The notes under the pieces were generated by a model. The model was not told the origin of the DNA. It was given only the letters and a program-made list of their open reading frames with translations, and did no database searches. Source: Eledone cirrhosa (Eukaryota). From it: a DNA stretch of 64,000 nucleotides. This document shows, one piece after another, positions 1 to 64,000 of the stretch. Numbering within the stretch: the stretch's first letter is position 1; the number at the start of each line of letters is the position of its first letter. The DNA lies in the NCBI GenBank assembly GCA_964016885.1, contig OZ024746.1:7750001-7814000 (forward strand), in the 5' to 3' direction. The translations under genes and the position numbers were made by a program.

Positions 1-152
1 CACCACCACACACCACCACCACCACACCACCACCACCACCACCACCACCACCACCACCACCACCACCACCACACACCACCACCACCACACACCACCACCA
101 CCACCACCACACCACCACCACCACCACCACCACCACCACACACCACCACACC
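1..152. repeat. (CAC)n microsatellite
   Basis: Direct reading. Confidence 0.95.
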
Positions 153-267
153 ATCATCAACATCAACAACACTACCATTAACAACAAAAACAACATAAAT
201 AAAAAAGAAGAAAACAACCAATTTTCATGGAGTAAACAAAGCAACAGTAACAATTGTAATAAGTTAA

Positions 268-3055
268 CATTAATATACCAATGATATACTATATTAATAT
301 ACCAATGATATACTATATTAATATACCAATGATATACTATAGAGTACTAATGATATCATTCTTTCAATGATACTATGGAGTACTAATGATATCACACTTC
401 CTTAATACTATAGAGTACTAATGATATCACACTTTCAATGATACTATGGAGTACTAATGATATCACACTTTCAATGATACTATGGAGTACTAATGATATC
501 ACTCTTTCAATGATACTATGGAGTACTAATGATATCACACTTCCTTAATACTATGGAGTACTAATGATATCATTCTTTCAATGATACTATAGAGTACTAA
601 TGATATCACACTTTCAATGATACTATGGAGTACTAATGATATCACACTTTCAATGATACTATGGAGTACTAATGATATCATTCTTTCAATGATACTATGG
701 AGTACTAATGATATCACTCTTTCAATGATACTATGGAGTACTAATGATATCACACTTCCTTAATACTATGGAGTACTAATGATATCACACTTTCAATGAT
801 ACTATGGAGTACTAATGATATCACACTTCCTTAATACTATAGAGTACTAATGATATCACACTTTCAATGATACTATGGAGTACTAATGATATCACACTTC
901 CTTAATACTATGGAGTACTAATGATATCATTCTTTCAATGATACTATGGAGTACTAATGATATCACTCTTTCAATGATACTATGGAGTACTAATGATATC
1001 ACACTTTCTTAATACTATGGAGTACTAATGATATCACTCTTTCAATGATACTATGGAGTACTAATGATATCACACTTCCTTAATACTATGGAGTACTAAT
1101 GATATCACACTTTCAATGATACTATGGAGTACTAATGATATCACACTTCCTTAATACTATGGAGTACTAATGATATCATTCTTTCAATGATACTATGGAG
1201 TACTAATGATATCACACTTCCTTAATACTATGGAGTACTAATGATATCACACTTTCAATGATACTATGGAGTACTAATGATATCACACTTCCTTAATACT
1301 ATAGAGTACTAATGATATCACACTTTCAATGATACTATGGAGTACTAATGATATCACACTTCATTAATACTATGGAGTACTAATGATATCACACTTTCAA
1401 TGATACTATGGAGTACTAATGATATCACACTTCCTTAATACTATAGAGTACTAATGATATCACACTTTCAATGATACTATGGAGTACTAATGATATCACA
1501 CTTCATTAATACTATGGAGTACTAATGATATCACTCTTTCAATGATACTATGGAGTACTAATGATATCACTCTTTCAATGATACTATGGAGTACTAATGA
1601 TATCACACTTCCTTAATACTATGGAGTACTAATGATATCACACTTTCAATGATACTATGGAGTACTAATGATATCACACTTCCTTAATACTATGGAGTAC
1701 TAATGATATCACTCTTTCAATGATACTATGGAGTACTAATGATATCACACTTCCTTAATACTATGGAATACTAATGATATCACTCTTTCAATGATACTAT
1801 GGAGTACTAATGATATCACTCTTTCAATGATACTATGGAGTACTAATGATATCACACTTTCAATGATACTATGGAGTACTAATGATATCACACTTTCAAT
1901 AATACTATGGAGTACTAATGATATCACTCTTTCAATGATACTATGGAGTACTAATGATATCACACTTTCAATGATACTATGGAGTACTAATGATATCACA
2001 CTTCCTTAATACTATGGAGTACTAATGATATCACACTTTCAATGATACTATGGAGTACTAATGATATCACTCTTTCAATGATACTATGGAGTACTAATGA
2101 TATCACACTTTCAATGATACTATGGAGTACTAATGATATCACACTTCCTTAATACTATGGAGTACTAATGATATCACACTTTCAATAATACTATGGAGTA
2201 CTAATGATATCACTCTTTCAATGATACTATGGAGTACTAATGATATCACTCTTTCAATGATACTATGGAGTACTAATGATATCACACTTTCAATAATACT
2301 ATGGAGTACTAATGATATCACACTTCCTTAATACTATAGAGTACTAATGATATCACACTTTCAATGATACTATGGAGTACTAATGATATCACACTTCATT
2401 AATACTATGGAGTACTAATGATATCACACTTTCAATGATACTATGGAATACTAATGATATCACACTTCCTTAATACTATAGAGTACTAATGATATCACAC
2501 TTTCAATGATACTATGGAGTACTAATGATATCACACTTCATTAATACTATGGAGTACTAATGATATCACTCTTTCAATGATACTATGGAGTACTAATGAT
2601 ATCACTCTTTCAATGATACTATGGAGTACTAATGATATCACACTTCCTTAATACTATGGAGTACTAATGATATCACACTTTCAATGATACTATGGAGTAC
2701 TAATGATATCACACTTCCTTAATACTATGGAGTACTAATGATATCACACTTTCAATGATACTATGGAGTACTAATGATATCACACTTTCAATAATACTAT
2801 GGAGTACTAATGATATCACACTTCCTTAATACTATGGAGTACTAATGATATCACACTTTCAATGATACTATGGAGTACTAATGATATCACACTTTCAATA
2901 ATACTATGGAGTACTAATGATATCACACTTCCTTAATACTATGGAGTACTAATGATATCACACTTTCAATGATACTATGGAGTACTAATGATATCACACT
3001 TTCAATAATACTATGGAGTACTAATGATATCACACTTTCAATGATACTATGGAGT
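268..3055. repeat. 35/36-bp minisatellite, roughly 75 copies, preceded by 3 copies of a 24-bp unit
   Basis: Unit atactatggagtactaatgatatca plus cactttcaatg / cacttcctta / ctctttcaatg variants. Explains the 12-aa periodic ORFs. Confidence 0.97.
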
Positions 3056-3129
3056 CGTTTACCAATCAGTTTGAAAATAATCAAGAATTTAAATAGATTT
3101 AGTAATAGTCATCATTATCTGCTGTTTTA

Positions 3130-3340
3130 GGGCGGTGGATTGGCAGTATCGTAGAGTGTCAGACACCAGGCTTTGAGCATAGAGTTACAGCCTTTTACAT
3201 TCTGATTTCAAATCCTGCCTAGGTTAACTTTGCCTTTCTTCCTTATGGGGTCGATAAAATAAAGCACCAGTAACATACTGGAGTCGATTTAATTGACTTT
3301 CCCTTTCCCCAAAAATTGCTGACCTTGTGTCAGAAACGAT
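3130..3340 (+). mobile_element. tRNA-derived SINE with Nin/Deu-like domain
   Basis: ggcggtggattggcagtatc head and gcctttc.tcctt..ggggtcgataaaataaag.accag domain; many homologues in the window. Confidence 0.8.
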
Positions 3341-3635
3341 TATTTATGTGGTATTTCGAACATAACTTTAAAAAAAAGCTCCTATATAAAATTATGAAAG
3401 TTTTTAGATAAATGTAAATAATTTAAAATAAAGAGTTCATTATCATTGAACCAGGGGTGGCTTCGGGTGGTTTGGTATCCTAATGGTTAAGGAAACTGGA
3501 TGTTTTTGCATTCATGCCTTTCTTTCCAAAGCAGAAGGGCATTAGACAGTGTAAGAAAGGAAATTACAACAGAGAACCAGTATTGTCTCATTGTCTCATA
3601 TTGTCGTTAAAAAACATTCCTATATGATGATTTAA

Positions 3636-4470
3636 TTTAGGCACAAGGCCAGCAATTTAGGGAGAGGGGATAAAGGGATGACACATCCTACAATTTAGGG
3701 AGAGGGGATAAAGGAGTGACACACATCCTACAATTTAGGGAGAGGGGATAAAGGAGTGACACACATCCTACAATTTAGGGAGAGGGGATAAAGGGGTGAC
3801 ACACATCCTACAATTTAGGGAGAGGGGATAAAGGAGTGACACACATCCTACAATTTAGGGAGAGGGGATAAAGGAATGACACACATCCTACAATTTAGGG
3901 AGAGGGGATAAAGGGGTGACACACATCCTACAATTTAGGGAGAGGGGATAAAGGAGTGACACACATCCTACAATTTAGGGAGAGGGGATAAAGGAGTGAC
4001 ACACATCCTACAATTTAGGGAGAGGGGATAAAGGGGTGACACACATCCTACAATTTAGGGAGAGGGGATAAAGGAGTGACACACATCCTACAATTTAGGG
4101 AGAGGGGATAAAGGAATGACACACATCCTACAATTTAGGGAGAGGGGATAAAGGAGTGACACACATCCTACAATTTAGGGAGAGGGGATAAAGGAGTGAC
4201 ACACATCCTACAATTTAGGGAGAGGGGATAAAGGAATGACACACATCCTACAATTTAGGGAGAGGGGATAAAGGGGTGACACACATCCTACAATTTAGGG
4301 AGAGGGGATAAAGGGATGACACTAACCTCAGTACTTGACTGTTACTTTATTTTATTGAAGGATGAAAGGTAATGGTGACTTTAGCCAGATTTGAACTCAG
4401 AACATGAAGAGCCAGAACAACTGATGCAAAGTATTTTGTCTGACTCACCGATGATTCTGCCAATCCACTA
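3636..4470 (-). mobile_element. Nin/Deu-like SINE whose tail is expanded into a minisatellite
   Basis: tttaggcacaaggccagcaatt on the left; tactttatttt...ggatgaaagg...gatttgaactcag on the right. Confidence 0.75.
3656..4322. repeat. 40-bp minisatellite, ~17 copies
   Basis: caatttagggagaggggataaaggagtgacacacatccta. Confidence 0.97.
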
Positions 4471-4858
4471 CTTTAACATTTCTATATAATGATATCTAGG
4501 GATTTCTTACACTGGCCCAAGGATATCCATATTTGGTAAGATGGAGGGTGGGGTTTACATTTGATTGAATCAACTCCAGTACAAGTCCTCTACTTATTTT
4601 ATTAATATTATTAGATTAAATAATAATGTCGATGTTGGTGGGATTTGAACACAGAAAGTAGAAGACCAGTCCAGCCATTCCTCACTTAATGACCAAGTTC
4701 CATTCCACCAACATAGTCATAAAGCAAATAGGTTGGTAAACGAACCTATTATTTAATGACCAGGTTTTGTTCCACTGACCTGATCATAAATGAACTCCTC
4801 ACTTAAAAACCAGATTCCATTCCATGGACTTAGTCATAAAATATCTTTAGATACACTT

Positions 4859-5098
4859 TTAACCCTTTAGTTACCAACCCAGCCAAAACCAGCTCTGGTT
4901 CTATGAAATAAAGTCACCCATTTTAAAGGTTTCCAATTTAAATTAAAATCTTCCAACAGAATTTTATATAAGAACCTTATATTAAGTTACTATCTTAGTA
5001 ATGAAATAATTAATAATTTTAGAAAATCCCCCAAAATTCATCATTAAATAATTAAAATAGAGTGTATTTCATTAGAAATATGGTAATGAAATGGTTAA
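4859..5098. mobile_element. piggyBac-like non-autonomous element (MITE), ~240 bp
   Basis: TTAA-CCCTTT...ATGG-TTAA termini. Homologues at 5215-5677, 5278-5520, 9694-9931, 17381-17619, ~26210-26438, ~39258-39505, ~47390-47678 and others. Confidence 0.75.
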
Positions 5099-5214
5099 TG
5101 TCACCCGTGGGTAATACGGTCCATAAGAGTATGAAATAAAGTATGAAATGTTACATAACATTTAAATACAAATTTCCAGTTGTATGTATGAGCAGTCATT
5201 AAAAAAGGTCGTTG

Positions 5215-5677
5215 TTAACCCTTTTGATATCAGCCTGACCAAAACTGCCTCTGGTCCTATGGAACAAATCATCCATTTTAACCCTTTCATTTCTAAGGAG
5301 TATACTATATTTTTATTATTTAATGAAGAATTTTGAGGGATTTACTAAAATTATTAATTATTTCATTACTAAAATTATTAATTATTTCATTACTTAATGT
5401 AAGGTCCTTATATAAAATTATGTTGGAATATTTTTATTTATTTTGGAAACCTTTAAAATAGGTGGTTTTATTCCATAGCACCAGAGCTGGTTTTGGCTGG
5501 GTTGGTAATTAAAGGGTTAAAGAGTTACTTTGTAAATTAAAATTTCTGAACATAATTTTATGAGAACCATATGTTATGTTGCAAATACTATCTTAATGAA
5601 ATAATTTAAGTAAATCCCTCAAAATTCTTAATTAATCACAGTGTATTTTATTTGAAATATGGTAATGAAAGGTTTAA
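5215..5677. mobile_element. piggyBac-like MITE containing an inverted copy of the same family (5278-5520)
   Basis: The inner copy is TTAAccctttcat...aaagggTTAA. The outer sequence resumes colinearly after the duplicated TTAA. Confidence 0.8.
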
Positions 5678-6010
5678 ACGATGAGAGACTTTATTGAATT
5701 ATAGCTTAGGTACATGGCCCCAGATTTTCGGAGAAAGGTTGAAGCAATTAGTTACATTGACCCCAGCTCTTGCTTGGCACTTATTCCACCAACCCAAGAA
5801 GGATGAAAAACCAAGTCAGATGCCTGACAGATTTGAACTGGAAACATAAAGACATGTAGCTAAATACCATATAGTCAGCTGTTCTACCAAGTCTACCAAA
5901 TCTACCAAATCTACCAGTCCATTGCCCCAGAAACTATTTCAGTCAATGACTTACTGTATGGGCCTTTCCAATACTGTGTTGTGCCTCATTTGGAGAAATA
6001 ATTGTTTCTA

Positions 6011-6695
6011 CACTAGGCACAAACCCCCTCCCCATTACCACCACACCCTAGGCCCAAACCCCCTCCCCATTACCACCACACACTAGGCCCAAACCCTCTC
6101 CCCATTACCACCACACACTAGGCCCAAACCCCCTCCCCATTACCACCTCGCCCTAGGCACAAGCCCCCTCCCTATTACCACCACACCCTAGGCATAAGCC
6201 CCTTCCCCATTACCACCACACCCTAGGCACAAGCCCCTCCCATTACCACCACACCCTAGGCACAAGCCCTCTCACCATTACCACCACACCCTAGGCCCAA
6301 ACCCCCTCCCCATTACCACCAGACCCTAGGCATAAGCCCCTTCCCCATTACCACCACACCCTAGGCACAAGCCCTCTCCCCATTACCACCACACCCTAGG
6401 TACAAGCCTTCTCCCCATTACCACCACACCCTAGGCCCAAACCCCCTCCCTATTACCACCACACCCTAGGCCCAAACCCCCTCCCCATTACCACCACACC
6501 CTAGGCCCAAACCCTCTCCCCATTACCACCATACACTAGGCCCAAACCCCCTCCCCATTAGCACCTCACACTAGGCCCAAACCCCTCCCCATTACCACCT
6601 CACACTAGGCCCAAACCCCCTCCCCATTACCACCTCACACTAGGCCCAAACCCCCTCCCCATTACCACCTCACACTAGGCCCAAACCCCCTCCCC
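6011..6695. repeat. ~35-bp C-rich minisatellite, ~19-20 copies
   Basis: ctaggcccaaaccccctccccattaccaccacacc. Confidence 0.95.
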
Positions 6696-7799
6696 CTCCT
6701 TCAGTGGCACTACAGATCTTGTCTTTCCCTCCCTTTTCCGTTTTTTTTAAAAATATTTTCTTATTTTACATTCCATATAATTAATTTTGAAAATAATCAA
6801 GAATTTAGAAACCTTTAGTAATATAACAATCTTTCTCATTATTAAGCTGGTATAAAACCTGTCTATAAAAGTTCAGAAGTATAAATTAAAAAATAAATAA
6901 CTACACTGCCTGCGTGAGTGTGTGAGTGAAACATATACATATACACCAGGTCCAAACACAAGGGAAATCCCACTGCCCCTGTCTCTCCTGCTCTCCCCAT
7001 CTCTCACTGGCCTCTTGTGGAACAGAATAGAAAAAGCATTTCCCCTGGTATTATGTTAGAACATAACTTTATAGCTTCACATAAAATTAGGATGGAAACT
7101 TTTTAGATAAATATAAACATCTTAAAATTATAACTTATCATAAATAAATAGATAAATATCTTCTTCTTCACCCACTTATTCCTAAGAGGATCTCATAGGG
7201 GCTGAGTTCTCAAACACTCCTAGTAGGTCCTGTCAGATACAACCGTCTCTAACTGATCCAGCTGAATCCCCCAAAACACTAACTGAGCTCATGGATGTTA
7301 TCCAACCATTTTGCTTGGGGGTCTAACCTTAATATATATAAATCTTAAAATGATTTAGTATCATAGAATTAAGGTCGGTTTCAGGTATCAAAGGGGTTAA
7401 CATCCACCTACATTTGTACTGGTCAACCCCCACAGTAGATTTATCTTCCATGTGTGACCATCCTGCATTTTCTTTGCATAACTATGACTATATTATCAAA
7501 TATTATTTTCCCTTTTCTCAAATTGGAAGGAGTGGTTTGAGGGAAATTTGTGAGTGTATATTTTTAGCATGTTGTATGACAGACAGTATTGTTGGCTCCA
7601 GGGCTTTTAAGTTTGATGTCCTGGTGTGATAGAAGACACTGTAACATAACATGTTTTATTTAATCACTGTGTCATCTATTTTCAGCAAGCAGTCTTGGCC
7701 ATAAGACTCATTAAAATATTACATACTTTCAACCTCATGACTGTGCGTGTGTATGTGTGTGTATTATTATCACCATCATTAAACCCTGCTTCTCCTTAA

Positions 7800-7848
<49 letters not shown>

Positions 7849-8074
7849 TGAGGTTGTGAGTTTGATTCCTGGACCTGGCAATGCGTTATGTCCTTCAGCA
7901 AGACACTTTATTTCACATTGCTCCTTCTACCTGGAGTTGCGACTGATAGATAGTATTAGCAACTGGAAAGACCTACGAAAACATTGTTTCCTTTGATTTA
8001 ACAAAAAGTCGATCAATATAGGAAAAGAGTCAGGACCCCAAAGGCAGAGCTTCGGCTATTTCGACAGCTAGATA

Positions 8075-8314
8075 TGTATATCCAGGGAATGTAATGTAGA
8101 GTTACTGTAGGTTCACCCGGGTGAGCACTCAATGTTTAGGTTCATGTCAGTATCGAGGTGTAGAGCTAGACAGAGTATAATATAATAATACAAGGACGAA
8201 TGGTTACTCCTTCATTACATTTATTGGTTGGTGACGCCCGTTTCGCTACTGATCAGCTGAAGGTTTGATCTGTATCGATCTAGCCCGACTCTGGAATCAA
8301 AAGCTCGTTGGACC
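8075..8314 (-). mobile_element. PLE-like pseudo-LTR fragment with decayed hammerhead (8230-8314) and AATAAA
   Basis: Near-identical inverted copy at 21044-21262. Minus strand reads ggt-CCAACGA-gct...agc-GAAA-cgggcg-TC-acc followed by aataaa. Confidence 0.6.
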
Positions 8315-8317
8315 TTT

Positions 8318-8730
8318 TAAAGAAGATTATGGGGACTATTTGGTGGAGCACAACTGAATTAATCCACTACAGCTTTCTGAATCTTGGTGAAACAATCACA
8401 GCAATGAGGTATTTTCATGAAATCAATAAATGCATTTAAAAATGCAGCCTATTTATTCAGTATTGGTCAATAGAAAAGGTCCAATCCTTTGGTACAACAA
8501 TGCTTGCCAATACATTGCACAAGCAGCACTCCCAGAAGTTGAACTAATTGGGCTATAAAACTGTCTCATCCAGCTCACTGGATTCTTCACTTTTTAAAGC
8601 AATTTGACAACTTCTTGCAATGGAAAGTCTTCAAAAACTAAAGAGCCACAAAAATGATTTTGAAGAATTCATAGTCTCCAGGACTTCAGAATTCTATGTT
8701 ACTGGAATAAATAAACTTATATCTTGTTAG
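8318..8730 (+). pseudogene. Decayed mariner transposase C-terminal fragment (Hsmar1/cecropia-like)
   Basis: Recognisable across frameshifts: KKIMGTIWWSTTELIHYSFLNLGETITA, LVNRKGPILWYNNA, HFLKQFDNFLQ, FEEFIVSRTSEFYVTGINKLISC. Confidence 0.85.
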
Positions 8731-8819
8731 CACTAAGACTAAGACTATAAAACAATAGTCAAATGTGGTGTTTGTGGATGCAACCCCAACAAAGTTTTAC
8801 TGGCTCGATGTAATGAGTT

Positions 8820-9115
8820 TGAACTCAGAAAACAATACAAGACAATGTGGATGCATTCTCCTTCCAAATATTGGCAAATGATTGATTTTGTCATTAAGAG
8901 AAGCAGGATAAAATAGACAACCACAGCAGTAGAGTTATATTGATAGAATGCTCAAATTACTGGATCAATCATCTGATATTAAAACCAAAGATCACTTTCA
9001 ACATATACCAAAGGCATTACAGACAGGTGCCTACCAAACCTGTCAACCTAGATGTGGAAAAACTTTGTACCACCAGTCAAAAGGTAAAATTAAAACAAAA
9101 CACGAATGAATCATT
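8820..9115 (+). pseudogene. Decayed RTE/BovB-like LINE endonuclease-end fragment
   Basis: KTMWMHSPSKYWQMIDFVIKR matches the TW.HP.S..W..ID motif of APE-type LINE endonucleases. Confidence 0.65.
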
Positions 9116-9402
9116 TCCCTAGTTAGATGGACGGAAAGAGTTGGCCTTCGACCAGGGTTAGCAAATATTAAAACACCTGATGGGGATAGAATTACTGTTG
9201 AAATCTGGAACATGGAGGATTTAGCTTTACTAATAGTATGCACAAACTAATCACCATAGCATGACAAGAAGGCTTGATACTGACATTGTCATGAGTTTCT
9301 ATGAGGGTAGGCTGAAAACTTCTTAGGCTGACTATGAAGGATTGATGCTAGAGCTGTGAAATCTTGCATGAATGCATTAATTTCAACTCTTCTTATTAAT
9401 AA

Positions 9403-9575
9403 CTGTTTCTATTTTAGGCACAAGGCCAGCAATTACCCAGTGCATTACTGGTACTTTATTTTATCGACCCCGTAAGGATGAAAGGCAAAGTCAACCTCGG
9501 CAGGATTTGAACTCAGATCGTAAAGGGACGTATCTATGCTGGAAAGCATGTCCGACCCTCTACCGATACTGCCAA
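9403..9575 (-). mobile_element. Nin/Deu-like SINE
   Basis: Reverse complement of 45887-46075. Confidence 0.85.
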
Positions 9576-9693
9576 TTAATAACGGTATTTGATGAGAGCT
9601 CAAAACAAGTTAGTGTAACATACATGGTAGTTTCTTGACAAAACTAACAACATGAATCAGACCATTAACTATTTGTTTTAAAGGATTTCTGTT

Positions 9694-9931
9694 TTAACCC
9701 TTTCATACAATATTTCTAATGAAATACACTGTTTCAGTTAATTAATGAAGAATTTTGAGGGAATTTACTAAAATTATTAATTATTTCATTACTAAGATAG
9801 TAACTTAATGTAAGGTCCTTATATAAAATTATGTTGGAAGATTTTAATATAAATTGGAAACCTTTTAAATGGGTGGTTTTATTTCATAAAACCAGAGCTG
9901 GTTTTGGCTGGATTGGTAACTAAAGGATTAA
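9694..9931. mobile_element. piggyBac-like MITE
   Basis: TTAAccctttcat...aaaggaTTAA; reverse complement of 4859-5098. Confidence 0.8.
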
Positions 9932-10942
9932 ACTGAGAATCTCCCAAAATATCTATTGCAGCTTCCAATAGTATTTCTTTCTCTTAAAGCAATATGATTC
10001 TTCTTTGATATTTTCAAATGATATAAATTTAATATAAAGAAAGGCGCTTGGGTCTTCCTCTCCCATATTTTCACAGAAATGTCCACCCAGTCCTAATTTC
10101 AAACATAGCTAATAATAGATACATATTGTACAATATTAAATTTAATGTCTCATTTGTCTTAATAGACCCTAATTTGACAAGAAAACAAACAAACTAACAA
10201 TAAAACAAAACCTTTGTTATGTGAAACCAGCTTTACAAGTAGAACACTTCTTGCTATGTAGGGCAACAAAATAACAATAATATAATAAGTAAATAAACAA
10301 ATAGAAAGAAGAAGAAAATTAGAAACCCAAAACTGAAGTGTCAGCCATTATGGACACAGCAAGAAATAAATACTTTCCTTGCAGAGAGAAAAGAGAGAGA
10401 GAACTTGGGAGGCCATTGTTTCTATGAAAATAAAAATATAAATAATATACAAAATAATGCAAACTTAGTCAAAAGATAAGTCAGGGTGGGGTTAACATAA
10501 AGACAGTATCATTTTTCCTGGGTATGTATGTATTTGTGTGTATGTATGTGGGGATGTCTATATATGGGTGTATGTATGTGTGTTTATGTGTGTGTATGTA
10601 TGTGTATATATGTATGTATGTGTTTATGTTTGGGTGTATGTATGTGTATATATGTATGTGTGTGTATATGTGTATGTGTGTGGGGATGTCTATATATGGG
10701 TGTATGTATGTGTGCGTGTATACATGTGTGTTAATGGATGAGTGAGTATGTATATGTTTATATATTTCTGTGTTTATGTGTTTATATATATCTATGTATG
10801 TTTGTCTGTCTATTAAAGCAAACAGAAAAACTTCATTTGCATCTATTCATGGAGAGGAAATGCATTCATAAAAACGAAAAAGTGCAACAGAAATGCATAC
10901 ATACATACATGCATATATATATAAATATATATGTGTATATAT

Positions 10943-11218
10943 ATCATCATCATCATCATCAACATTTTACGTCCGCTTTTCCTTGCTTGCAAGGGTGGGA
11001 TGGGTCCTATCCAGCATCTCTTCACTTGTCACGGTCCTTCATCATGTCCTCCGTGAGCTTCAGCGATCTGAGGTCTGCTCTCACCACCTCCGCTCATGTT
11101 TTTCGTGGTCTACCTCTACTGCATCTTCCTTCTACTGGGATTTCTTGGCACTTCTTTACCCAGCAGTCATCCGCCATGCTCATCACATGTCCATACCATC
11201 TCAGTCTTCTCTCCTGCA
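10943..11218 (-). mobile_element. RTE 3' fragment (same subfamily as 43648-45070)
   Basis: Reverse complement of ~44785-45060; (CAT)n tail on the left. Confidence 0.9.
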
Positions 11219-12565
11219 TACCGGGGAAGGGGATGAAGAAATCTCGACAGAGCGGAGAGAGAGAAAGATGGAAAACAAATTAATTAAAATACAAAACAAA
11301 CATGGAAATAAAGAAATAACTTGTTCTATGATTTTATCATTTAAGTACATTATATATGTGAATAGGTGTGTGTGTGTGTGTATTTATATACATATAAACA
11401 CACAAGATATGCATACACATACTTGTACATATACATATAAATATATATGTATGTATCTATAATTGTATGTATCTACATATATATGTCTGCATGTATGTAT
11501 GTAGTGTGTGTATATGTATGTACATATGTCTGTATGTATGTGATTTTGGACACCCTGCAGGACAAAAAACAAAACCTGACACAGGGCGGAAGAACTCATA
11601 AGAGTCAATGGCCATCCAAAAGTGTGTAAATATGTATATACACATGTAGATATGTATGTATATGTGCGGGGACATAGAAATAGTCAGGCTGGACACACGA
11701 TCGCATGGTTAAACCACTGGGAGCGAAGGACCCCTAGCCTTTGTCAGGGCATTCTTCTAGGAGAAGGTAACTCAGGTAACTGGGATAACTCCAATATAAA
11801 ACCTGCGGCTCAGTAGTTACCGATGATGTTGATCTTTTCTTCTTTTCGGGTTATAGCTACTGTCGCTCAGAGAGTGGGATTGGCTCAGTGCAGTCTTTCC
11901 TCACTTTAAAAAAAAATCTTCACGCACAGGCATTGCACAATAGCCTAATTTATAATTATTAATAATGGTATATCCTGCAATGGCCATACTCGATAACGAG
12001 GGGGCAGCCATGATGTATGTATGTAGTATGTAGTATGTATGTATGCAGTATGTATGTATGTATGTATGTGTGTATGTATGTGTGTGTATGTATGTATGTA
12101 GTATGTATGTATGTATGCAGTATGTATGTATGTGTGTGTATGTATGTATGTATGTATGTAGTATGTATGCAGTATGTATGTATGCATGTGTGTGTATGTA
12201 TGTATGTATGTATGTAGTATGTATGTATGTATGTATGTATGTATGTATGTATGTAGTGTGTATGTATGTATGTATGTAGTATGTATGTAGTATGTATGTA
12301 TGTGTGTGTATGTGTGTGTATGTATGTATGACATTTTAGATCATTGGCTGGGCTAAAAAGCCACATTCGATCGCAGCACTGTTAGTTGCTATCATGTGTG
12401 TGTGTGTGTGTGTAGATATGCTTATGTGCATGCGTGTGTGTGTGTATATATATATGAATATGTATATTATTATTGTTGTTGTCGTGATTATTATTGCTAT
12501 TATTATTATTATTGTTATTAATGTATGTGTGTGTATATGTGTGTATGTGTATGTATATATGTATG

Positions 12566-12610
<45 letters not shown>

Positions 12611-12624
12611 TTATTTTTTTTTTA

Positions 12625-12691
<67 letters not shown>

Positions 12692-13063
12692 TTCTTTTTT
12701 CTTTTTTTTATTTTTTTTTTTATTTATTTTTTTTTTTAATTTATTTATTTATTTATTTTTTTTTTTTTTTCTTCTCGTGCAATGGCCATACTCGATAACG
12801 AGGGGGCAGCCATCATGTATGTAGTATGTATGTATGTATGCAGTATGTATGTATGTATGTGTGTGTATGTAGTATGTATGTATGCAGTATGTATGTATGT
12901 AAGATGCCATTTTTATATCCGCTTTTCCATGCATGGGTTGGCTGGGTCCTCAACACGACATCACTCCACACTCGCGATCATTTGTCATCGCCTCTGTGAG
13001 TCTCAGTGAATAGAGGTCAACTCTCACAACCTCTGAACAGTATATATTTCTCTCTCTCTATCC

Positions 13064-13100
<37 letters not shown>

Positions 13101-13101
<1 letters not shown>

Positions 13102-13582
13102 CATCATCACCATCATCATCACCATCATCATCATCAACGTTTAACGTCCGTGTTCCACGCTTGCATGGGTTTGGACGGGGGTATTTCCACTTGAGGCAAG
13201 AGTGATTGTCTTGCTCGCATAGGACTGTCTGGCAGGTTTTCTACAGTTGGATGCCCTTCCTAACACCAACCACATTTACAGTGTGGGTCTGGGAGGTTTT
13301 TACCGTGTTGCCTACACGGCCACATTACAGCGTGGACTGTGTGTTTTTTTGTCGTGACACCTACACGATCTCATTTGTTTCGGCCTGGATGGCGTGGCAC
13401 CAACATAACTTTACATAGAACAGGGTGGTGTGGATGGGATGGGGGTGGTGGGACGGGGTGTATTTTGTTAGAGATGCCTACTGGCTGTAGTAGGTTTTAC
13501 TATGTATTTAGGTAAGGCGGGTCTTCTCTGTTACTGAGTACCGCCAAAGGTCTCGGTCCAGTGACAGTGTCTTGGAGAGGTG
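13101..13582 (-). mobile_element. RTE 3' fragment (same subfamily as 24107-25795)
   Basis: Nearly identical to 24107-24570. Confidence 0.9.
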
Positions 13583-13639
13583 TATATATATATTTATATA
13601 TATATATATATATTTATATATATGTATGTATATATATAT

Positions 13640-14022
13640 ATCATCATCATCCCCGTTTTACGTCAGTTCTTCCACGCTAGCATGGGTTAGACTGGTTGTC
13701 CTGCTGTGGGCAGTGTCTGGTCGGCTGACCATGCCTTGCTCTTACAGGAACTGATTCTGGCTTGATTTCTACAGCTGGATGCCCTCCCTAACACCAACCT
13801 CATTTACAGTGAGTGGTGGGTGCTTTTTTGCCGTGGCACCTCCACGTCCACTTTACAGTGTGGACTGGGTACTTTTTTTGCCCTGGCACATCCACAACCA
13901 CTTTGCAGTGGGAGGGTGTGAGGGCATATTGTCTATATGCTTCAGATTCGGCTTGTACCCGTGGGGGGGTCGGATCTTCTGTATTACTGCGTGACGCCAG
14001 AGGTCACGGCCGTGTGTCATCG
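13640..14022 (-). mobile_element. RTE 3' UTR fragment (third subfamily)
   Basis: Inverted homologue of ~21355-21684; shares aggaagggcatccagctgtagaaa and a (GAT)n tail. Confidence 0.8.
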
Positions 14023-14360
14023 CCTATATATATATATATATTAATTTATTAACTTGCCATTGAACCACACTGGCATAAGGTCGGACTATATTTGTATCCC
14101 TGTGTGTATTAATTACATGTAGGAACACATACTTTTATTATTATTCTCCCCAGTGGTAGAAAAACCTTTAGTCATCTAAATGGCTGCTATTTTTAGCAGT
14201 ACAGGATTGACTTGTCCACCCTGCTTTTGCCTTTGCACACGGTACCATGACAGAACTGCTTTATCATTCATTTGCTCTCAATCTGAGGCAGTTTGGAGTG
14301 GCGCCAGTTTGGAATATATATATATATATGTCTATATATATATATACTATATATATGTTG

Positions 14361-14701
14361 GAGGCACATGGCTTAGTGGTTAGAGCATTGGCCTTGCAAT
14401 CGAAAGGCTGTGAGTTCAATTCTCAGACCAGGTGATGTGTTGTTTCCTTGAGCAAGACACTTTATTTCACATTGCTCCAGTTTACTCAGCTGTAGAAATG
14501 AGATGATAGGGACTGGGGTCCCTATCATTCCACTGCAAAGTGGTCGTGGAGATGCCACGGCAAAAAAGCACCCAACACTCACTGTAAATGAGGTTGGTGT
14601 TAGGAAGGGCATCCAGCTGTAGAAATCAAGCCAGAATCAGTTCCCGTCCCACCCTTGCAAGCAGGGAAAAAGCGGACATAAAATGATGATGATGATGATG
14701 A

Positions 14702-14702
<1 letters not shown>
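14361..14702 (+). mobile_element. tRNA-derived CORE-like SINE with RTE-derived tail
   Basis: A box tggcttagtggt, B box gagttcaattc, CORE-like ccttgagcaagacacttta, RTE 3' end and (GAT)n. Confidence 0.85.
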
Positions 14703-14732
<30 letters not shown>

Positions 14733-14736
14733 TATG

Positions 14737-14790
<54 letters not shown>

Positions 14791-14876
14791 AAAGGCAAAC
14801 AGAAATAACAACACAATCGATACAGTATATGGAAGGTATATATTAGGTTAACGCTTGATATAGCAGGAAGAGGGTC

Positions 14877-14910
14877 TTAACATTTCGGATGATAGTCTTT
14901 CATCAGAAGA
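14877..14910 (-). ncRNA. Decayed minimal hammerhead-like motif in a PLE-like fragment (14788-15012)
   Basis: Minus strand tctt-CTGATGA-aagactatcatcc-GAAA-tgtt-aaga. A related, more decayed copy lies at ~45163-45230. Confidence 0.45.
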
Positions 14911-15061
14911 AAGAATGAGAAATAAAATAGATTAAGGGGACGGGCGGGATGGAATTGGAAAAAATGTCTTTAGATAAAAATAATAGGTCCATTCATGTTG
15001 ACATCGCTTGCAAATATATATATATATGTGAGAAAAACCACAGACCCTCCATCTCAACTCA

Positions 15062-15099
15062 CCTTTTGAAAAGCAGAAGAACTGCGAAACCGGTAAAGG
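15062..15099 (+). ncRNA. Minimal type I hammerhead ribozyme, U3:A8 core variant
   Basis: cctt-TTGAAAA-gcag(aagaa)ctgc-GAAA-ccgg-TA-aagg: perfect stems I and II, palindromic ACCGGT stem III, compensatory C3U/G8A core. Confidence 0.8.
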
Positions 15100-15245
15100 A
15101 ACCAAACAAATATATATATTTAAAAAAAAAATAAGACTTCAGTTGCATTTTCGATTTAATCTCTTTTTCTTTATACTTTCACTCGTGTAGGACACCTCGG
15201 TTATTTTTCATTTTGTAAAAAAAACCTCACTTTCTAATATATATT

Positions 15246-15280
<35 letters not shown>

Positions 15281-15311
15281 ATTTATATATATATATATTT
15301 ATATATATATA

Positions 15312-15607
<296 letters not shown>

Positions 15608-15610
15608 ATA

Positions 15611-15676
<66 letters not shown>

Positions 15677-16323
15677 GATATTACCCATTATAAACATATA
15701 TGCAAATGTACAATTACATAACGATTCAATGCAGAATATGATCATATTTTGTGCTCCCTACTTCTTTCCTGTTATAGGTGTAGTGCCTCCCCATATGGGT
15801 TCTACGGTGGCTTCTAAGGCCTGCTACTCACCTGTAGGTTATGTTGCAGATCCCACAGGTGTATGGCACCACCACACAAATTTCTTTATTACCATTGGTA
15901 TATGACATGTTAAAGTGTCTCGTTAAACATGACTTTGATCAACAAATGTAATTACAGGTTGTGGCACTTGAAATTATATATTTACCTCACATGTGATTTC
16001 AAGTGGTTAGTCAGTCCAGCTGTGGTGGTATTATCACACATACACTGACATCACGAGGAGGATCATGGGCTCTTACACACCAGAGAATGTTTCCCCACAC
16101 CATTGGTGGGTAGCGACGTTGAGTTGTACTGTTATTGAAAGAGTCACACAAATTAGAACTGGAATATACTGAAACTATATATTTGAATAAACAAACCCAT
16201 TTTTAGACATTTTCTGCTAAATCTTTATAGGATGTTAAGAGTTGACCCTTATTATACCAAACCATGTGAAACTGCTCTTGGTTCTATGACTCAAAACTAT
16301 TTATTTTAAAGTGTTTATACTTA

Positions 16324-16503
16324 CTGTATATACTCGAATATAAGCTTATCCTAATATAAGTTGATCTCCCCTGAGAAATAGGCAAAAGTCCAAACCCCAT
16401 TTATAAACCAGAGCAGCTAATCAACATATTATTTAGATGGTGTATATAAGTCAACCTCCCATTTGTTTTGTCCATTCCTTGACTTATATTAGAATATATA
16501 CAG
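16324..16503. mobile_element. Tc1/mariner-superfamily (Tc2/pogo-like) MITE with TA TSD, nested in a piggyBac-like MITE (~16242-16626)
   Basis: TIRs ta|ctgtatatactcgaatataag and cttatattagaatatatacag|ta. Removing it restores aaagtgtttatac-t-ta-tctaaaa, as seen in other host copies. Confidence 0.8.
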
Positions 16504-17380
16504 TATCTAAAAACTTACCATCATAATTCTATGGAAGAACCTTCATTAATTTATGTTCCCAAACCCCTCTAAAGTCTTGATTATTTGCAAAAACATAAAT
16601 AGTTTCTTATGGTAACAAAAGAGTAATACAGATTGTCTTATGGTAACAAAAAAGTAATACAGATTGCCTTGAGTTGTTATATTTTGGTGGGATTATAATT
16701 ACTAGAACTGACATGCTATTTAAGTAAACACAAAAGGTTTTATTTTTATTTTAATCTTTAGTTGTTTAAATGTCTCACTGAAAGTAGAAAATAAGTTCTG
16801 TTATTTAGGTGACACAATTAATACTAGAAGTGAGAATTAGTGGTAGTGGTGTGGTTAGAGTGTATGTAGGGGCAGTGGAGGTGTTAGGAGACTCCAGTAA
16901 CACAGATGATTATGAAGCAAGTGTGTGTGTGAAGAAATATGATGCTGTATAGCAGTGGAACATGAGTTGTTAATGTAGAGTGTCTTGAGTGACTGAAAAG
17001 GTATGAATTTAGTATATGTTAGCTGTGCAATATAAAACTAAGTGATAATTATAGAAATACTGTGGTATCTTACATATGTAATACAGGGTGTTGAAAAACT
17101 TTGATCCTTTCTTTACCACATTTCTAATGAAGAACACTACTGCCAAAGTGTTTCAATTAATTTTGAAAATAATAAAAAGTTTGGAGAGATTTAGTAAAAA
17201 ATCTCACCAAATTCTTTATTTCAAAAGATTTTTACTAAAACTCTATCTAACTTTCTCATTATTTATCTGGTATGTGGAATGTAACATAAGAAAGCCTCAT
17301 ATATACAATTTACAATGGAAGATTTATTAGTCAAATAAAAAACAATTCTTTCATTAATAAGCTAATATTGAGAACATTAC

Positions 17381-17619
17381 TTAACCATTTAATTACTAAC
17401 CCAGCCGAAACAGACTCTGGTTCTATGAAATAAAGTCACCCATTTTAAAGGTTTCCAATTTAAATTACAATCTTTCAACATAATTTTATATAAGAACCTT
17501 ATATTAAGTTACTATCTTAGTAATGAAATAATTAATAATTTTAGTAAATCCCTCAAAATTCTTCATTAATTAATTGAAACGAGTGTATTTCATTAGAAAT
17601 GTGGTCATGAAAGGGTTAG
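17381..17619. mobile_element. piggyBac-like MITE
   Basis: Close homologue of 4859-5098, ending gaaagggttag. Confidence 0.8.
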
Positions 17620-18617
17620 ATATAATTACAATGGAAGGTTATAATATAGGTAGAAACATTTTATAATTATCAGATTTTGTATCAAAAATTCAGGCCAGTA
17701 TCAGGTAGGTTGGTATCTTTTGATAGCAACCTGCCTGATAACAAACATTATCCATACAGTTAGTAAACACCATCCTCTACATTATGATGATGATCTCCAT
17801 TAATCAAGGTTTTGCAACTCAACATATATTCGAGATTAACTGATTAAACTTCAATTAATTTGAGTTATCTATGCAGTTAGTAAGCAAAAACTCCCTTAAT
17901 ATTGTTTGGATAGTCTCTGTTCGTCAAAGTTTTTCAAGCCACTATATTACATGAGACCCTACTACATGTGTATATGTATGCTGCTATTTTCCCTCAGTCA
18001 TATTATTTTTAGTAATAAGTTTTAATAATGGTTTTTGATTTAGACACAATGCCAGAAATTTGAAGGGAAGGGAAAGTCAATTATATCAACCCCAGTTCAT
18101 TACTACTACTTTATTTTATTGACCCCATAAGGATGAAAGGCAAAGCTAACCTCGGCAATAATAAGTTGTAGGCATCGTTAGATGACGTATGCAGGAGCAA
18201 TGAATACATTTGTATGGAGATAGATATAATTGAAAAAATATGAGATATGCTCAGTGTAAAAATGAAGTGAGTTAGTGGAGCTTGGTACCAATGGTAGAGG
18301 CTGGCTGTAGGAGAATGGTTGTTAAAAACCATAAGAATAAATAGAGAAAAAAGAAAGAGAAGAGAGATGGATAGATGGAGATAAGGATATTGGGCTTCAC
18401 AGATAGAACAATGTTTATGTATGATCATCATTACTGTTTAATGTCTATTTAAAAAAGATATATTTTCAAAATAATTAATGTTTGTATTTTGGTGCAGTTG
18501 AGAAGACTCGGCTATCAATCTAATGTGTTTGGTGGTCACCATTCAAATATCAGATCTGCACATCTGACAGAAAAATGTCAGGGTTGTTATGTGAGCAAAA
18601 TATATGCCTGAAAACAT

Positions 18618-19242
18618 TGGACATGTGTAGGGTGAGTAGCCATCATTATAATATCTGGTGAGATGAGAGGTAGTGTACAGTGGACATGTGTAGGGTGAGT
18701 AGCCATCATTATAATATCTGGTGAGATTAGAGGTAGTGTACAGTGGACACGTGTAGGGTGAGTAGCCATCATTATAATATCTAGTGAGATTAGAGGCAGT
18801 GTACAGTGGACATGTGTAGGGTGAGTAGCCATCATTATAATATCTAGTGAGATTAGAGGTAGTGTACAGTGGACATGTGTAGGGTGAGTAGCCATCATTA
18901 TAATATCTAGTGAGATTAGAGGTAGTGTACAGTGGACATGTGTAGGGTGAGTAGCCATCATTATAATATCTAGTGAGATTAGAGGTAGTGTACAGTGGAC
19001 ATGTGTAGGGTGAGTAGCCATCATTATAATATCTAGTGAGATTAGAGGTAGTGTACAGTGGACATGTGTAGGGTGAGTAGCCATCATTATAATATCTGGT
19101 GAGATTAGAGGTAGTGTACAGTGGACATGTGTAGGGTGAGTAGCCATCATTATAATATCTGGTGAGATTAGAGGTAGTGTACAGTGGACATGTGTAGGGT
19201 GAGTAGCCATCATTATAATATCTGGTGAGATTAGAGGTAGTG
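18618..19242. repeat. 63-bp minisatellite, ~10 copies
   Basis: tggacatgtgtagggtgagtagccatcattataatatctagtgagattagaggtagtgtacag; explains the 21-aa periodic ORFs. Confidence 0.97.
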
Positions 19243-21043
19243 AACAAACATTCATGTAGAGAAAGAAAATAGTTGAAAAGATTATTCAGCTCTGAACTGC
19301 CTTTGAGCTGAGAAATATTTCCCATTATTAAACAATCTGCTAGAAAACTTCCAATTAGTAGTGGAGGATTTTAAAAATCACCACCAGTCACCAGCACCAG
19401 CAGAACCAGCACCACCACCACCACCAGCAGAACCAGCACCAAAACCACCACCATCTACATCAGGACCACCACAAGCACCACCATCACCAGCACCATCACC
19501 AGCACCACCACCACCACCACCACCACATTTTTCGTGGCACTGCCTTCCTTTATAGAGGTAGAACAACAACTTCATTGTTAAATTGATTTTTGTAGAAACA
19601 GAATAAGTTAATGGATAGTGTGTAGGATTAATAGTTCATGGATAATCCACCATAAGTGTTTCAGGTTTCAGTGTGTTTGGTCAAGGCAAGACACTTTATT
19701 CCAATGGGCTCAATGGGAAAAGAAATCCAAGTGAAAATTTATTGAGTACGTATATGGTGGACAGTAATATTGTTGTCTTGAGTGTGGGAGTATTACATCT
19801 GGTGCAGTCTAGTTTGTATAGCATGTAATTGTTTGGAAAAGTTCTTTAATTAAAAATCTGATATCTTAAAAATAGAGCTGTGACCAACTGCTTTAAGTGG
19901 GGAATGCTAACTGCTAGGCTACCCTGGATACTAAATTTGTTTATTCAAAATAACGCAGAATAACTGAACAGTGTATGTAGATTAAAGCTATTGTGGAGAA
20001 TTTGAATGAAGGATATTGACTCAGTGTGTTGATTTTAAAGCCCCAGTGAACAAATTAGTAAATTTGAAAATTAAAAACATAACATAGAAAACTTTCTATG
20101 GAATCATTACTTTCTATCTTATCTCTGGTTTAACACAAAACATAAAATATTCCAGCTGTCGACATAATAAAAACATTTTTATTTAGTAAGAATTATATTT
20201 GGGAAAAACCAGCAAAGCGTAATCTTAGCTAAAGATAAATCCTTTCCCTGAGCCTAGATGACTCACAGGACTGGTTTTTATCTCTAGTTTCTGCAGCATT
20301 TAACAGATAGATAGAAGGTAAGTCTTCCTGAAGATAAGAGGAGTAATCAATAGTTAGTCAACTTTCCAGATGGAATAGAACTAATAACTTCCTCACAAGC
20401 AGAGACTGCAATTCAAGTTCAATTCTTGGTTGATCTATTCATCTTTATTGAAGCCTTGTACCAACACTTAGTCAATATCATGATGAGGGTGGACTGGGGG
20501 TGGAGGAGAAATCTGCATGTAGCCACGTTGATTTGCCTTTGATACATACATGTACACGCACACACAAGCAATATATATATATACATCCACACTGTAATGT
20601 GGTCATGTAGGTGACACAACAAAAAGGCATCCAGCCCACACTGTAAAGTAGTTATGTAGGGGACACAACAAAAAGCACCCAGTACACACAGTAAATGCGG
20701 TTGCTGTTAGGAAGGGCATCCAGTTGTAGAAACCTAGGCCAAATCAGTATATATACATGTAGTTAGTTTTTTATTGTGTATCGGCCAGTTACACGCACAT
20801 TGCAGAGGATTGGCTGAGGGTCACCAATAGAAGTTATGGACCTGACTCCATTATCAATCTGCTCTTCAAACTGGCAATTAAAAAAAAAATACATACATAT
20901 ACATATATCATCATCATCGTTTAACGTCCATCTTCCACGCTAGCATGGGTTAGATGGGAGTTGTCCTAATTTGAGGCAAGGTTGGTCGGGTGACCATGTC
21001 TCGCTCATATAGGACTATCTGGCATATATATATATATATATAT

Positions 21044-21262
21044 GAGCTTTTGATTCCAGAGTTGGGCTAGATCGATACAGATCAAACCTTGAGCTGATCA
21101 GTAGCGAAACGTGCGTCACCAACCAATAAATGTAATGAAGGAGTAACCATTCGTCCTTATATTATTATATTACACTCTGTCTAGCTCTACACTGACGTGA
21201 ACCTAAACATCGAGTGCTCACCCGGGTGAACCTACAGTAACTCCACATTACACTCCCTGGAT
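21044..21262 (+). mobile_element. PLE-like pseudo-LTR fragment inserted in (TA)n, 5'-truncated inside the hammerhead core
   Basis: Reverse complement of 8075-8306; flanked by TA runs on both sides. Confidence 0.6.
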
Positions 21263-21271
21263 ATATATATG

Positions 21272-21684
21272 CTTAGAAGTAGAAACAGTAGACAGCTTCT
21301 GCTACCTAGGTGACCGAATTAGCAGCAGAGGTGGGTGTTCAGAAAGTACAATAACGATGACACACGACCGTGACCTCTGGTGTCATACAGTAATACAGAA
21401 GACCCGACCCCCCCATGGGTACAAGCCAATGATGAAGCATATAGACAATATGCCCCCACAACCTCCCACTGCAAAGTGGTTGAGGAGGCGCCACAGAAAA
21501 AAGCACCCAGCACTCACTGTAAATGAGGTTGGTGTTAGGAAGGGCATCCAGCTGTAGAAATCAAGCCAGAATCAGTTCCCGTATGAGCAAGACAAGGTCA
21601 GCCGACCGGACACTGCCCACAACAGGACAACCCATCTAACCCATGCTAGCGTGGAAGAACGGACGTAAAACGGTGATGATGATG
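21272..21684 (+). mobile_element. Internally deleted RTE 3' fragment (third subfamily)
   Basis: Starts with VETVDSFCYLGDRISSRGGCSES, then jumps to the 3' end, UTR and (GAT)n tail. Confidence 0.8.
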
Positions 21685-24106
21685 CTTATTGTAGTAATGT
21701 GCTTCATGTTGTTGTTTTTTATCTTGAAAGCCTCCATTTTTAATGTAGTATCATTTCTAAGTTTACAAATGTCAACAGCGATATCTACATATTGAATGCA
21801 AGTTTTTATGTATGTTTTAACATTGTCTCTCTTCTGAAATAGTCTGTCTTGTCTGATTTCTAATTTCAGTATAATTTGAAATGATGGGTGTTCTGCTAAT
21901 AATACTGTTTCTTAAATCATTGCTACATGAATGTTGAAAGGGACGATAAAATGTTTTAGTTCCATAACAGTAATTTTAATGCCATTAGTACTGTATTGCT
22001 GAATTTAAAAAATGTTTGTCATGTTTACCCAGTTTATTTTTGTATGTAAAGCATTTATTTTTAAATGTATTGTGTGTGGACCTGTGATGTTAGAAAGAGA
22101 GCTAAGAATGGTACCTCTCATTTGTTGCTGTTGTTGCTGTCAATGTTATTTTTCCTGTGAAGTTATATTTTTCTGGATTATATAAAATGTTGTTTGGATG
22201 TTTGTAGAATTATTTTGAAGACTTTGTAAGACATCTTTACAGATATTTTGGTATGGCATGTACTTGTAACTCCTGAAGGAGTCATAGGGGTGCCATATTA
22301 CATTTCTTAGGGTACTTTTAAAAACCTGGCGGAGTCTATCTCCTCTCTAAGCCTGAATACAGCAGATTTCTTCTAAGAGAAGGATAGAGAGTGAGAGAAA
22401 CGAAGTGAGAAAGAGATATAGATGAAGAATCAACTCCAGTACTTGACTGGTACTTTTGTTATCGATCTCACATGAACAAAAGGCAAAGTTGACCTCAATG
22501 GGTGTTTTAGAGTCCACTTTTGTAGAATCAAGTCCAGTCATTCTCTGGTAGCATTTACACATATTGTAAGAAATGTTTCTGTGTCAATTATATATCACCC
22601 AGCCAGCCTTCTAGCCAAGATACTCCTGTTTTCTTTACTGGCATATTATATTCAGTCTTAGTTTATAGGTGGAGTCATTAGAATGTTGGTGGTAATTTCT
22701 TGCACATTAAGTAACCATTATGGCTTCCTCAATAAGTTCAAACTGTCCAGATACAAGCCATAATTCATTACTGTCTGGGGCCCAAATTGTTGACCTCCTT
22801 TCAGTGGGCCCATGAAATTGATCCCTGATCTCAATCAAATGAACAACAACACCCTGAGACAGCAAGTTTCATATGAAGACTGCATAACTGAGTGTTATAG
22901 TCCTCAGCTAAACAGAGACATGGTATAACTGTGTTGATTGGTCATCTCTAACAGCTTATTGTTTGATTGACCATCTGTGACCATAGGACTCTGCTAAACC
23001 AAAACTAACCTGTCACTAAACATTACCTCTTCTAGTTTGACCTAATGTCATCTGCCTCTCCCAAATTCTCCTCTTTGCTCTAATACAAAATGATTCCTTC
23101 TTTAATCAATCAGGGAGTTTTTATGATGTTGCTCAACCTGCAAAAATATAGCAGATATATTTCCCTCAAATCACATGCTACCATCTTTAAAAAAGGACAC
23201 AATAAACAGTCATCACCACTAGTGTTTTTGATCATAGGTCTACCCCACCAAGAATGACTTAAACACCAACCAATTTAGAACATCTAGCAAGCATAATCCG
23301 TTATTCTTACATGCCCCCCTCACCAACATCTAGCAATATTTTATCACCAACCACTTGTAAGTAAGGAGAGTGTGGACAGCTTAGTGGATAGTGCTCCAGA
23401 CAAGCAGCCAAGTGGTTTACAGCCTGTCCTCACCACTGTACTGTGTATCCAAGGACAGGATAATTAAGAAACTTCTCTAAAAAGTAGCAACATAGTGACA
23501 TTGACAAGTGGTCAACTGTTCTAGTATTAAACCTTAGGCAAGGATTCACCAACTACATTAGCCTACCTTTACATGTAATTCAAACTCTGGTTCTGATTAT
23601 AAGCTGCAGCCTTATTCCATGTTGAATTCATCATACTCTGTACATCTACAACCAAAAGGGGTACTCAGAAAGCATGTTTTTTATGTGTGTGTTTGTTCCC
23701 ATTTTCATCTCCAAAACACCATTAAGTTGGTGAATCTATTACCATACTGAAAAGTATGGGTTGGCACCAGGAAGGGATAAAACAGGACTGTGTAAAGTGA
23801 TTGGTGTGAGGAAGGGTATTTAGCTGTAGAAACCTTGCCAAAAATAGAATGTATGAGATATGATTCTCTGACCCATCTAGAACATTAACACCAAATGAGA
23901 ATGATCAGTATCATGACAAGCTGTGTCAATATGGAAAGGTATATGTGATGATGATGTTGATGTAAAGCTTCAAAATGTCTCAAGAAAGAGAGTAAAATGG
24001 ACAATTGGAGAAAGTTATATAACTAAATCCATCCAAATTCTTGATAATTTTCAGAATTATTTTAAAATCATAGGCAGTCTTTCATTAGAAATATGATAAT
24101 GAAAAT

Positions 24107-25795
24107 CATCATCATCATCATCAACGTTTAACGTCCGTGTTCCACGCTTGCATGGGTTTGGACGGGGGTATTCCCACTTGAGGCAAGAGTGATTGTCTTG
24201 CTCGCATAGGACTATCTGGCAGGTTTTCTACAGTTGGATGCCCTTCCTAACACCAACCACATTTACAGTGTGGGTCTGGGAGGTTTTTACCGTGTTGCCT
24301 ACACGGCCACATTACAGCGTGGACTGTGTGTTTTTTTGTCGTGACACCTACACGATCTCATTTGTTTCGGCCTGGATGGCGCGGCACCAACATAACTTTA
24401 CATAGAACGGGGTGGTGTGGATGGGGTGGGGGTGGTGGGACGGGGTGTATTTTGTTAGAGATGCCTACTGGCTGTAGTAGGTTTTACTATGTATTTAGGT
24501 AAGGCGGGTCTTCTCTGTTACTGAGTACCGCCAAAGGTCTCGGTCCAGTGACATTGTCTTGGAGAGGTGTAAGTGTGTGAGGTCGGAGTTTATCAGCTCG
24601 TCCCAGGTTTTTCTAGGTCTGCCTATTCCGTGGCTACCGTCCATCTTTATTGCCCTGCACTTTGTTATACAGCTATCGACTTTCATGCGCATCACGTGTC
24701 CATACCAACGTAGCCTTCTCTCGAGTAAACAACATCTGATCCCTCTTATTTCTAATTTTTTCCTTAGTTCGTTTATGCTTTGCCGTTCACGTATATTACT
24801 GTTACACATCCAGCCGAGCATGCAAGCTTCGTTCCTCTCTAGTCTGCGTATATCCTCTGCACACAATGCCCAGGTCTCACTGCCATGCAACATTGCTGTT
24901 CGTATGCAGGCATCATACAACCTGCCTTTCATTTTTAGGGAGAACCCTTTAGCAGCTAATAGTGGTATAAGCTCTCTGAACTTTTTCCAACCAGTTCTGA
25001 CTCTAGCTACTGTACTTTCAGAGCACCCTCCCCCACTGCTGATTTTATCGCCCAGGTAACGGAAGCTGTCCACTATTTCTATAGAACCCTCTGCGCAATT
25101 GAAAGAGCTAGTATTTTGTGGGCACTTGCTGCTACTTATTGCACCAGAGCACCGGCCACATGTAAAATCTATGTTCTTAGTTAGCTTACCTGTGATCCCA
25201 CTACATCTTTTATGCACCCATACTTTGCATTTGGGACATAAAATGGAGTTTCTACCTACGCCTTTCCTCCACACTGAGCATGGCCATTTCCCAGAAGGGA
25301 CCGCCGCCTTATTTTCTTTCCTACAAACTAGAACTTTAGTCTTAGCCAGGTTAATTTTAAGTCCTTTTGATTCTAGGCCGTGCTTCCATGTTTGGAATTT
25401 CTTCTCTAGCTCGGCCATTGATTCAGCTATGAGTGTCAGGTCGTCTGCGTATAGGAGTTCCCATGGGCAGCCGGTCTTGAACTCCTCTGTTATAGCCTGA
25501 AGGGCAATAATAAATAGTAGGGGGCTGAGAACAGAGCCCTGATGGACGCCAACTTTTACGCTAAACTCTTCACTATATTCGTTGTTAATTCTAACCTTGC
25601 TGACTGTTTCTTTATACATGGCTTGTATAGCTCTCACAAGCCATTCGTCAACCCCTAGTTTTCTAAGAGCCCACCCGATAATGGAGCGGGGGACTCTGTC
25701 GAAGGCTTTCTCCAAGTCGACAAAAGCTAAGTAGAGGGGTTTACCTTTAGCTAGGTACTTCTCCTGTAGTTGTTGTACAATGAAAAGAGCGTCTG
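24107..25795 (-). mobile_element. 5'-truncated RTE-clade LINE (RT C-terminal ORF 24495-25715), (GAT)n tail, TSD TGAAAAT
   Basis: RT motifs AFVDLEKAFD, GVHQGSVLSPLLF, LLYADD, FRYLG; RRLRWYGHVMR and GRPRKTW C-terminus. TGAAAAT at 24100-24106 and 25796-25802. Confidence 0.95.
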
Positions 25796-28039
25796 TGAAA
25801 ATGTTAATTTGTTCTGTAATTAAATTTCATGTTTTGTCCAAGGAAAAGCTATGATAGAATATCAAAATTTTACAATCATATTGTAAATACCAAACTCCTT
25901 GCAAGTCATGTTGTTGTTTAGCTATAGGTCAACCCTGATTGAACAGTAATATGGGTATAAAATGTGGTTGGTTGAATGGACTAAGTACAACCTACAGATC
26001 CTTCTAACCAGTTATACCATATCTACACTGAACTATACTGTATAATCCAACATACAGTGATAAATATTATAGGGTTCAGTGTTAGTCTGTAAATGTTACA
26101 CTTCCTTCACCATCCTGTCTAAGGAGGAATCTTCAGCCTGCAAGAAATTTAAGCCCAAATCTTTCTTAAATATGACCTCACTGTCTTAAAAATGGAGTGC
26201 TAAATAGGTTTAACTTTCATTACAATATTTCTCATGAAAGATAACTGTCCATGGTCTTCAAATAACTTTGAAAATAATAAAAAAAAATGTGGATGTATTC
26301 AGTAGTAATATAATTTTCTCATTAAAAAATCTGGTGTTTGGAACATAAAGGTTCTTATATAGAATTATGATAGAAAGCTTTTAGATAAATATAAACACTT
26401 TTAAAATAAACAGCTTGGTTTGGTATGAAAAGGTTTAATTCCTGTGTTGAGTCACTTCTATTTGCTGGCTTAGCTTGTTTCAGCAATCCAACTGTATCAA
26501 TAGTTAATGAAAGGACAAGCTTTGCCAGGCTAACTTCATTTCAGACTATATATTTTCACTTCAAATATATTTTTATAAATTTCTCCTTTTACCAAGATTT
26601 GATCCCAGTATTGGAAACTACCAATATATTTTGTCACTAGTAAATTTCTCATTTCTCTTCCTTTGATTCTAAACTAGATGAAACGTCCCTGGTTCTTCAA
26701 TACAAAACTGCATGTTTGCAAGTATTTGTTTATCTAAAAACCTTCAGTTATAATTTTGTTCCAAACACTAGCTTAATAACAAGAAAATTATAATAAATCC
26801 CTTCACATTTTTTTTTTTTTCATTAGAAATATGGTAATGTCATGCTTAATTCGATTTTGTTAGATTAAGTGGAGTCTAGATAGTATTCTCTCAGCCAGCT
26901 TACTGTATCCATATTTTAGCCAAAAGACCAATACTTCATCCAGTTACCATAACTAAGTTGGCAGAGAAGATAAAGCCTCAGACTTTAATACCTTGCAATA
27001 ATTAGTTGTCACCTATACAGAGTCCAAATTCAATCAGTGTTGACTTTACCTATCATCTTTCTCAAAGATAGGTGTATGACAGGAGTAAACCATTATTTGG
27101 TATGTAACGTGGCAGAGATGTGTGTATCCAGTAAAGAATAGATACAAATATATATTTACATGTTCTAAGTGTTGACTAAAATGGTTAGTATCAGGTAGAG
27201 CATCCAGCTGTAAAACATCGTTTCCTAAAGGATCCTATTAGTAGTAATGTTCGCAAGGAAATTGGCCATAAAACGCCTGTAGTATGTAATGTGGTAGATT
27301 CAATTAACTTTACTCCATCTTGTCTGTCTTCTGCCGGTAGTAGAAATCCCTATTTTTATTTAACTCTTTAGAGAAATGACTTGCAAAGTTGAAAACTGTC
27401 TTCATCTTCCGAAATAAATCATTCCAAATAATCCTGATCAAACTGACCAAAGCATCTTTTAAAACCTGCTTTATCTCATGTTCTATTTTAAGCAATGGTG
27501 TGCAGCTCATTCAATTACATAGTGATCCCTTCATTGGTATATTTTTAAATTACTTGCCAGCTCCTACTTAAATTTTTCTTCTATAAGTGTCCAGCTGCAG
27601 AAAATGTATTGATCTCAAAATTATCAATAATGAAGAAAATTGCATGTATGTTTTCTATGAAAACAAAGCAGTTTAACTTGCAATTCTTTTCATGAACTGG
27701 TATCAACTTCAATAACAGCCATATGCTTTGAAAATTATCTCAAAATCAATTTCCAATTTGTAGGTAATTAGTATTTTTGAGCAACTTGCGTGTAAGGAAA
27801 TATTGAAGACTATAGGATCTGGTTTAAAGGTTGGAAGAGAGAATACATTTTATAAAGCAACGATTGCTTTATAAAACACCAGTAAAAAAAAAAAAAAAAA
27901 AAATATTCCATGTGTATCCTTGTATGTTGTAAAGTGACAATGGTTTGATGTCAGGAAAGGTATCTGGATCTTAAACATTCTCAAAATATCCTCATGTAGA
28001 AGTAGACGGGGAAAAATAAAACCCCTTAATTGTATGTGC

Positions 28040-28076
<37 letters not shown>

Positions 28077-29012
28077 GTTGGTTAGCTTCATATATCCCCA
28101 ACAATATTGATAATAGAGATAGAAAGGAATTAAGTGGTGTTCCATCTGCTTTCTCCAATAAAATATAATCCATGTTTATATATATAAAAGTTTAAGAGGA
28201 AGACATTTCATATAATACATAAAAAATTACCAAGCTAGTGTGTAAACACTGATCCACGATTAAATTTAATCCATAGCTTCTAGTAAGTTCTAATTTACAA
28301 CGGCTTCAAATTAAACAAAATATAAATGTAAATATCCCCCCCCCCCCAAATATTAAGGGGAACTTGATCCAGTCTAGCAGAGAGAGCCATATGGATAAGA
28401 TTCCATATATTTGGAATTGAGCTCCATTTTCAATAATATTCCAGCCACGTACACAAGATTTGTTACGTGGGAAGAAGACTCCTCAATATGTGACGAAAAG
28501 ACTGTTTTAAATTAATTTAAACATATGTAACACTGCTTCAAATGGGATTATATATTTTATATGACGAAAGCAATTTAATTAATTAAATAGAGAAAGAACT
28601 ATCTATATATATTAGTATAGTAATATATTAGTTTAGTAATATATATGTATAACTAAACCAATATATATATATTAGTAATATTAATTTATTTTATGTTAGT
28701 GTCTATGAAAAGTTTCCAGTAATTTCTAAAAAAAAAACAAAATAATTAGCCCAGGAATATTGGTGGTGGTCGCCAAAAATACACTAAATGTGAAAAGTTA
28801 TTTTAACTAATTCCAGTGGCAGAGAAAGAATTAGAATAGTAAATCCATTTAATCACTCACTTAAAAAAAAAAAAAAAAATTATCCGATCTGCATCAATCT
28901 AATTTCACAAACTAAGTAAAAAAAAAATATATAAAAACCAAGTATTCCATCGTACAATTGACATTTCCTTTGTGTTTGTAAACATGTTAATCTTGGCCAA
29001 CTTTCTTCCATA

Positions 29013-29276
29013 ATAGCAGCGAGTAGCACCACTACTGACATGTCAGGCTGTTACACTAAGCTAGTACTGCTATTATATATACATAACTACCAGTGTGTAT
29101 ATATATGTATACACTTCCATAATAACACCACTACTATAATGACATGCCAGGCTGCTAGTGCTTCTATTATATATAAACATAACTGTACCAGTATATGTAT
29201 ATATATAATAGCAGTGAGTAGCACCACCACCACGACTACAATGACATGTCAGGCCGTTACACTTAGCTAGTACTTC

Positions 29277-29314
<38 letters not shown>

Positions 29315-29432
29315 TATATAAACATAACTACCATTATATATATATATATCTCTAGAATAGCAGTGAGTAGCCCCAACACCACCACCGACTATGGCATGTC
29401 AGGCTGTTACACTTTCAGTCAGCTAGTGCTTG
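29013..29432. repeat. Degenerate tandem repeat, 4 copies
   Basis: Recurring gagtagcaccac...gacatgtcaggctgttacact..gctagtact. Confidence 0.8.
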
Positions 29433-30669
29433 TATTAAGTATATAATGTATGTATGTATATATATATCCTTGTAAACAAAAGTTACCAGTAAAATAAAAG
29501 GCGGACTTTTCGTTGATTGATCGTTGTTGAGTTTAAGATTAGGGAGGGAAAATATAAACGGAAAGCTATCATCGCGCCAACAATATGGTACCAAATTAAT
29601 ATAGTATATAATCATACTATTTTCGCTCCACCGATTAATAAATTATGCTATAAATTAACAGATTTCGTTTTTATGGAAAACATTTTGTAAACCTTTTTGC
29701 TATGTTAGCAAAATAGTTATATGTAATGATAGTTATGAAAACCTAAAAAAAAAATTAGTAAAATTAATTCCCAAGGTTTACTAATAATCTAATAAACTAT
29801 TAATTAGAATACATTGAGAAAGGCAAGTGTCATAAGACAGGTTATCTGTCTAAGAATAAAATATGAATTAATTTGACAAATATACATCCATATATACACA
29901 TCTGTATATATAAATTGATAGACCATTTAATTTAGTGCCACGTCGTTGTGAGTTCAAATGCCGCTTGAGCTGCCATTCAGGGGTTTCTCTCCTAAACAAA
30001 TTACTTTCATGGTCTTAAGAGGTATTATATATTGTAATAGACCAGAAATATAAATAGAAATCGACAGAACAGTGTGTTACTCTCAGTGACTAAGTGACTA
30101 GAGATCCATAAATAGGTGCGATCCCAGTTAGGTAGCGTGGGTTCCAGTCATACTTCGATATTTAGTCATCTCCGTCCTCATTTACGCTGCTGCTATTACC
30201 AAGGGGTCATGGAGAAAAAATATTTCCAGTTTTCCAGGCCAACTAATTCATTTAGAGAAGAAAGAAATATCAAAATATTCCTCAAAACTCAATTTTTAAA
30301 TATCAAATGAATAAAGACATTTAAAAAAAATGTACAATATACAGAGAATGGAAAATGGATATATGGAGTCTCGCTCTACATTTACCAGGGATTCTTTGAG
30401 AATGAAAAAAAAAAAAAAACCTTTTAAATAATACTGTAAAATTAAATAGTGAAATGTTAGGCTAGAATAGGTTTAGTAATAAAAGTAAAATACGTGATAA
30501 AAAGTATTGTATATACATACCATATTGATGGTTATTAACAAGGTAACAAAATGACATACTATTTACTTTCTCTACCTATTTAAACAAAACCACTTCACAA
30601 TTTTAAAATAACTTCCCACCAAACAAAAATATTAATGGATAAATTAAAATAAGAAAATTAAAGAAACAT

Positions 30670-31365
30670 TTAAATTCATTACAATTTTATTGCAATTCTC
30701 TTTTTTTTGTTTTTTCTTTTACTAAAAAAAAAATTATATAAAATAAAAGTTTCTGCAATTGGCATCTCGTACAGACACTTTTTAAAAAGACTAAATTGAA
30801 TGCAGAGGTCAGGATGATTTCATGAAAGACTTTCTTTTTAATAAATTTATCAATGGATTTAAGTTTTGAGGGGGTGGGGGAACAGAATTTTAAGGGGAGG
30901 GGGATACGGTTGTGGATCAACCGAGCACCTTGAAAAAAAAAAAAAATCTTAAAATAAAACAACTTATTTTTACTACCCTTTCGATGTTTACACTGGGGAG
31001 GAAAAAAAAAATCTCTTGAGGTAAAAAGTTGAAAGTTTTCTTTACCCCCCCAGTGTCGAGAGAAGAGTTTGTTCCCCAATACCAAGATGGCTAAAATATT
31101 TTTTGTTGCTTTTCATTTTACTACAAAATTATCTATAAATGGGAGTCCTTTCTTAATATAATAGATTATATCTCAAAAGCTTGAAATAACCATCATCCAA
31201 TTAATTCAGAGTCCGTGAAACGAAAACAAGTCAAGAGATCCGTCATATGTACAAATGTAATTTTTTTTTGTTTTTGTTTAATCTTTTTCTAAAAAAAAGT
31301 TAGGAAGTAGTTTTTCTTCCAGCTTTCTTTTTAAGAAAAAATAATTATTTTCTGTGGAAGGAGAT
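30670..31365 (-). other. Probable 3' UTR of the BTG gene (U/AU-rich) with candidate polyA signal
   Basis: Repeat-free, U-rich on the minus strand. AATAAA at 30686-30691 (-), Pumilio-type TGTACATA at 31246-31253 (-). The true 3' end is uncertain and may extend further. Confidence 0.5.
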
Positions 31366-32007
31366 TTAACTAAATACACAAGTGGCCAAGTGTTTCATTG
31401 AATCTCCGGGAATGGGTAAGGAACTGATAAACTGATCCTTACAAGAGGAAAGTAGGGCAGTCCCTTTAGACTCTGACTGAGATGTTGATGGTGAGGAGAT
31501 GGTGAGATTGGTAGAGGTGTTATTGTTGTTGGTGTTATTGTTTGGTCTCGGTGTGATGATGCTACTGTTGGAGATGGAGGAAGAGAAGTTAGTAGTGTAG
31601 GTGTTGTTAGTGTTGTTGCTGCTGGGCGAACTACAAGATTCTAAGCTGCTGGAACTTGTGCCCCGGTAAAGTATTCCTATGCTGCCGTTTTCACCGATTC
31701 TGTAGGAAACGTCCAGTGGATCTATCCACACAGTCAATTCACGAGGGAAGAACGTGAAGATTTCTTCCTCTGTAAATCCGCACCTCTCGCCAGCTACTTT
31801 AATCAGAGGATCCATTTTATGATTCATCCGGAGACATCGGTAGCCACTGCCTTTGTTCGGTTTCTCCGGGAACCAATGGTCTCTATAGTGGCTTAGAAGC
31901 AGAGATTGTAGATAACATTTGAACAAATCCGTCTTCTCCGAACATATTGAGTGGGTTCTGAGAATACTGGAAAGAAATTCGGTAGCGCTTGCTACTTCGT
32001 TCATCAT
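31366..32007 (-). CDS. BTG1: BTG/Tob (APRO) family anti-proliferative protein, BTG1/BTG2-like, 213 aa, intronless CDS
   Basis: Box A HYRDHWFPEKPNKGSGYRCLRMN, Box B FPRELTVWIDPLDVSYRIGE, Box C-like NGSIGILY. Ser/Asn/Thr low-complexity linker and a C-terminal SCKDQF resembling BTG1 SCKEEL. Uninterrupted ORF from ATG to stop. The symbol is family-level (BTG1/2-like), not proven 1:1 orthology. Confidence 0.95.
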   Translation of the reverse strand: MMNEVASATEFLSSILRTHSICSEKTDLFKCYLQSLLLSHYRDHWFPEKPNKGSGYRCLRMNHKMDPLIKVAGERCGFTEEEIFTFFPRELTVWIDPLDVSYRIGENGSIGILYRGTSSSSLESCSSPSSNNTNNTYTTNFSSSISNSSIITPRPNNNTNNNNTSTNLTISSPSTSQSESKGTALLSSCKDQFISSLPIPGDSMKHLATCVFS

Positions 32008-32504
32008 CTTGCTGACAAAAACATTCGAGATGGAACTTCAAGTCAAAAGGAGGGATTAGCTCAACGCAGAAGTAATTAAAAAAAAATAAATATAAATTAA
32101 TACTGCTTTTCTTTTTCTTGTTGTTTCGGTTCAGTTGAATGTTGAATGAAATATTAACTTTCTGGCTTTTTCTTTATATATATAAATATATAAACAGTTA
32201 AGTTTACGTACGCTTCCGAAGAAAAGTGAGAAAAAACGTAGATTTCCTTGCGTGAGGATAACAGACAAATAAGGAGGAAAAAGAATCAATTTTGTTCTCT
32301 ATCCAACAACAGTCTGTTTTTTGTAGTTATAAGTTTGGTGGGTTTCTGGTTTTTGTTTTTCTTAGTTTTCTTTGAGAGCTGTAAAAAGTGGTTCTTTGTT
32401 TGGTAGCCAGTCGGCAGGAAGAGAGAGAACTGCAGAAGCGTAATGGACGTATAGATCAACAACAGGAACACAACTAACGCCAAACGACAGAGGAATAGGA
32501 CGAG

Positions 32505-32612
32505 CAATAATATAAGGGAACTGACGTCATAAAACGATGACGATTTTTACAGCTAACCAATCAGATTCGGCTTTTCCACCTTTTCTCCCCCCCTCTTTCA
32601 TACCATATATGG
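32505..32612 (-). promoter_or_regulatory. Proximal promoter of the BTG gene: TATA-like element, CRE, half-CRE, CCAAT, CArG/SRE
   Basis: TTATATTA on the minus strand (~32508-32515), TGACGTCA 32522-32529, TGACG 32538-32542, CCAAT 32557-32561, CCATATATGG 32603-32612. All lie within ~110 bp, about 500 bp upstream of the ATG. Confidence 0.7.
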
Positions 32613-32704
32613 TTGTTAACTCAGCAGTCAATGTTATGACACAGATTTCCCTACGTACACAACAACACTCACGTTACATACATTTGCATACAGCGGTAGG
32701 CACC

Positions 32705-33060
32705 GCACAACACATCCTTACAGACACACGTGCCCACACACATGTACTGACACACACACATATACACATCCTTACAGATACACGTACGCACACACACATG
32801 CTTACAGATACATGTACTGACACTCACACATATACACATCATTACAGATACATGTACTGACAATTACACATATGCACATCCTTACAGATACACGTACCTC
32901 CCCCCACTTATAGATACACGTACTCACACACATACATCCTTACAGATACACGTACCCATAAGCACATCCTTACAGATACACGTACTCACACACGCATACA
33001 TATTCTTACTGACACACGCACTAACACACATCGTTACAGAAACACACACGTACTCAGACT
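32705..33060. repeat. Degenerate tandem repeat immediately upstream of the BTG promoter
   Basis: About 10 copies of catccttacagatacacgtac separated by (CA)n. Confidence 0.85.
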
Positions 33061-34140
33061 CACATACGTGATCTACTCACCCCCCTTTCCCTTACACACA
33101 TACACATATCCATGTTTCGCCCTCCCCCATATATACACACACACAGAAGATATATACACATTATACATACATATTTATGTATATATATATATATATACAC
33201 ATTACACACACATATATATATATATAGAGAGATATATAGACAGAGAGAGAGAGATTACACACACACACACATATATTTCATCACACACACATACCAGACT
33301 GTATTTAGTATGTAATCTTTGTTGTTGCTACCGACTTGGCAGCCATTTTGTATTCTATTTCACTCACTCATTTATTTGTTTTCCTTATTTATTCAAAGGC
33401 GACATCGATGATGTTAAATTAACTCTACTTTTTCATGAAAATATTTATATATATATTTAAATATTTTATATATGTATATATATCACAATTTATTTACTTT
33501 AAAGTGGTTTGTTTCAAAGAATTGTTCTTATACTCTATTTTCGTTGCTTTCATTGTAATCTTAATAGCGAAATATTTGAAAAAGAATTTTATAATTTCCA
33601 AAGAAAAAAATTTAACAGAAACAAGAGAAATTATTCTAAAAAAAAAAAAAAAACCCAAACTCCCTTTATCACACATAACAAGAAACACTGGTACTTTTCT
33701 CTAAAAAAATATTTTAGGTAATCTAAAATATTCAAGGCTATTACCACATGAACTTTAGATTTAGTTCTCTTTCTCTCTACGTATATACATACACATACAT
33801 ACATGTGTATGTATGTATATATATATATAATCTCCATAATCTTAGTTTTCTATTATAATTCCTTTCACATATTCTATAGTTTATTGGTGGTACGTATCTA
33901 TCTTTAAGGCTGAATGGCTACGTTCTATAAATATATATACATTTATACATTAGTATTGGTATATATTAAAAGTTTAGGTTAAATATTTCTGCTTTCACCG
34001 TAGGCAGGATCATCATTAATATATACTATCTGCTCTAAAGGTTTTTATATATATATATATATATATGTGTGTGTCACGGGTAACCACAGTAAGTAAGGTA
34101 CTCAATACATTAGAGTATATACAAAATTTAATATTGAAAT

Positions 34141-34192
34141 GGCTTCTACAGGACTAGAACTATTTCATTCGAAGGGAATGATCAAGAAAGCC
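34141..34192 (-). ncRNA. Decayed type I hammerhead in a short interspersed element (34075-34195)
   Basis: Minus strand ggctttc-TTGATCA-ttc(ccttc)gaat-GAAA-tag(ttctagtc)ctg-TA-gaagcc. The sister copy at ~59700-59750 retains GATGA and GAAAcag. Confidence 0.5.
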
Positions 34193-34982
34193 CTGATATA
34201 TATATATACACACAACCCTTATCGAGTCCCCTTTGGAGTTTAGTCTTTGTATTTATTATTACTATATATTTGGCACATATTTAATATTTTAGACTAACAC
34301 CTTTCACTTGACTACTGTGGGGAATCTTTTATTTGTCTTATATTGTGTATCCCTTTCAGCGCCCCCAAGTCTGCCGAGGAAAAATATATAATGTCGATTT
34401 CATTAGTCAGACATAGCTTCGTATTTTTTAATTATATTGTATGTGTATAGTGTGTGTGATATATAGTGTATATATATATATATATGTGTGTTTGTATGTA
34501 TGTATTTGTGTATGTATATATGTGTGTGTTTGTATGTATGTATTTGTGTATGTATGTGTGTATATATGTGTGTATGTATGTATATATATATATATATATG
34601 TGTGTGAGATTATATATCTATGTGGGTATATAGATAGATGTGTGTGTATATTATAAACAGTTTATACAATTAGGACAGTATATTCTTTAAAAAATATATA
34701 GCTTAGTGGTGAAAGTAATCTGTTCTTATTTTAATTTCTATAATTATATTTCAGAGTTTATTAAAATAGCTTTTATTTCAAAGTCGGTCAGATAAATAAA
34801 CACTCTGCTTTGTGTGTATATATATATATATATATGGTCTATACAATCCCCATAGAAGTAGGGTAATATATTTATTTAAAGGATATAAGAAACAAGGACA
34901 AAATTGATGGGCACATATTTATAGTTTTAGTCTCTGAACAAAATTAAATGTATGGTGTGAAAATAAGTTAGATTTATATATA

Positions 34983-35022
<40 letters not shown>

Positions 35023-35582
35023 CGTGAGTGTGTGTATATATGCGTGCTTGTGTATATATATGTGTGTATATATGTATATACGTGTATGTATATATATAAA
35101 CCTTTTTCTGCTCGTGGGTAAAAATATTTTAGTTTAAAAATTATTTTTATTTTTAATGATGTATATTTAATATATTTCTAAGTTGTGGATATTTTAACAG
35201 ATACTTTTCTTTTTGTTTGGGATTATATTCCTGTCTGTTGTGACTAGAATTCAGTAGGGCTGCACATAAATAATAAAACATATGAGCTACACTTCGTGGT
35301 CGCGAAAATTGCTAGAAATAGAAACCAAATATTCATCTAATCTCAGCCTACATGGCGTCTTAGAGAAAAATAAAGATAGAGGTAGACGTCTGAAAAGTAG
35401 AATTAGGAATTATCACCAGTAGGCTGCCTTAGTGTAAGGTCTGTCTATCTGTAAACCCCACCAACATTACACAAAATTAATATATATATATATTGGCCGA
35501 AACCTATCAAAGTTATGTGTATATATATATATATAACTTTGATAGGTTTCAGTATTGGCCCAGGCCATGTCTAATATATATG

Positions 35583-35623
<41 letters not shown>

Positions 35624-35815
35624 TATATATATATATATATATACATACTTTATAAATAACAATCAAAGAGTGTTTAAAACATTTAAATGTTTTAAACACT
35701 CTTTGATTGTTATTTATAAAGTATTTCGGCTCTGTAATATACTTATTTTACATTGAGCTATTCTCATACTTGTAATTGGATATTTAATATTACCCACATT
35801 ATATATATATATATA

Positions 35816-35973
35816 TAACGAAGGAAGTGTGGTAAGGAACCAGATGGACCATAACGCACCAGAGTACTCAATACTTAGGGTAGTAGAGTGGGTAATAGGA
35901 AAATGTTTAACCCCGACGGCAGAGCTCAAACCGTTTCTGGACAGAAATAGCCGTCGGGGTTAACATTTTCCTA
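35816..35973. mobile_element. Family H element with partial fold-back, in (TA)n
   Basis: taggaaaatgtttaaccccgacggc...gccgtcggggttaacattttccta. Confidence 0.75.
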
Positions 35974-35982
35974 TATATATAT

Positions 35983-36027
<45 letters not shown>

Positions 36028-38419
36028 TAGAGATTGAAACGTCAGGTTACTGTAGGTTCACCAAAGTGATTATCATTATATATATATATATATACTGGAT
36101 AAATACAGGGTGTCTTAAAAGTCACTATACACTATCTTTTTCCAGGTATCAGTGAGAGTGATGTGAGGGCCATCAAGCATTTGACAGCTTTTTTTGTTGT
36201 CAACCTATCAATTTCCCCTCATGCCCATGGTTTCCAATTTATGTTGGAGCAGGGTTGCAATATTGCTGCCTGGCAAGAATTTTTTTTTTTTTTCAGTCCC
36301 CGATTTCACTTCAGCGCGAGTTTGCGAAGCTTTTATGGCTATCATACTCTGTTCCAACGTATAATGGCACAGTTTCACAATTTACACTATCTCCATGACT
36401 AAGTTTCTCATAACAAGATCATGTATCTGTTCTTGACACAATCACACATCGAAAGACTTGCTACTAACTACTAAACTAGTACTACCACCTCCACCACCAC
36501 CACTGATCAAAACACTAAACTCCTGGAGGGTTGCATTGGAACTCCCAGCATCACCGAAAAATAAAAATAAAGATGGGATGGGCATGGTTGTAATGTCTAG
36601 GGCTCTACTTCTATCTGCTGGTAGTTAATAATATACGGTGGTTCACTAGTGGTTTGTTTGTATAGGGATTTTGTTGTGTTTTGGTGGGGTTGCTTTTTAC
36701 ATATAAGAGGGGTATTTGTGCTCCATTGAGGAAAGGAAATATTTTCAAATTAATATGAAGTAAATTAGTTTAAATAAAAGTGACAATTATTTCCAAGTTC
36801 TTTTCTCTCTACATGGAATATTTTATTTACCAACAAAGGATGCTTTTCTGCCTCCTAAGCGACTTAACACTAATGTAAACACACACTCACGTGTATATCT
36901 GTGTATACACACAAACACACACACATACATATATATATATATACACCTATATATATATATATATATTATATAGGTATATATGTGTGTCTATATACATCTA
37001 TGTATGCGTGTAATTGAAATTTTCTGCAAGGTGTCTATATATGTATGTATATACACGCATATATATATATTGTGTTATACAAACAAAAATGCATCATTTA
37101 ATGATTTAATGAACGAAAATATAAGCTTTGGAAAACTAATGTAACATTGTAGTTTAATCTATTCAATAGAAAAACTAGAATGTTGCGAGAATTCCACATT
37201 TGATCCCCTTTTTCTTTGTTTTGGTTGGGCTGCCACGTAGACCTAGTTTTGATTTGTTTATTTTATACTGTATTGTCTTATTGTTATAATTTCATGGGGT
37301 TCTAGTTTATATTTTACAAAAATTCATGAAAAAGGAGAACTTTCATAAAACATAAAAAAAAATATCTATATATTAATAAAGGAATCGGAGGGAAGAATGG
37401 TTTTGTCTATATCAATTACTACCACACAATAACCCTTTGTTTAATTATATTCTAGAAAATAATAAAACCTGATTCAACGAGAGATCTTTGTTCGATCTAC
37501 TAGAAATAGATTTTATAAACCTCTCTTGTAAAATTAAGATAGGATGGTCACGGTTGGTACGCCTCTGTGATAAGATTTACTCAAGGCTGACAGCCAAATA
37601 CGTCAACACGAATTGACAAAAATGCGCGCCTGCGCGTACACAACACAAGCAACCACTACAGTGTTTGTTTGCCAAAATGAATTAGGCATGCGGTTGTCCT
37701 ATTTTCTAGAAATAGCAGCCGATTCTGCTTCAAATCACGTCTTAAGGTCTTGAAAACGGAATGAGACATTAAACAACACAGTCGGAAATATTATATGTGG
37801 TAAGAAATTCCCAGGAAAGCTAGAACAACAGGTCTTCTGAGAAGAAACTAGCTTTGCCTTTCATTCTTAGAAGTTGGTTAAATAAAGTACCAGTAATGCA
37901 CAACCCTCCACTCAAGCGAGTGTTTCAGCCCTTAACTTATACACACTAAGGGGGCCGGGCCGCAATCAGGAAATGACTCCTGGGTGCCATTCTGCAAACA
38001 TTTAGCAGGAAATGTGTTGAATATTTGAAAAAAAAAGACAGGGTGGTCACAATTGGAACGCCTTGATCATAGACCTGAGGGTTAAACAACACAAAAGGGA
38101 CAATAAGAACTGTGCTTCTCTAGACACGTCTGAAAAATATGCATATGTATACACACATATATGTAGTTGTAACTTAGCAGTTCGATAAATAGGGATCAAT
38201 AAAATATATACCAGAGGGAGGGACCCTTGAAGACGTTGCCCCCAGCATAAACACACTTCAGTGACTAATAAATAAGAGTAAATATATATATTATTGTGTG
38301 GTTTATCCGTAAGAGTTGCGGTGGCGTTGAAACAGATGTAAGCACTCTACGTCAGTCATATGTATATTTATTGGATAATACGTATTTCAGTGACACTATT
38401 GTGGGGTTGTTATGTAATC

Positions 38420-38600
38420 ATTACATCAGCAGCGCCAGACACTATGCTTTGCAGCATTGAGTTATGGCCTTTTACGTTCTCAGTTCAAATCAAATCCCGC
38501 CGAAGTTAACTGTACCTTTCGTCCTTACGGGGTCAATAAAATAAAGCACCAGTAATGCACTGGAGTAATTGCTGGCCTTGTGCCAAAAGTAGAAATAATT
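38420..38600 (+). mobile_element. Nin/Deu-like SINE
   Basis: gttcaaatc...cctttcgtccttacggggtcaataaaataaagcaccag...gctggccttgtgccaaaagtagaaa. Confidence 0.75.
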
Positions 38601-40099
38601 ATATTATAATACATAAATATTGCGTGTATATATGTATATGTGTGTTAGTAATATCTGTTATATAGGTGTGGATATGTATGTCCAATAGTGACATGTAAGA
38701 TTAGAAATGCATGAGATATGGAGAAGCAGTCGATAAACAACTTTTTGTAAACCAGTTCAGTGTATTTTATATTGTTATACTTGCCTTGTTTATAAAACAA
38801 AACATTGGGGTTAACTGTTCTATAGCAAGCAATAATTGAAGCAACTTCCCTAAAGCTTGCCAGATGGCTTAAGTTCAAGTATTGTATTACCCACCTCATA
38901 TTGTTTTGGATGGTGGTTGTAATGTAAACTCCTTCACTAACTTGTTTATCTTACCTATTTCAGCCACTTATACCACTAATTCTTGTTAGGTAGCTGTTTG
39001 TTTCGCATATCTCACGCCTCTCACTTGCAATATATATATATATATTAAGAAAACACAAAAACACATCTCTACTCTACTCGCAATTAAACAATTGTCCCCG
39101 TCTCGAGGTGAATTAAGATATAGTGTTGTTTATGATATAGCACAAACCACTACTAGCAAATCCTGCCAAGATCTTTGGATGATATGATTACTCTTACAAT
39201 AGTAGTTTGTAATTTCATTGTAGTTTGGGGAAGTATTTTGTACTAACTTATTTTATTAACATTTTCTTTACCATATATTTAATCCCATGATTTTCAAATC
39301 ATTTTGAAAAAAAAAAATTGTTGAGATTTAGTATAATAAACTTTTTTTTTATTATTAAGCTACTGTTTGGAACAAAACAAAGGTTCTTCCATAGAATTAT
39401 GATGGAAGGTTTTATTTTCAATTAGATAAATATAAACACTTTAAAATAAACAGCTTCGTATGATAGAACGAGGGCAGTTTCAGGTAGTTTGGTAAGGAAA
39501 GTGTTACCCCCCCCCCCGGATACTATCAAAGCTCTTAAATACACCCTAAGACAAACCAATAACCCAGTATTGTTATGATAGGAAGTTCTAACTTTGCTGT
39601 ATAGATAAGACAGGAAAGATTGGATTATTAATCGATTGTACCAACACCACCATCATCATCACCACCCCAACTCCTATAACTTACCTTGTACTAACTTATT
39701 TTATTTACACCCTAAAGAAAGCCCTGAAAGATATTGCCAGTAGCAGAAGGGATTTAAACACACATTTTGAGGGACTGAAGTAAAAATAGTGTATAACAAT
39801 AATAATGATATAGATATGAAGAGAGTGATTGGGAAGTGTTCTGTCTCTTTATCTTCCTTCTCTATCTTAACATTTCCCCCTTTTTGCTGCTGTAGTCTTT
39901 GTAAAGGTTTTAGAGTAATTTTCTCTTTACTGCTACTACTACTTCTTTCCCCTCCCACTCTGACATTTACTCTTGTTTATTTACTTAATAATCCTACAGT
40001 ATATGTCTGTATATGTGTATATATACATACGTACACACACACACACATATATCTATATATATAATAAAAAGGAACGAGGTATCAATATAGCATCAATAA

Positions 40100-40762
<663 letters not shown>

Positions 40763-41281
40763 AGGGTAGACAAGTGGAAGAGCCATGTTGCCAACACTGA
40801 AAGAGCCACTCATTGTACACTGTACTTTACTTTATTTCTTTACTAACACTTTGCTTGACATTTTCTACTACAGTATAAACCCAACTTATTCTTAACAACA
40901 CCCCTAGTCTTATTATAGTCTAATTATATCCTAATTTCTTCCACTCTTTCCAATAATTAATATAAGTCAAATTACCAACAGCACTTGAATATGTCATAGA
41001 GAAAACAACACCATTTCCCTCCCCATCTATGTCTAGCCCCTCCCCTCCCATCTCAGTCTACCCCCTCCCCCATCTATGTCTAGCCCCACCACCACCGCCA
41101 CCCCTTAAAAACAGTAGAGCATGAGGGCAAAACTACTTTGTGACATACAGTATTTAGGTTTAGCTATCTAAGATTGAGAGTTCAAATCCTGTCAGAATTT
41201 CACTTTATATTTTTTTCATTCCATTGAAGATTGGGAATTGACTAATTATGATTAAACAAATAGATTACTATTAATTAATGA

Positions 41282-41418
<137 letters not shown>

Positions 41419-41567
41419 CAGACATATATTTATATATTCCTACACACACATACATATATGTGTGTGTGTGTGTGTAAATCTCGGGTCCAATGAAACAGTT
41501 CTAGTAGTCCTGGAGAAGCCATTTCTATATTTAACATGATATATATATAGTTCAAGGAAACAACAAA

Positions 41568-41662
<95 letters not shown>

Positions 41663-41665
<3 letters not shown>

Positions 41666-41955
41666 GTACATGGCTTAGTTGTTAGAGCATTGGCCTTTCA
41701 ATCGAAAGGTTGAGTTCAATTCTTAGACTGGCTGATGTGTTGTTTCCTTGAGCAAGGCACTTTATTTCACATTGCTCCAGTTTACTCAGCTGTAGGAGGT
41801 GGTGGTGGAGTTGCCACGGCCAAAAAGCACCCAGCACTCACTGTAAATGAGGTTGGTGTTAGGAAGGGCATCCAGCTGTAGAAATCAAGCCAGAATCAGT
41901 TCCTGTCCCACCCTTGCAAGCAGGGAAAAGTGGACGTAAAATGAAATGATGATGA
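41663..41955 (+). mobile_element. tRNA-derived CORE-like SINE with RTE-derived tail (second copy)
   Basis: Homologous to 14361-14702. Confidence 0.85.
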
Positions 41956-42344
41956 TATACTATTCAGTTGAACGGTAGGAAAGGGCATAGTGTTCCTGAC
42001 TTCCACTGGCCCCCAGACACTGATATATGTGTATTTGGGTGTGTTCATGTGTTTATTTTGCATTACAAAAACATATACACTGTTTTCATTGTTATTGTTT
42101 AGTTGAAGGTTTGCCCTGAAGAAAGATAAGACAAGACAGGCTTAGGATCAAAGAGATTTATTTGTGATTATCCTTTTCAGACATAGTGTATCTAGGACTA
42201 TACTATTTAAAGTGTTCTTCCTTAAGAAAGTAATATGTGGTTTGAGAAAGATTTGGCTACTGTTTCTAGTAGCTTCAGTGACTAGGTAGAAGCTCTTCCT
42301 TTCACCTGACCATTCTGTCTTTGTGTGAGAAATGTGCATGACTA

Positions 42345-42362
42345 TATGTTTGTTATATATAT

Positions 42363-42413
<51 letters not shown>

Positions 42414-42439
42414 TTGTTTGTTATATATATGGTAAACGT

Positions 42440-42533
<94 letters not shown>

Positions 42534-42615
42534 TTTGTTATATGTATGGCAAACGTTATATATATATGTATATATGTGTGTGTGTGTGTGTGTTTGTTAT
42601 ATATATGGTAAACGT

Positions 42616-42650
<35 letters not shown>

Positions 42651-42786
42651 TTGTTTGTTATATGTATGGCAAACGTTATATGTATATATGTGTGTGTGTG
42701 TGTGTGTTTGTTATATATATGGTAAACGTTATATATATATGTATATATGCGTGTGTGTGTGTGTTTGTTATATATATGGTAAACGT

Positions 42787-42819
<33 letters not shown>

Positions 42820-42896
42820 TTGTTTGTTATATATATGGTAAACGTTATATATATATATATGTGTGTGTGTTTGTTTGTTATATATATGGTAAACGT

Positions 42897-42929
<33 letters not shown>

Positions 42930-43451
42930 TTGTTTGTTATATATATGGTAAACGTTATATATATATATATATGTGTGTGTGTGTTTGTTTGTTATATGTA
43001 TGGCAAACGTTATATGTATATATGTGTGTGTGTGTGTGTGTGTGTTTGTTATATATATGGTAAACGTTATATATATATATATATATATGTGTGTGTTTGT
43101 TTGTTATATATATGGTAAACGTTATATATATATATGTGTGTGTGTGTTTGTTTGTTATATATATGGTAAACGTTATATATATATATGTGTGTGTGTGTTT
43201 ATTATATATATGGTAAACGTTATATATATATATGTGTGTGTGTGTTTATTATATATATGGTAAACGTTATATATATATGTGTGTGTGTGTTTGTTATATA
43301 TATGGTAAACGTTATATATATATATGTGTGTGTTTGTTTGTTATATGTATGGTAAACGTTATATATATATGTGTGTGTGTGTTTGTTATATATATGGTAA
43401 ACGTTATATATATATGTGTGTGTGTGTGTTTGTTATATATATGGTAAACGT

Positions 43452-43484
<33 letters not shown>

Positions 43485-43560
43485 TTGTTATATATATGGT
43501 AAACGTTATATATATATGTGTGAGTGTGAGTGTGTGTGTGTGTGTGTTTGTTATATATAT
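42345..43560. repeat. Compound array: constant ttgttatatatatggtaaacgtt unit separated by variable (TA)n(TG)n
   Basis: More than 20 recurrences of ggtaaacgttat / ggcaaacgttat. Confidence 0.93.
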
Positions 43561-43647
43561 GTTATATTCATGTTTAACATTATATATAGATATATATATA
43601 TGTTTGTTATATTTTTCTATACTTGTGTTAGAAATGTATATATATAT

Positions 43648-45070
43648 GATATTAGCACAATTAATTAGAGAAAGGGTCAAACTAGATGAGATGCAGTTTG
43701 GTTTTGTGCCTGGGAAAAGTACAACAGATGCCCTCTTCTTGGTGAGACAATTACAAGAGAGGTTCTTAGAGAAGAATAAGCCACTATACTTAGCTTTTGT
43801 TGACTTAGAGAAGGCCTTTGATAGGGTACCCCTATCTGTCATCTGGTGGTCCCTAAGGAAACTAGGTGTTGAGGAATGGCTTGTGAGGACAGAGCAAACT
43901 TTGTACTGCTGTCAGTAAAGTCAGGGTAGGAATGGAGTTTAGTGAGGAATTCCAAATACAAGTAGGAGTACATCAAGGTTCGGTCCTCAGCCCGCTCTTG
44001 TTCATTATAGTCCTCCAAGCCATAACAGAGGAGTTTAAGACTGGCTGTCCATGGGAACTTCTCTATGCTGACGATCTGGTTCTTATAGTAGAATCAGTAG
44101 AGGAGCTAGAGAATAAATTCTGGCTATGGAAACAGCAGTTGGAAGCAAGAGGACTGAGAGTGAACCTAGCTAAGACAAAAGTGTTGATGAGTAGAAAAGA
44201 GGACAAAACTCTGATTCCGTCAGGGAAATGGCCATGTTCGATATGCAGAAAAGGAACTGGCATAAATTCTATAAAATGCACACAATGCAGATCCTGGGTA
44301 CACAAGAGATGTAGTGGAATAGCAGGCAAACTAACAGGTAGGGAGAAATACGTATGCAGTAGATGTACAGGGAAATTAGACAGTAGAAGTCACATTGATA
44401 GACACGTTTTTCAAATGCAGGCAGGTGCTATAGAAGTGGTGGATAGCTTCCGGTACCTAGGAATTAAGTTTTGCATGGGAGGGGGGTGTTCCGAGGCCAT
44501 AGTATCTAGAATAAGGACGGGTTGGAAGAAGTTTAGGGAGCTGTTTCCTCTGCTGACGAAGGAGGGTTTCTCCCTGCGTACGAAAGGCCGGTTATATGAT
44601 GCCTGTGTGAGGAGCGCGATGCTGCATGGTAGTGAGACATGGGCAGCAACTGCAGAGGATATGCGACGGCTGGAGAGAAATGAGGCAAGCATGCTCCGTT
44701 GGATGTGCAGTGTAAATGTGCATGAACGACCCAGCATGGGTGCGTTGAGAGAGAAACTGTGTCTGAGAGGGATAGAATGTAGTGTACAGGAGAGGAGACT
44801 GAGGTGGTATGGACATGTGATGCGCATGGAGGGTGACCGATGGGTAAAGAAGTGTCAGGAAATGCCAGTTGAAGGAAGACGTGGTAGAGGTAGACCACGA
44901 AAAGCATGGGCGGAGGTGGTGAGAACAGACCTCAGATCGATGAAGCTCACGGTGGAGATGACGAAGGACCGTGACAAGTGGAGAGAGCTGTGGTGAATAA
45001 GACCTGTCCCACCCTTGCAAGCAGGGAAAAGCGGACGTAAAATGATGATGATGATGATGATGATGATGAT
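43648..45070 (+). mobile_element. 5'-truncated RTE-clade LINE (second subfamily), frameshift near 43900-43930, (GAT)n tail
   Basis: QFGFVPGKSTTDALF, AFVDLEKAFD, GVHQGSVLSPLLF, LLYADD, RRLRWYGHV across ORFs 43469-43918 and 43932-44996. Confidence 0.95.
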
Positions 45071-45116
45071 GTATGTATATTATATTTATGGTAAACATTA
45101 TATATATATATGTATG

Positions 45117-45166
<50 letters not shown>

Positions 45167-45886
45167 CACGCTTTATATGGAAAAGGGGAAAGAAAGTTTG
45201 ATGTGTCGGGCTTTAACCCTTTTTCAAGAGTATAAAAATAGAGACAGGATCAGAAAGGATAGAGAAAAAAATATATATAGAGAGAGAGGGGGGGGGGGTG
45301 TAAAGAAAGTATATATTGTATTGATGTCTTTCTGATGTCTTGCCATATACTTCGATTTTTACTGTGTCCACAGTATATATATATATTATATATATATACA
45401 TATATACATATACATATATAGTCAGTATATATATATATACTGACATCCCTTTCCATTCCCTTCAGCAATTTTATTGTGAAACAGAGCTTCTTTGTTATGC
45501 TTTTAATTCACCATCCACCTGCTGGCTTAACCTAAATAGTGGCAGAACTTTTTATATCTGGTAATATACATGGCTTCATTCCCCTCAAACCTCTCTTTTA
45601 AAGATTAGAAAGTAGGCCTGTGTGCAGATTATTGTTATAAGAATTAATAAGATAAATAATGTTTTAGAAAGTGTGGATAAGGATTTAGCTTGATAATGAT
45701 TCTTAGAATTTGCTTGAATGAACTAGGACTCTAGGGGAATTTTACATTTAATTAACTGAATTAATCTTTATTCATGAGATTCTAATGCATATACACATGC
45801 CAATATATAAACATCTATCTATCTATCTATCTATCTGTCCCCGTCTCTCTCTTGTTATATATGTATCTTGTTATATATGTATATGA

Positions 45887-46075
45887 GGGCGGTGGCTTGG
45901 CAGTATCAGTAGAGGGTTGGACGCCATGCTTTCCAACATAGTTACATCCCTTTACGATCTGAGTTCAAATCCCACCGAGGTTGACTTTGCCTTTCATCCT
46001 TACGGGGGTCGATAAAATAAAGTACCAGTAATGCACTGGGTAATTGCTGGCCTTGTGCCTAAAGTAGAAACAGTT
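45887..46075 (+). mobile_element. Nin/Deu-like SINE, full length, flanked by gttatatatgtat duplication
   Basis: tRNA-like head, B box gagttcaaatccc and Nin-like domain; gttatatatgtat occurs on both sides. Confidence 0.85.
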
Positions 46076-46195
46076 ATATATGTATGTGTGTGTGTGTGTA
46101 CATTTACTGTTTATTTATAACTTGTATCTTAGTGGTTCAACAAATAGAGGTTGATGAAATATATACTGCAGTTGATATGGTTGACTAAATTCTTT

Positions 46196-46738
46196 GAAGG
46201 TGGTGTTCCAGCATGGCCACAGTCTAATGACTGTATCTGGTAAAAGTGTAAAATAGTTTACATATGCTAGAGTCTCACATAATAGTGAGTTGAAGGTGGT
46301 GCCCCATCATGGCCACAGTCTAATGACTGTACCTAGTAAAAGAGGATAACATATGCTAGAGTCTCACATAATAGTGAGTTGAAGGTGGTGCCCCAGCATG
46401 GCCACAGTTTAATGACTATACCTAGTAAAAGAGGATAACATATGCTAGAGTCTCACATAATAGTGAGTTGAAGGTGGTGCCCCAGCATGGCCACAGTCTA
46501 ATGACTGTACCTAGTAAAAGAGGATAACATATGCTAGAGTCTCACATAATAGTGAGTTAAAGGTGGTGCCCCAGCATGGCCACAGTCTAATGACTGTACC
46601 TAGTAAAAGAGGATAACATATGCTAGAGTCTCACATAATAGTGAGTTGAAGGTGGTGCCCCAGCATGGCCACAGTCTAATGACTGTACCTAGTAAAAGAG
46701 GATAACATATGCTAGAGTCTCACATATAGTGAGTTGAA
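46196..46738. repeat. 89-bp minisatellite, ~6 copies
   Basis: gaaggtggtgccccagcatggccacagtctaatgactgtacctagtaaaagaggataacatatgctagagtctcacataatagtgagtt. Confidence 0.95.
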
Positions 46739-49707
46739 GATCTTTGATTAACTGGGACCCATGCTAACGTGGAAGATAGATGTTAAATGATGATGATGAT
46801 CATCATCATTGCAATTAGAAGACAAAAACTTCCTTTATGCAGTTTAACATTTAAAAACAAGCAAGGGAGATAACTCCAGTAGTATTGGATAAGCCAAATA
46901 TTTGGAAAATAAGGATTGTACAGTTAGAAGTAGGTCTTGTTTTTAAAACCAATTGGTAAAATCCATGTGCATGTTTCAGTCTTCTTATAACTTATCAGCA
47001 AAGCATATTAACCTCAGCTGGCTAGACTTAGAAGTAATTGGTATATATTGAAACAATAGATCTGATGAAATATACCTAGTGGCACACTCTGAAGTATGTT
47101 TTTCTGAATAATTTATAGTAGTATACATGTTTGAGAGCATCTGTGTACGAGGGTCAGCTGAAAAGTTCATAAGCTGACCAAGGTACTCTCATGGAATAAT
47201 GAAATGAGGTATATTTTTCAACATAGTCTCTGGAAAGAAATAAAGCAGTTATTAAAGAAGATTTACTTGTTCAGAGCTGATCTGGGGATCAATGACACCA
47301 ATATTAATATTGAAAAAGCAGTATTCGGTAACAATCCCCTTCTCTCTTGGTCAGCCTATGAACTTTCTAATGAGATACACTATGTTTGAATTAATGACGA
47401 ATTTGGAGGAATTTATTATTACTTATTTCAATATTAAGACAGGTTTTGTAACATAAAAGTTTCTTATATCAAACTTGAAAGAGTAGGAACCCTTTAAAAT
47501 TGGTGATTTTGTTTCATAGAATTAGAGACAGTTTCGGGGCATAGAAACCCTTTAAAATAAGTGGTTTTGTTTCATATAACTAGAGACAGTTTTGGGGCAT
47601 AGGAACCCATTAAAATTGGTGGTTTTGTTTCATAGAATTAGAGACAGTTTGGGGGCAGGTTGGTATCAAGTGGGTTAATGAAAAAAAAAAATTCTGTAAA
47701 GTTTTGTAGATGTCACGTCCATCCAGCTATCAAAAAATGTGCTCTGTAGGTATTATACTATGAAATATGTCAGTAACTTTGTTTACATAATTTATTTCTG
47801 CTTGTCAGCTTGTTGTGGATGAAAAAATGCCAAATTTACAGCAAAGAAGATATTTTTATTTCTGTTACTTATATTTATTTTTAATCCTTTCATGATCAAA
47901 TTTCTACTAAACTACATCTACGCACACTAGGTTTTTAAATTAATTTTCAACATATATTCAAGAATTTGAATTTAGTAAAATAATTAAATTTTACATAGTT
48001 TTGTGAAATTATAATTTCAAAGATTTTAATTTAAATATAAAAACTTTAAAACAGGTTTAGTATCATAGAACCAAGGGTGGTTTCAAGCAAAGTTTGTATC
48101 AAAAAGGCTCAATAGATAAGAGGAAAGAAACAATCTTTTCTATAAAATATCCCTTAAAAAAAACAAAGATTTCAACATGGCTTGTTTAACTTTTAAACAA
48201 TGATTGACTCGTATCTATTGAAACCACTCTGTTACAAGCATTCACGGGATCAGGTCTCCTGTTTAAGGATATCTCCCTCCCGCCCAACAACCTCAGAGGT
48301 CCTGAAAAGAGTCATAAACTCTGCCCTCCTCCCTGACTAAGTGATAAAAAATTTTTTACTGATTTCCTCCCTCTCCACATACATATTGATTGATGAAAGG
48401 CAATTAACTAAGGATGGATTTGAACTCAGAGCATAAAGCGCTGTAACTAAATACTGCAATAGTTGTAGTCTGTTACCCTACTAACTGTAGCTGCCACTCA
48501 CTAACTTCACAAATGGAGAAAAATAATGAACACTGAAGTGTTGATTCACTCATTTCCGATGACCTAAATTGATATGATTGATTTTCTTTCAATAGAATTT
48601 ATGAATTATTAATGATGTCCACCGAGTTAGCACTCCACTAAAGTCATTGTTGTTGTTGTTGTTTAGACTCATGTGTTGTTGTTATGGTTGTTGTTGTTGT
48701 TGTTTGGACTCATGTCAGCTCTGATTGAGCTGACATATGGTTAAAGTCATTCCAGCCCTGACTATCTTGCCTTTTTCCCATGTTGCAGGAAACAAATGAT
48801 CCCATTATCCAATGTGTTCTTTGCTAAGACAGTAGGGTGTGGTTTGAGGGAGATTGTACTGCTATTTCTATTAGGTTGAAGCTCCATGTATTGACTCTTT
48901 CATTTGCTCGACCTCATTAATGTTGAAAAATGTGGGTGAAGTGGTTGTTTACATTATCTAACATCAGATCAATCCTGATGAAAGACACCACAGCTGTGAC
49001 CAGAGAGAAGACTTTTGGCTGTATTGGATATTTCCTAACCTAGTTTTAATATAACCCTGCTTAACTGAATAACACTAGAATAATAGAGAAGGCTGTAATA
49101 TAAAAGAAAGTATCTTAATTCTGAATGGCAGTTTTGAGCAATGTTTTTCAATATTCCTCTTTAGGTTCCTCACATAAGAATATCACTTGCTACCAAATAC
49201 TTCCCCTCATGCCCCCCCCTCCTACTGCTGCTGCTGATGATGCTGCTACCACCACCACCACCACCACCACCACCACCACCACCACCACCACCACCACCAC
49301 CACCACCACCACCACCATCACCACCACCACCACCACTACTACTACTACTACCACTACCATTAGTAAATCTTAGAGATAATCATTTAATAAAAGTAACTAT
49401 TTTTACCACTGGCAGTGGCGGTGGTGGTGGTGGTAGATGGTAGATATTTTTCAATTCAAATTCAACTCTGAATGAGCAGATCTATAATCAAAGGTGTTCC
49501 AGCTGTAACTATCCTATCTTATTTTTAGCCATAGATGGTAGACCAGCATGGGCAACCTTTTTCAAGAAGTGGACCACATAAGATGTGGCTCATCATAAGG
49601 CAGGCTGCACTACTGAAACATTGAAGGCAATTTTAAAATTAGGCGTGTGTCATTCAGAAAGCCGAACAAGCTGCAGCTGGCCCATGGCTGTGATAGACTG
49701 TGATACA

Positions 49708-49890
49708 CAGTTCCTTCTAAGCTATGTGCCAGAGTTTGTGCACAAAAGCAATTAATATGTGTAAAAATATTAGTTGCCTAAAATTATGTAATAATTAATA
49801 ATTATACTTATTACATACATCAAGTGCTCACATACCTTTGTCACGTGAAAACAAATTCCACACATACTACTAAAACTTAGAGGGAACATT
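49708..49890. mobile_element. hAT-like MITE
   Basis: Imperfect TIRs cagttccttctaag / cttagagggaacattg. Confidence 0.45.
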
Positions 49891-50216
49891 GTGATAGATC
49901 AGATGTGATTCTCATGGTTGGAATGACTTTGATCATATGTCTGCTGAATCAAGACTAACCTTGATCTAAACAACAACTATGGCCAATGTATGAGTCTTCA
50001 AACACTCCTTTCAGCAAGTCCTGTCAGAAGCAACTGTCTCTAATTGATCTGGCTGAATCCCCAAGTGAGACCAGCCAGGTCCATGGATGTTATCCAACCA
50101 TCTTGCTCAGGTCTACCCCTGGGCCTACTGCCGATTGGTTTTACCCGTAAAATTACTATATTTGGTCACAGAATTGGAAGAAGCGTGATAGCTGGTGCAG
50201 AAGGAAGTACCTGGTG

Positions 50217-51811
50217 TTACATACCTGCTTCTCAAACGTGGTGGGTACTTCCTTCTGCACCAGTTATCACGCTTCTTCCAATTCTGTCTGAACAACGGTG
50301 CTACTCCAGAACAGTGGAAAACTGCCAGTGTCATTCCTCTGTTCAAAAAGGGTGACCGCACATCACCTGCGTACTATCGTTCAGTCAGTCTTACTAGTTG
50401 CATTGCCAAGCTGATGGAATCCTGTGTTAGAGAAACGCTTTGAAACTTCTGGAACTTTCACAGTCTTATCCGGCCCTTGCAATTTGGATTTATCCCTAAC
50501 TCCAGCTGCTGTGATCAACTTATTGAGTTTCTTGAAGACATCACCTGGATCACTGATGGCGGCTCATGAGTGGATGTTGTTTACCTTGACTTTGCTAAAG
50601 CTTTCAATTCTGTGCCACACAAAAGAGTTATGGCAAAACTCTCTGCAATGGGTGTGAAGGATGATCTTTTTAACTGGTTGAAATCCTTCATTCTCAGTCG
50701 AAGAGAGGTAGTCATGGTTCTAGGACAGCATTTCTCACCATATGAGATGTCATCTGGTGTACCACAGGGATCTGTTCTTGGCCCCTTTTTGTTTGTGGCA
50801 TATATTAATGACGTAGATGCCAACTTAAAGAATGCCACAGTACTGAAATATGCAGATGACATCAAGCTGTACCTTGAGATAAAAAGGACCGATCCTGAAC
50901 ACTATAGATCTTGCCTGTAATCTGACCTGGACACAATGCAACAATGGATCACGGACTGGCAACTCAAGCTAGCTGTGGACAAGTGTACCACTATGAATTT
51001 TGGGAGTAAAAACCCAGCGTCCACATACTCCCTCCACAACACTAATATTAAGAAGTCTTCTTGTGAACGTGCTCTGAACATTACGGTCAGCAGCGATTTG
51101 CGTTGGACGAAGCACATCTCTAAAATTGTCAAGAAGGCCGAGGGTGTCTTAGCATCACTCAGCAAGACCTTTGTCAGCCACTCTCCAGCTATCTATTTGA
51201 AGCTCTATATAGCTATGGTGCAGCCGCACTTAGAATTTTCATCACCAGTCTGGAACCCCTATCTTGCTCAGAACATTGACTGCCTGGAAACTGTTCAGAG
51301 ACGTGCAACCAAGCGAATACCCCCCCCCCCCCCCCCATCAGGCATCTACCATACTCTGAATGCCTTGCTTCCCTGGGCATGGATACATTGAAGCTCTGAC
51401 GTCTGGCAACTGACTTGGTAAACACCCACAAAATTATTAACCATCTTGCCAACAACAACCCTGAGTACCTTTTTGATTTCCATGTGTCTAACACATGTGG
51501 GCAGCTCCCATGACTTTCGGAAACATTTTTTCACGCTCAGAGTTGCTGGAGCATGGAACAAACTCCCTGCATCAGTTGTTAGCTGTCGAGACACTGCATC
51601 CTTTAAAACCTCCATGCTTCCTGAGATTTGCCAACACTACACCTAATATTCCCCCTCCATACACACACACACATGTATATCATGACTCACACTATTCACT
51701 TCCCTGACATTTGTATATTATTCTATGTACTATACATGCACCTTTGACGAGTTGTAGTGCACCTGAGTACTGTACACAATAATTTCATTATTATTATTAT
51801 TATTATTATTA
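50217..51811 (+). mobile_element. 5'-truncated, decayed CR1/jockey-group LINE with (TTA)n tail
   Basis: WKTASVIPLFKKGDR...YRSVSLTS, DVVYLDFAKAFNSVPH, SGVPQGSVLGPFLF, KYADDIKLY, LETVQRRATK, FFTLRVAGAWNKLP; several stops and frameshifts. Confidence 0.93.
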
Positions 51812-53184
51812 TCACAGGTCAGTTTGATTATTCAGCTCTTCAGCTCTCTGCTGGGCTAAACAACAATGAATTATTTTATTTAAAGAAGAAATAGAACATG
51901 GATAAAATCACATTCACACAAAATAGGTCCTATTAATATTTATCTTTGCAAGCCAGGTAGAATTTGAAAAATATATTTCAATAATGTGTCATGTTGTCAG
52001 TCAAGGTTGCATTGTAAAATGGCTGCCAATAAATTCAATATTAGCCACTGTGACTATTAAACTGTAGCTAGAAAACTGGAAACTTGTCAACTACTAAAGT
52101 AATTCACTGGATTAGCCTGAAAGAGCTTATAACTGAAACCTTGCAGAGATACAACCACAGAATTTTAAGCTGATGATATTAATAACTTATACAGAAGATT
52201 ACAATGACTAATATAAGATAAGGGAGATAGTTTTTAACTCATTATATATATATAATCTTCTTCTATACCCAGTTATCCGTAGGGGCAAAGTCCTCAAGCA
52301 CACCTTTCAATGGGTCCTATCAGAAGCAATCGTCTTCAATTGATCCGGCTGGATTCCCAAGCAAGACCACCCAAGTTCAGGAATATTATCCAAACTTCCA
52401 TGTACCAACCTGTTCTCTTCCTATCCAAACTCTCCATTTCCTGACAAAGGACTTCCATCTGAAATGTACAATTGTCTTCCACTTCCTCTAAGTATGAACC
52501 TAATAAAACTTTGTATTTTTGCATCCCTGTGTTTGTTTTGTTTTATTTGTTCATATATATATACATCATCATCATCATCATCATCATAATTTTTAAAAAA
52601 AACTAGTGATGAAAAAAGGTAACTTGGAAAATAAAATTGACTCTGGTGGGGATTTAAACTCAGAGGGAACAAATGCCACTATATAATATGGATGTATGGC
52701 CCCATAACTCCTAAGAGAGTCATAGGGACGCCTTGTTGATATACAGCATTTCTAGGGAACTTTTAACTTGGCAGAGCACAATTCCTCTCCAGGTCTGAAT
52801 ACAGTAAATTTCTTCCAGTGAAGGATAGAAAGAGTGATAGAATGGAAGTGAGAAAGAGGTATCGAAGAAGAATCGACCCCAGTAGTAGACTGGTACTTTT
52901 TAAAGAGTTAACCAATAAAACACATTTCCTTTGTGTTTTTTTTTAACCCTTTAATATTCTTCTATTATTTTTACTGGCTTCAGCCCTTAGACACCGGCCA
53001 TAGGCCATGCCTATGTACTACTGCTTTAAAGGGATTTAGTCAATCACATCAACTACAATACTTGATCCTTTTTTCAAGTCTGAAACTTACTTTATCGATC
53101 TCTTTCTGTCGAACCTCTAAGTTACAGAACATAAACACAGATACAGATATAAACATAAACATGCCACCCACCATATATTATATA

Positions 53185-53469
53185 TAATGAAGGAAGTGTG
53201 GTCAGGAACCAGGTGGACCATAACGCATCAGACTACTTGATACTTTAGATAGTAGAGTGGGTAATAGGAAAAGGTTCAGGACCCCGACGGCAGAGCTCAA
53301 GCTGTTTTGAAGGCTATTTCTGGACTGAGTCCAAAAATAGCCGTCGAAACGGCTTGAGCTCTGCCGTTGGGGTCCTGAACCTTTTCCTATTACCCACTCT
53401 ACTATCTAAAGTATTGAGTAGTCTGATGCGTTATGGTCCACCTGGTTCCTTACCACACTTCCTTCATTA
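53185..53469. mobile_element. Fold-back element (~140-bp arms) of the HHR-bearing family H, in (TA)n
   Basis: taatgaaggaagtgtgg...ccacacttccttcatta, symmetric about ggactgagtcc (~53327). Same family as 8017-8072, 35816-35973, 53722-53870 and 59215-59406. Confidence 0.85.
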
Positions 53470-53494
53470 TATATATATATATATATACCCACTC

Positions 53495-53539
<45 letters not shown>

Positions 53540-53734
53540 ATAAAACCAGTTTAAAAAACTAGTTAGACCATCACTCAACAGAATACTCAATACTTAGGAT
53601 AGTAGAGTCTGGCAATATTATAAACAGTTGCGACCTGATGGCTGATCTCTTGCCACTTCAACAGCTAGTTCCAGACTATATATATGTGTGTATATGTGTG
53701 TGTATATATTTATATATATATGAAAAGATTCAGG

Positions 53735-53830
53735 ACCCCGATGGCTGAGCTCCAGCCGTTTCGACAGCTAGATCCGAACTAAGCCACCAGTATTAGAACA
53801 GCAGGAATCTAGCTGAACTTATCAAGGGGT
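53735..53830 (-). ncRNA. Type I hammerhead ribozyme with full stem III and long stem II, U3:A8 core variant
   Basis: Minus strand: acccc-TTGATAA-gtt-cagctagat...atctagctg-tc-GAAA-cggctg(gagct)cagcca-TC-ggggt. The sister copy at 53281-53290 (accccgacgg) shows the ancestral GUC triplet with a C-G pair. Confidence 0.75.
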
Positions 53831-54243
53831 ACAGTCCATATGGACTGTACCCCTTGATAACTTAAGCTAGAGTAGTTTTATTTTCTTTGTATCTTTTTGT
53901 TGTTTGTTCTTTGGTCTCATTTGGTTATTCTTGAAGAAGAATTTCTGTCTCAAGTTGTTACAAAGATAAAGATAAAAATTTCAAAACTGATAATTATTTT
54001 TAGACAGAAGTCAATTGAAGTATCAGTTTACTTATATCCTTCTTATATTTTTATAGATTCTATCTCTCTTCTATATTGTGTATATTTATTTTAAGAGAAT
54101 TTACATATTTTCCCAGTGGAAAAGAAGAAAATATCTAAAATGTAAAAAAACCAGCCTCAAACTAACAATTACATTACTAGCTAAACTTGGTAACCGAAGA
54201 ATATATATTGGGTGTGTGTGTGTATATGATGATGATGATGATA

Positions 54244-54311
<68 letters not shown>

Positions 54312-54368
54312 GGAAAAAATGAAACGAAATTTCATTTCCCACTCTTAGTACGGCTGTTACTTACTTAA

Positions 54369-54912
54369 ATATAAGTATGTACACATACATACATATATGT
54401 ATACAGACGTACAGTAGTATGTATATATATATACATACATGCACATATATATATATGTACGTATGGATTCACCGAACATTTATTATAATGCTCGGTGTGT
54501 TTGTAAACAAACATCCCGTATTAAGCCATAGTGTCTAACAACCATCGTTGCTCGTTTGTTCAACACTCGTTTGATTAACCCACTCGATATGCAAATTAGG
54601 CTACTCAGCCGTTAATATGCATAAGGTAAGTATATACGTTCAACAATCTGGCAGGAAGGTATACGTTGCTGACGATAGCTAATAAGCTTGAAACTAGTAC
54701 AGCGTCCCTTTGTCAGTGTTGAACAAACGAGCAACGATGGTTGCTAGACACTACGGCTTAATACGGGATGTTTGTTTACAAACACACCGAGCATTATAAT
54801 AAATGTTCGGTGAATCCATACGTATATATATATATATGTGTGCATGTATGTATATATATATACATACTACTGTACGTCTGTATACATATATGTATGTACG
54901 TGTACATACTTA

Positions 54913-54914
<2 letters not shown>
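54369..54914. mobile_element. Fold-back element: ~198-bp inverted arms around a 147-bp loop carrying a hammerhead
   Basis: Arm 54369-54567 is the reverse complement of 54715-54914 with few mismatches. Confidence 0.85.
54663..54705 (+). ncRNA. Minimal type I hammerhead ribozyme (Penelope-like pLTR type)
   Basis: acgttg-CTGACGA-t-agct(aata)agct-t-GAAA-ctag-TA-cagcgt: 6-bp stem I with one G.U pair, canonical core, stem II, palindromic ACTAGT stem III, GUA cleavage triplet. Confidence 0.85.
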
Positions 54915-54944
<30 letters not shown>

Positions 54945-54964
54945 AGTATGTACGTGTACATACT

Positions 54965-55008
<44 letters not shown>

Positions 55009-55237
55009 CTAACAATTACATTATTAGCTAAACTTGGTAACTGAAGAATATATGTATAAACTTAGTAAAACTTTTAAGTCAGACATTTCTTTTTTAAATG
55101 CATCTATATATATATATGTGTGTGTGTGTGCGTGCGTGTGTGTTATTTCTGTTTGTCTTTTGCATACGTACATATATGTATATATATATATATATATATT
55201 ATATGTCTGTCTCTTTACACACACAAACATATATACA

Positions 55238-55301
<64 letters not shown>

Positions 55302-55335
55302 CCATATATAGCATATATACAGGCTTAAGCATATA

Positions 55336-55401
<66 letters not shown>

Positions 55402-55575
55402 TGTATATATATATATATATGCATGTATATATATATATATATATATATGCTAGCGTGGAAGATAGACGTTAATCGATGATGATGATGATGATATATATTA
55501 TATCCATATATAGCATATATACATGCTTAAGCATATATGCATGTATGTATATATAATATAATAATATAATATAAT

Positions 55576-55670
<95 letters not shown>

Positions 55671-55775
55671 TACATGGTTAATGTTGGGCCTTGAAACCTT
55701 AGGTACTGCTTTTGTTCTGTGTATGAACATAAATATATATATACATATATATGTATACAAAAGGCAAGCAGAAAT

Positions 55776-55835
<60 letters not shown>

Positions 55836-56730
55836 TCCAGCTCCTGGGGTACTATACCCTGATTGTCTTTATTATTTAATTATTTAGTGATTGGCTATTA
55901 TTATGGTAATTTGCGTTGGGACGCGCGCGCGCGCGCACATACGCGCACGCACACGCACACACATACATACGCGCGCGCGCATATATATTTATATTGTAAA
56001 ATATTTTATATGCACAAAAAAGAAAATAAGATTTATTTTCATATGGTATAAAATATATCTTGTCATTATTGTAGAATATGGTAGAAACAATTATTGTAGA
56101 ATATGCTTCATTATCACAGTTAAAAACAATCGTCTGCAATGGTACTATTTTGTCCACTGCATATATTCACCTAGATATTTGCCAGCACAAATCCTCTGAC
56201 AAAGAATGTCCCCCTTTCTCTCAATTTGCAAGGTTTAGTTAGTAGTAGTGCCAGATATTTTTCGAAGGGATCTTTATGTTTGTATTGTATAGAGGAGGAG
56301 GAAAATACAAAATGTGATCCAGTTTCATTTCTTGTTTTTAAAATTCATGCAAGATAAATTCATGTTTAAAAATTATCTAGTTTGTCTTGTAAATTAATAT
56401 TAATATTTCAAAAGATTAACGTTAAAATAATGTTCAGATTTTTTTAAATTCTTAAACCTAAACAAAACCTACTATCTTCATGTAAAGATTATTTAGATGA
56501 AAAATTTCTGCCAACAATACTAATCTAGAAGAGAACGTATGTTAACTGGGCCTGGTTCTATGAAACAAAACCACCCAATTTAAAGGATTTCTTATTTAAG
56601 TCTTCCAACATAATTTTATATAAGAAGCGTGTTAAGTCACTATTTTAGTAATAAAATAATATAGTAAATTAGTAAACCCCTAAAAATTCATTAATTGATT
56701 GAAATAGAAATTACAGTCACGAAAGGGTTG

Positions 56731-56776
<46 letters not shown>

Positions 56777-56791
56777 AGGGGGTGTAACTTG

Positions 56792-56870
<79 letters not shown>

Positions 56871-59121
56871 CTTTAGAATATTGTATTGTATGTAACATAC
56901 AAACTTTTATTCTCTACCAAATTTGATTAAATAATTATATACAAGCTGGAAATGTCTAAACCATTTGGAAGAGAAAATTATTTGACAGCTAAGAAATAAC
57001 GACAACAACAACAACAAAAAGATTTTTACAAATATCATTAACTTTAAAATATTCCTTTATTTAAGAAGGAATTCATATATTGAATTACAGTTTTAAAATA
57101 AAACTAACAAACAAAAGCGAATCCTATGTAATTAACCCTTTTTTCCATTGTTTTCTTAGACAACCTCTAATTATTATTATTTCTCCTGACAAGAACAATG
57201 ACCCACAAAAAGACCAATAGTAATTATTTATTCGGTTGTTTCTAGAAGGATAAAAATATGTAAAGGAAAATAAATATATAAAATGACTCCTAACAGATGA
57301 CATAATTTCGATATTAACTAGACTATTCTGCGACTCATTTCCTTAGTAAATAGTTAATGATAGTGGGTTAAAGTTAATTAGTATTGTACATACAGCTCGT
57401 TTAGCTTAGTTTTATTTCGCTTACAGGACAACATTGGAGTACAACTGTTCTTTTTTTGGCTTTATGTTGTGCAACATAAACAAGAAAGTCTGCTTTTATT
57501 ACAGATCAAAAATACAGCTCAAAATGTGTCTCTAATGGTGGTTTAACATGCTAGAAATAGCGGTCAAATCTCCCTCAGATCACACCTTACCATCTTAGGT
57601 AAAAACGGACAGTATTGTTCTACGTCTATATGTATAATACTATGGCTGAATTTAAAAAGTGGGGAATTATCACGTCTGGAAGACTTTTAATGATAAAATT
57701 GACTTAAATGGGGGATCTCTGAATTTAAAACAACATAAGGCACTATATTTATATTACTTTCGAACTCTGAAGCAAGATTTTTAACGCCACCACCATCACC
57801 AACTAACTCCTCACTTCCTATCTTTCTATCTACCCGTTTCTGTTTCATGATTATATATTCTTTGGGTTCTTGTTGAAAAAACAAAGGAGACAGACAATGT
57901 TTACATCAATCAGTTCGCCTGAGGAAGGAAGTTGAAAGCTTTAACAATAGCAGTTGCTTGACAAGTACGTGTCAGCGACTCTGCTACTTATGGCTGTAGG
58001 CAACGATGACAGTAGTAACAAGAGAAAGCAGGAGTTCTGAACTAAAGACGATGGTTATGATAATGGTAATTGTGATGATGGTGGTGGTGATAAATGTCAG
58101 TGGAGGGAGCGGGTGCGAGTCAGCTGTGCAGGCTAGGCTGGGTCACGTGTTGGAGGAAAGGAAGACAGAAGCAGATGGGTGATGTCAGCAACAAGACGAA
58201 AATAACAAACTGAGAGAGAACAGACTGTTTACATACGCACACGCCTTCCCCTTCTACTTTTAACATGGTTTGTTTGTGTTTAGATGTGTGTGTGTAAATT
58301 ATCTAGTGATGGGGCGGGGTCGTCATGTTTATATGTCAGTTACTCGACAAGGTCACGATCAGCAAAAAAAATCTAGGTCGTCCCTGTTCATAAACTATAA
58401 CAGCCCCTTGAAAACACTGTTTACCTTTTTTTAGGGAGAAGGGAAGGCGTGTCTAACCAGAAAACCTATATTTAAATATAAACAGTGTGGACAGGGTATA
58501 ACCTGTTTAGGTTTTAGGTATCGGCTGTTGTTTTGGTTATATAGTCACTTAGGGCCTAGCCACAATTAAGAGAAAAAAACTGAACAATCTCTTATGTTAA
58601 AACAATATTTTACTTTCCTTTTAAATTATGATCCTTGAAAATATAGTTTTAAAAGGAATTTAGTAATATTTAATGTAATTTGTTCATTGTTAGATAAATG
58701 ATTTTCATATAATATACAGTATTGTTTCGAAGTCCCTAATATGATATTTGTTTTACATCTTTATTGAAAGAAAATTCTGGAATGTGCTAGCTATTATAAA
58801 TTCGATATTTTACTTCTGGCGTGACTCAGTATGTATATATAAATATGTGTGTATATAATCGCCCGCCCCCAACCTCGGAGTATTGTGTTATGGTTAGTTT
58901 TCGTGAACATCTTATTGAATATAGTTAAACATGGAATTAAGTCGTAAATAAACTAACTTCAAATTAAAGACTCCCCCCCCCCCCCCCCCCCCAAAAAAAA
59001 ATATATATATATCAGATTGTTTGTCATAAACAAATTATATATATATATATATATATATATGACTGCCAATATTGGAATTGAATAATCAAAACCGTAGCGG
59101 TATGTCACATATCAAAACATA

Positions 59122-59180
59122 TTTTGTCTGATGAAAACGTACTTAAACACCATAGTACCTTTGAAATATGTATAATAAAA
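59122..59180 (+). ncRNA. Decayed hammerhead-like motif
   Basis: CTGATGA-aaac-gtact(taaacaccat)agtac-cttt-GAAA-tatg-TA. Core and stem II are good; stem I pairs poorly. Confidence 0.5.
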
Positions 59181-59214
59181 TATATATTTTGATTATGAGA
59201 ATATTTTTCATTTG

Positions 59215-59406
59215 TAACGGAGGAAGCGTGGTAAGGAATCAGGTGGACCATGATGCACCAGAGTACTCGACACTATATAGGAAAAGAGTCAGAACCCTGA
59301 CGGCTGGGGCCCTGACTCTTTTCCTATTACCCACTCTACTACCCTAAGTGTCGAGTACTCTGGTGCGTCATGGTCCACCTGGTTCCTTACCACGCTTCCT
59401 TCGTTA
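59215..59406. mobile_element. Fold-back element, family H
   Basis: taacggaggaagcgtggtaagga...ccttaccacgcttccttcgtta inverted arms with an internal hairpin. Confidence 0.8.
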
Positions 59407-59689
59407 TATATATATATATTTTTTTTTTTTAAATATATATATATATATATATATATATTTAATACAATAACAGAGATAGTTTAAAGCTAAACTCTGACTG
59501 GTAACCATCTCACTCAACAAACATTAGGTTATATTAAAATATAAACCCAATTTAAGTGTTTGGGGTGCTAACAATATGTATAATGTGGAAAAACCAGTTG
59601 TATTATTTTATGAGATATAATTAAAGTTAAAGTATATCTCTCTTTCCATATATCTTTCTCTATATATATATATTTTTAAAAAAATATAT

Positions 59690-59850
59690 ATATAGAAAAG
59701 GCGTCTACAGGACTAGAGCTGTTTCATTCGGGAGAAATCATCCCGAATGAAACAGTTCTAGTCATGTAGAAGCCTTTTCTATATTAAATATTTATACTCT
59801 GCTTTGTATTGAGTACTTTACTTACTGTAGTTACCCCGATTGAACCCGGG
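59690..59850. mobile_element. Fold-back element (hairpin 59690-59784), family J, related to 34075-34195 and ~41490-41535
   Basis: tagaaaaggcgtctacaggactagagctgtttcattcggga...tcccgaatgaaacagttctagtcatgtagaagccttttcta. Confidence 0.75.
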
Positions 59851-59855
59851 ATAAA

Positions 59856-59892
<37 letters not shown>

Positions 59893-59999
59893 AAAAGTAG
59901 AAGTATCTTCTACTTTTGACTATATATTGTTCTGGATATTGTCTATTGAGCTAATTTATTGAGAAGCACATAATTCAAATATATTTAATGTTACATTTG

Positions 60000-60040
<41 letters not shown>

Positions 60041-60114
60041 AGAAGTTATAAAATAATTATGGTTTTATAAATATAGTTTCCATTTATTAATATATTGTAT
60101 ATATATATATATAT

Positions 60115-60217
60115 ATATTGTTATACTTTGGGAGGGTCATGTTGCCAATAAGAAACACACGCACCAGGTACGTGTGTTTCTTATTGGCAACATGACCCTC
60201 CCAAAGTATAACAATAT
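60115..60217. repeat. Near-perfect ~103-bp palindrome next to (TA)n
   Basis: atattgttatactttgggagggtcatgttgccaataagaaacacacg...cgtgtgtttcttattggcaacatgaccctcccaaagtataacaatat. Confidence 0.85.
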
Positions 60218-60319
60218 CGGTTTCAACACACGTTTTCAGATAAAGAATCTTGTTAAACAAATTCAGAAACGAAATATATATATATAGTTTAAGAATAAAC
60301 AAGCTTCCAAATCCAGGGC

Positions 60320-60570
60320 CATGACACCCCTATCCCTGGTTGGCCACCATCGCTTCCCATCTATGGTCATACTAGGCCATGTGTGGCCGAGGTGTCAGGT
60401 CAGATCGTCGTGCCATCTGGCCTTTTGCCGTCCTCTAGTTTTTCTCCACTGTCTTCCTGTCCACTCTGTCACTCCAGTAGTCCATCTGATGTCTCTGAGA
60501 CGAGAGACGTAGCCAGCCCATCTATGTTTGCCCTTCTTGGTGGTCTCAATTATATCCTTCACTCCAATCA
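60320..60570 (-). pseudogene. RTE-like LINE C-terminal fragment
   Basis: IRQLIGVKDIIETTKKGKHRWAGYVSRLRDIRWTTGVTEW...GRQKARWHDDL. Confidence 0.75.
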
Positions 60571-60589
60571 GCTGTCGAATCCAGTTGAA

Positions 60590-60906
60590 TTCACAATCGT
60601 GAGGTTGTGAGTTCGATTCTCGGACTTGTCGCTGTGCTGTGTTCTTCAGCATGACACTTTATTTCACATTGTTCCAGTTTACTCAACTATAGAAATGAGT
60701 TACGATGTCACTGGTACCAAGCTGTATCAGCTATTGCCTTTCTCTTGGACAACATCGGTGGCGTGGAGAAGGGAGACTGGTTTGCATAGGTGACTGCAGG
60801 TCTTGCACAAAAACATCTTACCCAGTCTTGTGGCACGGGGGGGGGGGGGGGGCTATTTCTAGGTGCAAAACCCAGTCATTCGTGGCTGAAGGGGGTCTTT
60901 ACCCTT
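60590..60906 (+). mobile_element. 5'-truncated CORE-like SINE with a different tail
   Basis: B box gagttcgattc and the same central cactttatttcacattg..ccagtttactca segment. Confidence 0.65.
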
Positions 60907-63751
60907 TATATATATATAGAGAGAGTGAGATATAATGATAATTTATATTTTGTCAAATGATCTGATGTTTTCATTGTCCAACCTTATATATTTGACTTTG
61001 TAGTTTTTGAATACTCAACGACGTAATAAAATTGCACTATTCCACAAAAACAAATTTCGCTTTGCTTCGATGGGATATTTATAACTACACTACATTGTGT
61101 TCTAATAGGGTTATAAGTCCTACTTTAATTAACTAGAATATTAATATGTATATTTATATATATTCATATACACGGTTAAAAGAATGGCCTTCCTAATGAC
61201 AACCACTTCATTGCGTGTACCGGGTGCGTTTTATCGTGGTACCAGCACTACTACTCTACAGTGTGGGCTGTGTGTATTTTGATATGGCACTAGCACTTTA
61301 CAACCCTGGGGCACTTGTGTCTTCGGTCAGGTTGGGAAGGCAGTGATAGAGAGTGAGGGAAGCTGTTTACATATTGCTTGCCAAAGAAAAGTGAGGAGTT
61401 GGTTTCCTTAATGGGAGTGGGTCACATTGTAGGTACATTGTTGGTTGCGTCCGGCTTTCTATCTATTGTGACGTGTTAAGGAATTCAGAGACGTGTGTTT
61501 CGTTACGTTAGGATATTTCCTTCAGTCAAGCAGTGGTTTCAATACAATAAATCCCCCCCACACACAGACACACTCTCGAAATTGCTGGCTTTTTGCATAA
61601 ATTAGAAACCATAGGCTAGATATTTTGTTATTGTAATATCAACACAGTCAGAAATATTTGTTGTTTGCTATCAATATAACCACCTTCTATAAATAACACT
61701 GAAATAAGAATTAATACACGAAAACAAGTGTACTAATGAGTTGAAAGAAACAATTTGACTCTTACGTCTTGCATTGGGGCCTCAACTTCTGATGAAAATC
61801 ATTGGGAGTAGGGTCGCGAGAAACCGTGTGTCGCGGGCACATTCTTTACTCTATCAGGAGCCTAGCCTTCTCCAGGTCTGGTCACAATCGATTTCTTCCA
61901 TAAAGAATCAGAATTGATCCCAGAACTGGACTGGACTGATACTTTATTTATCGATCCCGAAATAATGGAGGGCAAAATTTAACTCGGAGGTCAATTTAGA
62001 ACAGGGGCCGAAACAAATACTGCAAGGTATTCTATCTGTCAATGCTTAAACGACTGACAATTCGCCGCTTAATCAAAGGACGAATTGTTGCTTATTATGA
62101 CAGTTAATGACAACTAATGTATGTTGTGTATTTATATATGTACTTGTGTGTTTATATGTGGGGGTATTTACTTAAGCTAAACGGTTTTCATGGTCACAAT
62201 ATTCCAAATAAAATCCGTTTGTAATTGTTGCCACATATAACTGAATCAAGAAAAAAACTGTCATTGGAAAATTTCAACAAAATACTACTTCAATACATTT
62301 TTTTTTCTTTGTTATTTATATTCAAGGTATTAAATATAACGTGATTTTTTTTCTCATACGTGGAAATGTGTTTTAATTATCGTCATTGCGTACAAGTCAT
62401 GCAGTGTTAGGACATAAGTGACTTAAAATATTACTAGTTTAATTACTTTGATTATTATTTGTGATAATTAAATGAGGTACGAGTATGACTATTTATCCTA
62501 ACCCAAAGTGAAAGCCTTTCTCTAGTGAATATATTTTCGTTCAACATATAAACATGTGAAAACTATATTAATAACTCCTTTGTGTGTTTGTATAGGGAAA
62601 AAGAAATTGTGTTGAAAGTAGGCTCCAGGTCTACTTGCTGATACGATGGTAACACTGACGAACAATAAATATCTATAACTGGGTTGAAAGATCCCCATTA
62701 ATAACATAATGTAGAAATTGGATTTTCTTTTTAGAAGAATCCTATTTGCTTTGATAATATCGATTTTCTTTCGCCAGTCTAGTTTGTTAAGAAGTGACAA
62801 TATGGTTGGTTGAATCTACTCCACTATTTTATGATGTCTATATTTTATTAAACACATCACTCCTGGGCCTAAACAAACTGTGTTATAAAGCCAACTAGAA
62901 CATGTTTCTTATAAGAAATACCATATGTTAATATGACAATGTATTATTATATTTGTAGATTAAGCAGAGAATATAAAGTGTGTAGAAATATATTGATTTA
63001 TTATTTATATTTTGTTAGGGAGCAAATGAGATTAAATCTATGGCAGTAGTTCGGTTTTCAATGGCATTCACATAGAAGTGTAAAATAGACTCGACCTACA
63101 TTCGCACACACTAAAGGAAAAATGGATCTGCCTTCTCCATTAATGACGCTCTCTGTAAATGCTATATATTTTACCCTTCATTAACACCTTTTGTTCTATA
63201 CTGGCAAGTTACACAAACATTTTAGATTCAACCCATGTAGTTATTTTAGAATGTTCTAGAACTTTTCAGTCGCGTGACATCAGGTTTCAAAACTTCGAAG
63301 AATCTCAAACCTTTTCCTTGGGTCTATTATGTCGGTCAGGTTAGTATTTTTCTAGTCATTTCCGTCTACAAGGATTTCTCTTTAAGACAGAGCACAAAGT
63401 ATAACGTATTCATTGAAAACAAGATAATTATGCTTCCATAAAGTATTTATCATTTAACCTAGCATTCATTAATACTTATTGTGATGTTGGTGACACGGCA
63501 AACAGCTCCCAATACACCCTGTAAAGTGGTCGTGTTGGTACCATGTTCAAAAGCACCCAGTCAACCCTGTAAAATGGTCGTGCTGGTGACACGACAAAAA
63601 GTGACTAATCCGCCTTGTAAGGTGGTCGTGCTAGTACCACTATAAAAAAAAAAAAGCACTTCATTCTTTGGAAACGGAGAGTTATGTTTTCACAAAATAT
63701 TTATAATTTAACTTGGCATTCATTTAATACTTATACCAAAACATTATTTTT

Positions 63752-63935
63752 GGTGGATTGGCAGTATCGGTAGAGAGTCGGACGCCATGCTTTGACGCAT
63801 TGAGTTACGGCCCTTGCCATTCTGAGTTCAAATCCCACCGAGGTTAACTGTGCCTTTCATCCTTATGGGGTCGATAAAATAAAGTACCAGTTATACACTG
63901 GATAATTGCTGGCCTTGTGCCAAAAGTAGAAACAA
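63752..63935 (+). mobile_element. Nin/Deu-like SINE
   Basis: Homologous to 45887-46075. Confidence 0.85.
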
Positions 63936-64000
63936 TTATTTTTATTGTAATTAATATTGGATTTATTGTGTGTATTATTTCTACATAATATTATTACGTT

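What the first reader, a model, noticed from the sequence alone, without database searches (positions are those of the whole stretch)
54369..54914. Well-formed hammerhead displayed in the loop of a ~200-bp fold-back, with octamer, splice donor and polyA signal
The 147-bp non-palindromic loop (54568-54714) holds ATGCAAAT (54589-54596), AG|GTAAGT (donor GT 54626-54627) and a canonical-core HHR (54663-54705; predicted cut after A54699). AATAAA follows at 54798-54803 in the right arm. This order resembles a PLE pseudo-LTR with an inverted copy of its own 3' part. If transcribed, it would form a long dsRNA stem with a self-cleaving loop. The ACTAGT stem III predicts activity as a dimer. The U.U pair at the base of stem II is non-canonical.
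Basis: partly seen in the sequence, partly recalled or inferred. Interest (0 to 1): 0.75.

Follow-up and report, generated by a model that had tools for sequence, protein, structure and literature searches.

The report
Hammerhead retrozyme inserted in Penelope fashion
This hairpin is one of many thousands of copies of a small non-coding repeat carrying a predicted self-cutting RNA; such copies nearly always land as two back-to-back pieces ending at two different fixed points, which suggests they are likely pasted by the enzyme of Penelope-type jumping genes.

Summary
All coordinates are correct, but the locus is not special. It is one copy of a dispersed, ORF-less, 424-nt tandem-unit repeat with a type I hammerhead, i.e. 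a non-LTR retrozyme. About 26,000 hammerhead matches were counted genome-wide. Stem I covaries (U·G, G·U, A-U) and the U·U pair is the family norm. The fold-back is the known head-to-head Penelope-like (PLE) insertion into (TA)n, and the hammerhead is in the loop only through chance 5' truncation. The splice donor and AATAAA are lost in sister subfamilies; the octamer is kept.

The two arms use one site each in 72 of 74 fold-backs, and likewise in 10 of 11 and 10 of 10 in two relatives. Ends do not match the ribozyme cut. This ties a true tandem retrozyme to PLE-type two-site priming (inferred).

No autonomous partner was found, and expression and cleavage are untested. The scan had noted the same fold-back anatomy for PLE stumps in other genomes.

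The parts
54306..54567 (-). Inverted, 5'-truncated arm: unit positions r163-r424, ending at the long (L) 3' site in (TA)n
   Evidence: (L001 1347-1608)
54306..54368 (-). One-sided tail between the short (S) and long (L) end sites; 59 nt in the reference unit, plus a 4-nt duplication here
54568..54572 (.). 5-nt filler at the head-to-head junction
54573..54915 (+). Direct, 5'-truncated arm: unit positions r21 to about r365, ending at the S site in (TA)n
54589..54596 (+). Octamer ATGCAAAT, kept in units A, B and D; lies in a predicted hairpin; promoter role inferred only
54624..54631 (+). Splice-donor-like AGGTAAGT; not conserved, likely incidental
54648..54716 (+). Type I hammerhead with extended, bulged stem I, U·U at the base of stem II and palindromic ACUAGU stem III; core 54663-54705; predicted cut after 54699
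54798..54803 (+). AATAAA; not conserved in units B and D, likely incidental
54275..54305 (.). Left (TA)n target flank
54916..55007 (.). Right (TA)n flank holding a small extra copy of the S-end sequence

Best explanation
The locus is one copy of an ORF-less, 424-nt tandem-unit repeat carrying a predicted type I hammerhead (a non-LTR retrozyme), laid down as two 5'-truncated pieces joined head to head in a (TA)n tract, likely by a borrowed Penelope-like RT/GIY-YIG protein.

Shown: the unit, tandem arrays, copy number, covariation, the two fixed 3' ends (S about r365-368, L r424), their one-each use in fold-backs, TA flanks, random 5' ends, junction microhomology or filler, and a common source for both arms.

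Inferred: the protein nicks both strands of the (TA)n target. Each 3'-OH primes reverse transcription inside an uncut multimeric or circular unit RNA, one at S and one at L, in a coupled reaction. Both cDNAs stop early and are joined. The hammerhead, probably working as a dimer, would process multimeric transcripts but does not set the ends of insertions. This copy has one hammerhead and no full cut-to-cut monomer, so it is probably a dead end.
For: Copy number: 1,601 and 682 first-look candidates; 2,953 exact L/(TA) and 1,464 exact S/(TA) junctions with controls at 0.

Unit: head-to-tail 424-nt units, at least 13 in L219; GC 37% and longest ATG ORF 60 aa in a 7-unit array; the cut-to-cut monomer folds at z -9.4.

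Stem I: among the first 100 non-U variants, 71 G·U, 26 A-U and 3 unpaired (my count). On a hand-picked alignment of 18 rows (16 distinct), 95.7% of cells are paired against 31-47% for slid controls.

Ends: 96 fold-backs in 177 loci; 72 L/S, 1 L/L, 1 S/S, and 22 with another or cut-off end, set aside (binomial p 3e-19 against 0.5). Subfamily B: 10 of 11 (my count). Distant family D: 10 of 10 (my count). An inverted arm adjoins 41 of 83 L-anchored insertions. TA flank on both sides in 51 of 72, one side in 17, none in 4. Junction overlap 58, blunt 7, insert 31 of 96. Arms of one locus share 22.8% of derived variants against 6.2% for permuted pairs (maximum 8.7% in 200 permutations).

Machinery: RT plus GIY-YIG ORFs of up to 938 aa exist in the genome. 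In vitro, an anole PLE cuts and extends both strands at AT-rich DNA and starts at two internal RNA sites that bound the tail, without needing hammerhead cleavage (PMC11167929 main text).
Against: No autonomous PLE sharing sequence with the unit was found: 8 of 288 family loci (overlaps included) hold PLE protein fragments, none contiguous upstream of a unit, and local alignment to 38 GIY-YIG loci scored no better than shuffles. Only 150 of 10,596 GIY-YIG candidates were scored. The tail (56-75 nt) is longer than the published 30-40 bp. The in vitro paper saw no difference in start site between strands, which alone would not give strict L/S pairing. Mirror-position units are no more alike than other units of the same insertion (3.8% against 3.8%), so priming versus DNA-level resolution is undecided. 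Cleavage and expression were not tested; 8 of 9 Xenopus retrozyme dimers did not cut in vitro. Some long arrays grew locally after insertion (perfect dimer alternation in L214 and L230). Part of the 177-locus sample was chosen for likeness to this fold-back.
Confidence: 0.8

Rival explanations
1. DNA-level resolution: one cDNA folds back by self-priming or template switch, and the endonuclease cuts the stem's two strands 56-59 nt apart before insertion. The two ends would be nick sites, not priming sites.
For: Explains strict L/S pairing and the common source of both arms without further assumptions. 8 of 96 junctions are near-symmetric. EN-mediated resolution and self-priming are proposed in PMC8557442 and PMC3846280 (passages).
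Against: 88 of 96 junctions are asymmetric, with overlap or filler. Mirror units are not closer than non-mirror units (a weak test). In vitro the tail ends are RT start sites.
Confidence: 0.2
2. These are just truncated ends (pLTR stumps) of an autonomous Penelope-like element, and the tandem arrays are local satellite-like expansions, not a self-propagating retrozyme.
For: Same anatomy as PLE stumps in the literature and in earlier scan notes on other genomes. Only 13 of 83 L-anchored insertions hold two tandem hammerheads. Some arrays expanded locally.
Against: Arms run through the r424-to-r1 junction into further identical units at dispersed loci. No ORF is attached in 288 loci. No shared upstream body appears among 42 single-arm 5' flanks. 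The supported loose ends in DNA contigs are (TA)n or subfamily variants (255 rows not shown).
Confidence: 0.1
3. The locus is a functional or selected transcript: an octamer-driven, spliced, polyadenylated RNA forming a long dsRNA with a self-cleaving loop.
For: If transcribed, the 610-nt insert folds into a long stem with hammerhead stem I intact (-362 kcal/mol). The octamer is conserved in the family.
Against: The donor and AATAAA are not conserved. No acceptor lies at the candidate site (AG in 9 of 229 units). Loop content varies at random among fold-backs. This copy is 95-97% like the reference unit, as other copies are.
Confidence: 0.04
4. The fold-back is an assembly or amplification chimera.
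For: Inverted repeats are a known artefact of long-read or amplified libraries (recalled).
Against: The arms differ by 5 substitutions and one indel in 204 columns. They are asymmetric, follow a fixed L/S rule at 72 loci and share family end sites.
Confidence: 0.02

Closest known systems
Metazoan non-LTR retrozymes (Cervera and de la Pena 2020, PMC7229834, passages seen; Li, Clavereau and Pollet 2026, bioRxiv 10.64898/2026.07.22.740005, parts 1-3 of 5 read)
   Same: Non-coding, low-GC tandem units of 150-450 bp, each with a type I hammerhead; highly self-paired monomer; co-occurs with PLEs. The U·U base of helix II and weak palindromic helix III resemble axolotl HHR_Amex2 and Amex1.
   Different: The parts I read link retrozymes to PLEs by co-occurrence and pLTR phylogeny and leave the mechanism open. 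Here the insertions themselves show the tail, head-to-head inversion, (TA)n targeting and coupled ends. Circular RNA and cleavage were not tested here.
Complex insertions of EN+ Penelope-like elements (Craig et al. 2021, PMC8557442; Arkhipova et al. 2013, PMC3846280; passages seen)
   Same: Partial tandems, an adjacent inverted 5'-truncated copy, a tail often at one end only, and (TA)n bias.
   Different: No ORF; tail of 56-75 nt rather than 30-40; the one-sided tail is near-obligate (72 of 74) rather than optional.
Anole Poseidon PAc in vitro mechanism (Frangieh et al. 2024, PMC11167929, parts 1-2 of 4 read)
   Same: Two internal start sites bounding a tail, both target strands extended, AT-rich target, hammerhead cleavage not defining insertion ends.
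   Different: PAc sites lie in the ORF start and showed no strand preference. Here they lie 218 and 277 nt past the predicted cut of a non-coding unit and are used one per arm.
Newt satellite 2 (hammerhead satellite with an snRNA-type promoter; Coats et al. 1994, seen only as a citing passage and title in PMC2220036; the paper is not held)
   Same: Tandem hammerhead repeat with a candidate internal promoter. That an octamer is part of that promoter is recalled, not seen.
   Different: No promoter activity or proximal sequence element was tested here; different animal group and sequence.

Membership tests
Non-LTR retrozyme | Tandem units of about 150-450 bp, each with a type I hammerhead | tested here: met
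   424-nt units, arrays of 2 to at least 13; this locus itself holds only one hammerhead
Non-LTR retrozyme | Non-coding, low GC | tested here: met
   GC 37%, longest ATG ORF 60 aa in seven units
Non-LTR retrozyme | Highly self-paired monomer | tested here: met
   z -9.4 for unit A, -9.2 for unit D
Non-LTR retrozyme | Expressed as linear and circular RNA | not testable with these tools
   no RNA holder listed
Type I hammerhead ribozyme | Core CUGANGA / GAAA / UH with three stems | tested here: met
   core letters 97-100% conserved except N7; stems
Type I hammerhead ribozyme | Covariation in stems | tested here: met
   stem I U·G, G·U, A-U; family D replaces stem II with a fully paired GAUG/CAUC; few independent events
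Type I hammerhead ribozyme | Purine-pyrimidine pair closing stem II | tested here: not met
   U·U in units A and B; published variant in axolotl; G-C in family D
Type I hammerhead ribozyme | Self-cleavage | not testable with these tools
   5' ends of copies do not pile up at the cut (3 of 83 in r148-170, p 0.83)
EN+ PLE-type insertion | Head-to-head inverted 5'-truncated copy | tested here: met
   41 of 83 L-anchored insertions
EN+ PLE-type insertion | Tail at one end | tested here: met
   72 of 74; 56-59 nt, longer than published
EN+ PLE-type insertion | Microsatellite or AT-rich target | tested here: met
   TA flank on both sides in 51 of 72, one side in 17
EN+ PLE-type insertion | Target-site duplication | tested here: inconclusive
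   hidden by (TA)n; a non-repetitive flank duplication in 1 of 70, this locus
Autonomous PLE (pLTR of) | Attached RT plus GIY-YIG ORF | tested here: not met
   none contiguous in 288 loci; no similarity to 38 GIY-YIG loci; the search was not exhaustive
PLE pLTR with 5'-UTR intron | Conserved donor with a downstream acceptor | tested here: not met

The most novel reading that the evidence does not exclude
Animal retrozymes are mobilised by a dimeric Penelope-like protein that primes both target strands in one coupled step at two dedicated internal sites of the same RNA, possibly the circle, and these families carry their own octamer-based internal promoter. This genome's roughly 26,000 copies would be a direct, countable record of that mechanism and a ready minimal substrate for testing it.
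Probability: 0.35. Interest if true: 0.62.

Novelty: new member of a known kind. Interest (0 to 1): 0.38.

Why it matters
The locus itself is ordinary. The family matters modestly. How non-LTR retrozymes are mobilised is stated as open in the 2026 preprint, and the steps after priming in PLE insertion are unvalidated in the 2024 in vitro paper. A short non-coding unit with two mapped ends, used one per arm in three related families, gives a defined substrate and a sharp prediction (coupled S/L use) that independent priming does not make. I did not find this shown for a retrozyme in nine full-text searches. The library lacks most subscription papers, and I read no supplements.

Tried and rejected
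Rfam scan: only microsatellite-driven miRNA and similar matches, no hammerhead.

RNA evidence: no RNA holder listed. Contig runs X1, X2 and X4-X6 were laid. They show the same variants but cannot show expression or editing. The low-depth matches in organisms B and C were not used as evidence.

Hammerhead cut as the 5' boundary: an apparent cluster in the first, biased sample did not hold in the end-anchored sample (3 of 83 in r148-170; 4 of 83 in r145-152, p 0.07).

L1-type twin priming on one linear RNA: L-arm 5' ends do not pile up near the S site.

Mirror-arm identity test: uninformative (3.8% against 3.8%, p 0.57, 46 loci).

Splice acceptor at r8-9: the majority is GG, not AG.

General long target-site duplication: 1 of 70, within control range.

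Partner search: the PLE ORF in L261 lies about 2.7 kb from a subfamily-B array with unrelated DNA between; negative.

Octamer as a general pLTR feature: the hammerhead after the L254 PLE ORF has none within 200 nt. Among the 14 motifs listed, only unit B and family E carry one.

The host taxon was not determined.

Full report
Observation. Every motif is at the stated place. The arms align over 204 columns at 96.6% around a 147-nt spacer. Rfam finds no hammerhead, and the 43-nt motif alone has an unremarkable folding z-score of -0.49. The case for a ribozyme therefore rests on comparison, not on this copy.

It is a repeat. The window lies in a 3.0-Gb genome (G000:C6). The loop plus inner arms has 1,601 first-look candidates and the loop alone 682. 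Neighbouring matches are spaced 420-424 bp apart. Locus L014 shows the unit, a 424-nt head-to-tail monomer. I number it r1-r424 starting just after its far 3' end: octamer r37, donor r72-79, core C3 r117, predicted cut after r147, AATAAA r246. The unit is 37% GC, and a seven-unit array has no ATG ORF over 60 aa. The cut-to-cut monomer folds at -147.6 kcal/mol, z -9.4. Two patterns that are nearly disjoint give 10,580 and 15,502 hammerhead matches (controls 58 and 0). An octamer-plus-core pattern gives 26,129 (control 3). The last count includes a few other families.

The hammerhead. In about 300 family-A units the core letters are 97-100% conserved, except the free position N7. The third pair of stem I is U·G here. 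Among the first 100 listed non-U variants it is G·U in 71, A-U in 26 and unpaired in 3 (my count). On 18 hand-picked rows (16 distinct), 95.7% of cells pair against 31-47% for slid controls, with two-sided changes at two pairs. These are few independent events. Stem I extends beyond a small internal loop. U·U at the base of stem II is the norm in units A and B and is published for axolotl HHR_Amex2. A distant relative, family D (465-nt unit), has a different, fully paired stem II and the same ACUAGU stem III. That stem III is one firm pair capped by a palindrome, the kind that works better as a dimer in axolotl. Cleavage was not tested.

The donor's GT is GA in 87 of 272 family-A units and in 154 of 157 units of the G·U subfamily. 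AATAAA is AATAAG in 103 of those 157. Units B and D have neither signal. No acceptor is conserved at the one candidate site. The octamer is different. It is exact in 155 of 157 G·U units, 183 of 258 U·G units and 39 of 41 D units (overlapping loci counted more than once). TATGCAAATT is one of the few exact blocks shared by A and D. Three further TA-ending sequences with a hammerhead carry it 60-90 nt upstream, but they were found with a pattern that demanded it. Without that selection, only unit B and family E had it among 14 listed motifs. It also sits in a predicted hairpin in A, B and D, so RNA structure could explain its retention. A promoter role, as for newt satellite 2, is an inference. 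I saw only a citing passage for that work.

Insertion anatomy. In 46 distinct loci the outer 3' ends fell at r424 (30) and at r368 by BLAST (30), mostly into (TA)n. The true short junction is about r365, blurred by TA microhomology, so the tail is 56-59 nt. Exact L and S junction patterns occur 2,953 and 1,464 times. In a sample anchored only on the L end (90 loci; 4 unparsed and 3 duplicate or cut-off rows dropped), 41 of 83 had an adjoining inverted arm. Over 177 loci from all samples there were 96 fold-backs: 72 with one L and one S arm, 1 L/L, 1 S/S, and 22 with another or cut-off end. Subfamily B gave 10 of 11 among 23 loci. Family D gave 10 of 10 among 17 of the 25 loci fetched, overlaps left out. 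Both are my counts. The window copy follows the rule: L arm 54306-54567 on the minus strand, S arm 54573-54915 on the plus strand. Junctions show overlap in 58, a blunt join in 7 and filler in 31 of 96; 8 are near-symmetric. The 5' ends are spread over the unit with no pile-up at the ribozyme cut. The hammerhead lies in one arm only in 38 of 96 fold-backs, so its display in this loop is chance. Both arms of an insertion share derived variants far above permuted pairs (22.8% against 6.2%), so they come from one source. Mirror units are no closer than other units. Some long arrays show perfect dimer alternation, which points to later local expansion.

Machinery. The genome has many GIY-YIG matches (10,596 candidates, 150 scored) and RT plus GIY-YIG ORFs. 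Some are followed by a hammerhead with the same U·U pair and a palindromic stem III, and end in TA repeats. None could be tied to this unit.

How it likely works. Published PLE insertions have partial tandems, an adjacent inverted truncated copy, a 30-40 bp tail often at one end, and (TA)n bias (passages of PMC8557442 and PMC3846280). In vitro an anole PLE nicks and extends both strands of AT-rich DNA, starts at two internal RNA sites that bound the tail, and does not need hammerhead cleavage (PMC11167929). The simplest reading is that a PLE protein acts in trans on this unit's uncut multimeric or circular RNA. It primes one strand at S and the other at L, and the truncated cDNAs are joined head to head. 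The coupling is inferred from the 72-of-74 pattern. Staggered cutting of a fold-back DNA intermediate explains it equally well and is the main rival. Circle versus linear multimer cannot be told apart here.

Comparison and novelty. It is a member of the non-LTR retrozymes on the sequence criteria tested (expression untested). It works like an EN+ PLE insertion but is not shown to be the pLTR of an autonomous element. The parts of the retrozyme papers I read (PMC7229834 passages; the 2026 preprint, parts 1-3 of 5) propose PLE mobilisation without showing insertion anatomy. Nine searches found no paper doing so. Supplements were not read, and those of the preprint are closed; they could already show tails. 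Earlier scan notes describe the same fold-back anatomy for PLE stumps in other genomes; a sequence look-up for this family found nothing. Verdict: an ordinary copy of a new family of a known kind, with a useful mechanistic regularity. Interest 0.38.

Noticed in passing
window 53179-53475: A second fold-back with 148-nt arms, 95% complementary and 1 nt apart, from another repeat family with relatives at 59203-59419 and 35800-35937.
   Followed up: no
window 59120-59215: A separate roughly 96-nt repeat with a hammerhead-like motif (59128-59174); 2,680 first-look candidates, several as close inverted pairs.
   Followed up: partly
window 54161-54206 and 55008-55053: A 46-bp direct repeat (95.7%) brackets the insertion and its microsatellites; only 1 of 70 fold-backs has one, so it is locus-specific and unexplained.
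   Followed up: partly
window 31369-32037, minus strand: BTG-family ORF (Pfam PF07742, E 1e-36), about 22 kb from the finding.
   Followed up: partly
window 24498-25826 (-) and 43887-44993 (+): Two related reverse-transcriptase fragments with weak PHD-finger matches, LINE-like.
   Followed up: partly
L364:813-1277 and relatives L351-L375: Family D: a distant 465-nt tandem relative with a G-C-closed stem II, a C·A mismatch next to the cut, the same octamer and the same two-end rule.
   Followed up: yes
L382, L394, L395, L260, L263 (family E); L400; L405: Other TA-ending sequences with a type I hammerhead and an upstream octamer; family E has several octamer-like copies in a row, and L263 shows a fold-back with a shorter one-sided tail by eye.
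   Followed up: partly
L-anchored sample L061-L090, L121-L180: 15 of 83 L-arm 5' ends fall in r2-34 (about 6.5 expected; p 0.002 for a bin chosen afterwards); could be a stall, a block at the upstream tail or a transcript start. Unexplained.
   Followed up: partly
L214, L230: Arrays of two alternating unit variants that differ at 13 sites, with alternate units mostly identical.
   Followed up: partly
L251, L252, L253, L254: Long RT ORFs (636-1096 aa), two with a GIY-YIG match over the cut-off and a cysteine-rich linker before it; candidate donors of the transposition protein.
   Followed up: partly
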